Assembly: GCA_049999805.1 (NCBI GenBank)
Contig: JBNGIO010005980.1
Coordinates: 1-64,000, forward strand
DNA: 64,000 nucleotides
DNA from: Folioceros fuciformis
Lineage: Eukaryota
Reading direction: 5' to 3'
Shown here: piece by piece, positions 1 to 64,000 of the stretch
Position numbering within the stretch: the stretch's first letter is position 1
How the letters are laid out: each line of letters opens with the position of its first letter
Position numbers and translations under genes: made by a program
The notes under the pieces: generated by a model
Told to the model about the DNA's origin: nothing
Database searches by the model: none
What the model saw: the letters and a program-made list of their open reading frames with translations, nothing else

Positions 1-182
1 AGAAGAAAGACAAAGACGGTGACGAGAAGGCAGAGAAGAAGAAGGAAAAGAAGGATAAGAAGAAGGACAAAGACGGTGACGAGAAGGAGGAGAAGAAGAA
101 GGAAAAGAAGAAAGACAAAGACGGTGAAGAGAAGGAGGAGAAGAAGGAAAAGAAGGACAAGAAGGACAAGCATGATGAGTGA
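1..182 (+). CDS. 3' end of a CDS with a Lys/Glu/Asp-rich low-complexity C-terminus (partial, runs off the window start)
   Basis: The frame starting at base 3 reads KKDKDGDEKAEKKKEKKDKKKDKDGDEKEEKKKEKKKDKDGEEKEEKKEKKDKKDKHDE, with stop TGA at 180-182. It contains three imperfect KDKDG(D/E)EKxEKK repeats. The family cannot be identified from this fragment. Confidence 0.6.
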   Translation, partial: KKDKDGDEKAEKKKEKKDKKKDKDGDEKEEKKKEKKKDKDGEEKEEKKEKKDKKDKHDE

Positions 183-1571
183 TTGACATGTGATGCTTAG
201 TGCTAGATGGAGCTGGCTGAACATGGATCAGAGTGGTCAGGCTGCTGCGGTGCCATCCTTCAGTGATGCCTGAATGCAGGAATCCTGATTACGTGGCGCT
301 GGAGTGCTCTGTAGATGAACCATGGCGAAAGGAAAGACGTCATCCTGCTGTTCTCGACAGTTGGTTGTTTTTTAGTGAGATCCCAGCTCCATGATTGACA
401 AGTCGCTTGTGGTGTGCCTGTGCAACCTGGCCGAGAACTCATGTAAAGGTCACCAGTTTCACCTGGCTGGCTTTGAAGAAGACAAACAAGAGTAATGGAG
501 GCGAGAAAGTTGGTCAGTCCGCCTGCTCACTTTTCCCACATCTGCCGCAAATTGAATGGGCAGGCAGTACCTTTGTGGATGAAAGGCTGCCGAGAAAAGC
601 ATTCACCTAGCATTACAATATGTGAAGACGGTCCTTTTGTTGCAGCACCGACTCGACTTGTTTTCCAGGTGCTCTATTGTGGAAAGAGAGCAGTTGGTGT
701 CGCTTTTGAAGTTGGTCATACAAGATTACAGAACTGGATTTCATTTTCTTGACATGTACATGATATCGTGCTTTGCCTGCCCACTACGCTTATACGTCTA
801 AAGTAGAGTGTAGAGCCAATGGATGCAGGTACGGCCTGGGTCCGGGTGGTGTTGAAATCCAGGAACTCCGGTGGGTAGAGAGTAGCTACCTAGTTTTGAT
901 CCCTCTCGAGATCGGACTCAGAGATGTGAGTGGCAGATTAATGAGCGCGCAGAATCCTAAGGGACAGCGCGACACGTGGCACGTGGGTACGCGGGGGTTG
1001 GTAGAGACTGCTTTCTACTGTTGCTGTGCAATCAAGCGGAATTTGTTAATAAAGACTGGGGGAGTCGATGCGACGTTGTAGCGCCAAGCCTGGCATTCCG
1101 ATCAACGGACTACGGACAGCCAGAGACAGCGACACAGACTCAGCCCGCGCTACGAGACAAATGGCCACGATGCCACAGCCCTCCCGTCTCGTGAAATCAT
1201 GCAAAAACCCATTCCGGGCCGCGACAAACAATGACAGACGGATCCCCCATTTCACGGCCCCGTTGCTACGCGCTCGGCACATTTCTACTCGCTACCGCAT
1301 TTCTCAACGTCCTCTCGCGTCGTGGTAAGCGCAACAGCTGGAACGGGAACAGGATCGGGAACGGGAAGGAGGAGCGCAACTCCGACCATGGCCGCCTGAG
1401 CCTTCGCATATCCATGTCGGTGCTGAGCTGCGTTGTGCTGTGCTGTGATTTGGTTTGATTTGATTTGGTGTGAGCAGTGCGGCTCGTTTCCTGCCGGCTC
1501 TCGCGCGGCTGCAGCGTGACCTCGTTTGTCTGTGCGGTACGCGGCACGCAGAACATCGGGAGCTGGAAATT

Positions 1572-3041
1572 ATGTCGAAAAACTCCGCCGTGACGTCGTT
1601 GAAGGAGTCCGAGGACGGGGGATCCAGTGTGGAGTATGGCTGCAAGTCGGGAGACTCGGACAAGGCCATGGATGGCGTGAAGTCGGAGCTGGACGCGTGT
1701 GAGATGAGCGACCTTCTGGGACTGGGAGGAGATCGGTCGCTCGAGGCGGATGGCAACCTTCAGGCCAACAATACGGATGAGGACCAGAAGCCCGGGGAAT
1801 CCTCCGACTCCAGTGATCATATTGAGGCAGCTTGCGATAAGCCACGCAGGCGCATGAGGTCTGGACCCTATCCGGTGTCCAAGAACCTGGTTTCGGAGCG
1901 GAAGCGCAGGAAGAAGTTGAACGAAGGGCTCTACTCTTTGCGAGCGCTTGTTCCCAAGATTAGCAAGGTGCGGTGTTAGATTTTGTTTTCTTGCTGCATT
2001 TGTGCGCCTGGAATGTTGGGGTTACCCTCCCTTTTTTTCTTGACACTGTGTGTGTGTGTGTGTTTTTGCAGATGGATAAAGCATCCATTGTAGGGGATGC
2101 CATTGAGTACGTCAGAGACCTTCAGAAGCAAGTTGAGGACTTGGAATCAGACATTTCGTATATGCAAGCCCGGATGGAGTCCGACACCCTAGTTGGCAAC
2201 AGGTGCCAGGATAACTCTGGGACGGACACGGGGAGTGCAGAAACTGGTCGGTTGCTTAGTGAAGGGGAGGAAGGATCGCTTGTGCAATCAGACTCGATGG
2301 CAAAGATATCCAATGACCCTGATGACCGAGGGCAACAGCAAATTATCATGCAGGCATGTTGGTGTCCTTGCATCTCTTTGCATCCCTTTTTCTGTGAGGT
2401 GCTGCTGACAGCGAATTCATTGCTTGTGCTCAGCTGGAGGTGGTGAGAGTGGAGGGGCAAATCTTCCAGCTTCGTGTGTGTTGTAAACGAGGGCCTGGAG
2501 TCGTGGCCCAGCTAATGGAAGCGCTAGAGGGCCTAGGTCTCGAGGTTCTCAATGCCAACCTCACGTCGTTTCAGGAGAGCATACACAACACCTTCATTGC
2601 CAAGGTAATTTCCTATCTTTCCCTCCAGTCTTTCATCCTGTGTTTACATCGACCACATGACCCTTTGCCGGTTCATTTGCTCTTACTACTGAGGATGCAG
2701 TGTTGATGCACGATGGCCTTGTTTGACCTTGCCTTGTGTGCGCTGTTTCACGTGCATGCTACCGTTCTTCGTGTGTGCTGATTTCGTGTCGGAGAGGGAC
2801 CAACAGAGTCTGAATTGAATACTGTGAATATAGTGCATCCTTGTAGAGACTAGTGCTAGCTATGTAACAGCCCACGTATACACCATACGGGAATTATCCA
2901 AGATACTGACTGCTGGTGGTGGATCAGATAAGCAACTGGGAAATTATGGAGTCTGAAGATTCCGTGAAAAGCATCATCCTAGACATGGCTGCACAACATG
3001 GCCTACTATACGGAGATCCTGGAGTGATCAACGCTTGTTGA
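1572..3041 (+). CDS. bHLH transcription factor with C-terminal ACT-like domain (subfamily III-like, FIT/bHLH27/35/DYT1-type); exons 1572-1967, 2072-2353, 2434-2604, 2928-3041
   Basis: Spliced translation gives SKNLVSERKRRKKLNEGLYSLRALVPKISK|MDKASIVGDAIEYVRDLQKQV, a bHLH domain with the conserved K|MDKAS intron. It continues IIMQ|LEVVRVEGQIFQLRVCCKRGPGVVAQLMEALEGLGLEVLNANLTSF...FIAK|ISNWEIMES...NAC*, an ACT-like domain. All junctions are phase 0: introns GT-AG, GC-AG, GT-AG. The start is the first in-frame ATG; an upstream exon cannot be excluded. Confidence 0.88.
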
Positions 3042-3410
3042 AATTCTAGTTCCAAGGTTTTTACTGAAGAGGGGAGTGGAATGCCAACGAGGACTTCATC
3101 CCTCCGATTTCTTCTATCACACCGTCAGCCATCCTGGGAACAAGTTAAATTCCGAGCAATGGAGAGTCTTCGGTGCACAAGAGTAGATCGATGACAGATC
3201 ACAGTGAATATAAATATGCGTACGCACTAAATCCTGCGAACTTGTGTCAAGGACAGAAACACGCCTAGTAAACTCATGTCAAACCCAGGAGCTAAGGCAA
3301 ATTTAACCCCTCTACTTCATGGAAATACGCTAGTGGCAAGCAGGATGTAAATTATAAACCGGTGTGCAGGTTTTCCCCCTTGCAAAGCGGGTGCAGAGGT
3401 TTCGGAGGGC

Positions 3411-3510
3411 NNNNNNNNNNNNNNNNNNNNNNNNNNNNNNNNNNNNNNNNNNNNNNNNNNNNNNNNNNNNNNNNNNNNNNNNNNNNNNNNNNNNNNNNNN
3501 NNNNNNNNNN
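3411..3510. other. Assembly gap (100 N); further 10-N gaps at 26903-26912, 47014-47023 and 58725-58734
   Basis: Runs of N in the sequence. Confidence 1.
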
Positions 3511-3900
3511 CTGGATCATGAAGACCTGTTATTTTACCTATCAGATAATGGAATGTGCAGACGCTGTTCATTTTTAGTAATTTATGTTAATTGTGAAGTT
3601 ATCTTATTAGCTATAGCATGGTGGTAAGAGTTTCACGTAAAGGGGAAGGGTTGAAATCCTAATTATCATATTAAAATATGGTGATTGTTTTTTAATTATA
3701 TTTTTTGAACATTATTTTTTAATTATACTTTTTTAGTATTAAACTATAATTTTCACTCAAAAAGTAGTAAAATATGATATGGTGACAAATCCCCTCTAAA
3801 GTTCTTTGGCTCCAAAGGAAGGGGGATATGTGATTTGAATATAGAGATATCGAAGGGAAAATAAAGTATAAAAATAAGATTACATGGAATCTTCTCTCTA

Positions 3901-4504
3901 AGTAACACCCCCTTCAACGGGGTGGGGCAGAACCACGCAGTTAGAAGCCAAAGCAAAGGTCAGTTTTAAACTCCGGACACAGCACTAGGCCTCCAAGTAG
4001 CCCGCCCTCCTCTTCTAGGAGGACTCGCAACCAGCACCCTTGCTGCTGCTCTTTATTCAAATCACGAGTCAACAAGAACATACAGAGCTGGAGGGCTAGA
4101 GAGAACTCCCCATCTTTGCCTAAGCTAGGAGTTTAGCTCTCCCTTCTCTTCGCCTCCTCCCACAGCTCCTTCATAGCACCTTTCATGTGCTCTCACAGCC
4201 CAAGCAACACATGCTCTCAAGGCAAAGCCCAAGCACCCAGTGCTCTCAAGGCTTTGAGGAGATACTCATCTCAACTCCACTGAACTTCCCTTAACCCTTG
4301 GCTAGGTCCCCTTTTATACACAAGCTCAAGTCACTAACTTAGCAACTACTTACTTAAGCACTTACTTAAGCCTTAAGCTATTATTCACTACCACACACTT
4401 TTTCCTAGGGCTGCATGCTTCTCATGCTCTCTTAGTAACCTGCTCTGCTAAACATGCCTTTGCATGGAGCTTACTTGCTTAGCACTCAAACCAACGTTGT
4501 TACT
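3901..4504 (-). repeat. 3' LTR of the gypsy element (604 bp)
   Basis: On + it begins AGTAACACCCCCTTC and ends CAACGTTGTTACT. It matches 9174-9801 with roughly a dozen substitutions (mostly transitions, counted by eye) plus indels. Confidence 0.95.
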
Positions 4505-4514
4505 TCCTCCCCCA
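4505..4514 (-). other. Polypurine tract (PPT)
   Basis: The minus strand reads TGGGGGAGGA immediately before the 3' LTR start AGTAAC. Confidence 0.85.
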
Positions 4515-4534
4515 CTAGGAAAGAATCATTGTCC

Positions 4535-7500
4535 TCAGTGATAACCAGTGTAACGAGCAATCATCCAAGAGCCTCTCTGGATATCCTCTAATGTTACCCA
4601 AACTGGTGTTGAGATCCCACGCAACTTTACCATATATTGAGGTAGAGTTCCACGTCTCGTAGCCACGCTACCTTCTGCAAGGAATTCTTCAATCTCCCGC
4701 AATCCTTGATCATGCTGCACCAGGATACTGTACTTCTTCCTGTCCATGTCTTCTTTCTCTTTGCCTAGCACAAATGGTTTCAACATAGATACATGAAACA
4801 CATTGTGTGCAAAAATCCAATCAGGCAAATCTAACTTGTAAGCCACTTCGCCAATGCGCTTCAAGACAACATATGGACCTCCATACTTTGGTCTCAACTT
4901 TAAAGACAATCCTTGGGGTAGTGTGAAATGCTTCAGTTTCACCCAAACTTTATCCCCAACATTGAAGACAGTTTCTCTCCTGTGCTTATCAGCATATCTC
5001 TTTTGACGTGCTTGAGCCTTGGCTAATATCGTTTGGGCAACCTCATGCCTAGCCTTCAATTGCTCAACGAATTGGCGTGGATCTCCAGTGATAGTGTCGA
5101 AAACTTCAGCATTTAGCATGGATACCACATCCAAAGCTGAATTTCCACTCATCTCAAAGGGAATACATCCCAGGGAGCTATGTACTGAGTTATTGTAACA
5201 AAACTCCGCATCATCAAGATGATCAGCCCAATCTCTCTGATCAATCTGCACATAGTGCCTCAAATATTCTTCTTGGATTCGGTTGACTCGCTCAGTTAAT
5301 CCATCAGTATCTGGATGGTATGCAGTACTCATGCATAGCTGCACATTCAAGCTCTTCATCAAGTGCTGCCAGAACTCTCCTGTGAATCTTGGATCTCTAT
5401 CGCTCACAATCTGCACGAGCAAGCCATGATACTTGTACACATACTTTTTGAACAAGTTTGCTGCCTCAGAAGCGGTCACTCGCTTCTTGGTGGGGATGAA
5501 GTGTGCTTGTCTGGTGAATCTATCCACCACTGTCATGATAGCTGTAAATCCATTACTGGGAGGCAAGGGCATGATGAAGTCCATAAAAATACTTTTCCAT
5601 GGGCCTCTTGGGATAGGTAGGGGCTGTAAGAAACGTCTTGGCTTAGCCTGCTCAACCTTGTCCTGCTGACAAACAGCACATGCCTTGACAAAATCCAATG
5701 TATCTTGATACATTCCTTGCCAATAGAACAGTCTCCTCAACTTCTCATAAGTTGAATCACCTCCACGGTGACCAGCACTTGGCACATCATGGCACTCAGC
5801 AAGCAATTTCCTCTTCAAGCCTACAGAGTTAGGGATCACAACTCTCTTCTGTTTGTATATTAACAAACCATCCTTGAGGTTGAACTTGCTTCCTTTCTCT
5901 GCCACCCCATTCATCCAGTCCTGCACTTCTGGATCTTGCAGATAAGCTTCTTTTATCTCTTTGTGAGCATCCAAGGGTTCAATCACAGTTGCCATTGCTT
6001 TCACGTCTTGACTCTGCTTGCGGCTCAGCGCATCTACAACCTTATTCTCTTTTCCAGGTTTATATCTAAGAGTCACGTCATACATAGCTAGGAAATCTTG
6101 CCATCTAGCTTGCCTCGCATTCAACTTTAATTGGTTTGAGAAGTACGTCATGCTGATATTATCAGTATACAGCACAAAAGACCTACCCAAGAGATAGTGT
6201 CTCCAACCCTTCAGACAGTGGATGACAGCAGTCATCTCCTTCTCATAGGTGGGATACTTCCTCTCATAAGGATGCAACTTCCTTGACTCAAAAGCTAACG
6301 GCTTTTGGTCCTGCATCAAAACTCCACCTATAGCCACATCTGAGGCATCACAAAACACTTCCACATCTCTCTTGGGGTCATACATTCCCAACACTAGAGT
6401 CGTGCTCAACTTCTTCTTCAAGCATTCAAAGGCTGCTTGACACTCAGCATCCCATTTCCAAGCTTTTGCTATCTTCAAGAGGTCAGTTATGGGGGCTGCT
6501 ATCTTAGCAAACATATGTACAAACTTCCTGTACACAGAAGCCAAACCCATAAAACTTCGCACCTCATGAATATTTCGAGGGGGCTGCCAATCTTGAATGG
6601 CCTTAACTTTATCAGGATCCATCCTGATGCCCTCGGCAGAGATAATGAAACCTAAGAATGAAATTTCTGTCTTGACAAAGTCACACTTCTTGATTGCCAA
6701 GAACAAAGAATTCTCTCTTAGTCTCTGTAACACTTTCCTCAAGTGTTCAACATGTTCCTCCAAGGTATGGCTATAGATCAAAATGTCATCCAGATAGATT
6801 ACAACACACTTGTCCACCAGATCTATGAATATAGTATTCATAAGAGTCTGAAATGTAGCAGGTGCGTTAGTAAGTCCAAATGGCATGACAAGGAACTCAA
6901 AAGATCCATACCTTGTTCTGCATGCTGTTTTGTACTCATGCCCCTCTGCAATCCTGATCTGATAGTACCCTGCCATCAGGTCTAGGTTGGTGAAATACTT
7001 GGCACCCTTCAACCTGTCAAACATGTCGTCCATTCTCGGCAAAGGATATGCATTCTTGATTGTGATCTGGTTCAAAGCTCTGTAATCCAGACACAATCTA
7101 AGTCCTCCATTCTTTTTGCGCGTGAATAACATAGGCGCACCAAAGGGAGACTTAGAAACTCTGACATATCCCTTTGCCAACAGGTTGGATAGTTGTCACT
7201 TGAGTTCTTGCAACTCATCTTGTGACAATCTATATGGTGCTCTCGAAGAAGGTGTACTCCCTGGCCTCAACTCAATTTCATGATCCACAACTCTACGAGA
7301 CGGCAATGGTGGCAACTCATCTGGCATCAAGTCCTTGAACTCATCTAGTACAACTTGTACTTCTTTTGGGATGTCCTTCTCCTCTGTGGAATCTTCTTCC
7401 AGACCATCCTCTAGTCCTTGGAGTACAACCAAGTATAACTCCTTCTTTTTCCTGAGGTCTTTCTTGATCTCTCTTTTTGTAATCAGCTGTACTGATACGC

Positions 7501-7958
7501 TTTCAAGCCTCTGGCTATTGCTAGCACAACTCACTCTGTGCTTTCTGGATATCTCGATAGTGCGTGACTTAACATCCATTTGCACTTCATTAGATCTCAA
7601 CCACTCCAAACCTAGGATGATATCATGGTCATCCATCTCCACGACTGTAAAACTCACACTTCCTTGCCACGCATCAACTTGCAGCTTTACTCCATGCAAT
7701 TCATCCAGAAATTGCAGAGTTCCTTTAGCTTGCCTGATTCTATATGGCGTGGAAGTTTCAGTCCAATCAAGGCCAAGCTCTCTTGCCTTATGTGGAGTCA
7801 CAAAATTATGGGTGGGCTGCAGAATCTAACAATAGCTCACCATCCAAGCCATTGATCTTGCCACATATATACATCAAGTCTCCACCCTCCCTGGAAATAA
7901 TGTCATCCTTGACACTCGATGACTCACCACATGTCCTCACAACATGTGGCCCCTGGCA
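4535..7958 (-). pseudogene. pol: Gypsy pol (protease, RT, RNase H, integrase, degenerate chromodomain); open from 7180 to 4535, with a stop at 7196-7198 and a +1 frameshift in the protease
   Basis: RT motifs [20 protein letters not shown] and YLDDILIYS; RNase H FCDAS; integrase HHCC (ECHD..GH..CAVC) and D,D,E (MDFI, SDRD, TER); GPY motif; C-terminal [17 protein letters not shown] chromodomain-like segment. Protease LLDSAA/THNFVTP is broken by an extra C near 7815. Confidence 0.93.
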
Positions 7959-9120
7959 TTACCTAGACTCTTCAGGGAGCTCTTGGATCCTGGCTCTAGG
8001 AACAGGTGGATTTGCGGCCACTAGATTCAAGTTGGGAGCTCCTGCATGTGGACAGTTCCTAGCAAAATGTCCCTGCTCTCCACAACTATAACATACACCA
8101 GAGGTAGGCGCTACACGTCGTCTTCTACGACTCCTGTTATCACCTCTACCCCGACTTCTGGCAGAAGTCTCAGCAGTTGCACTGTTCCCAGTGGTGGTGG
8201 CTCGTCCTCTGCCTCTAGATTTACCCTGAGATCTAAGATATCTCCCCCTGGAGATTGGAGCCTCCTGGACAAACATGTCCGGTATGGCATCTGCTGCTGC
8301 CATAGCCTCTTGCAATGTTTGAGGATTAGTCAATGCAATCCTGTTTTGAGCCCATCTCTTAAGGCCAGTAGTAAACTTGTGGAGTTTGTCCTGCTCATGC
8401 ATCTCAGGACATTGCAAGACAATAGAGCTGAATTCACTCACATACTCCCGCAAAGTTCCAATATGCTTGACATTGTCGAGCATCCTTCGCGCCAAACTCG
8501 CAGCATTAGCTGGTTGGAAACGGAGTTGCAGCGCTTCCTTGAAGTCTGCCCATGTAAAGATTGTTGCTCTACGATTGCCTTGCCTTACGTTCTCTACGTA
8601 AGTCCTCCACCAAGAAAGAGCATACTCGTCCAAGAAGTTCGTGACGTGCTTCAAGTACTCGTCTTGGGGAACTCCGCATGATTCCAAGTACGCTTCCAAA
8701 GAGAAAAACCAAGAACTGATTTTCTCTACGTCACGCTCGCCCTTATAACTCTTAGGCGCAAGAACACTCAATCTCAACTTCTTTGCATTCTTAGGAGCAC
8801 AGATCTCAGGCTCCGGCTCCACTTCTTCTGGCTCTTCATCAACGAGCCTACGTTTGCCTTTGATCTCTTGATCTAGAGCATCAAGTCTCCTCATGATTTT
8901 TTTGGAGCTGGTCCTCTATGGTGGTACCGGTCCTTTGCTCCGAAGTTCCTTCCTCTGTCGTTCTCACGACTTGAGGATCCGCCTGTGGTTCTTCCACAAC
9001 GGCTTCGGTAAGTGGGGCCTTATCCTTCCTGCGACGCACCCTCTCGGCTTCGGTAAGCGGGGCCTTATCCTTCCTGCGACACACCCTCTCTGCTCTGCCT
9101 GGCTCAGCAGGATCTGCCAT
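7959..9120 (-). pseudogene. gag: Gypsy gag with CCHC zinc knuckle; frameshift near 8895-8902 (T7 run)
   Basis: ORFs 8881-9120 and 7959-8894 overlap out of frame. Retrotrans_gag-like motifs ALSWW, TWADFKEAL and CYSCGEQGHFARNC are present, as is a 45-bp tandem duplication (AERVxRRKDKAPLTE x2). Confidence 0.9.
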
Positions 9121-9151
9121 CGTTAACTAGCGTACTAGTCAAGGATGCTTT

Positions 9152-9170
9152 AACCTATGCTCTAATACCA
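9152..9170 (-). other. Primer-binding site complementary to initiator tRNA-Met
   Basis: The minus strand reads TGGTATTAGAGCATAGGTT, 3 nt downstream of the 5' LTR; the plant iMet PBS consensus is TGGTATCAGAGC. Confidence 0.88.
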
Positions 9171-9173
9171 ACA

Positions 9174-9801
9174 AGTAACACCCCCTTCAACGGGGTGGGG
9201 CAGAACCACGCAGTTAGAAGCCAAAGCAAGGGTAAGTTTTAAACTCCGGACACAACACTAGGCCTCCAAGTAGCCCGCCCTCCTCTTCTAGGAGGACTCG
9301 CAGCCAGCACCCTTGCTGCTGCTCTTTATTCAAATCACGAGTCAACAAGAACATATAGAGCTGGAGGGCTAGAGAGAACTCCCCATCTTTGCCTAAGCTA
9401 GGAGTTTAGCTCTTCCTTCTTTTCGCCTCCTCCCACAGCTCCTTCACAGCACCTTTCATGTGCTCTCACAACCCAAGCAACACATGCTCTCAAGGCATAG
9501 CCCAAGCACCCAGTGCTCTCAAGGCTTGAACTTCCCTTAACCCTTGGCTAGGTCCCCTTTTATACACAAGCTCAAGTCACTAACTTAGCAACTACTTACT
9601 TAAGCACTTACTTAAACCTTAAGCTATTATTCACTACCACACACTTTTTCCTAGGGTGCATGCTTCTCTTGCTCTCTTCTCTTGCTCTCTTAGTAACCTG
9701 CTCCCTGCTAATCTTCTCTTGCTCTCTTAGTAACCTGCTCCCTGCTAAACATGCCTTTGCATGGAGCTTACTTGCTTGGCACTCAAACCAACGTTGTTAC
9801 T
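9174..9801 (-). repeat. 5' LTR of the gypsy element (628 bp)
   Basis: Same AGTAAC...GTTACT ends as the 3' LTR. It lacks a ~27-bp block present in the 3' LTR and carries an internal duplication of CTCTTGCTCTCTTAGTAACCTGCTCCCTGCTAA. Confidence 0.95.
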
Positions 9802-10369
9802 CTCTATGGTAATTGGAACCTTTCTAACATAAATATTATGCCAATTTATCTCTTTAAATAAGTTTTAAATCATATATATTTTAAAAACAAGAATCGAATA
9901 AATATGAAATAGACTTTGCATTCTATCATTATAAATGTATTGATTTCTATCAAGCAATTGTTATGCTAGTAAAAGAGTATAAGTATTATGTTAGTCCATG
10001 CACGATCTGGAACTCCTTCAAGGCAAAGTACTCTAGGTGCACCATGGCATTCAAAAGATGCACAATACTCTCAAATGTAGCCATGTTAGCAAAGGATGCT
10101 TAATGCCATCAACAATAATGCCAAGTCGGAAGGAAGACGACGGGCACGAACGCAAGCTAAGGCATCATAACCTACTTTGGGCTTCCAACATGATGAAACA
10201 GAAGAAAGGAAGCTCACTGCAGCGCTAAGCGCACGGCACAATTCGCCCTCTGAAGATAGTGCTTGAACCTTTTCAGCATCCATCGTTTTGTTGGAACTCG
10301 CCGACGCAGTCTCCGCCACCCAATCATCACTTATTACCGTGATTGCTAACGCTAAGACAAGCCCAATCA

Positions 10370-11211
10370 CCAGACCTGACTGTTCCTTGCATCGTCTGCG
10401 CAAGCCAGACCCCAAGGACACAGCATAGAAAGTCGGACGCCGTTGAAGACACGCGGGACCAGAGCAAACAAACCTAGGAACAGGAGCGCCAACACGCGAG
10501 TTGGAGATGAGCATGCCGATTGCGACCTTCCCTCCAAATCCTCACCACAACCAAACGTGAGGACCGGAAAACACAACACAACCAAGAAACGCACCACATC
10601 GTAACAGTCCAATATGAAAACCTAACTCAAACCTCCGAGCTAAGCGAGAAAGGGGTAACGTGGTCGGTTGCAGAGCCGGCCATGGCGTTCGCCGGACAAT
10701 GCATACCTGTACTCCTGTACTGTGGCCTTCACAACTCAAGAAAAGGATTGGACTCCGCGTCCAACACGAGCGAGACGCCTCACCTTCCCCTCTCCAGCTG
10801 TCCTCCGACAACGAATCAAACATAATGATATACGCATATATGTATCCAGTCGATCTCCCTCTCCACAGGCCTGAATCCTGCGCACCGTTTTCATGCCTGT
10901 CTGCCGATCCGCGTCTCTTTCCTGGTTCCGTAGCGCGGGATCCCGATCTCCCTTCACCGCTTGAGCTACTGTCCCTCCTCGCAATGAGAACAGGATCATC
11001 GTTGCCAGCAACAGCTACGCAAAAAGCGTTCTTGACCCTCAGAGCCGGCCATCTGTCCGTGGGATCCCGCGAAACACGGACTTCCGTGTCAGCCACCGCA
11101 TCAGCTGCGTTCTCCGGAGTGGTCTTCCACAGATAAAGTCTGCGCTCTCCTTCTCATCCATTCCAGAACATTCTACGCTCTCCTTCTCATCCATTCCAGA
11201 ACATTCTCCAT
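10370..11211 (-). pseudogene. Decayed ORF of unrecognised family, paralogous to 12815-13648
   Basis: Reads MENVLEWMRRRA...LWKTTPENAADAVADTEVRVSRDPTDRWPALRVKNAFCVAVAGNDDP, which aligns with the second copy. A 33-bp tandem duplication (~11143-11208) introduces a stop, and frameshifts follow. Confidence 0.5.
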
Positions 11212-12029
11212 CTCCGCTACTTCACTTCTACTTATCGTCGCAGCTTTCCTCCCACGCCACAATCGGTGGCCATGAGATGTGAATAAGCCCTGGTGAATCA
11301 GTGGTTCCATGTCCCTTATCGCATCGTGTGTTCCTGACTAGATCTGCTCGTATCCATCCACGTGGTTTGTCAGCCTTTCCGTTCACCCTTGACCGAATTC
11401 AGCTCCTGGCGGACACACTAATTGCAACAGCGCAAGGCATCTGAAATTCATCTGAAATTCTGGACCACGAATTCTGGACCCGCCCCATAGAACCTGCAGA
11501 GCGACAACCCAAACGCAGACCGCAGGTACGGACAGATTGATCCAAGGATTGAATTGTACTGACGCACAGAGAGCAGCGGTGATTGGCAATTCTTCAGCCG
11601 TACGAACTAAGTCCAAGGTTAGTGGATATTTACATAACTAGCTCGCTAATTAGCTATTAGTTCTGGTCCTTGTATTTGACGAGGAGAAGGTCCTCTTCAT
11701 GGGTTCATGTTTTTCTCCGCTGTAGTTCTTTCCTTCCTTTCAAATGTCCATGTTCTGTACCTAATCTCTGTCTTTGCTTAGTCCACATAATTTCCCCACC
11801 TGTTTTATACACTGTCCCATAAGCAGAGCTCCGTCATCATTCTCGTTGTGAAGAAAACAGAATACTTACAGATTCCAGTCATATGTTTGTCTTTAGATAT
11901 CATTTCAATTCTAGCCCAGATGTCTTGAGAAACGGCAATTCCCACGGCACAGTCAACACAACCACAGGGTAGCTCCACAGCGTGCCATGGAATTGTTGAG
12001 ACCTTGTCTGCCATGGACTGCCTGAGTGT

Positions 12030-12520
12030 GGTGTCACATGGGCTGCAATATCACAGGGTTTCAAATCCCCTCCTTCCTACTTTTCCAAAGCTTTCTGAAG
12101 TACGTGTGCGTGTTACGTTGCAAAGTGTCCTCTTGTGAACTCAAATTTTGGTACCTCCCGCCTATCAAATGGTGTGAAAGCATCCATGCGACGACGATTT
12201 ACCTTGTGGGCATACTTAGCAATTCGGAACACCCACGTCTACATTGTTGCTCAACTGTTGTGCACTGACTTGTCGAGCGTGGTGTGACTTGGGCTGCTGT
12301 ATCAGAGTGATTCAAAGCCTCTCCTACTTGCTTTTCGAAATCTTGCAACTTGTAAGTTGCGTACGCGTAGTTGCACCCCATCCTATTGGAAGCTCGAATC
12401 TTGATGCCCTCTCTCAAACAGTGTCAAAGCATCCCTGCGGAGACAATTTTCCTTGTGGGCACACCTAGCAAGCCCGATCAGGTAAGTTCAGAAACCGTTG
12501 ATCTCAAGAAGGTCATGAAC
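12030..12520 (+). pseudogene. Highly decayed LRR-like remnant
   Basis: Repeated peptides WCESIHATTIYLVGILSNSEHPRLHCCS, FKASPTCFSKSCNL and QCQSIPAETIFLVGTPSKPDQ resemble LxxLxLxxC plant NLR-type LRRs. There are many stops. Confidence 0.35.
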
Positions 12521-12814
12521 GATGACTCTTAGGGAGGAGGTACGCTTTGTTTCAGAAGGCCTAACGCTGCATTTTCTGGTAAGTTACACCCAAGGCTGAG
12601 GAGGTGCTGTGCCTTCCATATCGCGATACACCTAAGGCTGATGAAAGTGGTCATAGGGGAGACGACTAAGGCATGACGACTTGCTGATCTCTTCCGCTGT
12701 CATCAAGACCAGGTAGTCCACTGTCGAACACGCAGAATCGTATTACAGAATTTTTCAGATCTTCCTCGGGAGATCTAGCTTGCATCTACTTTTCTCAACC
12801 ACGTCTTCTCAACC

Positions 12815-13648
12815 TCAGATATCCCATAAGGACTTGCCACTCGTGGTAACAACAAGAAAGTCAATCCATTGTGACCTAATCCTTTGTCGCAACTTCAGCA
12901 TCACCCGAGACCAAAAATAAATAGGGAGGAAACCGGGAGCCGTGAACGACACGCAGAATCCGAACACGCCCAAAACCCGAAGACGTAAGTTGATCGTCTT
13001 GGGCAATATTCCCTTCACTCCCTCACACAATCGAGGCAACCACACCACATCAGCAAACAGGCACACTAGCCCAGCCCCGTAATGTCCAGTATGAAAAGGA
13101 AACTGAGGCCTCCACGCAAAGATATGAAGTACTAATGTGGTCCCTTCTCCGGCCGGCATGGGTAGCCAATAGACACTAAGCAACTGTACAACTTTACTGC
13201 GCCATATAAAAACTCCAAGAAAGGACTGGCCCGCGTCGGATGTGAGAGAGACACACCACCTTCCCCTCTCCAGCTGTCCTGCGCCAACTATCAAGACGTC
13301 AGTCCAACAGTGACAAGTTCGCACCAGCCTCCAATCACTCTCATTCAACACGAGCCTTTGCGTACAGTTGTGACGACTACCTTCCAATCAGCGGCTCTTT
13401 CCTGAACGCGATCCCGAACTTTTTCCAGAGCTGGATCTGCCGGTCCCTCTTGAACTGAGACCAGGATCATTGTTGCGAGCCACAGCTGTGACATAAGCGC
13501 TTGGGTTTTCCAGAGCCGGCCATCTTTCTGTGGGCGCCCACGAAGCACGGTACTCGGTGTAAGCCGTGGCATGAGCAGCGTTCTCCGGAGAGGTCTTGCT
13601 CAGATACGTCTGCGCGCTCTTATCCATCCATTCCGGAGCGTCCGCCAT
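12815..13648 (-). pseudogene. Decayed ORF of unrecognised family (second copy), with one in-frame TGA at 13388-13390
   Basis: ORFs 13388-13696 and 12815-13387 are contiguous in one frame: MADAPEWMDKSAQTYLSKTSPENAAHATAYTEYRASWAPTERWPALENPSAYVTAVARNNDP.... The other copy has GGA where this one has TGA. Confidence 0.5.
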
Positions 13649-14197
13649 GTCCACCCAAGCACCAACAAGCTTGCAGAACAGAAACTTCGCCGCCACACAG
13701 CCGCCAAATCTTCACCTGGCTTTCTGTTCACACATACTTGCGCATTGGGGTTAGGTAGGTGTGAAGATGCCCTAAAAAAGCACCGGTTCACCTCCCGTGT
13801 ACATTCAGATGTATAAGCGGTCTGTCCGTAATCGCATTGAGGTGTCGCATGTGCCCATCTCCATGTTGCTTGGCAGCATTCCCGTTCATCATTGACACGT
13901 GGGTCGGAGATTTCGGAACTTTTTGAAGTGTTCAATATTTGGCCACATCGGTAGACTCAATTGCTTTAGAATGTTTAGACATGTTACATCAAACAGATTA
14001 CTTTTACAGATTCTTAGACTTCTATATTATGGAATATGCAAAATTCAGGGTTTAGGGTAGGTGGGAGAGGTGGATCCCCTTTGTAGGGGATAGGTGGGAA
14101 ATATGGACCATGTTTAAAAATAGAACAACCTTGCAACCGGGCAATACTTTGGAGTTACCTCGCGCATGAGTTGTCATCCAAGTAGGTAACCATTACA

Positions 14198-14318
14198 AAC
14201 TTATTGCCTATGGAACATGTAGAAGATGAACTTGTTGCCTATGGAACATGTAGAAGATGAACTTGTTGCCTATGGAACATGTAGAAGATGAACTTATTAC
14301 CAATGGAGTATGTAGAAG
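14198..14318. repeat. 31-bp tandem repeat, 3 copies plus a degenerate fourth
   Basis: Unit AACTTGTTGCCTATGGAACATGTAGAAGATG. Confidence 0.9.
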
Positions 14319-15747
14319 TCGAAGATATGGAGGATCTCACCCTCTAGCACAAGCTACATCTCTCTATCCCTAGCTTTGGTAGCAAATTGAACACAAGCTA
14401 GCATAATGGCCTGGTGGATGGTTATGTTGACAAGTATGTTTTGCTAAACCTAAGAAACTTAAACCGCAAACATTGGGAAGATTTTGCCCTCGAGGTTTAG
14501 CAACAATGTGCTTTTTGGGTTGTAGGCCTCAAGTTCAAACAAAAAGTCAAAAACTTGAAGGTGTCTAAGAAGGAGAAGGATAATGTTTTTGAACTTTACA
14601 TGCCTAAGTCTATATTTCGAGTTGGTTGGCACACACTTGCTCCTTGGGTGCCATTGCATGGAGCAGCAAGCTCCCAATACATAGTTGTTCGTGCTAGCTA
14701 GCTCTTATGCACACGCTAGCCCATTCTTAACATGCACTTGTGTGCTTTAGCGGGTTCTTGGCACGCAATTTTGTGCACCCATAGGTTTTTGGCATGCACG
14801 TGTGAGTAACAGCCAGTTGTTCTTTGCGCATACTTGTGTGCGCCGACCAGTACTTCATGCACACAAGTACATGCTAAGAATTAGCTAGCACACAATTGTG
14901 GAGGGATTCAAGGTTATTAATGTGGTTCATATTACTTGTGCACTTCTAAAGGATCCTATTTTTGGAACATGAAAAGGAAACATTTGTGTGACTAGTATAC
15001 AATGGTAAGTTTTAAGCAATATGAACAAGGCCAACGCGTATTCCTATGTACCACTTTCTAGAAATTGATATGAATTATTCAATAAGGGCGCAACTCACTC
15101 AACAAAGCTTGAGAGCCTGTTTAAGTCTTAGAGAAGATCATAGAGACATTTGTCCTTGGTCTCCTATGATTGTTTCTGGAGTCTCTCATATTTGCGCATG
15201 CCCATAGCAACCTTGTTGCTACAAGCACCCATAGGTTTAATAGTGTCTCCCCCCTCCTTTTCTGGGGTCCTACCATATTCCTTAGACTAAGAAGCCTCCA
15301 ACACCCATCTCCACTAAGACCTCAAGGGAGTCAATAGTTCATTTGCCTCTATGAGGTGAAGATATGCAAAGTACTAAGATTCCTTAACATAAGCTCCATT
15401 GAAGTATCTTACTTCCTTCTCGTCTTTGCTAGCCAAGACCCCCCATGAAGCTAAAATGGAGAATATCTTCATTTGTAAACTGTGAATCTTCCTGCTAAGA
15501 AAAATGGCTGCCCCGGATCATGGCTGCCCCGGATCATGCAACACAAGTGCGGTGGCAAGGCATGAGAAGAGATCAAGCACGTTGGTAAGAAAATGTGTTC
15601 AAGCATAAGCATAAAAGAGAGCTTTTAAAGGGAGGAATAGCTTGAGCTATATACACAAAGGATAAACGCTTATTAAACCATCATAACTAAATGTAGAACT
15701 AACTCTTAACCTAGGGTAGAAGTCTTAACTACAAACTAGGTTTTCTA

Positions 15748-18012
15748 TCAACATAAACACTAAGTATCACAAACTCAACACCATTCCACAAGACATATAC
15801 GCTGGTGTCCGCATCAAGACAAAGAAAGCCAACTTCTATGAGCTTGTGAAACACCTCATACTAGGCCCTGGGAGCCTGTTTAAGCCTATACAAGGTCTTA
15901 AGGAGTTTACACACCTTGTCCTCATCAATGATAAAACCTTCTGGTTGACACATGTATATATCTTCTTCAAGCAAGCCATTCAGAAATGTTGTTTTTACAT
16001 CCAATTGATGCACAAGGAGATTGTAATGGGAAGCTATAGCTAGGAGGATTCTTACAAATGTAGACTTGACAACGGGTGCAAAAGTCTCATTGTAATCGAG
16101 TCCTGGAATATGGCTATAGCCCTTAGCAACAAGAAGCACTTTATACCTTCCTACAATGCCATCGGTGTTGAGTTTTTTCTTAAAGACCCATTTGCATTCT
16201 ACAAGCTTTCTACCTTTAGGAAGGTCAACTAGTTTCCCAGTTTGATTTTTAAGGAGTGACTGATATTCAAATTCTATGGCAGCTTTCCAAAAAACAGACT
16301 CTAGACCTTCAATGGCTTCTTTATATGTGGCTAGCTCGCCTAATGAAACTGAAACACTTAGAACTGTGGCTTGGCTAGTATCTGAAGTGACAAGGCCAAC
16401 TTGAAAAGGTGGTTTTGTCCACTCGTGCATAGGTCTCCTAAGGTGAGTAGAACGTCTAAGGGGAGCCACTGCTTCAGGATTAGGGGTGGCATCTACAATA
16501 GCTTCCGGTTCGGGTTGGATTGAGACAACTGGCTCGACAAGTGTATCAGCAGCTTGATTAGATTCAACCTCGTCTGGTGTACCTGAACTATCAGCAAAAT
16601 CGTCATTATTGTTGCTAGAAGTTGGAGGAGGCTGTATGATGTTGTTGTTGTCCCCCTTGTAATCCGAAGAAGAAGACTCCTCATCATCATAAAAACTGAC
16701 TTCATCTAGTAGAATTGAATCAGAATGTGCAACACCTTGTATGGTAGTTGGTTGTGGATCAGCTTGAAGCTGGAGTTTAGGGTTGCTGATAGAAAAACAC
16801 TCGGTAGTTGTGGTCTTGTGCAAGCTTCATGACGGACATTAAGTTCTTAGTCATTGAAGGCACATAAAGAACATCAGTAAGAATGAGGTGAGCAGAGTTT
16901 GGCAGGAGCATTGTTACAGAACCAGTTCCCTTGATGGAAGGCACACTATCATCACCTAGAAGCACAAACTATTTAGAATCGCCAGCTGCAGTGAAACTGG
17001 AAAAAGCAATCTTGTCAAAACAAATATGACTAGTGGCACAAGAATCTAAGTACCAAGAACTAGGCTGGGTTTTAATGGTGGATAAATAGACTGCCAAAAT
17101 GGTTGGCTGCTTAGCCTTGCTCACTGTAAGATTGCTTTCTGTTGGAGGACTATCACGTTGAGGCTCTCCGTTCTTCTTCTTACAGTAATCCCGTTCATAA
17201 TGGCCGGGAATTTTACACCAGTTGCACACAAAAGTCTTCTTGGTGTTGTTGGTGTTCAATCGTTGGGTTGAGTGGGAAAGCCACGTCCTCGTCCACAGCC
17301 TCGTCCTTTGGAAGAATAGAGCACTCTCGCACCACTGTTTGAACTTGAGGCACGAGGCTTGTGAAAAGTGTGTGCTCGTTCCTCAGCAAGAAGTGCTCCT
17401 ATTACTTCTTCAAGAGTGACAGTAGGAACCTAGCCTGTTGCAGCTGCCTTAATTGCAGCATGTATTGTGGCATTCTGGCTACCAACAAACCTGTTGTAGC
17501 TCTCTGGCAAGGAGGCTCACTGCTGCCTGTACCTCTATAAGCACTGTTCCACAATGCAAGGTTCGCCCTATGTGTCTTGTACTTGTTGATGTAGGCCTCC
17601 ACTAGCTCATTTTCTTTCGTCCTCAAATTGAAAAAAATCCCTGTACGCATGAACAAGGGATGCAATGCTCTTGTCTTGATAAATGGACTCAAACACCTTC
17701 CACACGTCATTAGCAGTCTTGGCTCCAATGGTGTGGGGCATCATGGTTCGATCTAAGGCAGCAATGAGTATAGAATGGGCACGCCTATCCTTTCGCTCCC
17801 AAGTTAGGATTTCGTCTGCGGATCTAGCAGGTACAGTGACTTTGGGTTTTGTTCCATCTACTATGGAAAACAGCTCATTCTCCTCAAAGATCTGAGTGAG
17901 TCTCATGGCCCAGATTTGATAGTCTGTCCCATTGAATCTATTGTTGTCACGAAAGTCTATTTTCAAAGGAACGAGGGTAGTTGCAAGTGCAGCAGGCAGT
18001 TATGCTGCCATA
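15748..18012 (-). mobile_element. Internally deleted, truncated Ty1/copia retrotransposon (gag, zinc knuckle, protease, partial RT; integrase missing)
   Basis: Gag FNGTDYQIW..AKTANDVW; CNWCKIPGHYERDY knuckle; protease WYLDSCATSH; LTDVLYVPSMTKNLMSV; RT CKWVFKKK..RYKVLLVAKGY..QLDVKTTFLNG..LYRLKQAPRA..ILSVYVD, after which similarity stops. There are frameshifts and stops. Confidence 0.9.
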
Positions 18013-18724
18013 CTTGATGGGTTGATGATGGATTGAAGGGCTGACTGAAGTCATAGCTGTCTAGCTCTCTCTAGTAGATTAAAAGGGGAGAAATCCCAAA
18101 CGGGGTATGTGTGAGAATCAGCAAATAAGAAGGAGATGTCAAGAACATCCTCATTATCTTCATGATCTGGCGCTTGCATAGAAAGGCAGCACGTCACAAC
18201 ATAGTGCAGGGCATTATGTCACTAGGTGAGCTCGAACGAGGAAGGTCTGAGGTGAGGTAATTCTCACATAAGATTTGTAGTGAAAGGATGCCCTCGCAGA
18301 GCTTCTCAATGAGAAGTCTCTTGACTTCACACTTAACTGGAGCAACACGAACATTTGGATTGAAGGCATTGAACCTCAATGGCCATGTACAAGCCCAAAT
18401 AGTGATATACATAGCCTATATCAAAATAATTATCTAAATTAAGATAGAATTAGATGCTAGGATTAACCTAAATGGATAGGAAACACATTTGACTGAACAT
18501 GATAAAATCTAGTAAAAACGAAACTTGGAAGAAAAAGGATGAAGTCGTGGTGTATAGTCCATTGTGGAAGTGACCAAGAATGTAAAGCAAAACGGTTGTG
18601 CCGAGGCTTTCTTGGCTTGACCCATAGTCTTATACAAGTAGCCTTGTAAGGCATGTACCAATTGGTACATTGTGGATGGATGTTTTCAAACATCCATTTC
18701 TAAGTACTATTCTTAGTTGATGAT

Positions 18725-19095
18725 GTAGCAAGAGGCTACCTCTTTGTGAAAAGATGGAGAATTATTTTTGCAAGAGGGCCACCTCTTTGCATAGCAACTT
18801 TTGCTACCTCTTTAAGTGAAGATTTAGAATTCTTGTTGGAAGAGGGCAACCTCTCTTTGTATAGCAATGAAGATGCGGTATGAACACAAAGCTACCTCTT
18901 TGTAGAATGATGAAGACATGTTGTCATGAAGAGGCTACCTCTTTGCAAAGTGATGAAGCTTGTTTTGTACAGTGATGAAGACAAGTTGTCATGAGGAGGA
19001 TGAAGACAAGTTGTCATGAGGAGGATGAAGACAAGTTGTCATGAGGAGGATGAAGACAGTTGTCATGAGGAGGCTACCTCTTTGCAGAGTGATGA
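18725..19095. repeat. Cluster of short repeats (GAGGCTACCTCTTTG motifs; 21-bp GATGAAGACAAGTTGTCATGAGGA-type tandem)
   Basis: The motifs recur directly in the sequence; probably TE-derived. Confidence 0.75.
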
Positions 19096-19277
19096 AAATT
19101 GTGTTGTCTAAAGCCTGAGATGGAGATGCATTGTCCCAAGAAGGTAAGGGGAGAATTGCTGTTAATGATGGAAACTTTGTTGTAGAAAGAAAGCTACCGC
19201 TTTGTAAAGTGATAGAAAAAAATTGTCCAAAGAAGGCTAGCCAAAATCCCTGTTGTTGCAAATGTTATAAGCTTTGG

Positions 19278-19501
19278 AACATTCCTTAATAAGCTTACAA
19301 GAGTCCTTGCCTCTAACTCTATAACATTCCTTAATAGCTTACAAGAGTCCTTGCCTCTAACTCTATAACATTTCTTAATAAGCTTACAAGAGTCCTTGCC
19401 TCCAACTCTATAATATTCCTTAATAAGCTTACAAGAGTCCTTGCCTCTAACTCTATAACATTCCTTAATAAGCTTACAAGAGTCCTTGGCTCTAACTCTA
19501 T
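19278..19501. repeat. 45-bp tandem repeat, 5 copies
   Basis: Unit AACATTCCTTAATAAGCTTACAAGAGTCCTTGCCTCTAACTCTAT; copies are near-identical and directly adjacent, with no unique spacers. Confidence 0.95.
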
Positions 19502-22500
19502 AGTTCTTAAGAACAAGGGCATGAAACATGGCAATCTTTGCATAGGAGAGTACTTGTAGACCTTGCAAACCTTGCCTATTGTACAACCATCCAACCTAGC
19601 TTTGAAGGTTGATGATGATGTGCTCACAAATGAAGTTTTCAATAGGATTCACATACCCTCATCAACAATACAACAATACAAATTTACTTGTGAAAAAATG
19701 ACCATTGAAAAATAATTTATCAATATCTCAATATTAAAAGATATAGATTTTTAAAATAAAATACCTTTAATATAATAAAATTTTATGTAATATATGCTCA
19801 TATTAAAAAGCTTGTAATTTTAAACTAGAAAAATATTATTTAATCATGCATATAGACATATGTACATGAATATTTAAAATATTTAAAATATATAGTATAT
19901 ATTATTTATATAGTATTCAGATATTATTAAATGATTATTTAAGAAATAAATAAAACTGGTATGATTATTAGTTGCTAGAAGAAGACATGTTAGGCTTAAA
20001 TTGCTGCCAAGATAGTGTGCATAAGGAGAGTGTGGTGTGTTACAAGGCGCAGCAAGCAATCCCGTAACTGAACGTCTGTCCAAGTGCACTATATTATACG
20101 TCTGCTCCTCCTCTTTTGTCTGCTCGCAATGGGTGCAGACCACAAATCAAAATCACGAAAAACCAAGTCTACCAGCTCCGTCTGCGCGCACTGTAGGAGA
20201 GGACAATGGAGCCCTGGTCGTGTCTGTCTCTTCTCTGAGCTGTGTCTTGAGCCAGTGTGGAAGACATGGTGCAGCAGCTAGTGCGAGCGACAGAGCGAGG
20301 GCTTGGACGCACCCAGGGCAAGTGCGGTCAAGGTTCTTGGCAGATGCTGGCCAAAGATGCGCAGACATTGTAGCCTAAAAGAGTACTTGTTCTTGTCTTC
20401 AGGAGTCGTGAGTATTCTTCCAACCGTATCCCGGAAGCGCTTAGCCAAGTGGTAGAGATGTGTATCCTGGAAGTGACTGTCCTCAGGCGTCACAAGACGT
20501 CACCTGGGATGGCAATCTGGCTCTGCAGCTGAGTGGTAGGGTGAAGAGAGGCTGAATGGAGGTATTCAGGAGCATCCTTCACGTGGTATCCTGGCACTGG
20601 GGTGCCTTTTCAGCTGCTTTTCGCGTTGTTTTTGTGGCTGGAAATGGCGGTGCAACTTCTGGTGCAGCTTCTGGGGCGGTCGGCCGGGGCTCTGAGACCT
20701 AGCGTTACACACTTGCGAAGCCAGGCAGATGTACTTTTCATCGTTTTAGGAAGTGTTGGATCTGTCCACTGTTGACATGCTAGCAGAGATAAGGTGCAGT
20801 GAAGCCTGCGAGTCTGAGAGCATCAGCTGGCAGAATACAATGGCCGGAAGGCCGCTCGTTACGTCATGCAGTCCTCCTTTGCCAGTGCCAGTGCCGCTGC
20901 CACTGGCCGGTGGAGTGTGCTCCGCGAAGGTGTGCACACGCTGGGAGCCTGAGGTGGTAATCGTTTCCTTGCCAACCTAAAACTGCGACACATCTGTGAG
21001 GAAGATTCTCTTGCTGCGTGGACCGAACAGGTCAGGACCGACCAATCGGTGCGTCATCGTTTTCTGGACTGTCCATGGCTTTGTTCTCGCCACATTAGAG
21101 ACCCTGTGCCAAATTGGAGATGGCAGAGGAATCGCGACCAGAGCTGGAAGGCACGGGAAAGTTTGGGGTGACACCTTCCTATGCATTTGGCAGAACGTAC
21201 TCGGACAGGCCGCATACGACCTCGTCCCGTGAACTGACCATCGTTGGTTGCCTTGCAGGCTGGAGCAGAGCTGTCGCCAGTAGCAGCAGCGCAACGGAAC
21301 AGGAAGGCGAACGGGAAGGGGAACGGGATCTTGATCTTGATCTTGAACGGGGCCTGTAATGTCGCGGCGTCACGGCCAGTCGCGAATTTGCAAGAAGCGT
21401 CAGCGACGGCGAGGCGGGAAATGAGGCAGGCGTGCTACAGTGTCCAGGCCTGGGTCATCATCACAAGTTCCCAAGTACCGCGCCTAAGCTGGCATAATGT
21501 GGAGGGGTCGGGGATGGGGATGAGAGCGCCACGTGGGTGCCTGGAGAGTACTGCACCCAGTTTCCCTGACGCAGTTACGCCCCGGCGTCCAATTGGAGCG
21601 GGTCGTGCTTTGGGGATCTGGCCAGCCCATTGGGCGCGAATCGCTTTCTGCTCTTTTCTGACCGGCCGGCATGTTGATGATATGATGCGGCGTGATGGAC
21701 AGGAGATGCGCGTGCCCTGCTCGTACGTGGCTGTCACGCCGCGAACCCTAATGCGGCAAAGTGCAGTTAAAGCAAAAGAGCAGCAAAGCGGGGCAAGTCG
21801 GGCCCACGCGCCGCGCCACCACGTGACAGTGGGGCCAGCTCGAGTCCACTAGGCCCTAGCCCTAAACCTACTCTAATATAAATCCTCCATCTCCCATCTC
21901 CCGCCTCCCGTCTCCTTGTGTATACCACCACCAAGCCGTTACCCAGACTTCTTGTTACCTGTCGTCATCCGGTGCGCTCCACCTGGTCTCTCCGGGGAAC
22001 TCTCAGGTCCCTGGGACTCTGGCCGGGAAGGGAGCCTGACTGGAGCGGGCCCAAGGTCTCTCCTCATAGGTCACTGCCAGTGCATGGCGTCAATCATTTG
22101 AGGGGCGGCCCTCCCATTGGCTCAGATGACCCGCATTACCTGACTTGCTTAGGGTTGATTAAGGCGCGTTGGCGTGCTTGGTGTCGGTGCGTCAGCCTCT
22201 CAGGAAGACCCAAGTGTGGGCGTGCAGGCGTGCAGGCGAAAGCGCAAGCTGTACCGAGCCTGTTGGGAACTATATAAAGCCGCTGCAATCGCGTCCTACT
22301 TCACAGCCATTGTTTCATCCTGCACTGCTTCCTTCGCGCCTCGATGGCACTCGACGTTATCTCGCCATTCGGTCTGGCCCAGACCTTTCGTCTGGCATCG
22401 CCTCCCTCTCAGCGCCTGCTTGCCTGTTGCGACACTTAGCTGGAGGGCGCGTCTCTGAGGCCTCAGTGACACTTGTTCCGTGCGAACGCGCTCGCCTTGT

Positions 22501-22849
22501 GTGTTCCACACTCCACCGAGCGCTGCGTGGAGGCGGCGTTGCAGATGTTGCGTTTCTGGTAGAGGCGTTTGCGGCCACCGGCGAGGCTTCCCGATCGGCC
22601 ATCTCTAAGTGGTCGGCCAACCTTTTGTGCGCGCTTGGGAGGCGTGAATCCTCAAGCGTTCACTACCGTGGACACTACCGTTCAACACTCCGAGATCTCG
22701 TTTGTTTACGTCTCACCTTGCAGCTTTTCCGCGGACCGTACGCGGTCTTCGGTGCCCGGACCGTCGGAGCCTCCACCACGGCGCTGTGAGATTCTCTGGT
22801 GGTGGAAGATTGTGTGCTGATTCTTGGTCCGAGGAAGACGTCCTGGTAC

Positions 22850-23330
22850 GTGCATAACCGTTTCTTTCTCGCATACAATGTATTCCAGAGCTCGGCAGGA
22901 GGCCGCTTTATCCTCTGCGTGTGGACATGTTTGCAACTCGGAGTTCCTGAGTGACACTGAGGTTTCATTCCACCGTTGCCTTTATGGCAAGTGCCTTGGA
23001 TCCTTGGGCGAGTTGTGTGGACGAATTCAACTAAATCGAGTTGCCTGATTAGTTCATGTGGACTCATTCATGCTTTTCGAACCTTGTGGGCAGAGTAGCG
23101 TTCTTGTAGCACACACGATTTGGCTGCTTACAGTACATTTGTATTTGCTGAGTCCAGATAGTCGTGCCTTGCAGTTGGCCTCTGGGGAGCTTCTTCAGGT
23201 GAAAGTGGCAAGCTACGGGGTCGTTAACTCCCTGGGTGACTGAGCCAAGGTACACGATGTCTCTGATCGAACTTTAATTTGAAGGCTGGCAACGCCAATG
23301 TAAAAGTTGACTATGCCAGCCTTTGAATTA
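22850..23330 (+). pseudogene. Possible decayed LRR remnant
   Basis: Fragments IELPD*F, FGCLQYICIC and TMSLIEL*FEG resemble LRR units; they are interrupted by stops. Confidence 0.25.
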
Positions 23331-23399
23331 AAGTTTGATAAGTGTCATCAACATGACTGCTGGCCTGCAGCTTGCGGTTGAGAGGCATCAGATGGTAAC

Positions 23400-26040
23400 G
23401 ACAGCGACGAACCACTTGTATTCATGAAGATAGTCAGCAATCGTAGCAGTGTCCCATCAGAAGTTGTAAGCAAATAGAGACGATAAAAATGTACAATTAG
23501 TTACGAACGCATTCGCCTGAAACATGTTTCTGCTGAAGGTCAAATCGCGTGCGTATCTTGGACACTTCAATCTGCAAAATGAAAGGATACAATCATGCGT
23601 TCTGACTGCAGAAGTCATCCACACTCCCAGGTCTTTGGACACATCTGCCAAGCATTGCTTCCTCTGACAGTCATCATAAATTTCAACACAAGGTAAACCG
23701 CAGGACCACAATGAATAGGTGCTGGCCGTCGGTCGCCGCTATCATCAGTAATCGATTCTCACACCCTGGACAATGCTCAGTAAAACTTTTCAATTCGTGG
23801 ACATATTCATGCACCATTCCTGACCACAAATTCAGCACATGGACAAATAACCTTCTGTAACCTGTACAACAAGTCAACTCCCATTAATACAAGTACCTGG
23901 AATCGAGGCAGCAAATAATCGTGCTTTCTCCAGCAGCTCCACCACTTCATGACTCAAAGCAGCGCAACCACAAGTTCTCTCACAACTTCAGCTCCTCTCA
24001 ACGTGCCAAGCTTCCGCAAATGACAATCACACGTAGTGCGGTACGTACCCAACACTGCAGTTGCTGGCTGTCACGTGCTTTTTGAAACGGCCCATCGTCA
24101 ATTGATGACAGTCCAGCTGCAAGGTTCCAGATTTCAGCTCTCCACAACAGTTACTGACCTGAAGTTAGTTGTATGGATGTAACAAGACTGAAAGAGGCGT
24201 GAAGTTCCATCTGCCAGCAAATCTAACGAGTACGATCAGCCCTCACTTCGGTGAAAACATGTACATCCGTAGACACGCACACGATCGCATTCAGCAGGTT
24301 CGATGTCAATGTTGGTTCCCTGAGTGACCTGAGTCCTACGAATCCAGTCTCCTGCCTGTTACAACTTTTCACCTTCGTACAACACATGTAATGTTCCTAC
24401 GCACAGTATGCACTACACTAGAATTTCCAACTGCTACATTGCAGGCAGAAGCATTTCTATGACCCCCTACAGTCTTCCACTCAAAGATACTTCAAAGCTA
24501 GCCTACTTGTGACAACATTCTCTTAGTGAGAAGATTCTCTTACAGAGGACAGCCCTCCAGCTGACCAATTTCCCCAACTCAAATAGCGATTCTTCTGTAT
24601 AGTTTTTTACATACCTTGCAAGATGTAGAAGCTAGCCAGCTCCACAACCATACTTCTTCAATGCAGAGAACTGAGAATCCCAGAGCCAGCTTTTTGTGGT
24701 CAGTTCAGTGTGCCCGGCCTCTGCATCATGAAACTGTACGTGACTTGAATTCTACATAGGAAAGCGAGTTGATGTGGAAAAACTGCCAAAGCAGCTCCAA
24801 TATGCCAGCTCGTAGCGATCACGAGTTGGTTGTGCTGCCCATGCTGCAGCTTAGCAACTGAGCCCTGGCCCCTGCACCTCTGTTCATATGGTTTTCAGGT
24901 CCAAGATAATGATCCAAGCAAAACAAAGCAAAGCAAAGAACTCGTTTCGATGATTCAAAAACGAGCATGACCACATACATACCTCTCGACTGTAAAGGAG
25001 CCTCTAGATATCTGAGCGCTGGCTGTGCCGGTGGCTAAACTCTGGCCATGGTTATTGGAAACCGGCTAAACGTCCACTGCCGCGCCTGGGCAGCTGTCGT
25101 CCTTTCCCAGGATCTCGCAACCACATACGCATGTTCTTCAATCTTGAATCTACGCCATGAAGCCAGGGTGAGCTTCAAGTCTCTTCCAGACTCGATCAAC
25201 TCGACGAGTTTACAGCTCTCAGTCCTCAGCTACGATTGTCATTGAGAATGAAAGGAACATGCCTTGCGCTGCCCCTAGGGAGGTACCCATGCAGAGCTGT
25301 GAGCCGACAGCGTGTTCGCAAGTTGCAATAGGTGTTCCTCCGATGTCAGTGCAGCAATTTAGACTGCAGCTCTGTTCGAGCGCGCGCCACCACCCGAAAT
25401 TTATCCTCAGCTAGTACCATCGCCAACTTGGCAGCTCCCGACCTGCACTTGAGAGCAACGTATCACTCGTAACCGTCCGAACATGGTCGTGGCTACAGGG
25501 CAGCATGACTCCAAGTTCTGCGTGCAGACGGCAGCGAGCGACAAGCTGATAAGAAAATCGACTGTTGTGGTGATCACTCCCATCATTGCTGGCCAGCAGC
25601 GGAACCTCGTCTGTCTGTACTGTCCAGAGAGCGTTGCGTCACACTGCAATAACAAGCATACGGCGCGACTGCGCAGGCTTCCGGCAGCTGCAGTCACTCA
25701 CGAGTACTAGAAAAGCTCTCTTGTCCATCGTGTCAACACCAGGTGGTGTCAAGAAGCTCAACACCGCAAATGGTGTGGTTTCCTCTCCAGCTGGCGCCGA
25801 GCATAGATCGGACCTCTTCCAGTCGGACCCCTCACTTCCTAGGAACTGATGGACGGGCATTGCGATGGGAGTTCTAGCAACAACCAGCAACATGGTCTCC
25901 ACAAGAGAAGTTGATCGCCATACAGTTCGCCTAGGAGCATTGGTATTCTGTGAACATATCCATTTGCGATAGACAAAGACGCACGAGCTTCCTAAGTTGG
26001 GCTTCCCAATCCGCACGATGTTAGGATGGATATCCACTCG
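23400..26040 (-). pseudogene. Decayed NLR-like gene (C-terminal part of NB-ARC plus LRRs)
   Basis: LVETMLLVVARTPIAM..W..FAVLSF..VDTMDKRAFL resembles the GLPL to RNBS-D region; W..MMG..VDFLISLSL resembles the winged helix. Downstream LRR-like peptides are EESLFELGKLVSWRAVLCKRI, LALKYL*VEDCR, GFVGLRSLREPTL, LQVSNCCGELK and FQVLVLMG. There are many stops and frameshifts. Confidence 0.5.
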
Positions 26041-26417
26041 CGTGATCGCAGCTCTCGAGTTCGAGGACTAGAGCAACTCCGACTTTGTGGCTTAGGGACG
26101 TTAGGCACCCCCTGACCAGGCACCCTAATGGATGCATTTAACTTGACAGCCCAAACTTCAAGGCCAGTTCGATTCCAAATCCCTAGAGTTCGGGACTGGA
26201 CTGAGGAGAGCTTACGTCACGACGGCCTCCACCAGGTGCGGCCGCGAGCTGCCCTTCCGTCGTGTGTACTGTCCTATTTCACCAATTTATTAAAGGATTG
26301 ACACTCAGGGCTTCCTGAAGTACAGTACAACCTTGCATCTACGATCTCGGTGCTTGCGCGGATCAACCTTACGAGTGTGCGGTAAACTCATCTCCACCGT
26401 ACATTGGAAAATGCACT

Positions 26418-26577
26418 ATTGCATAGCATCCTCTGGTTATCTGCATTTGTTTGCGTAGTATCCTCTGGTTATCTGCAACTGTTTTGTGTTTTGCATAGCA
26501 TCCTCTGGTTATCTGCAATTGGTTGTATAGCATCCTCAGGTTATCAGCGATTGTTTGCATAGCATCCTGTGGTTATC
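26418..26577. repeat. Imperfect tandem repeat, ~5 copies of (GC)ATAGCATCCTCTGGTTATCTGCA
   Basis: Direct recurrence with a period of ~32-39 bp. Confidence 0.85.
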
Positions 26578-28779
26578 CACGTGCACGTGGATTTGCAAGG
26601 GATAATAGGCAAACATAGCTCCAAAGACTAAGAAGATAGGGATAGGAAAATGATGAGACACTCTTTGTCCACTTGAGCATGCCATAGCCATGCTTGTAGG
26701 ATTCCTTGCTCAAACACCAACATGTACAAGATTTATGTTTTTCTCTCTTATTGCGAGAACACATAGACATGTTGCTAAAACCTACAAGAGTTCGCCTTCA
26801 CTTTGTGTTTTGGAAATGGCGTGAGAACATAGCCTCCACATCCCTTCTCATATACAAATGTCACTTATGAAGAAATTACTCTATATCTACTTGTATGATG
26901 ATNNNNNNNNNNAAATGTCACTTATGAAGAAATTACTCTATATCTACTTGTATGATGATCTCAAACTGAGGAACCTTCCATTTCTTATTTTTGAAATTGT
27001 TGCTTTTGTTGGCTATCGTGAGAGAGTTCCATCCCTAAGATATGAAGCATTGGTTTTTCATTGTGAATCATGTTTCTAGTCCACAATGTGAGAAATGGCA
27101 CATACTTCTTGTGGAGCGATTCTTTCAACCCAAGAATCACCAAAAGGTCCACATTAGCCCTTATTGTCGTTGCAGTCTTGAGATCCGTTCCCAAGGGAAT
27201 GATCTTGTGTCAAGGCAGTGTACTATTCTCCCCTAACGTACTAGCCTAATCCTACCTATCAGCACCTACCTAACCCTAATAGTGGCTAAAGTAGTTAGGT
27301 TAGACTCCATAGCTTTATTTCTAGCACAAACTACCTCAACAGCTGAAAGGGAACATCAACATCAACTCCACCCTCCAACCTCATCTCTTATCTCCGCTTT
27401 AGCACCAATCTTTAGTCTCAACTCCACTCCCTAGCCTCAACTCTAGCTCCAACACTTAGCTCCAACTCCCCACTTCAGCACCCTGAAATGTGCACACAAC
27501 TCTTCAACCCTGGAATTTGCAACATAGCAACCTTCTCTACTTGCAGCCTTTAAGGCAGAGATGTGAAGTCTTGGGTTGGATAGCCTCCTTGGCTCATGGC
27601 CCTGCAACTCTTACCTTGGAAACCCACTTAGGGACGTCAAGGCACCTCAGCTAGCATGCAAAAAAGATCAGCCACTGCGGATCTAGCCACACAAATCTCG
27701 GTAGCCTAGGGATCCACCACATCCCCCTAGTGACAAGGGGATTAAGCCCAAAGTGCACTCTCACACCATATCAGCATCCTAATCTGGCAGCCTGCACACA
27801 AGGGACAAGGGGAATCACACCAAAAGACTACCCTCTCCTCAATGACAGGCCTAGCCTCTTATACTATCTTGGACAAGAACCTCAATCATTATCTAACAGA
27901 GTTAGCATCAGTCACACACCCGGCAATCCTTCTCCCCGACCTAAACCTAACCCTAACTCCAACCTATGAGGGGTTACCAGCTGCCCTTTGACACTCATTA
28001 CTCGTTACCCCCTACCAAAACCATCAGTGCATCTCCACAACTTCCCACACCTCCCTCAAATCATCCTGTACCTTCCTCAAGGCCTCCACCTTCTTCAAGT
28101 ACTCCCACCTCCATCTTGCTGGCCAGCCAGGGAGAACCTCATCCTACTGGTTATGGAGCTCCTTTGGTCCTCTAGAGTTGTCCCGCCCTGGTTGGGGTAG
28201 CTGGTTCATGGCAGTAGAACCACCCTACCACATCTTTAGCAATCCCCACGCCACGTTCACCAAAGTAATGCTCATGTTGTTGCGAATCACATGCAACTTC
28301 TCCCAAAGCGGCGTCAATGCAGCAACCTCCAAAGGGCTAGAATTCCCCAGATGGACCTTATTGTCCACCGACTTACTCCGCGAGTTCCTCTGCCTATCGT
28401 AATGCTAAGCTGCACCCGTCCTGGCAGTCCAGCGCATACAGCTATTCGCTGAGCGCCATGCTCGGATTCCTCCACCCCGACATCATCCCATCAATAAAAG
28501 ACGACTCATGGTTAGTGGCCAGCACACATTTAGTTGTAGGGGTAGCAATGTATGGCTCATGAATGCATTCGGAGCTACGAAGGTTGACTGTTTCAAGCCC
28601 CATAGAAGCATTGTTCCTTCGCATGAATCTTCCCCCAACTGCCTCCTACATTAGGTCCCTAAGCTCCAAAATTGCCAGCCTCCTTCAAGGCTGCCCTTGT
28701 GCTCAGTTTCAAAAGCTTTGCGCCGACAGAGGATAGCCCCCTGCTTCGCTCAGACCCATTGAGAAACAACCGCCTACTA

Positions 28780-30620
28780 GCCGCTTGGATCCAGACCCTA
28801 CCTACCAGCCAATCCGACCAACCGGCTTGGCTAGCCAGATCCGGTGCCTGGCCCTTGCCAATCCGGCCAGCCTCAGGGACTTGCTCTCAGCACCCCAGCT
28901 AGGCCCCGGCCAGCCAGCCAGCATCCAGCTGCCTGTCTAGCTAGCTGCCCTCCAAGGTCCGCCCATAGCCAGACCCGCCAGCCAGAGCCCAGGTGACTCC
29001 GACCTCCTGGCTACCAGCCATGCCCCCGACTAGTTTGTAGCCGTGATCCAGCCAGTGCTTGGATCTGCCAGCCAGCCAGCATCCAGCTGCCGTCAACTGC
29101 TTCCTACACCGGATCCACCATTAGCCCGCCTAGCTGCCTCCAGCTATAGCCAAACTGGTCCCCTGGCTGGCTAAATCCAACCCGCTAGGCCTGCCCATGC
29201 CTGGCTGCCTTTCCCGGCCACCTGCTTGTCCAGGCTCGACTGGGCAAGCAGCCAGGCCGCCCGCCTAGTGCTTGCCTAGAGTGCCCTGCCTTCAATCCTG
29301 GAAGCCGCTTGCCTGGTCTACCCAGCTGCCTGCCAGACAGCCTACCTGATCCGGCCAGGCCGCCTGGAGCCTGCTAGCCAGCCACCAGTTAGCTGATCCG
29401 GCCATACAGCCCGCCTGCTAGCTGACCTCTTGTCAGCCGAGATCCACCAACCTGCCTAGCCTGGCTGCCTCAAATTCGCCTGTCAGCCAGCCAAACCAGC
29501 CTGGCTGCATGGTTACCTGCCCGCCAGCAAACCTGCCCAGCCAGCAGCCTGGGTGCATGGTTACCTGCCCGCCAGCAAACCTGCCCAGCCAGCAGCCTGG
29601 CTGCATGGTTACCTGCCTGCCAGCAAACCTGCCCAGCCAGCAGCCTGGTTGCATGGTTACCTGCCTGCCAGCAAACCTGCCCAGCCAGCAGCCTACCTAG
29701 CGATCCGGCTAGGCCTCTGCTTGGATCCGCCAGCAGCCCCCCGCCAGCCAGGATCCCCCCCGGCCAGCCTGTAGCTGCCAAGTGGTTGCCTAGTCGGATC
29801 TGCCAGCCAGCCAGGCCGCACGCTAGCTTGCTCCCATTGCTGCTGTTGGGCTACCTGCCTGCAGCCGAACCAGGTTGGGCTAGCCACTGCCGTTGCTGGG
29901 CCAGGCTGGGCTGCCTACCTGCAACCGGACTGGCCTGGCTGCCTGCTGCCACTGCTGGGCTGCCTGCCTGCTGCCACTGTTGGGCTGCCTGCCTGCTGCC
30001 GCTGTTGGGCTGCCTACCTACAGCCGGACCGGCCTAGCTGCTTGCTGCAGCTGCTGGGCTGCCTGGCTGCTGCCAGATCGTCCTAGCTGCCTACCTGCAG
30101 CCGGATCGGCCTGGCTGCCTACCTGCAGCCGGACCGGCCTGCCTGCTTGCTGCCGCTGCTGGGCTGCCTGCCTCCCTTTGCACCTGCGGCCAGCCGGCGT
30201 TGGATCCAGCCGAGACCCCAACCCGAATCCGGCCCCGGCCTGCTATGCCTACGGATCCAGCCAGCCTGCCACCCTTGCTGAGTTCTAGCCAGCCAACCTG
30301 CCGCGCCTCGGTCTGCCACTATAGCCAGCTGCCTGTCTGGCTAGCTGGATTCGGGGTCGACTTGCCTGCTGATCGGGTCTGCCTGATCAGGCAGCCTAGA
30401 TCCTACCGCCTGACGCACGGCCTGGATCCTAGTTGGACCAGCCACAGCCTGCCTTCCAGAATCCACCTCTACCAATCTGGTCCGACCACTTGCAAGCCTG
30501 GTTCGCTTGGCCCTGATCTGGGCTGTCTACCATCCTATCGGGCCAACCCACCTCTTGCCCAGATCTTGCTTCATCACCTTGCCAACCCGCCTGAACCCTG
30601 CCCACTCTAGCTTGCCATTG
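28780..30620. repeat. GC-rich CCAG/CTG-based low-complexity tract containing a 48-bp tandem repeat x4 (29500-29691)
   Basis: Unit CCTGGCTGCATGGTTACCTGCCCGCCAGCAAACCTGCCCAGCCAGCAG x4; 29880-30180 holds CTGGGCTGCCTGCCTGCTGCCA-type repeats. Confidence 0.9.
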
Positions 30621-30929
30621 TTGTACACTACTTGCCCGCTCCAGGGAACTCCACTCGCCTCCTACTCACAGATCTAGGGTTCCACGCACATTTGGACACC
30701 CTAACCAAAGGAATCAAGACCCGTTACCTTTCGACCACAATCCCTACCTAGACCATAACCCTCCCACCTAGCCTAGTTTCCTAACTACTTTCCCAAGGAA
30801 TTCAATCAAAACTCAAAAAAAAAAAAACACTACCATTTTTCTAAGGGATCTATCTACCATGTGGACTCCACACTTCTCTAAGCCAATGATTGGCTCTCCT
30901 TTCTCTTGCCAAGAGAGCTTGAAATGTGG

Positions 30930-31475
30930 TGAAGCTTTGTAGGGGATTTGTACGTTTGACAGCCTTATGTTATTTGGCATTGCTAATGTTTGGGATTGTT
31001 CTGAGAAAGATGCTTTTCTCGGTATTTTCTATTGTTTGGGAGACATCCACAATTGCCTAATGTGCAGCAAGCTGCTATGGAAAGACCAATATCATGGCAA
31101 GATGTGGATGGTTGCATGAGAGAGCTGCAAAGACGGACAATGTTGTTTTAGCATATAATGCCAATGGCAATGGAAAATTTGGCCATTGCACAACATAGGG
31201 ACAGACTGCGCTATGTTCATACAAAAGGAGGAATTTGGAAGCCCAAAGTGTGTCGATTCAAACCTGGTGATTATGTATACTTAGCTCAGCAACCTTCAGA
31301 TACACTTGATAGTAGTGTTGGGCGCACAATTCTGTGGGTGGTTGTTGTCAAGGACACTCAGGTGGTGGAGCTAAAGGGATCTTATGGATGAAGGTGGCAA
31401 GATCATTTGAAGAACCTAGCTCCTTGTCATTTGCCAGGGATCTAGAGCTACTACCTAGCACTTGGATACCACCCA
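30930..31475 (+). mobile_element. Ty3/gypsy integrase C-terminal fragment (pseudogene)
   Basis: FGRHPQLP...AMENLAIAQHRDRLRY..WKPKVCRFKPGDYVYL..TLD..ILWVVVV..W.DHLKNLAPCHLP matches the post-core region of gypsy integrases. It contains stops. Confidence 0.75.
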
Positions 31476-31479
31476 AGGA

Positions 31480-31621
31480 CTTGAATGCACACATGGATTA
31501 AGTATATCTAACATCACTCGAAAATGTATTTATTCAAGCTTGGATGCACACATGGATTAAGTATATCTAACATCACTCAAAAATGTATTTATTCAAGCTT
31601 GAATGCACACATGGATTAAGT
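31480..31621. repeat. 59-bp tandem repeat, ~2.4 copies
   Basis: Unit CTTGAATGCACACATGGATTAAGTATATCTAACATCACTCGAAAATGTATTTATTCAAG. Confidence 0.9.
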
Positions 31622-32379
31622 AATTTATGGCTATTTCTCGTAACATTAGTTAAATCTTCACGAGTGTGACATCAATTGCACAACAATTCTTTATACCCTA
31701 GTGTCTTTTTAACTCAACCTTAGTGGCTACTAGAAGTCTCTTGTGACCACGATATGAGATTTATGTCATTCCTATTTATGGCACAAAGGAAGCGCAACAC
31801 AATTCTTGATGTTGTTGATTTAGCAAAGCCAAACAATTCTCTAGTTGACTCGTGCCTATAGCTAGAAGTGACAACCATTAACTGAATCCATCTCAACAAC
31901 TTGATTAGAGGCCACTTGAATGTCAGCCACTAATTATCTATTTGGAATCTACCTCTATCCGAGAATCAGTGGTATGTTTGGAGGCTATTTGAATATCAAC
32001 CACTAATTATCTGTTTGGAATTTTTGGAGACCACTTGAATAACCACTAACTATACATTTGGAATCTATCTACCGGGAGAACATGTAAGTTTGGAAGCCAC
32101 AAGAATATCAATCACTATCTATTGGTAAGCTATCTCTTTGAAATTTATCTTGATGATAGTAGATGTCTTTAATCACCAAGCTGCAAATGTACTGAAAGTT
32201 ATGGGGCTGTCTCGTAGCAAAAATATGTGGGATCAATCACGATCTTCATGCCCTTTAGTCTCCTTAAAAAGGTCCTCATGCCACGTGTTAGAAGTATCCC
32301 TTCCTACGTTTGTTGTGTGACATTATAAAAATGATTTGTTGTGTGACATCATTGAAATTGTTACACCAGCCAAGGGAAA

Positions 32380-33500
32380 CACCTTAGTTGAAACCTTGGA
32401 AGGAGTGCCTTGACCTGATTGCTCATGAAGCATTTATTTGAAATTCAAGGCAGCAGGCAAGATTGCTAGCTTATCCATGCTGCCGGCAAGAAGTTGTCAC
32501 AAACATGAGGGTTTTATTGATGACTTGCGTTTTGTTATAATGGGCGTGCTCTCAATCACATTCTCGGGTGTCACAGAAAATTTGCTGAAGTCAAGTGCCT
32601 ATGGAAAGCTAAAACACGCATCAAGCTTTCCAAGTTGTGAGTTGCGCCGGTATGTGATTGGGCTCCATGGAAAGCAGCCCTTCTATCCGGTGGAAAGAGC
32701 TGGTGCTATACAAGCCTTAACAACGTGCACATTGTGGATTCCCCTATACCGGAACTGTCCCTGTCGCACTGAGACATCATTTTTTCTCACTTCAGAGACT
32801 TGCCAAAACGAATGGATGTAAGAATTCCAGACCCATACCATCTAACAAAGTCGACACAGATATCCCCTGTGCCCACCTTACTAAGTTCTGTCCTTCGCCT
32901 GCACCGAACACGTCTCAAACTTAGTATACACCGCGCCTTGGGAACCAATGGCTCCAAAGTTTGGACTCTGATATACGTCACATTTCATGTTCGCCGTCTG
33001 CTCACCACGTGACTTAAGTTGAGCACATCGTTGCAGCTGGGCTACAAATGGTTAACAACTTCAGCGCTACCGCCCAGGTGTGACACCTGCATTAAGCACA
33101 AGCTGCTGAGCAAATCCTGCTGGTTTGAGAAGGAAGCCAGTGTGTGTACCTTTCTTCGCCGTGAAGGTTGCTGACTGTCGTTATGCAAGGCCCCGCCACC
33201 TAAACAGGGTTTCTTACTCGCTGCACACCTGCGTGACAATGATACTTAGGTGCCAAAAGCGACAGAGACCATCTATTCTGTTTCTGGGCCCAAAACCGTC
33301 AGTAAAAGCTCTACATGTGTGGAGACAGTAAGTGTAGAGCCTGTCGGGTGTGGCCAAATGGAGGGCAGCCGTCGACATCGGACAGTGCGGGCTGGTGCAC
33401 CGTGTAGTCCAGATACAGGGGCAGCTTCCAAAATCAGCTTGTGACTCGCAGTCTGATCTGGACGCGACCAACACAACATTTTGGAGAAGCAGTTCTGTGT
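32380..33500 (+). pseudogene. Decayed LRR-like tract
   Basis: GKIASLSMLPARSCHKHEGFIDDL, LAKTNGCKNSRPIP, WLQSLDSDIRHIS and VKVADCR resemble NLR-type LRRs; broken across frames. Confidence 0.4.
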
Positions 33501-33849
33501 AAATGGTACTTCGTCCTCGACGACTAGCCTTCACAAAAGATCCATCTGTGAGTAGATGAGTTTGAGTTGAAGTTTTCCCAGATCCCCCTCCAGATCCCCG
33601 CTACTTTCTTGACTAAGCTGAGAGCCAGAAGTGTCAGCCATATGCATGTAGATCCAAGTAGGCTGCAAGCAGTGGACTGGGTATCTCGAATAGCTGCTCG
33701 ATATGCATGTGTCGGGTTCTCCAATCACACGTCTTCCTGGGATCAATCCCTGAGGCCGATACTTCGTTTCAAAACTATTTAAAGCAATATACCCGTAGCT
33801 CCCTACTGCTGGTCTCAGTGGGTGTGTATACCCGGAGACAACACCTGTT

Positions 33850-35500
33850 CCTACAGCTGAGGACGCAGCCTGTCAAGATGGGGCTGGAGCTGTGTGGCAG
33901 AGCTACATTTTGCAAATGGTTGCCTAGTCCACCGGTATGTTGTGGTTGTTACAGTTGTCGTTGATGCCGTTGTGAAGATACGCCCGGATAACGTCAGCCT
34001 GAGTGGGAACAAGCCCATGAGGTCTGCAACAGGTTACTTGTGGAAGCCCGGAGCGAGAAGTCCTGTGGCAGCTGGTCTCAGAGTGCGCAGAGGCGAAGAA
34101 ATCTCCGCCAAGACGAACGAATCGCTACGCGCCGGAGCTGAGCCAGTGTGTAGATTCCCATTCTGCACAATGCATATGGTTGCCTCGCCCACCCTGATGT
34201 TGTTGCTGCTACAACTGTTGCAGATGATGTTGATGTAAAGAAAATGATCCACCCGCGGGACGTCCATCAGCCTGACCAGGACCAGGTCCATGAGTCACCT
34301 GTGAAGTGGGAAGTCCTCTCTGCATACATGCCCGTCGACATCGTGGGTGGTATAAAAATGCAGCAGGGGTTCAATTTAGTCCGGAGGCGAGCCTCCATCC
34401 CAAGCCACATGCTGTCAGGAAACGACGTCATGGACCTTCTGAAGCACAATGCTTGTGCCTGGTGGACGAGACGAAAGGGCTGAGGAAGCATATTCTAACA
34501 GCGCCTTCCTCATATCACGCCTCCGACGTTGATGACTCCGAACATTCCAAACATTTCAAATCGAGTTCGTCATACGCAGCTTCAAAATATGCAGAAGGCG
34601 GCGTCTCTCTTGAATACAAAACGACCCTAGTTTCAGCAAACGCATGCCCAAGCCTCAGTTTCCTGAGAAGCAATCACAAAACTAGCAACAAACTGAGTTC
34701 CTTTCCAGATTGTCTTGCCGGCTGAGGACGAGATCTGAATCAAACCATAGTTTGAAAACAAACCTTGAAGCTTGGCAACAGGTTGCCCAAACTTTACTGT
34801 CGCGTGCTCCTCTCAAAACTGGTGCTCCTGAATGGCAGCACCAGGTCAGCCACAACCTCCAGAATGTCACAACACTTTGAGTCCTGGCGCTTGGACAGCA
34901 ACATGAAGAAGGTCATCCCAACAACACGACTGGCTACAATGGCATTAATGACGCGCAACCACAGACTGAGTTTTCTACAAGTCGCGCAAGCTTGTGACTC
35001 TGCGGCTGCACTGGCAGTGCATACGCTCTGTACTGCTTAGCGTACATGCATACCCTAAATTCGAAATCAGTATTTGAAACAACGCAACACTAATCACGGG
35101 CAGAAGCTAGACCAAAACCTGCAGCAGCTGGCCTCAGCCTTCCTCCAATCTCCCGAGCCGCTTCAACCTGAGCTGCTTCAAGGCTATAACAGACCTGGGA
35201 GAAGGAGGGTCAACAGAGCACGGCGTCTGCACTGCGGAGGGCTGTGGCAGTTGCGACCAGCAAGCATTCAGGGGGGCCTTGCACCGTGTACGGCCCTGAA
35301 TGCGGTGGGCGCATTCACACGTACTTGCAGGGCCCGCCATTGTCCATCTCCGGACGGGCTTCTGTGGTGGCTGCAACGAACGCCATAGCCATGGACTACA
35401 TAGTACTGACCTTCTTTCACCCTAAAGATAGCTCTCCATGTATCTATGGTGCTCGTTGTCCCTCCGTGATGACATTATGACAACTGGCATGGGTAACTTT
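33850..35500 (+). pseudogene. Decayed NB-ARC-LRR (NLR-like) gene
   Basis: Degenerate motifs occur in the expected order and spacing: P-loop-like KMGLELCGRATFCKWL (~33880), kinase-2-like TVADDVD (~34220), RNBS-B-like GSPLCIHAR (~34310), RNBS-C-like LSGNDVMDLLKHNA (~34410), GLPL-like KYAEGGVSLEYK (~34590) and EAWQQV. LRR-like NLSCFKAITDL and LSISGRASV follow. Confidence 0.45.
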
Positions 35501-38500
35501 TTAAAATAGGCCTGGAGCTGAGCTGCTTCGAGGCCTGTCCAAGTCCACTTCGTAACGATGCACGCATATGGTGCGCATCCCACGGAAAGTAGCGAGCTGC
35601 GTCAACTGTCCTCGAGGGATTTCATCAAATTTGCTGAAGACCACACTCATGAAAGGAGGCCTGGCATCACCTGCCCTCACTGCACATAACTAAGCTTCCC
35701 CGCAACCGCAACCGCAACAGCCACAGTCAACAAATTGTCTTAGTCGGTTACTGCTGCAGCCCATAACAAAATCGCACCAACTTAGGTAGGGGGGTGGCCA
35801 CAAAACCAATTCTCACCCCCTTGGGCAGGAGTAGCCAAAAGAAACTTCTCCCTACCAAAGGTTCTTCAAGACTACAAAAGAGGTTAGAGACGACTCCCCA
35901 TCTTAGCTTGAGCTATTAGCTTAGCTCTTTCAAATTCAGCCATCTTGAAAGCTCTGCCACCCACACATTTCATCCTTCCACAACCTTTAGGCACCCCATC
36001 CCTATCCTCAAGTGCTTGCCTGAAATCCCACAAGCGAGGATCACAAATTCCCAAGAATCCCGAGAGAGCCTTAAAGGAGGAGGTCAAGTGGAGAGAGCTC
36101 AGCTTTTGGCTCATGTAAAGATGGAGAGTTCTCTCTGCCCTCCATGTATTCTTGTTGACTCAAATTGTCCTCTAGGCAGATACAGAACTGCAAAGAGGCC
36201 TAATGCTAGTATTTCCCATCTTTGCCTAAACACCTAACATAGCTCTTTTCTATCAATTTCCTCCTCCACATCAAGACCTACCATTTAAGAGTGTGGCCTT
36301 TGTGCTCCTCTAGGACCCAAGTGCCTTGAAGAGTGTGGCCCTGGTGCTATCTTCTACAAAGGAAGCTCGCCCTATAGACTTCCAAAGCTTATAAGCACTT
36401 ACTCCTACTTCCACACAAGTGTGACCTACATAGTCTTCACCATGCTTACGTTTTCTCTAACACACTCACACTCTAGACTCACAAAGCAACGAGGCACCCA
36501 AATCTATCCTTAAGAGGCACATGTGCTCTCCTCTAGGGACCTCGAACTTTAGACTACCAAACTCCCAAACCTAGCATATAGTTCCCCCTAATCTAGGAAT
36601 ACTATGGCCTTGCTTCAAATCCTAAATTCCGATTAGATTATAGATATGAAGGAATGAATGAGGCCTAGTCTAAGACTACTCTCATCCGCTTGAACATGAG
36701 GCTTATACCATTCTGAATACAATTTCCTTGAGCAAATTGTTGAGCCCTAAGCAAAATCCTACCGCCACTAACGCGGAACTTCTAAATTAGATTCAAGAAT
36801 GCATGCCTCTCATGCATAGAGACTCATTGTACTTTGTGGCAGTCCACATAGCACGCGAGCATCCAGATCCTCCTTATATATTCCTCTAATATCATCTAAA
36901 TTAGATGTGAGATTCATGAAATCTTATTGTATGCTTTGATATGATTCTATGTTTTGTAGCTACACTTCTCTTTGCAACAAAATCTTTAATCTCCCACAAA
37001 CTTTATTATGTTGCATTGTAAGCAAGCCATTATCGTCCACAAATACAAAAGAAACATACTCATTTTCATATCATATGACTCAGGCTCTTTGCTCTAGGTT
37101 TCTTGTTTTGCAATTGTAACAAATGGTTCCTTCCATTGTAATGAAGTTTGCATTTTATGCATGCTTTACTTAGTGGTAAATAATTTTATCTTTTTTTTTC
37201 ATTCAGTGAGCAAAAGGGTTGTTGTTGTGGTAGTACTTCGTGCTATGCTTCTTCTTTGTGGGGGAGGTGCCGTGCTTCAATCTTCCAGGTGGGCATAATT
37301 GAAATTGTTCTCGGTGTGGTGCTTGACGGCATAGGGGCAGCAAGAAAAAGCTCTCTACCCCTGGAAGAAGGTAGGATGGGAGAGACAGAAACGTGTGAGA
37401 CGATGTATCTATGGGAGCCAAGAGACAATCCGCACTCCCATTCACGTTGGGCTTACGAAAGGGCAAAAGCCAAAGTGTCGTAACAGTTGCTCAAGAAGAA
37501 ATTAGACGCCGTACTCCTGCAGAACGAGAAAAGAGTTCACTACAGACGAAACGACCTGACCGACACCTCTGCAACCATGGTTGCTGGCAGCTCGCAAATG
37601 ATGATGCGATGGTAGCATGTGCAGAGACTGTACACGCGCGAGGCCGGCAGGACGGAAGGTCTTGCGGCATCGACATCAGCGATCTGACACAGGTAGCAGG
37701 AATCCACCTGAAATTCTAGTCAGGAAGATGCCACAATTCAACGGTTTGGTGGCAACATCAAGTCCGCCGCAAGTGAACAATTTAAACAAAGTTTAAGCTA
37801 CAAACAGCTAAAGGCAATGTTCCAGAAAAATGCACACCTCCAGCAGCAAGGTCTAGAGCCCATTCACCAAGCCCATGGGGGACATTAGGGTTTGGATACA
37901 GAGCTGCTGCAGTGTCCGTAAGTACCCTGCACGGAGACAAAATTGGCAGGGCAATCGTGGATCAGGACGCAGCAGCAGCTCAGTGGGCTCGCGAAGGGCT
38001 TGCGGGCTTCGCTCCATCCTTGACTCTGCACGGACCATTGCACCACCGACCAGCAACGTGAGGTGACTACTTTATTAGGCACAGGCATGGAAGGCATTCA
38101 CCACGGTTCCGCATTCAGCTTGCTTGCGTCACAGGACACAAGCTCCTGTCCTTTCAAGCTCACCTTCTTCAGCAGAAGTCATGGGTCTCGATGCCCTGCA
38201 AAGCAGTCTCCTAAGTAACCTCCGTTTCTTCAAGCCGGTGCATGCGTAGGTTTCTTCCCCCTAAATTTCTACACCTCACTTCTCTCGTTCACCAGCGTCC
38301 CTTCCCCATGCCATTTTCAACACTTTCTCGAGGAAGGGCTCTTCTCTCCCTTTCACCAGCTTCTAAACCTCTAACTACGAGATGCCAAAAACCCCCTTTT
38401 CCTCTGGCACAGTCTCTTTTTCCACGACATAATCCTAACTTAAAAAACAGGATGATGATATGTCTCGTCAAAGTTCGGTGTACTTGCCAAGCTCCACCAG

Positions 38501-38515
38501 CTTTACAACACAAGC

Positions 38516-41470
38516 TCAAGGGGTAGCATTCAAGGTGCTGTGTCCAGGTTCCAGCGGTGCATTCATGGTGCTGTCTCCAGGTCCCTGCGATGCGTTCATG
38601 GTACTGTCTCCAGGTTCCGGTGATGCGTTCATAAGGTCATTGGGCATGGACGCTGTGTCCAGGCTCCAACAGTCCCTGGATAATCCTTCTGCCTCGGTGC
38701 CAGCCAATCTATAAGCAGGAACTCTATGGGAAAATCTAAGCAGTTGCTTCGCAGGATAGAAGTCCACAACACCCGGCTTTCGTCTAAAAACAGATTTGTA
38801 CTCGGAGAGTTTGGTCAGAGGCGCCACATTCACACCCTCTGCTTCGCTGAAGTCGCTGATCACCTCCACCATGTCGTACTTCCTCCCTCGGTTTGCAGTC
38901 GGCCATCCTTCCTCCCAATTCTGGTACATGGCCCATACCTCCTGCTTCCTGGGATATATCTTCAGCACGTTTTTCAAACCCTTACCCACCGTGGCCAAAT
39001 GAGAGAAAATGTTAACGGCCTTTACATCAGTAGATTTGCCCAACTTGAAATCCCCACATGGTATCGCCAGTTTAGTTTGATTTACCCACTTGGCACTCTG
39101 ATTATAATTATATGTCTCCAGCCAATGCATCCGAACTTTGAAAGGAGACACCACAACTTTGTCAATCTTCCCATAGAACCTGGGCATCCCGTCGTCATCA
39201 TCATAAATCGCCCACACTTGCCCTTCAGCAAACTCTGTCTCTGACCTTTCATTGTCAAATACGTGAAAATCAGGGTCAGGGACCTCAATATCGGCCTCGC
39301 TCAACGGAGGAGGGCACGAGGAAGGGGTCGTGGGCAGAGCACTGGAAGGCTGCCTTCCTGCAGAAATCACACATGTTGTCCTCGGAGCTGGTGCAGATAA
39401 AGGACTTGATTTCTCGGACACCTGCCGTCCATTCGCTGCTGAGCTCCTATTCACTGTCCCATTGCCATCTGCATTCTTCCTCTGCCGAAGCTGTCGGGAC
39501 TTGCCCCCTCCTTCCTCTTTGGCATCCTCAACCATATTCCTGATATTGAAGCCAAATCTTTCTCCTTCAGCGGAAACGGAGCAATTGGCATGCATGTTGC
39601 CTGTCACATCCTTCCTCCTGGAGCTCTCCAAAGCGGCAGCTGACACATTTTCCGTCACAACCTGCTTACCCTTAACCCCTGATTTTGAAGTATCAGGCTT
39701 TGTCTGAGAGTATCGCATGCTTTCCTTGACCTCTTTACTATGAATCAGGTTAACAGGGCATCGTTCTTTCTTGTCACCCTTGGAAAGATACTCCTGCCAC
39801 TCGGATTCACTGTTCTCCCCCCCCACTGCCTCATCTGCCATTTCGTCAGCTACTGGCGCTCCAACTGACTTGTAGTCAACATAGCTCCGCTTACGAGTCG
39901 TCATACCATCAACTGCACGAACCTTTTCTGATTGTTTGGACTGCCCATCCACCTTCGTAGATGTGTTCTGCCGCGCCTCATCGTGCATGAAAGAATTCCC
40001 ATTTTCAGCAACTGTGAAGCTACTAACGGTAGGTGCCCCTCCCCTGCTAGCGGATGCCACGTTCATTTTGTCTGCCAATCGAGAACCCTTGCCAACCAGG
40101 AAGTTAATAAGCTCATCTTCCTCCTTCTCATCATCAGTATCACCAAAAGTGTAAGCAACCTTATTGTTTCTCTTTCGAAGTGACCTACGCAGCTTGGTGG
40201 GAGGTTCTTCTCCTTCCTCCCTACCAGTCGACACATCGACCTTGTAATCTTCGTCCCCATCTTCCGCCATAGCATCCTTTTTCTCCTCTTCTACTTCCTT
40301 CACATCTTCCTCGTCCTCGTCCTCGTCCTCCGCCTCTTCCTCCTCCTCCTCCTCTTCATCCTCCTCTTCACCATCCACCTCCATCCGTAGACTGCTGTCA
40401 CATGCCTTCTTTGACCTCGTCTTTGACTTTTTAGGCTTTCCCTCAGGCCTCCTCCGTAACTTGCTAGCCTTCTTCTCAGGTTCTGCCTCCATCGACGCCT
40501 GCCTCACTTCCCGCACCAACTTCTCCTGGAGGCTATCGTCTTTCTTCCTCTGACTAGACTCCGGGTGATCTTCTACTGGCATTCTATCCTTGGAAGCCAC
40601 CACCTCCTCTCGATTCTTTCCCTTCCTTCCCCTCTGTAAGACCTTCTTTGCTTCCCTCTCAGCCTCAACCCTCTCCCTCCTGACCTTTGCAAATGTCTGC
40701 TGCACAACATCCTCGGATTTCTGGCCAGTTCCTGTTTCCTTCGCTGCAGTTGCGGCTGCTGGATGAACAGATGTTGAATTTGCTGACCCCGTACCAAGAC
40801 GGGTCTTCTCAGCTGCTGTGCCGTTGGAAACTCCTCCCACTTTGTCATCTGCTTGCTGATTCCACCGAAATTGGTCGCTCGGCCATTCGGTGGCTACGAA
40901 AGAAGCCTTACAATGTACACAGTCAACACGGTGGTTGATATACTTTCGCAAGTACTTGAACTCAGTCTTGCACATTCGGCACATCGTCCAAAAGGTTTCC
41001 AGGACATCTGTTCCAGGTGGTGCGTGCCCATTAGAAGGTGCAGGTTGCCGCGCAGCCGCCACCTTCAGCGACATAACTCTCTTCATATCAAACAGGTGCC
41101 TCTTCTCTTTGTTGGTAAGAACAGCATTGGCTTCTCCAATGAGCTTGAAAGCCGCTTCTGCACCGGCAAATTTGTTCTTGTCTGGATGCAGCGCCAGAGC
41201 CAATTTTCGATATTGCTTCTTGATAGTTGCCTCGTCGGCAACAGGATCGGTCTGGAGAATGCTGTACCAGTCCGAGTCGGTCCCGGTAATCTTTTGCTCG
41301 GCCGCAAGCTCCACATCAACCACAGCATGGAGTTGTGCCAGCCCCTCCAAGCCTTGATGGAGACTCATTGCCTTGTTCAGAAATTTCTTCGCACCTGCAA
41401 GGTCCCTCTGAGCATACTTACTCTCAGCAATGCCCTTTGCTCGAAGTGCCTCGTCCCTGTTACACTCCAT
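38516..41470 (-). CDS. DnaJ (J-domain) protein with zinc-ribbon and C-terminal DUF3444 domain, 984 aa, single coding exon
   Basis: N-terminus MECNRDEALRAKGIAE is typical of this plant family. J-domain DWYSILQ..IKKQYRKLALALHPDKNKFAGAEAAFKLI; TFWTMCRMC..CVHC; DUF3444 VPDPDFHVFD..GQVWAIYDDDDGMPRFY..FSH..IYPRKQEVWA..FSHRVP..WSLDTAS. The ORF is uninterrupted. Confidence 0.95.
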   Translation of the reverse strand: MECNRDEALRAKGIAESKYAQRDLAGAKKFLNKAMSLHQGLEGLAQLHAVVDVELAAEQKITGTDSDWYSILQTDPVADEATIKKQYRKLALALHPDKNKFAGAEAAFKLIGEANAVLTNKEKRHLFDMKRVMSLKVAAARQPAPSNGHAPPGTDVLETFWTMCRMCKTEFKYLRKYINHRVDCVHCKASFVATEWPSDQFRWNQQADDKVGGVSNGTAAEKTRLGTGSANSTSVHPAAATAAKETGTGQKSEDVVQQTFAKVRRERVEAEREAKKVLQRGRKGKNREEVVASKDRMPVEDHPESSQRKKDDSLQEKLVREVRQASMEAEPEKKASKLRRRPEGKPKKSKTRSKKACDSSLRMEVDGEEEDEEEEEEEEAEDEDEDEEDVKEVEEEKKDAMAEDGDEDYKVDVSTGREEGEEPPTKLRRSLRKRNNKVAYTFGDTDDEKEEDELINFLVGKGSRLADKMNVASASRGGAPTVSSFTVAENGNSFMHDEARQNTSTKVDGQSKQSEKVRAVDGMTTRKRSYVDYKSVGAPVADEMADEAVGGENSESEWQEYLSKGDKKERCPVNLIHSKEVKESMRYSQTKPDTSKSGVKGKQVVTENVSAAALESSRRKDVTGNMHANCSVSAEGERFGFNIRNMVEDAKEEGGGKSRQLRQRKNADGNGTVNRSSAANGRQVSEKSSPLSAPAPRTTCVISAGRQPSSALPTTPSSCPPPLSEADIEVPDPDFHVFDNERSETEFAEGQVWAIYDDDDGMPRFYGKIDKVVVSPFKVRMHWLETYNYNQSAKWVNQTKLAIPCGDFKLGKSTDVKAVNIFSHLATVGKGLKNVLKIYPRKQEVWAMYQNWEEGWPTANRGRKYDMVEVISDFSEAEGVNVAPLTKLSEYKSVFRRKPGVVDFYPAKQLLRFSHRVPAYRLAGTEAEGLSRDCWSLDTASMPNDLMNASPEPGDSTMNASQGPGDSTMNAPLEPGHSTLNATP

Positions 41471-43797
41471 TGCTGGACTACTCGTTCAGTGTCCGCCCAA
41501 CCGATACCGTGGACACCGAATCCCCCCAGTGCGACTTGACTAGATCTACCCCACACCTAAAACCTCATAACATTCTTGCAAATTCGATGTCAACTACTTC
41601 CTACTCATGAAGTGCCTCATCCCTGCTACCCTCCATTCCTGGACGACGTGTACAGCCTCCTCCCAATTGAGCTTGCGTGTGTCCAACTGAACTTGCGGAA
41701 GGAACCTGAGGAAGCCGAAGCCGAAGCCGAACTCAGCTCGACAGTAACTGTTGCATACCTCAAGCCTCACACAACTGGCCCAGAGTAGTTCCCTACAACG
41801 AGATATTTCAGTCCGCCTGAGCCCCCAGGACTTGTCCAGAATCAAACTAGAGCGTCCTTTCCCTCACTGCCTCGCAGTATCAATCGGCAAAGTGGCACTA
41901 AGATGGCGAGATTGTGCTTAGCTGCTTCTCAATGCCCACTACCCCTGTCCTCTCCTCCCTCCCAACACTCAGGGACCCTTACCACTACCGCCGACACCCC
42001 TAGAGCCGCTTCTTAACTCCCAAAATGCCTCTCAACCTTTTTCAATTGCTTGCCAACACCTTCCAAAGCCGACCTATAGCTTCCAGTACCTCCCAATAAT
42101 GAGTTGCGATGCGCCTGACCACACGCAAAATCTGATGGAAACTGCGGCAAAACCCACAGAAAAGAGATCAACCACAAGGTCAAAGCGGTCAAACCAAGCT
42201 CTATCAGAGAGGCAAGAAGAGGATTAAAACGCCGCAATTGATGATGAGACATCCCAAACAGGCAAAACGGATACACATATCAAAGAACATGGGTTATGGA
42301 AGGACGCCCAAGGCCAAAAGCCTTGAGCGTGATCCGTGTCCTCCACGAGTCATGAGTCGCCGCAAAAACACGCGTGCCTGCAGGCCGCAACAAACACAAA
42401 ACTACCAATGCAGATTTCTTTCAAACATCGCCTGCCTACAATGAATCAAAAAGGCCTGAAAAAGGACGATGCGGAGGACTGAGAGTGCGCTAATCTCTTG
42501 CGGTAAGTGGTTAGCGGGAAAGACCAACAACAAATACAGCACAGCAGAAGCAACACCCACACACCCATAACAAAATTCCTCACCACTCCACTCCCCTTCC
42601 CCCTTCGCTGGGCTGTTCCCCAACGTCCAAGACCGACCCATCGTCCCCAAGACGCGATTGACGGAACCAAAGAGAAGCAGCACATGGGGGCTGTAACCAT
42701 ACCTTCCCTCCTTCCTCCTTCCTCCTTCCTTCCTCAGGAGGTCGCATTCGGAGAAGCAGCCCTTCCAATCAGAGGTAGTATCGCAGGAACCTCACTTCTT
42801 GCGTCCGTCCCAACAAGCCGGCGCGAGCGCAATACGGCGAGCCCCCCCTGCTCAACGAAAATCGCAAAGGCCTGCCTGATCCCCACCGGCGTTGTCCTTC
42901 ACGCACCCGCAGAGAAGCAAAGGAACGGCTAGTCAATCGTCTTTCCTCTTCCCTCCTCCTCTACAGGCCCGCCCTTCCTCATCGCCCAGTGCCGCTCTTA
43001 GCTCACCCCGCTTGCCATACAGGAGGGAGGGTGGGCTGGCTCCAGAGTTGAATTGGGGTGAGCTGCGGGGCGGCACCTCCTCACACGCCTAGCATTCCGA
43101 GGGAAGCCCAATTCAGGGAAGCACAATCGGGAAGGAAAACACCAGACGCACCAGGCCACAATCAGGTCATGGCTCGCGCTCATCAACCTTTCTCTCTTGT
43201 TCCTGGTAGTAGCAGAAATGTGCGCAATTTGATCGTCCTTTCCCTCCAGGTCCAGGTGTGAACGCGTAAGGCGCCCGCCTTACCACACTGGCACCCGTAA
43301 TTTGAACCCTCGCGTGGGCGCCCTAATGAATGTGTCCTTCTTGCCTTGGGATCACGCTCGCCAAATACGCCTCAGACCCGGCCGGAAGAAGAAAGAAACA
43401 AATCTTGCATTGTATTTCTGCTCCTCTTCTTCCACTTCCAAAGATCTCTAAACAATTCTGGTATGCACTCTTGGTCAAGGAGCTCTCCCTAGGAAACAGC
43501 CTCTTATGATGTCGTTCTCAACACAAAATACAAAGCATGTAAGGAGATTGAATGACTTCATCTAATCCATGTGGCACATATCCGTATGTTGGTGCCACTA
43601 ATGTCAATAGATTGCGGCTCAAAAGTACTCGAAGATACCTTGCAGCAAACATACATGCCTCGTAGTCCTAAAACAAAATTTTGCACCAATGGTTGTACTG
43701 GAACATCCGTCTTTATGGTAGTACAACCCTAAACCATCGCATCCACAACCTTGGTATGTCCAATGAATGACAAAAGACCATAGCTCAGAAGACCAAA

Positions 43798-43971
43798 GGC
43801 AAGTGCTCTATGCGACAATGACAACGTACCCTACGTCCTCTAAGCAACAGTCACTACGTCCACTATGCGACAGTCACTATATCCGGCAAGTGCTCTATGC
43901 GACAATGACAACGTACCCTACGTCCTCTAAGCAACAGTCACTAAGTCCACTATGCGACAGTCACTATATCC
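43798..43971. repeat. 87-bp tandem duplication
   Basis: GGCAAGTGCTCTATGCGACAATG...CACTATATCC occurs twice, near-identical. Confidence 0.9.
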
Positions 43972-46248
43972 TCTAGCGTGTGCATACTTGTACTTACAGT
44001 GACCCATGGTTGTCTTGGTACATTTAAACAATCTATGTCTTTACTGCGACAATGCACGACAATCCTACAGAGCACGAGCACGAGTGCATGTGCATACTTG
44101 TAGTTACAATGACATGGTACTTTCAGACAATCTATGTCTTGGCTATCTATCTCAAGTGGTTCTCCGTTGTTGTCCGAGTACATTGAAACCATCTATGTCT
44201 TCATTGTCTCTCTCCAAAATTGTCATTCAGACTATCTATGTCTTCTCTCTCCAAGATTGTCTTCTTCATTATCTGTCTCTTGTCAGAGTGTTGTCTTCTT
44301 CATTATTTGTCTCTTGTCAGGGTGCTATCGTCTTCTCTTGTGAGGGTGTTGTGTGTCTCTTGTGAGGGTGTTTCTCTTCTCTTGTCAGGTTGCTGTCTGG
44401 AACGATCATTGTCTGTCTCCTATTTTGTTTCTGTTTGGAACAGAAGCAACAAAGCCCATAGTTATGTGTGATTGCTATGGGGAACGGAACAAAGTGACAA
44501 GACACAAGGTACACTTCGTTCTTAAAATACGCGACCAGATGCACTTCCTACCTTCCGTGCACAAGTCTTGTGGTCAAAAGTTGGGAACCGGTAGGACCAA
44601 GCTGTCGAGAACGGAACAAGTAAACAAGACACAAGGTACACTTTATTCCTTACAATGCATGACTAGGTGCACTTCCTACTCTTTGTGCACAAGTAGTGTG
44701 GTAAGAAGCTGGGAACTGTAGGATGAGATTGTTGTATGTACATATGTAGTTGAGTTCTTGTCAGGGAAGAAATCACAATACCAGGCTAGATTTGTAATAG
44801 CCAACAAACATATACATGTACCCTTCGTCCGAGAGGAAGTTTGTAGTTCTATGGCATTGGGTCCAAAGCCATGCATAGACTTGTCAAAAACTTGTACAAT
44901 GAGGTTGTATTCTTAATTCCACTACAATTTATTCCTCCACGTTGGTGATTTGCTCGATTGTCCGTGAAAGATACTTAGTTTCGTTCCATCGCACACTTCA
45001 CCTTGATGCATGACAAAGGAAGCTATGCTTTGGTCCCATGAGCTTTAAGCCCGTGAAAGACCAAGACACGATAATAGGGACGCTATGGGAACCTAAATCA
45101 AGTAGCACGTTTCCTTTCCATATGCACTATTTGTCACAAGATACATCAAGATTATTATGGTTTCTAGCTACCTGTTAAAACTCACTCTGAACCGTTTGTA
45201 TTGTTTTCACACTTAACGTTGTCCTTTTTATCTCTCCTCGTTTGTTATTCTTGTTCTTGTTTTTCTTCTTGTCTTTAGAGCTTCTAATCATAACGCTTGT
45301 TCTGATTCTTTATGGTTCTTTTTTTTGTTGGCTTAACATGATGAGATTAATTTATAGTGCCATTGCCATGGTTGAGACATCTCTTTCTTAAGTCTATATT
45401 ATTTTTTATTTAAGTATTTTTTTAGAAAACAGTACAACTTCTCTCTCTTATGTCGACCTCTTGTTTTATATTTAAATATTTTTATCAAAAAGAGGCAAAG
45501 GCAAGAAACACAATCATATTTTCTATTATGTTTTATACCTAGAAGTAAGAAAGAGAATGAAGAGAGACATTAGGTATTCCACCTTTGTTACAAAGATTCT
45601 ATTCCCAAAATGGAGAAAAGAAAGCTGGCCAAGAAAAAGCATCTTCCTTTGTAGCTTCACACTAACTAGCCGCCCCTAGTGGAATGAAATTGTATTTCAT
45701 CCAAAGTTCTTTCCTTAAGGAAAATTGCATTCAGAAAAAAAAACTAGAAGCAAACAGAGCTCAAGAGGCTCTTGATTTTCTAATACATTATAAAAAGCAT
45801 GTGCTAACATTGAGACCCAACAATCCTATATCTCCTCAAACTTACACTCTTCAATATACAATTTCATGACCTCTCCAACCCTGTTGAAAACTCTCTCAAA
45901 ATTAGACCCCCCTCATTCTCCAAATTAGATTAGACACTTCTAGTATGGAGTCCAAGTTAAGCAACCTAATAGCTCCGACCCTTAGCCTTCTTCACTGTCT
46001 CAATAGTAGATCCACTTTCTCAAAATTAGAGCCTGTCTCAATAGTAGATCCACTTTCTCAAAATTAGAGCCCTTTTCATCCTCCACACCGTGAGGCTTGA
46101 GATTAGAGTCCAAGTTTAGTGACCTAAAATCTTGGCCTTTAGTCTTGTTCACTCTCCAAATCGTGAATCCCTAAGTCTAGAGTCCAAGTTCAGTGACTTG
46201 ACAACTATATCCTAATAATGACCTAGGTCTATAGTTCAAGATCGGTGA

Positions 46249-46408
46249 CTTGGATAACTATACCCTAAAAGTGACCTAATAGGTCTAAATTATAGGGTGC
46301 CTAATTCACTTTCAAAGTTGTAGATCCTTGGATAACTATACCCTAAAAGTGACCTAATAGATTTGAATTATAGGGTGCCTAATTCACTTTCAAAGTTGTA
46401 GATCCTTA
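46249..46408. repeat. 78-bp tandem duplication within a repeat-rich, probably TE-derived tract (45850-47270)
   Basis: CTTGGATAACTATACCCTAAAAGTGACCTAATAG...GTTGTAGATC occurs twice; GAGTCCAAGTT motifs recur nearby. Confidence 0.85.
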
Positions 46409-48611
46409 AGTCTGGAGTCCAAGTTCAGTGACTTGACAGCTACCAGCTACACCCTAACTTTACCTTGTAAGGCTCACAGATAACGTTTGCATCTTATCTT
46501 CAAGACATTAATCCAAACTACAGAACTATGTAGAAATCATCCGCTCTTAAATTTGAGAGGAAATCTTTAAGAGGCACATGGGAGTGTGGCATTTCTTCGG
46601 CATGAACGCCATGTGTTTTTTGGTGAAAATCATGGATCTTGCAAAACTTGGATATCGCCTACGTTGAATTCTTGGCTGTGGCCGATGATTCAAGAAATTA
46701 AGCATGCAATCCTCTTGGTGAAAAATGCTAAAACACGCTTCAAACCTCCGATGGAGAAATGGCCCAGCTCACCTAAGCTCACTGCCAAGCTCTCCAACCT
46801 CCCTCAGCCCTAAGATCTCCATGGCTTCCCAAGCTCTCTCTTGCTTGGAACTCCCCATGAACAAAACTCGTATTAAAATCCTTAATCTTAACAGAAAATA
46901 AGTAGAAATTTGTAGAGAGACAAGTTGATTTTTTTCTCCAAACTTATGTTCGAAGTTGGATTCCATCTTCAGATCCGACTCATGCTCCAAACTCCAATCC
47001 CACTTCAGATCCGNNNNNNNNNNCTCCAATCCCACTTCAGATCCGACTCATGCTCCAAACTCCAATCCCAGCTCTAGTTTTTGTTGGAAACTTTCAAGTG
47101 TTGCAGAACTTCCCTTCCTAATATGGAATAATGAAAGTGGTAAGTTTAAGCCTTACAAAACTTCCTTACTTCTTGACATGAAACAAATCAAGAGTTTGGG
47201 CCCTCCACACTCCATTCTAGCACCTTCCAACCAGCTGAGTCCGGGTTGAGTCATCTCGTTGCTTTGAAGTTCAGTCCAAGGTGAGTCATCCATCCCAGCA
47301 GCAGCGGAGGATTGCTGGCGATTTTTTTTTTTTTCTCTCCCCCTTCATGAACATATATATATGCTCAAGGTAATATTAAAAAAAACAAAATTCTTTCATG
47401 TCTCACACGCACCTGCACAGATGTACAGACATACCTTCGACGAAGACATCCCGAATGTTCCACGGAGTCTCCCCCTCGGCCCCGCAACAGTGACCCTCCT
47501 CCCGCTTCCTGGCATGGTGTGTGGTCCTGAAGATAGAAAGGGGTGCAGGTGGTGGGGCCGCGACAAGGCTTGGCTTACCAAACTGCACAAAAATATTTGT
47601 GGGCACGGATGTGGGGCAAGAGTCTGCGATTGGGCAGGGGCAGTTGATGGCGGCAGAGAAGAGCTGAGCAGAGCAGAGGGAGATGCAGCAGAGGCAGAGG
47701 CATGGCTGCCCTAGGCTGTCCAGTCACTGTCTTGCCACAGAAATCACGCGCCGCTGTGCGGAACCCAGCTTCAGGAACAGCCCACCAGCTGGAGTGCCGG
47801 GCTGGCAGACTGAAGACGTGTACTCACCTGCTGCGGTGCCTGCCTTCACCACCCAATCAATCGACGCTTGGTTCCAGAAGATTTGGCAGCCTCCATTAAA
47901 GTGAAAGGGAAGTTGGAAGTGAGTCTCGGGGGCGAGTACGTGAGACGGAAGTCGCGAGTGCTCGTCCGAAACGGGCGAGGCGTGAACACAGGATTAGGTC
48001 ATTAAGAACGTAATTTCCGTGATCGACTGGTGGTGCGTAGGACTGCAGAACAGCAGGTTGCGTGTTCAATTCACGTCCGGTACATCCAGGCGAAGCACGG
48101 AAACCGCTGAAGTCCCTGTTCTTCAGCGGACCCCCTGGCTGCAGATATTTCTAGTCCGGTCCCTTTCCCCTCGGGAATAAATGTGACGTGCCTACGGCAA
48201 AACAAATGTGACCCAACCCAATCCGACAACGAGTGAAGGGGAAAGAAGAGGCAAAAGAATCGAGTATGCCGCCCGTGCTCTTCGTCCTTGGCACTCCTGT
48301 AGATGGAGACGGATTTCTAGACTCCTCCAATAATTTGTGCGAAGTGCGTGAGCATTGGGTGAGAGAAGCGCAGCTCTTCCCCACAACTGTCTGCCGCTAC
48401 TGCTGCCAAGCTGGGAACGCCTAGGCCATTCCAGAAATGAATGGACGAGGCCGCTGTCCTGGAGTCCCGTCTGCAGAAGGCAGGAGGGAGAGTTTATGTA
48501 CCCGATTGTCAGCTCGTGGTGGGTGAAGTCTTGGGTGAACTATGATCCACCCACTGCGGGTACTGCTGCCGTGTGAGGTGGTTCTGCTTCCCCGTTCACG
48601 TCTCCGTCGTC

Positions 48612-51600
48612 CTAGCTCCAAAGGAGGTTCATCTCCCCCCCTCCTCCATGCCAGGAAGAACGCAGTTCCTACCGGATACGTTACACACGTGGAATGCTGG
48701 TTAGCCCTGGGTGGAAACAGATGGGAAACACACCTCGGTTAAAGTGAGGAGGAAGGCGTTGCGTTTACTAACGAGTGTGCAAAGTACGATGTACAGAAGG
48801 GTCGGTTGACCCTTGCCGTCCATGAGGTTAGGTGCCACGTAAGTCAGGAAGAGGCCTGCAAGAGGATCGGTACTCATTAGCCCCGGGTAACACCTGAACG
48901 GGATTTCGGTGGTGTAGAGACTTTACCGAAACCGTAGCCCATGATTGCCCATAAGAAGTATCCTTTCGTGAGGCTTTTTTTCTCTGCCCAGTCATACCTG
49001 CGAAATAGCAACAGCGACATTTCAAGGGTTGTGATCCGGCGTGTTCTGCGATTACTGGCAACAACATAATAGCCGGTGACTTACCTGAGGCAGAAGGAGA
49101 CAAGGAGACCTGGCAGAAGAATGTCTCCAAAACCTACAATGCTGTAACCACCCCATGGGTTATACAGTCTGGGAACCTTCAGAAGCATCGGAATACCATC
49201 TCCTCCGCTTTTGTCACCTCGGGCAACCTGGGATGGTCACCGCATGAGCATCCTTAGATAGGACTAGCATGCAGGAGACGCTGTAAGAAAAGGGCAAAGA
49301 CATCTGCCATGTACTTACCACAATCATCACACTTTCGTGGCAGAAATAAGGTGATATGAACACCCAGAAAATGTCGTAGAAGAACGCACAACTCAATAGC
49401 ACCGTGGAAAACTGTGTCCAATAGCCCAGGTTACAAAAGCAGTTCAGACAACACGGACTGCTGGCTATTCTACACGCCTCCGTGTCGAAGGAGGTGAGTA
49501 ATTGCACCAGCACACCTTAATGTTGGGAAGTTGCACAATTTGGAGCACTGTAAGAATCAATGAAATGCCCTGGAGAGCAAACGCCGTGCAACGACATTTG
49601 TCAGTTATGACAACAGGGAGGCATTGGTGAGCCAGAGGATGTCGTAATGAGAACTTACAAGAATATCCTGAGCAATCCAGGCAAAGGAGAGATGCCGAAA
49701 TACTGCCCACAACACTCCGAATGTGATGCAGAAGGGAGCGACAAGTGAGAGCACCGATATGTCCCCGATTAAGGGTACCTTTACATAGAGGGAAGCTAAA
49801 CTGGGCGCAAACCTGCAGGGTTCCGAGGGCAAGCAGGAAACCAGGGAAGTGTGTAAACCTCCTGTATAGCTCAAAGCACAAAGGCACCTCTGTCTTGCAA
49901 CGAATAAAGCGTAACCCACAACACATAAGTGACCAACATCACGGAAGCATTTACCTAGAGAGAAGTGACACCACACAGGTTTGCAAGCCCTGCATTGCGT
50001 TCACAGCATGCTAAACGCATCAGGTGTCAAGCCAGATGACAGCGCACTAGAAACTCCTTGCGCGAGAACCAAATTCTATGGTCGATATATGCTATGTGTA
50101 GCTTTTCAGAGAATGAGGGTGGAAATTACCTCAACTCCACCAATACAAAACACAACCACCAGAATCATAAGGAACCACTTCGACATGAGAAAGTAGAGCA
50201 ACACCAAGAACGCGGATGCCAGAACGAGAAATAGCACTGCTGAAAAGACATTGATGTCAACCACGTTCTTCTCCTCACTACTTTCATCCACATAGAGGTC
50301 GACAACATCCTGATCACCAGACAAGAAAAATAAGGATAGCGAAGTTCAGACAAAGGCAGCCTTGATCATTGGTTGTCATGTAAAGCATAACTGGACGACA
50401 GTTAGATCAAACAGGATTGTCTCTCTGACATCGGATCACACTCCACATGCCGATCAACACACCTTCACTCTTCGGTAGTGTTGGATTGATGCCTCTTTCG
50501 CAGTCCATGCAGACCAGTAAGAAGCCCCCAGGATAGTGCCAACTGCCATCAGCCACAAAAAAACTTCCGCAACATCCACAAGCGGCCGTGTTGGAGAGAA
50601 GAGGAGCACTCTCACTAGAAACACAGGGGCAAACAGTAGTGATAAGCGTCTGCTCCCGCAAATAAGACAAACAAGCTTCGGCGTGCTGTGCTACAGACAC
50701 AGACGCAACACAGGACATACCCCTCTTCCCTGCCACAACATTAGCTTCCAGACTGCTTCCGGCATCTTTGGGCAACATCACCACAGGGATCGTGATATCG
50801 ACGAACGTATCATTCTCCTCGCACACCATCTTATAGAGCCTGTGACCATCCCACCACACGACCAGCACATACAAGTTCTCAGTGATAAGGAAGACTGCCT
50901 ATTCCACAAATAACCAGCACACCAACGAGGATCTCTACCTTCTTGGTCATGAACCACTAACAAGGGAATAGCTCCAGCCTGCTGTGCAATTTGAGCCTTC
51001 TTCGTAAAAGGTCCAATTCCCCTGTCAGCAATAGCAAAGGAAGGGATTTCCTGAAGACAAAATCACCGGTCAATTCTCACGCCCAAGGCAAGCACTACGC
51101 CAGGGGGAACAATTTCAGCGCGTCCTTGCCTTGGTCGTGATGTTTGTGCAGCGGTCCCTAGGATCTGCAATGAAGAGAGTGCACTGTGAGCATCTTCTTC
51201 TCTGCTCTGTATCTCGCCACCGAAGTGTGCACTGACTCCCACATACTCGTTCTCCTCGCCGTTAACCCAGTTTCGCACTTTCACCTACCATCCCACACCA
51301 TGTTTCCACTTAGCCACCTGCAAGAACGAGCACCCTTGCACTCCGAATTGGAGTGACCATGCACGCTGTGATCTAACCAAGAACTACCAAACACACTGAG
51401 TGCGTCTGCTGCACAGCCACCGGGTGACGCATCCCAGAACCTGCAGTAGGCATGCACCTACCAGCAAAAAAGCATTGTCGCAGCCAGCAACCCAGGGCGA
51501 ATCGTCATCGTCCGATGTGTCCCGAGCAACGACTTGCAGCAGCATGAGAGAGGCACTCAGCAAGATGATCAGCCAGACGAGCCCCAGTGCAGGGCCGCCA

Positions 51601-51632
51601 TGAGGCTGCCGGCCAGAAGAGCAGATCCCCAT
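48612..51632 (-). pseudogene. SPPL: Signal peptide peptidase-like (PA domain + peptidase A22B) gene, 14 exons, frameshifted as assembled
   Basis: Exons 51632-51462, 51284-51130, 51050-50939, 50839-50721, 50614-50463, 50309-50130, 49989-49955, 49812-49659, 49569-49516, 49411-49319, 49227-49085, 48997-48927, 48855-~48772, 48668-48612. Motifs: [21 protein letters not shown], catalytic FFYDIFWVF and GFGDILLPG, and QPTLLYIV (canonical QPALL). Three 1-bp losses break the frame. Confidence 0.9.
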
Positions 51633-53446
51633 GGTCGGCTTCGCAAATGTCAGAGGTAATTCGCAGTCCTGATGGATGCCCAGCTCCGTTTCACGGCAAG
51701 CTCCAGCGCAGCAATGAGACTGCTAGGCTTGCGCAGTTCCAGAGTGCGGGGAGAATGCCACGCGAAGGGGAACGCGATGGAATTTACGTTCACGCGTCAC
51801 TTGGGACCTTGGGCCCTTTGTGATTTGCAAGCTTCTCTCCCTGATGTCGAGCCTGCCTTCCCTTTGTCACTTCAAATCCGGCTCGTCCTCTCCTCAAGTA
51901 CAGCTTGGTACAAAGTTCCCACGACGGAAATTCAACGCAGCCTTTGGATTTTATTCAATTTCATCGCCTCTTTTCGTTTCCTCATGTCCGGCACAACGGC
52001 CTCTCGTCAAGGAAACCGACGACTCGACCCTCATGCGAAGGTCCACGAACTTTGATCATCCTTTCGCCTCACTACAAACTATATTTGTAAGGCTCCCTTC
52101 AAAATTGAATTATTAATGAACATCGACTTGGATGGCATTCTTGAACAAATGAAAATTCATCAGCATAGATTTACCGCAAGTTTGAAGGAAGTGTAGAACA
52201 CGCTCCGCGTAGATTCACAGCAAGTCTGAAGCAAAAGCAATTGTAGAACACGATCGGCATATATTTCCTCATGTTCGACATCTTGTCAACCTAGTTTCCG
52301 GAACTTCATTCCTTGAACCTAGGTTCACATGATGGGCAACAAGTATGAAGCAATTGTAGAACACGTGTAGGACATGATCTCCTCGTTTTTGGCATCTCGC
52401 CAAACTAATTTCCATTACATTCTGCATTCACACTATAATAATTTTTTTTATTTCAGTATTTATTAATTATAATTATTTAACACCAAATCACTCCTCGAGG
52501 TACGGTATTAATCAAGATCCACTTTGATGGTATTCTTGAACAAATGAAAATTTGACGCAATCCATTGGTGGTAGGCGATCTAACTCCCTCTATCTTCGTC
52601 TCGGTCTCGGGACACTTGCAGGCGAGAATCGGGTTTTGTCAACTAAGTGGGTAGTACAATATGACTAGCTTGAGGAGCTAGCATGCTGGGGTGACGTACA
52701 AACCACCAATTATCCACCCACCTCCTTCTAACTAAACCCTAGAAGGGAGCTAAACTACTTGAATGCTCTTATCGAAAGCTTCCCAAAGTTGGTACAAAGA
52801 GGTTTGTGCGGCAGCAGACGAAACCTAAACCCTATAATACACCATCTTCTAACAGGGCATAGTGGGACCTCATCTTGACACCTATCACCCTTACAACCCA
52901 AAAGCACTCAACCCTATCGCACTTTCCTTCTCAAAGATCTCAACATACTAGTAGATAGTAGTGATAGCAAGCAAGATTCCCGTTCCAGACCCAAAGGCAC
53001 CAATCAAGTAAGCCAAAAACACTTAGAGCACTGATACACATTTCACCTAAGGAAGCCACTGTTGGGTTGTAGCAATTCAACTCCTTTTCAAGGTTGCATT
53101 CCCAATTATCAGGAATCACCAATTGTTCGTCCTAATCAAACCAAACAGGGGAAAAAAAATCAGTATCCTAAAATTTCAGCTCACAAGCTGTAACCATTTG
53201 TAGTCACAAAGGCTAGATTGCACACTGCAAAAGTTTACCTTCAATTGCCTCGCCATGTCACGAGTTGATGTACCAGACACTCTAATCCATATCCCTGAGA
53301 ATAAGGAGCATGCTTGTTAGCATGCTCCTCGTTCTCAGACTACAATATTGAGTAAGGTCAATTAACACACTTAGGGGCCCATGACACGACTCAAGCTTTC
53401 ACAAGCAAAACTTTTAGCTTGGAGAGGCACTCGCACAAGCTTCTAC

Positions 53447-56400
53447 CTAGCTGAAGGTGTGCTGTAATACACAAGTCCCCCAACAAGAATCACTTGACCA
53501 ACGAATGAGTGCTCATCCGCCTTCCACTTCCCAAGTAGTTGGACAAGAAAGTTGCCTCCAAATTTGTTATGTAACAACTATAAGACACAAGTAGGAGACC
53601 AATGTTATTGAATGCACACACCATTAGCGTTCTACATCAAACAGCAGTAGTTTCCAATCCATACAAAGAGTAAGGATGAGCAAGTACTTGGGACACGAAG
53701 TACAGATTGGAGACTAGGGCACCTTGCAGCATGATAGGCATACTGCATATGTAGGAAAGATTAATAGCATACTTGCTCTATTGTCCACGAGCCCTTTTAT
53801 TTCTTACTGGAAGTAAAACCCAAAAACCTTGAAGATAGACAACAAGGAGAAACACTACAGTTGCTGCCAACATATTAGTGGCACTTCCAAGTTCCTGCCT
53901 AAAGAAGGGCTGTTTCAATGCCTGTATCGATCCATCCTTGGAGAAGGCCGCATGAAGAAGGGCAACAGCTACATCTTTGAACTCAGGGCCATGATCAGTG
54001 GATGGAAGAGGCGGCTGAGCCAAGTTGAGAGGGGCAGTGCTGCACAGCTATGCATCAGTATTGGGGCCAGGCGGTGTAGGGGTTGGCAAGGCATGATCCG
54101 GTGAGGTTGAATCATCAGACTTGTTGGAGGAGGAGTCGTTTATACAGATAGCATTGCCGTCATCTGGAGGGAACTTGGACGGTGGATCGATGGCGATGGT
54201 AGAGGGTACCCCGAGGTTGGGAGCGAGGTCGCGTGAGTTTGATGGTGGGGGCGATGCAACTAACTCCAAGAAGGTAACACTCCTAGCAAGTGTGATGGAG
54301 CCTGTTCGGGGATTAAAAATCTGGTAGGGCCTCACCTACTCGCTGTACCCTATGAAGGTCAGCTTCTCAACTCTATTTTCGAGCTTGCGCCGCTTCTTGG
54401 ATGGGATGTAGGCAAAGGGAGGAGAGCCGAAAACTCTGAGGTAAAGGATGTTGGGCTTTTTGCCCCAAAAGACCTCGTAGGGTATCTTGCCAGGAACCGA
54501 GCTGGTGAGGACTCGGTTTAAGATATAAGTGGCGGAGACAACTGCCTCTGCCCAATAGCTGGAGGGAAGGTTAGACCGGCGGAGCATACTTCAGGTCATG
54601 CTGAGAAGGGTTTGATTCTTTTTCTCTGCCACCCTATTATGTTGTTGTGTGTAAGGCACGATTAGTTGGCGTTCAATTCCTTTGCTCTATAGGTAAGTGT
54701 TGAAGGTGTCATTGACAAACTATGCGCCATTATTTGTCCGCAGAAATTTAAGGGTGTGGCCTGATTGCCTCTCGGCGGTGATTAGCTAGTTAGCAAAAAT
54801 ATGGAAGGTGTCGCTCTTGAGGCGCATGAGGAACGTCCAGGTATACCTACTAAAGTCATTGGTGAGGGACAAGTAATATTGGGTGCCCCCCAAGGGCTGT
54901 TCATGGATTTTCCTAGAAATATCTGCATGCACTAACGCTAGGGTAACATATGCCCTATGGGCATGAGTAGGGGAGGAGAGCTCCCGTTGTTTAGCTAGCA
55001 CACAGGATTCAAAGGTAGGGAGGCTTCGAAAACACCTTGGGAGGGGTTCTCAGTAGCAGTACTGGGCTAACATAGCTATCAACTTGTTTTTGTTAACATG
55101 ACCTAGCTGTGCGTGCCACAGGGAGGCCAAAGGCTGGGATTGGGCGTGGATACTGCTGGCCAGGAAAACAGGAGGGTCATATCACTTGTCGAAAGCCAAC
55201 CTATACAAGTCGTCCTGTGGAATCCCTTTGAAGACACATAACTAAGGGTTGGACGGTATGAAGAAGAAGCACTCGTCAGTCGAGGCTCTCATCTCGAAGG
55301 AACCTTGCTTCATGAGCTTGCTCAAAGATAGCACGTTTTTCCCCATATTAGGTACATACAGCACGTGGTCTAATGACAGCATGGTGCCATCTTGCAAAAC
55401 AAACTACGAGACCCCCTGGCCTTGAATGGTAAGGTTGGTATGATTCTGCTTGTCACCAAGCAAGACTCGCTCCTTGAGCGGTCATGCGTCTAGATGGGAG
55501 AACTGGGAGCTGTCATTGCAAATGTGGGCAATGGCCCCATTGTTCAAATACCAGCCCTTGTCCTTGGAGGTTTGGCTGGTGAGACATACGGTAAGGATTT
55601 TGATGGTCTTGGTGCTTTCAAACTGACTCTTCCCAGTTGTGGAAGCTACCGCAGCTTGTCGAAGGCCTGCCTTTTGAGGCTCTTCTGCCTTCTTCTTGCA
55701 GCACTCGTGGGACCAGTGGCCGGGGATGCCATACTAGATACAGTTTCCTGGATGTTGGGGTGGAGCAGAAGAAGCTTCGCATTTAGGGGCAGAAGATGAG
55801 CGATTGGGCCTAAGTTTGGTTGCTAAGGCCCTGTCGATTCTTTTCTTAGATCTTCCTACTGAGTTTTGGTGGCTTTGCTCTTGCTGGTAGATTGTCCCTA
55901 TGATCTCCTCCACTAAGCGTGAGGAGCCGAGCTGGCTCTAACATTGCCTACTCGAGACTAGCATAAGACTAGTCACAAAGTTATTGTAGGAGGAGGGGAG
56001 GCTCATGAGAAGCTGGGCTGCTGCGTCATCCTCGGACATAACAGATCCAAGCGAGGCGAGTAAGCCACGGAGGTGGCGGAACCTCGAGGTATGAGCGGCT
56101 ATAGTATCTCCCTTCTTCATCTTGAGTGCATTGAATTCCTACCAGGCATAGTATAGAATGAGGACGTTGTTCACGTTGTAGGTGTTAGAGAGCTGCTCCC
56201 AAATGGCTTGGGCATCGGTGAGGAACTCCACGCTTGGAAACTAGACTAGAGTCCAAGCCGCTAATCAACAGCGCAATGGCAATGCCATTCAAGTAGTCCC
56301 ATTTCTCGATAGCAGCAGCAGATGGAGTAGGTGAGGCATGAGGGTCGGGCTTCGGAAATGTTTCGTCTACGATCCTTCAGAGGCCTCTTCCAATGAGGAT

Positions 56401-57932
56401 GGTCTTCATGCGAACTCGCCACACTGGGTAGTGAGTTCCGTTGAACCTATCTTTTTCTTTCATGTGATCTGTGAACACTGGCTTGAAACGCCCAGTGCAG
56501 GTGAGGAGGGTGAGGTGCTCCTGGCTATGGCTAACACACTATTAAGGGACAAGGATCCGAATTGATTTATCAGCTAGTAAAGTGGTAAGTTAGACATGCG
56601 GCTTCATTCTTCCTTGATTGTAGTCTCGTGTGAGTAGCAAGAAGATAGGATGGTACTCCTCCCACTCGTGACAGCCAAGGTAGTGGCACGCTGATCCCAT
56701 GGGCTTGCACGTGCAGGTTGGAAGTCATGTGGATTTGCTTGCAAGTGTTGTGTGGGTGCCACTAGAAGGCCAACAGTTGCGTGCTTAGCGCGATGGAGGT
56801 TGGTTAGGGTTGGTGGAGGTTGCCCTTGCGTCGCTTCGAGTCTAGCCTGTTTCGTGGTGTCTAGGGGCAATGGAAGAAAGAAGAACGGCGAGGCAATCTC
56901 AGCATTGATGAAGAGGGAGTCCAGGCGCGTTGGGTCGCGGTGCTCTGGTGTAGGGACACGACGCCTTAGGGCCACCTTTTATAGACTAGAGCTCAATCCA
57001 GCTACAACCATCCCACCGCTGTCATGTCGTTTGAGGATTGAAGGTGCCCACTCATATCGCTTTGGTGCTAATGAGCCATAGTGCCAAGCTTCTTGAGCTT
57101 CCGCAACGCGAGGCGGCCAGTGTTGAATCTTTGGTGCTATGCTAGGGTGACAAGAACCGGTCAGGCTTGGGGCGAAGGGCACCTTGAGGCGGGTTGCAAC
57201 GGAAGCAACAACAAATGGATTTGGTGAGCCATGAGGTTTTGTTGTGGGCCTTGGCTCCGTCATTCAAAGTAGCTCCTATTCACCTTTTCTCACAAGTTGC
57301 AGGCGAGTTGGAGGTGTGTCGAGGGGCAACCAGCCCAAGTTGAGGCCGCGAAGGAGTACTTGGTTCGCTTCTAAGATCTAGAGGAAAAGTTGTTGTAGGA
57401 TTTCCATGTGTTTTGTTTTATTAATCTGGTTTTTTCCAATCTAAAGTTGAGGGTGCAGGCAAAGAGGCCTTCATGGGCACAGGGTTCGGGCGCCATCCAA
57501 AGTCGATGGCTATTGAGCATTGTGCCCAATTGAAGGTTTTGTCGTCAACGACTACATTTTAGATGCTTGTGTGGCTAAGAGTGTTTCTGCAGGTGGCGAA
57601 ATGGAGATTTCAGCATGGCTGAGAATGCAATGGGTGCTGCATGCTAAGACGTGCTAATGATAAGGACCACAAAAATAGCTCATGGTACAGAAGTGCAGCA
57701 ATCAACATCATCAGGTGAAAGATGGTCAGAAGGCAATGAGTAAGCTATATAACATTTGGCAGGCAACAACAAAATTTGTGCTAAGTGTTTGTGGCATTGA
57801 ATAGGGAGATTCTAGACCCAAAACCATATCTCTTTTGAAGAAGCTCGTCCAAACAAACCATGATGATGCCAACGGTAGTGAGCTGCATGACAACAAGAAT
57901 GGCATTACCAAGTCCAAGATCTCCATACACCC
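53447..57932 (-). pseudogene. SEC61A: Sec61 alpha (SecY family) pseudogene fragment, interrupted by a Copia element; pieces at 57932-~57785, ~54015-53688 and 53577-53447
   Basis: [165 protein letters not shown]. These are collinear with plant Sec61-alpha, with an in-frame stop at 53778. Confidence 0.88.
54048..56530 (-). mobile_element. Truncated, decayed Ty1/copia element (gag, knuckle, protease, GAG-pre-integrase, integrase; no RT or RNase H)
   Basis: MKKGDTIAAH..LLMSLPSSY (gag); WYLNNGAIAH (mutated protease); LVHADI..YYLSLTNDFSRYTW, PYTQQHNRVAEKKN, WAEAVVSATYILNR and LRVFGS..FIGY..YQIFNP..RSVTFLE (integrase). There are many stops and frameshifts. Confidence 0.9.
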
Positions 57933-58139
57933 CTGTTAGGACGTATAGTTAAAAAGGTATATTTAAGAAGGTTTCTTGATTGAACATGAAGTTTTCAAGT
58001 GCAATTGCGTCGGTAGACCAGCGCACTCCTACAGTTAAGTGAGTATTTTTAAGAAAGTTTTTTGATTGGAAATGAAGTTTTCAAGTGCAGGTGCTTTGGT
58101 CTACCGGCGTAATCCATTTACTCTATGCCACAGACATGA

Positions 58140-58570
58140 TTACTTTTGGACTGCTCCAACATCTTAGGGCAACACAACCACAACGATGGTGATATTAACA
58201 CCAATATTGTTGTCCTCATGGATCATTTGTTCAACCCTTACCGAAAATGCCACATAAGGCAGCACTATAAATGGAAAGTAGGAATATGCATTCATGCTAG
58301 TAACCAACAAAGCAATGAAAATCACCACCTTATTGGTTATTGCTAACTACCCAAGGCCTTGCTAGGGCTGGATGTGTAATCTAAAGACCAAAAGGTCCAA
58401 TTATCCCTCTTAACTACATGGTATTTTCTAGAATCTAGAAATAAAATTTCAGATACACTTGCTTACCAAGCCTCATTACCTTTGGTGTAATATTTGTGCA
58501 CTATTTCACATGATATGCAACGAAGAGATGTGTACTATGCTACAATTATTTCCTCCTTCCCATTCAGACA
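58140..58570 (-). pseudogene. SPPL: Second, more decayed SPPL remnant (equivalent to exons 2-4)
   Basis: QMIHEDNNIGVNITIVVVVLP*DVGAV parallels [27 protein letters not shown] of the first copy. It shares AAAAGGTCCAATT (exon 3) and the exon-2 end (TTTGTGCA..ATxTGCAAxGAAGAGA). Confidence 0.7.
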
Positions 58571-60438
58571 TGAGGGCCTTATTGGGTATGGATAAGTCCA
58601 GCAGGATGAGCTAATTTTGGATTACCATGTTACTTTAGCTTGCCTATAAAACCTCTGCAAGCACAGGTGCATTACTATGAAACATTAAATTTTGGGGCAC
58701 TGGTTTAGTTTGGTATTTTGGGGCNNNNNNNNNNTTTTTTCTTTTATTTTTAATTTTATTTCCTTTTGATTTTTCCCATTCCTATTATCAGTTAGGTGAA
58801 GGATGGTGTTGTCACCATGATGGGAACAGATGTGGTACCAAGCCTAAGGAAACTTGGCTTTGGTACCGGACCAAAGGTTTGGCTTAATATTAAGTTCGGA
58901 TATAGGTTCAGTTTTTGGCTCAGTAGTATTGTTTTTAAATAAAAAGCTTAGATAATATTCAATATTAATTTCAAAAGTTTATTAATCGGCTACCACAGTA
59001 GGGGATCAACCGGCTGTCTGGCGGCACTAACGTTTATGTCATGTATTGGAGATTCATCTCATGCAACATGTCCGATATCTTATGCAGCGTGTCCGCTAGG
59101 GAACATGAGGAAGCTGGGAGCCGTCAGTCTGGCCAACCCCGGCGAAGGCCTACCTATGGGGAGAATCGGAGACGAGTGCCCATAAGCGACCAGGTGGGAT
59201 TAGCGCTATGCTCCAGGAATTGAGCGCCCCAGGGAATTGGGCGCTGCAGATCGATGAGTGCCAATGGAACTAAGCCTGAGCCCCGCATCTGCCTGTCCTG
59301 ATGCCTCGATCCGCCCACAAGGCTCCCCGATGTGCTCCTCAGGCCAGCGTTCGTCCTCGGCTCCTGATCCCGCTGGCGCACCCACCAGCACCTGCCAGCC
59401 TGCCATCTCGCTCTGCCCCGGCGCACCAGGCAGGTCTCCACCCAGCCATTCCCATCCAACACGTCCAGATCCAAGCGCCACTGCAGGGAGCCGCCAAGCA
59501 GAGAAGGCGACCACCATGCTGCTCAGCCTGCGTTGATGGAGCTAGGGCGCTGTGACTGGATTGGAATCAGCAGGGGGTCGTGCGCTAGGAGCGAGTCCGA
59601 ATTCCCCTCCCCGCCGAATTTCTCCTGCTCTTTCCCTTTTTCTGCCCCTCTCGCTTCCGAACCACAGCCCGGTGCCCATCATGACCCCGCGCGTCGAATT
59701 CCTGCAGGCCGCCAGCTGGTCCCGCATCGACGCGCTCGAATCCCGGCCCTCAGCCAGCTCCTTGCCCAGTTGCTGACTAGCCCTGTTCTTTGAGTCTAGA
59801 GCTCGCTGCAGACCAGCCCGGTGTGCCGCAAAACTCTGCCCCTTCTCGCCCCCTACCCCTGAGCTCTGAGTCTCGAGCTCGCTGCAGACCAGCCCGGGGC
59901 GCCGCAAAATCCTGCCCCTTCTCTCCCCCTACCCAGCGCGCCCGTCCCAATCTTGCTCTAGCCCCGCTCCAGCAATTCCCTCCCCCGCGCTTTGGGGTTT
60001 AGGGTTTAGGCGCAGGCGGAATAACAGTGACTGTCCAGAAGACGAGCCAGATTGACAGCGGGTCAGTGGAAGGAAAGGCCAAGGAAGCAACCTCTGAAGG
60101 CGGCGCCCACAAGATCTAGGAAGATCAATCAGAGAATACGGCGCCCACAAGATTCAATCAGTGAATACGGCGCCCACAAGATCTAGGAAGATCAATCAGT
60201 ATTCACTCCCTTACAGTAGTTTAATTGTTTAAGATCCTTGTAGTAAAAGGTCAACCATAATTATAGATTTATATTACTTTAATATGTATTTTATATATTA
60301 GATATTTAAAACACCTTTCCATGTAACTGAAACACATGTGACTAAAACAAAACTAAAAGTACTAAAAACAGGGCAGTCCGCTTTTGGAAGGAGGAAAGAT
60401 TCCCAATTAGTTTTGGCCCTCCCCAACCCTCCTTTCCA

Positions 60439-60780
60439 GTGCTTGTAACTCTCTGTGTACACCTTGTATTACAATGATTTTTGTACCACTGTGTAGATCT
60501 TGACAAGGGCTTTCTAACAAGTGTACATTCCTTGAGTTTTGTTGCATTTGAAGGGAGGTACGTAATTTTAAAGAGTTGCTATGACATGCATCATGCAAAG
60601 TGGTTCCTGCATTGTTCAGTGCTCGTAACTCTTTGTGTACACCTTGTATTACAATGATTTGTGTACCACCTTGTAGCTCTTGACAAGAGCGTTCTAAGTA
60701 TACATTTGTTGAGTTTCGTTGCATTTGTAGGGAGATACGAATTTATAAAGATTTGCCATTATATGAATCATGCAACATGG
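60439..60780. repeat. ~180-bp diverged tandem duplication
   Basis: GTGCTxGTAACTCTxTGTGTACACCTTGTATTACAATGATTT starts at both 60439 and 60619. Confidence 0.85.
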
Positions 60781-60862
60781 TCCTTTACTTTGTTTGATTC
60801 CATAACTTACTTCAACACGTCTTCAATTTTCATAACTCATTCTACAAACTACAATCAACATA

Positions 60863-61880
60863 TCACAGTTTATCACTAAGCTTGAGAAGGCCGTCTCCAA
60901 TTTTCCCTAGAGCTGCAACGAAACCAAGCCCTATTTCTTTATTAACTTCTACCATATTGTTCAGCATGTGAACCATGTCCTTGTTGCACTGCAACAACTC
61001 TTCATGCTTCCTTGTATCCAGTTGCATACTCTCAATATGATGTATACCTCTCTTTTCTTCAATAGCACGGAGAGCTTGGACAAATGATTCAGTCATTGTA
61101 GACAATCTGGTATCAACGGCCTTCTCCTTTAATTTTCTGCGCTTAATCCTCTCTATTGTCCATTGTTGGGGATCTATTGGAGCTTTTGATGCCTCCTCTA
61201 TGGGCTCACTTGAAACATCTGGTTGAGAACCGGAGCCTGACTCAGTAGGCATCATTGAGCAACTTGAAGTATCTGGAGTCTGCAAAAAATTGGAGTCCAC
61301 AGGCAATTTTTTTTCTTTCTTATCGAATGAAGGTATTTTCCAATAGTCTAAGTGACCACTTCGCATTTCATGCCAATTATAGTTAGAAATCTTCTTCCAT
61401 TGTTGCTGTAACTGTTTCCACTTGGATCTGCACATGTCAAGGGAAACATTGGTGCCATGCTTCACACAATAAGCGGCTACAGCATCCCACCTCACCATTG
61501 TGGACTTCATCTTCTCCTTTACACCACCAAATGCCCGTTTCTCTTCTTTAATTCTCACAGCTGCTTGAAGCATGAGGCAATCATTGTTTTTCCAAGACAT
61601 TCGTGTTGGTGGAGGTAGAGGCAATGGAGCAAAGGGAGGAGGAGGTCTATGTGGAACTACAGAAAGCAATGGAGACCCTCAACAAGATGCTGCTGAGAGG
61701 AAGGCAAAAAAAATTGCTGTGATTGAAGACGACGTTGCTAGGAATCAAGAACCAAGGGTTGATTAAATGCCATTGGAGACCTCTTAACGTGATGCTGCTG
61801 AGAGAGGAAGGCACAAAAAATTGTTGTGATTGAAGAGGAGGTTGCTGGGAATCAAGAACCAGGGGCTGATTGAATGCCAT
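60863..61880 (-). mobile_element. PIF/Harbinger accessory ORF (Myb/SANT-like, trihelix-type DNA-binding protein); 5' end disrupted by a ~110-bp duplication
   Basis: SWKNNDCLML..RWDAVAAYC..CRSKWKQLQQQWKKI..YW is a Myb_DNA-bind_4-like pattern with a coiled C-terminus. It lies next to a Harbinger transposase in the same orientation. Confidence 0.8.
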
Positions 61881-62072
61881 TGTTGATTCTGTACCTCGAC
61901 ACCGACACCGTGACAATCTTTGCAATGGAGAATAAACAATGTGCTAGGAACCACGTTGCATGATTCAAACATGAACCAACTTTATAAGAAAATATCAAAC
62001 TTTGGTTGAAACGAAACTACAGCCACATAGGCTTGTTTCAGAACCCTTTTATGGAGCTACGATATAGAACTA

Positions 62073-63240
62073 CTCACTGGGATCGAAATCATGCTCTTGC
62101 TGCCACAAGATAAGGGCAAGCTGGTCTCTTAAACTTTCTCCTACGGGATGTGCAGCGCTTACACTTGGAATTGTAATGTAGTCATGATCGTGCTAAGGGA
62201 TTGTGTTCATAGCACGGTGTGCATCATTATCTTGCATATCAATAGTGATGTTATGTAGTATACAACAGCATAATGCCAATTTGCCAACTTACTTTGGATA
62301 TGGTGAAACTAGACATTTGTTCAAGATACGCCAAGTGCCTTTTAAAGGTCCAAATGCCCTTTCTACGACAATCCTGCTAGAGCTGTGTTTGTAGTTGAAG
62401 GACTCCTTAAACATGCTCAAGTTTCTGCCGGGGAAGGGAACAACGAGCCAAGGAAGTAATGGAAAACTGGCATCACCAATTATATACTCTTAGATTCTAT
62501 GAGGTCCAAAAAGCATATCAGATCCATGAAGTCGCTCCTTATCTTCTGCTAGTCAGTATAGGCTAGAATTACTAAGAACTCTAGAATCGTTTACACTTCC
62601 TGGCCAGCCAACATAAACATCAATAGCGCCTCTGCAATTTGGTAATCCACGGTGATTTCGGAAACCCATCTCGACCTTACTTGCCTTGTCTCCTGTTGGC
62701 CAATTCACATGGTGGGCTGCACGAGAGGTGAGTGACCGCACAAACCTCCACACCACCTTAGACAAGGTTGACTCAGCTACGCCAAACAATTTGGAAACTA
62801 CTTTAAGAGAATCTCCAGTCCCCAATATTGTGAGAACCATAGCTACCTGTTTTGCAACATGCAACTTACGGTTTGGCAAGGTAATGAGACTTGGAGGAGG
62901 ATGTCTGGTCAAGTCAAGAGCAACAACACTACAGATGTAATTGAATGTGGTTGGGGAGACTTTGATCATCTCTCTCCAACGGTCAAGATCTCCACTTGGA
63001 ACAATTGTCATGAACTTTGCCTACCAATGAAGTGACCGTGGTTTGATGTAGTACATACCTACCCTTCTTTGAGGCTTTCAGTACAATCGAGTTGCTATGC
63101 ATACAAGCAACCACATTGTGGTGAGGAGGGTGTCTTCCTCATCTACCACTCTCATAGGGGAAGAAGAACACAAATGTAGGCACATTTTGTAGGCACTAAG
63201 CTCGATTGTAGATGTAACTGCGATGCTGTGTACTGGGCGC
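62073..63240 (-). mobile_element. PIF/Harbinger DDE transposase pseudogene
   Basis: WREMIKVSPTTFNYIC..KQVAMVL..LGTGDS..FGVAESTLS..WP..GLPNCRGAID..GWPGSVNDSRVL..IIGDAQFPLLPWLVVP..RIVVERAFGPLKGTWRIL..CCILHN. It has stops and an internal deletion. Confidence 0.9.
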
Positions 63241-64000
63241 TTGGGATTGTGACCACAACGGCCATCATAACTGCAAGAATCGGGTGGTCTTGACGATTAG
63301 CCATGATCGCGCTAACATCACAGAACTATTTCTGTTTCTGAGATGCTCACGGTGGCAAAGAACTAGTTTTGAGGTGCACCACCGGGAGCAGCATTTCGTC
63401 TCGGTGAGTGCCCTTAAAAACCAGCACTTTTTGGCCACGTACATGGTGTTATGGAACATGGAAAGTGCCATAAAACTTATTTATCCAAATGGATTTGGGT
63501 ACACATGGAAAGCGGCCCTAACCTCTTTGTGGACCGAAAGGGACATAGTCTTTAAAGAATCGTCCAAATTGGATAGAGAGTGTTAAGTTTCTGGCACAGC
63601 ATATCGGGACAATCAGGAGCTCCCGATTGCGGACCAGAGCGGGAGTTGTTTGTTGTGGGAATTGAGCTTGCATCAGGGCAGATGGCTTGTAATTGTGCAA
63701 AGGGCGACCACGTCCACGGCTCGCCTGCCTTTACGGCTAGGGCATCGCGATGCAGCGGACGACTGGGAAATGATGTGCCAACGGGAGTACATTGCAGGGT
63801 GGCCAATGGTTCCAATGAACTATTGGGAATTGTCTAAGTTCCTGGCCTTCCTACAAGACCATGAGCACCAATGCCTACAAATGGATGGCAATCTGCAAAA
63901 AGTGCCCACACTCTACCAGCTGCATAGTTGGGGGGCAGATGGTGTGGAGTGGAGGTGGACAAACTACTATGACAGAGCATACCGACTGGTGGAATGTCAT

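Follow-up and report, generated by a model that had tools for sequence, protein, structure and literature searches.

A Ty3/gypsy retrotransposon of Folioceros fuciformis with AG...CT instead of TG...CA long terminal repeat ends

CA-3' ends are nearly universal in LTR retroelements and retroviruses, and this is the base pair that is processed and joined by the integrase. Plant chromoviruses (Tekay/Del, Reina, Galadriel and CRM of REXdb) resemble the element described here in having the same succession of domains, a target-site duplication of 5 bp, an iMet-type primer binding site and a polypurine tract, but they have TG..CA ends where this element has AG..CT. The insect gypsy group (gypsy, 17.6, 297 and related elements) has LTRs with AGT...ACT ends and 4-bp duplications, and many of its members contain an env gene. 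The terminal trinucleotides of our element are the same as those known from this insect group. However, unlike the insect elements it has a 5-bp duplication and no env, for which its 5.9 kb leave no room, and its nearest proteins are those of plant chromodomain elements; the likeness of the ends would be convergent.

Departures from TG..CA have also been described in plants. The available text of the LTR_retriever preprint gives seven non-TGCA motif types, of which TACT, TGTA and TCCA were new and TG..GA, TA..TA, TA..CA and TG..CT came from earlier work (10.1101/137141), while TGGT and TGTT ends are reported for lotus (PMC9804982) and AACA and TGTT ends for Rosaceae (PMC5659011), AA..CA being an A-starting plant class already in print. 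In the available text of two plant surveys the first LTR base is invariably T. AG..CT is not one of the seven types and is absent from the motif lists in the available text of all three publications, and a literature search for LTRs with AG..CT or AGT..ACT ends found no relevant paper. As far as the available text of these sources goes, the published plant non-TGCA elements are like ours in combining non-canonical termini with normal target-site duplications, and theirs are inherited and transposition-competent. Their classes are mostly Copia or TRIM and most are non-palindromic, whereas the present element is Ty3/gypsy, with both outermost bases changed symmetrically.

LTR alignment and the sequence itself place a full-length, slightly decayed LTR retrotransposon of the plant Ty3/gypsy type, 5,901 bp long, at 3901-9801 on the minus strand of the window, that is, the whole 64-kb stretch of F. 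fuciformis DNA that was analysed. Its features are as follows.

3896..3900, no strand: target-site duplication, left copy CTCTA, identical to 9802-9806
3901..4504, minus strand: 3' LTR (left in the window), 604 bp, with AGTAACA start and TGTTACT end on either strand
4505..4515, minus strand: polypurine tract GTGGGGGAGGA, directly adjoining the 3' LTR, its CTAGTGGGGGAG context common to relative L017
4535..7195, minus strand: open frame of 886 aa with reverse transcriptase, RNase H and an integrase that has zinc-binding, core and SH3-like parts, followed by a weak chromodomain-like tail
7196..7198, minus strand: in-frame stop codon that separates the protease frame from that of the reverse transcriptase (ORF 7196-7825 directly adjoins ORF 4535-7195 and shares its frame)
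7199..7825, minus strand: protease-containing frame with an RVP_2 match, its start lost to a frame change
7959..8915, minus strand: main gag frame with Retrotrans_gag, Ty3 capsid and CCHC zinc knuckle, in a frame other than that of the protease
8881..9126, minus strand: N-terminal part of gag, in a third reading frame and containing a 45-bp tandem duplication (9000-9094)
9159..9170 (9170 down to 9159), minus strand: primer binding site TGGTATTAGAGC, an 11/12 match to the iMet-type motif
9171..9173, minus strand: 3-nt spacer (TGT on the minus strand) separating the 5' LTR from the primer binding site
9174..9801, minus strand: 5' LTR (right in the window), 628 bp, with the same termini as the 3' LTR and a 37-bp tandem duplication (9675-9748)
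9802..9806, no strand: target-site duplication, right copy CTCTA, read from the sequence

An LTR pair with target-site duplication, a primer binding site and a polypurine tract are hallmarks of Ty3/gypsy (Metaviridae) elements, and all are present here together with Pfam matches to gag, CCHC, protease, RVT_1, RT_RNaseH, Integrase_H2C2, rve and SH3_Tf2-1 in the Ty3/gypsy order, giving the succession gag-PR-RT-RNaseH-integrase and then the weak chromodomain-like tail. The original prediction of a full-length Ty3/gypsy element is thus borne out, as are its boundaries, on which three independent landmarks agree: the 5-bp duplication CTCTA on both sides of the element, the polypurine tract and the primer site, whose iMet-type motif is exact in five relatives and differs at one of 12 positions in TGGTATTAGAGC. 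The best match among solved structures was the Ty3 Gag-Pol chain 7q5b (E 2e-55). The window holds only one such element, and no tRNA gene was found in it; a scaffold gap of Ns lies near the element at 3411-3510. The copy is defective: its reading frame changes twice and is interrupted by one in-frame stop. Its integrase ORF is open and retains the HHCC and D, D, E residues, as had been claimed, within an element that is broken as a whole, and a defective copy is by itself unable to show that its integrase works on AG..CT ends.

Both LTRs read AGTAACA...TGTTACT and form a perfect 7-bp terminal inverted repeat, so that AG/CT stands at all four ends and there is neither a TG start nor a CA end. 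Finders requiring TG..CA would miss such an element, as had been foreseen, and the REXdb survey, in its available text, scored only TG/CA elements (PMC6317226); DANTE_LTR and other domain-first tools are described as not requiring TG/CA (PMC11358816). The two LTRs differ by 17 substitutions in 577 aligned columns (2.9%, K2P 0.030) and by three indels of 27, 12 and 39 bp, which replaces an earlier estimate by eye of about 2%. In retroviral reverse transcription, one U3-R-U5 template supplies both LTRs of a new copy. The four ends therefore amount to two sites, both changed already at integration, and since both LTRs were copied from one template and the terminal changes are complementary, the view that the element integrated with AG..CT ends is upheld. 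The 5-bp duplication marks an integrase-mediated insertion. The change of T to A at the start and of A to T at the end, with the 7-bp inverted repeat kept, would fit symmetric recognition by the integrase and not random decay.

We consider it probable (roughly 75%) that the element, though defective, is a structurally complete, chromovirus-like Ty3/gypsy retrotransposon whose AG..CT ends are a heritable family trait. The ends would have been kept from one round of retrotransposition to the next by an integrase accepting or preferring CT-3' ends, and we infer from the termini that its end specificity is altered. Replication would have followed the usual course, with tRNA-iMet priming minus-strand DNA at the primer site and the polypurine tract priming plus-strand DNA; the integrase would then cut CTCTA with a 5-bp stagger and join to the host DNA ends that read ...TTACT-3' on both strands, yielding LTRs with AG...CT, not TG...CA.

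The chromovirus-type affinity originally proposed stands in part: the relatives bear chromodomains and the tail gives a weak match, but a Pfam Chromo domain was not found in the integrase tail even at E values up to 10. With a profile made from 88 relatives' tails, the element's tail scored 14.5 bits, and the highest score among 200 shuffles was 5.1. The best protein matches were chromodomain-bearing plant polyproteins; among the matches listed, identity was at most about 50% over near-full length, and one partial match (P0115) reached 60% over 38% of the query. In an unlabelled tree of chromodomain-bearing matches the element's terminal branch is long (1.06, the median being 0.24), a placement that assigns it to no named lineage.

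The metagenome relatives, which served as comparators, are distant, with 31-53% identity to the element. CA lies 2-4 nt upstream of the primer site in all five of those with an exact iMet site, one of which ends in GTTACA. LTR pairs were inspected at nine loci, with clear TG..CA ends at five (L017, L035, L059, L076 and L077) and AG..CT at none; at L005 the LTR start is cut by the contig end and the LTR end is CA, L029 has a TG start and an ambiguous end, and the ends of L062 and L067 are ambiguous. Two nucleotides after CTAGTGGGGGAG, L017 reads TGT and our element AGT. The exact pattern of LTR end plus primer site had no match in the metagenome contigs and none in the genome contigs, and a protein-guided search for related loci found none in viral contigs and none in genome contigs.

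These relatives, whose readable ends are all TG..CA (five of nine loci) or CA before the primer site (five of five), could suggest that the family normally has TG..CA ends, and that a parent mutated at both terminal bases had its copy inserted once by a tolerant integrase acting in trans; the broken frames, which make the present copy a dead end, agree with such a single event. We regard it as unlikely, because two particular bases would have to mutate, the one that opens the parent's 3' LTR and the one that closes its 5' LTR, a combination that we estimate at about 1 in 100,000 at a few percent divergence, and because the mutations must also be complementary and the doubly mutant ends accepted by the integrase.

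The sequencing runs of the same organism bear on this as well. Reads came from four runs, of which X4 covers little and X3, where differences are mostly C>T and G>A and bisulfite-like, was left out for letters. The family is multi-copy: over the element the contig word depth runs into the hundreds, compared with about 7 in the unique right flank. At least 15 of the listed letter differences were shown by all X1 and X2 contigs (nearly all in three cases), and the read contigs have at least 508 loose ends. Among the 40 best-supported differences listed, beyond which there are 1,520 more, none falls on a terminal position, a weak hint against a family with TG..CA ends. One contig contains a diverged copy of the last 28 LTR bases (24/28 by eye) that likewise ends in GTTACT, which hints weakly at AG..CT ends in a further copy.

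The boundary itself could also be read differently. The base preceding each LTR start is A in both cases (3900 and 9173), so that an AAGT start with a 4-bp duplication CTCT is formally possible, still without a TG start. The LTR would then begin one base earlier (AAGTAACA) and have non-palindromic AA..CT ends, and indeed the repeat reaches 3900/9173 and CTCT at 3896-3899 equals 9802-9805. Duplications of 4 bp make up 6.2% in plant elements according to the available text of the REXdb survey, against a majority of 93.4% with 5 bp (PMC6317226). A shared A is expected by chance in one of four cases, and short matches come cheap at this boundary because the flanks are CT-rich. As the duplication is longer and the 7-bp inverted repeat perfect under the 5-bp model, we think the shifted boundary quite improbable. 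Least credible is a scenario in which decay after insertion, gene conversion or an assembly error gave a canonical TG..CA copy its AG..CT letters at all four ends. The copy is indeed aged (2.9% LTR divergence, three LTR indels, broken frames) and scaffold N gaps lie nearby (3411-3510), but two complementary terminal changes by later decay are hard to explain. Four changes of the same type, each falling precisely on a terminal base, or two changes together with two conversions, would be needed where just 17 substitutions occur across 577 aligned LTR columns, and both element-holding runs cover the region.

Returning to heritable AG..CT ends, we looked at the active-site loop of the integrase, which departs from the HPQTDGQTER of close relatives. 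Among 114 close matches with the motif, the position two residues ahead of the catalytic E is always Q, and the element has L (TTA) there; in a 12-sequence alignment its protein alone deviates at 19 columns that are otherwise conserved. For the metagenome loci, one of the two scan patterns required the loop Q, which makes those loci unusable for counting it. DGLTE recurs in at least 25 other Ty3/gypsy integrases found by a word-biased search, none of which has HPDTD. The loop substitutions are therefore not specific, and we rejected them as strong evidence of altered end specificity. The available text of the Ty3 intasome paper gives no detail on terminal-base recognition (PMC8632968). A bolder version of events, which we put forward tentatively and at somewhat less than even odds, is that a plant chromovirus lineage switched the base joined by its integrase from CA-3' to CT-3', with the other LTR end changing to match, the loop co-evolving and the outcome converging on that of the insect gypsy group.

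The AG...CT ends are uncommon, yet they amount to a modest departure within a familiar type of element; the observation is confirmed, and the general picture of how LTR elements work is unchanged by it. If the family propagates with AG..CT ends, it would be a palindromic exception to the rule that LTRs start with T and would offer a natural pairing of integrase and DNA end for the study of end recognition, and pipelines that need TG..CA or a fixed list of exceptions would under-count such families. Should the switch to CT-3' prove true, it would point to a class of elements overlooked by TG..CA-based annotation, possibly in a little-sampled plant group.

The window holds a single LTR retrotransposon, at 3901-9801 with its sense on the minus strand, which has sound boundaries and is an ordinary Ty3/gypsy element in all respects but its termini. 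Both LTRs start with AGTAACA and end with TGTTACT, a perfect 7-bp inverted repeat, so that the ends read AG...CT whichever strand is considered.

Features of the retrotransposon
3896-3900 and 9802-9806: target-site duplication CTCTA, directly outside both LTRs
3901-4504, minus strand: left LTR (3' LTR), 604 bp
4515-4505, minus strand: purine run (polypurine tract) GTGGGGGAGGA, directly abutting the 3' LTR
4535-7195, minus strand: pol frame, 886 aa, with RVT_1, RT_RNaseH, Integrase_H2C2, rve and SH3_Tf2-1
7196-7825, minus strand: protease frame, retroviral-type protease match
7959-8915, minus strand: gag frame with Retrotrans_gag, Ty3_capsid and a CCHC knuckle (Pfam)
8881-9126, minus strand: N-terminal gag piece, in a separate frame
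9170-9159, minus strand: primer binding site TGGTATTAGAGC, with a TGT spacer between it and the 5' LTR (9801 down to 9174)
9174-9801, minus strand: right LTR (5' LTR), 628 bp

The primer site has one mismatch to the iMet-type motif TGGTATCAGAGC; five retrieved relatives carry that motif without any mismatch. Since the duplication, the primer site and the purine run, three independent landmarks, agree, the LTR ends lie where the original prediction had placed them. The left flank (3300-3900) is repetitive in the sequencing runs, with a word depth of 165-689 (beyond 9936, the right flank has about 7), and contains a scaffold gap of 100 N (3411-3510); further gaps of 10 N each occur at 26903, 47014 and 58725.

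When the window protein was aligned with 11 relatives, the YLDD box and the HHCC, D, D and E residues were all retained, bearing out the intact integrase frame, with HHCC and DDE, that had been read from the sequence. The top solved-structure match was the Ty3 Gag-Pol chain of the Ty3 intasome (7q5b, E 2e-55), followed by PFV integrase. Even so, this copy is defective: three different frames hold the N-terminal piece of gag, the main gag and the protease, and a stop codon (7196-7198) separates protease from reverse transcriptase, whereas in relatives of about 1,500 aa a single frame covers both gag and pol. The gag leader also contains a 45-bp tandem duplication (two copies, 9000-9094) giving a repeated RRKDKAPLTEA peptide. 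Over 577 aligned columns the two LTRs show 17 substitutions (12 transitions and 5 transversions; K2P 0.030), which at an assumed rate of 1.3e-8 substitutions per site per year gives an insertion age of about 1.2 million years. Three indels (27, 12 and 39 bp) also separate them, the longest being a 37-bp tandem duplication (two copies, 9675-9748) found in the right LTR only.

The closest protein matches are plant Ty3/gypsy polyproteins bearing a chromodomain, with identity of at most about 50% over near-full length and one partial match of 60% over 38% of the query. A Pfam search of the last 101 residues found no Chromo domain, while a profile derived from the C-terminal tails of 88 relatives matched the window tail weakly (14.5 bits; the best of 200 shuffles scored 5.1). 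We call the element chromovirus-like with a putatively degenerate chromodomain, a qualification of the chromovirus type first proposed. Its exact place in an unlabelled FastTree of 124 rows is unsure because its end branch is so long (1.06 versus a median of 0.24).

Scanning of metagenome contigs yielded 77 loci that encode relatives, at 31-53% identity. Among the nine LTR-pair loci inspected, five had clear TG..CA ends (L017, L035, L059, L076 and L077), three of these with matching 5-bp duplications, and none had AG..CT; in L005 the LTR start was lost at the contig end but the LTR ends in CA, L029 has a TG start and an ambiguous end, and L062 and L067 have ambiguous boundaries. All five loci with an exact iMet site showed CA 2-4 nt upstream of it, L053 ending in GTTACA. 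In L017, the most similar locus with readable ends (49% identity), CTAGTGGGGGAG is followed by two bases and TGT, whereas in the window element it is followed by two bases and AGT. Because the comparators show TG and CA at the same landmarks, the window element resembles a canonical relative in which the outermost base has been exchanged at each end.

In retroviral reverse transcription a single U3-R-U5 template yields both LTRs of a new copy, so the four LTR ends amount to two sites, identical in both LTRs at insertion. The 5-bp duplication marks integrase-mediated insertion; thus an integrase joined ...TTACT-3' ends. We think that AG..CT is a heritable trait of the element's family (probability about 0.75). 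The parent must have had A as the first base of its 3' LTR and T as the last base of its 5' LTR, two specific and mutually complementary changes that keep the inverted repeat, as expected if selection favoured symmetric recognition of the ends by a multimeric integrase. A one-off event is unlikely, as it calls for a very improbable pair of accidents within one generation. An A also precedes each LTR start (3900 and 9173), which would allow LTRs starting AAGT with a 4-bp duplication, CTCT; we consider this offset decidedly improbable because the 5-bp model has the longer duplication and the symmetric inverted repeat, and a TG start is absent under either model. Later decay of canonical ends is barely credible, since all four terminal bases themselves would have to be hit, or two be hit and two converted, when just 17 substitutions are dispersed over the entire LTR pair; the ends thus predate insertion, as originally predicted.

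We found no second copy of the element within the 64-kb window. When sequencing runs from the same organism were compared with 3300-10400, about 900 and 750 contigs in the two main runs matched the element, and word depth over it was in the hundreds, whereas the unique right flank (9936-10400) had about 7. No terminal position was among the best-supported 40 letter differences listed, a hint only, as 1,520 further differences exist; 15 of those listed were found in all (in three cases nearly all) contigs of runs X1 and X2. In one contig the final 28 bases of the LTR occur in a divergent version, with 24 of 28 positions matching by eye, which also ends in GTTACT. In a third run, X3, C>T (255 places) and G>A (354 places) dominate the differences, a bisulfite-like pattern; if it is bisulfite-converted DNA, the element's methylation state could be read from it. 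Part of the LTR (positions 166-260) has similarity, at 74-81% identity and in both orientations, to three short stretches of about 50-95 bp at 35882-36229, which may derive from a related LTR family or reflect a motif that LTRs share.

Other features of the window
15861-16826, minus strand: 321-aa open frame, Ty1/copia-type reverse transcriptase (RVT_2), with no LTRs detectable nearby
38516-41485, minus strand: 989-aa open frame of a DnaJ, zinc-ribbon and DUF3444 gene; top matches, from many angiosperm families, just ~40% identical, so that the plant host may not be an angiosperm
60863-61678, minus strand: 271-aa open frame, weak Myb/SANT-like DNA-binding match under the Pfam cut-off

The active-site loop of the window integrase was examined over 10 residues; of 120 close matches, 114 have the loop motif. 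Two residues ahead of the catalytic E, where the window has L, all 114 have Q, and directly behind HP 109 have Q, four E and one P; these positions align with PFV Q215 and K219. In PFV this stretch of the loop (residues ~212-215) packs against the CA at the DNA terminus. The window's L codon, TTA, is separated from a Q codon by two steps, a point against very recent decay. However, when the search was weighted toward words from the window itself, DGLTE turned up in at least 25 further Ty3/gypsy integrases, whose end type is not established, and HPDTD in none; in the 12-sequence alignment the window protein is the sole deviant at 19 conserved columns. We treat the loop substitutions as a lead and do not count them in favour of a change in end specificity; that the integrase recognizes altered ends is an inference.

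Insect gypsy-group elements have AGT...ACT LTR ends. Among plants, seven non-TGCA motif types are described in 42 of 50 genomes, mostly in Copia, by the LTR_retriever preprint, which gives the first base T as the sole invariable one (10.1101/137141). Lotus has nine non-canonical ends, the Copia types all T-first and the ninth belonging to Gypsy elements (PMC9804982), while Rosaceae have AA..CA and TG..TT families in Copia and TRIM, a precedent for plant LTRs that begin with A (PMC5659011). The REXdb survey scored elements with TG and CA ends only (PMC6317226); DANTE_LTR gives TG/CA boundaries where present without requiring them (PMC11358816). Our literature search returned no relevant paper on AG..CT or AGT..ACT plant LTR ends, and supplementary tables may list more motifs. 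AG..CT is a new variant among the known non-TGCA plant LTR elements, one that stands out in being palindromic, in altering the 'invariable' first base and in occurring in a gypsy-type element.
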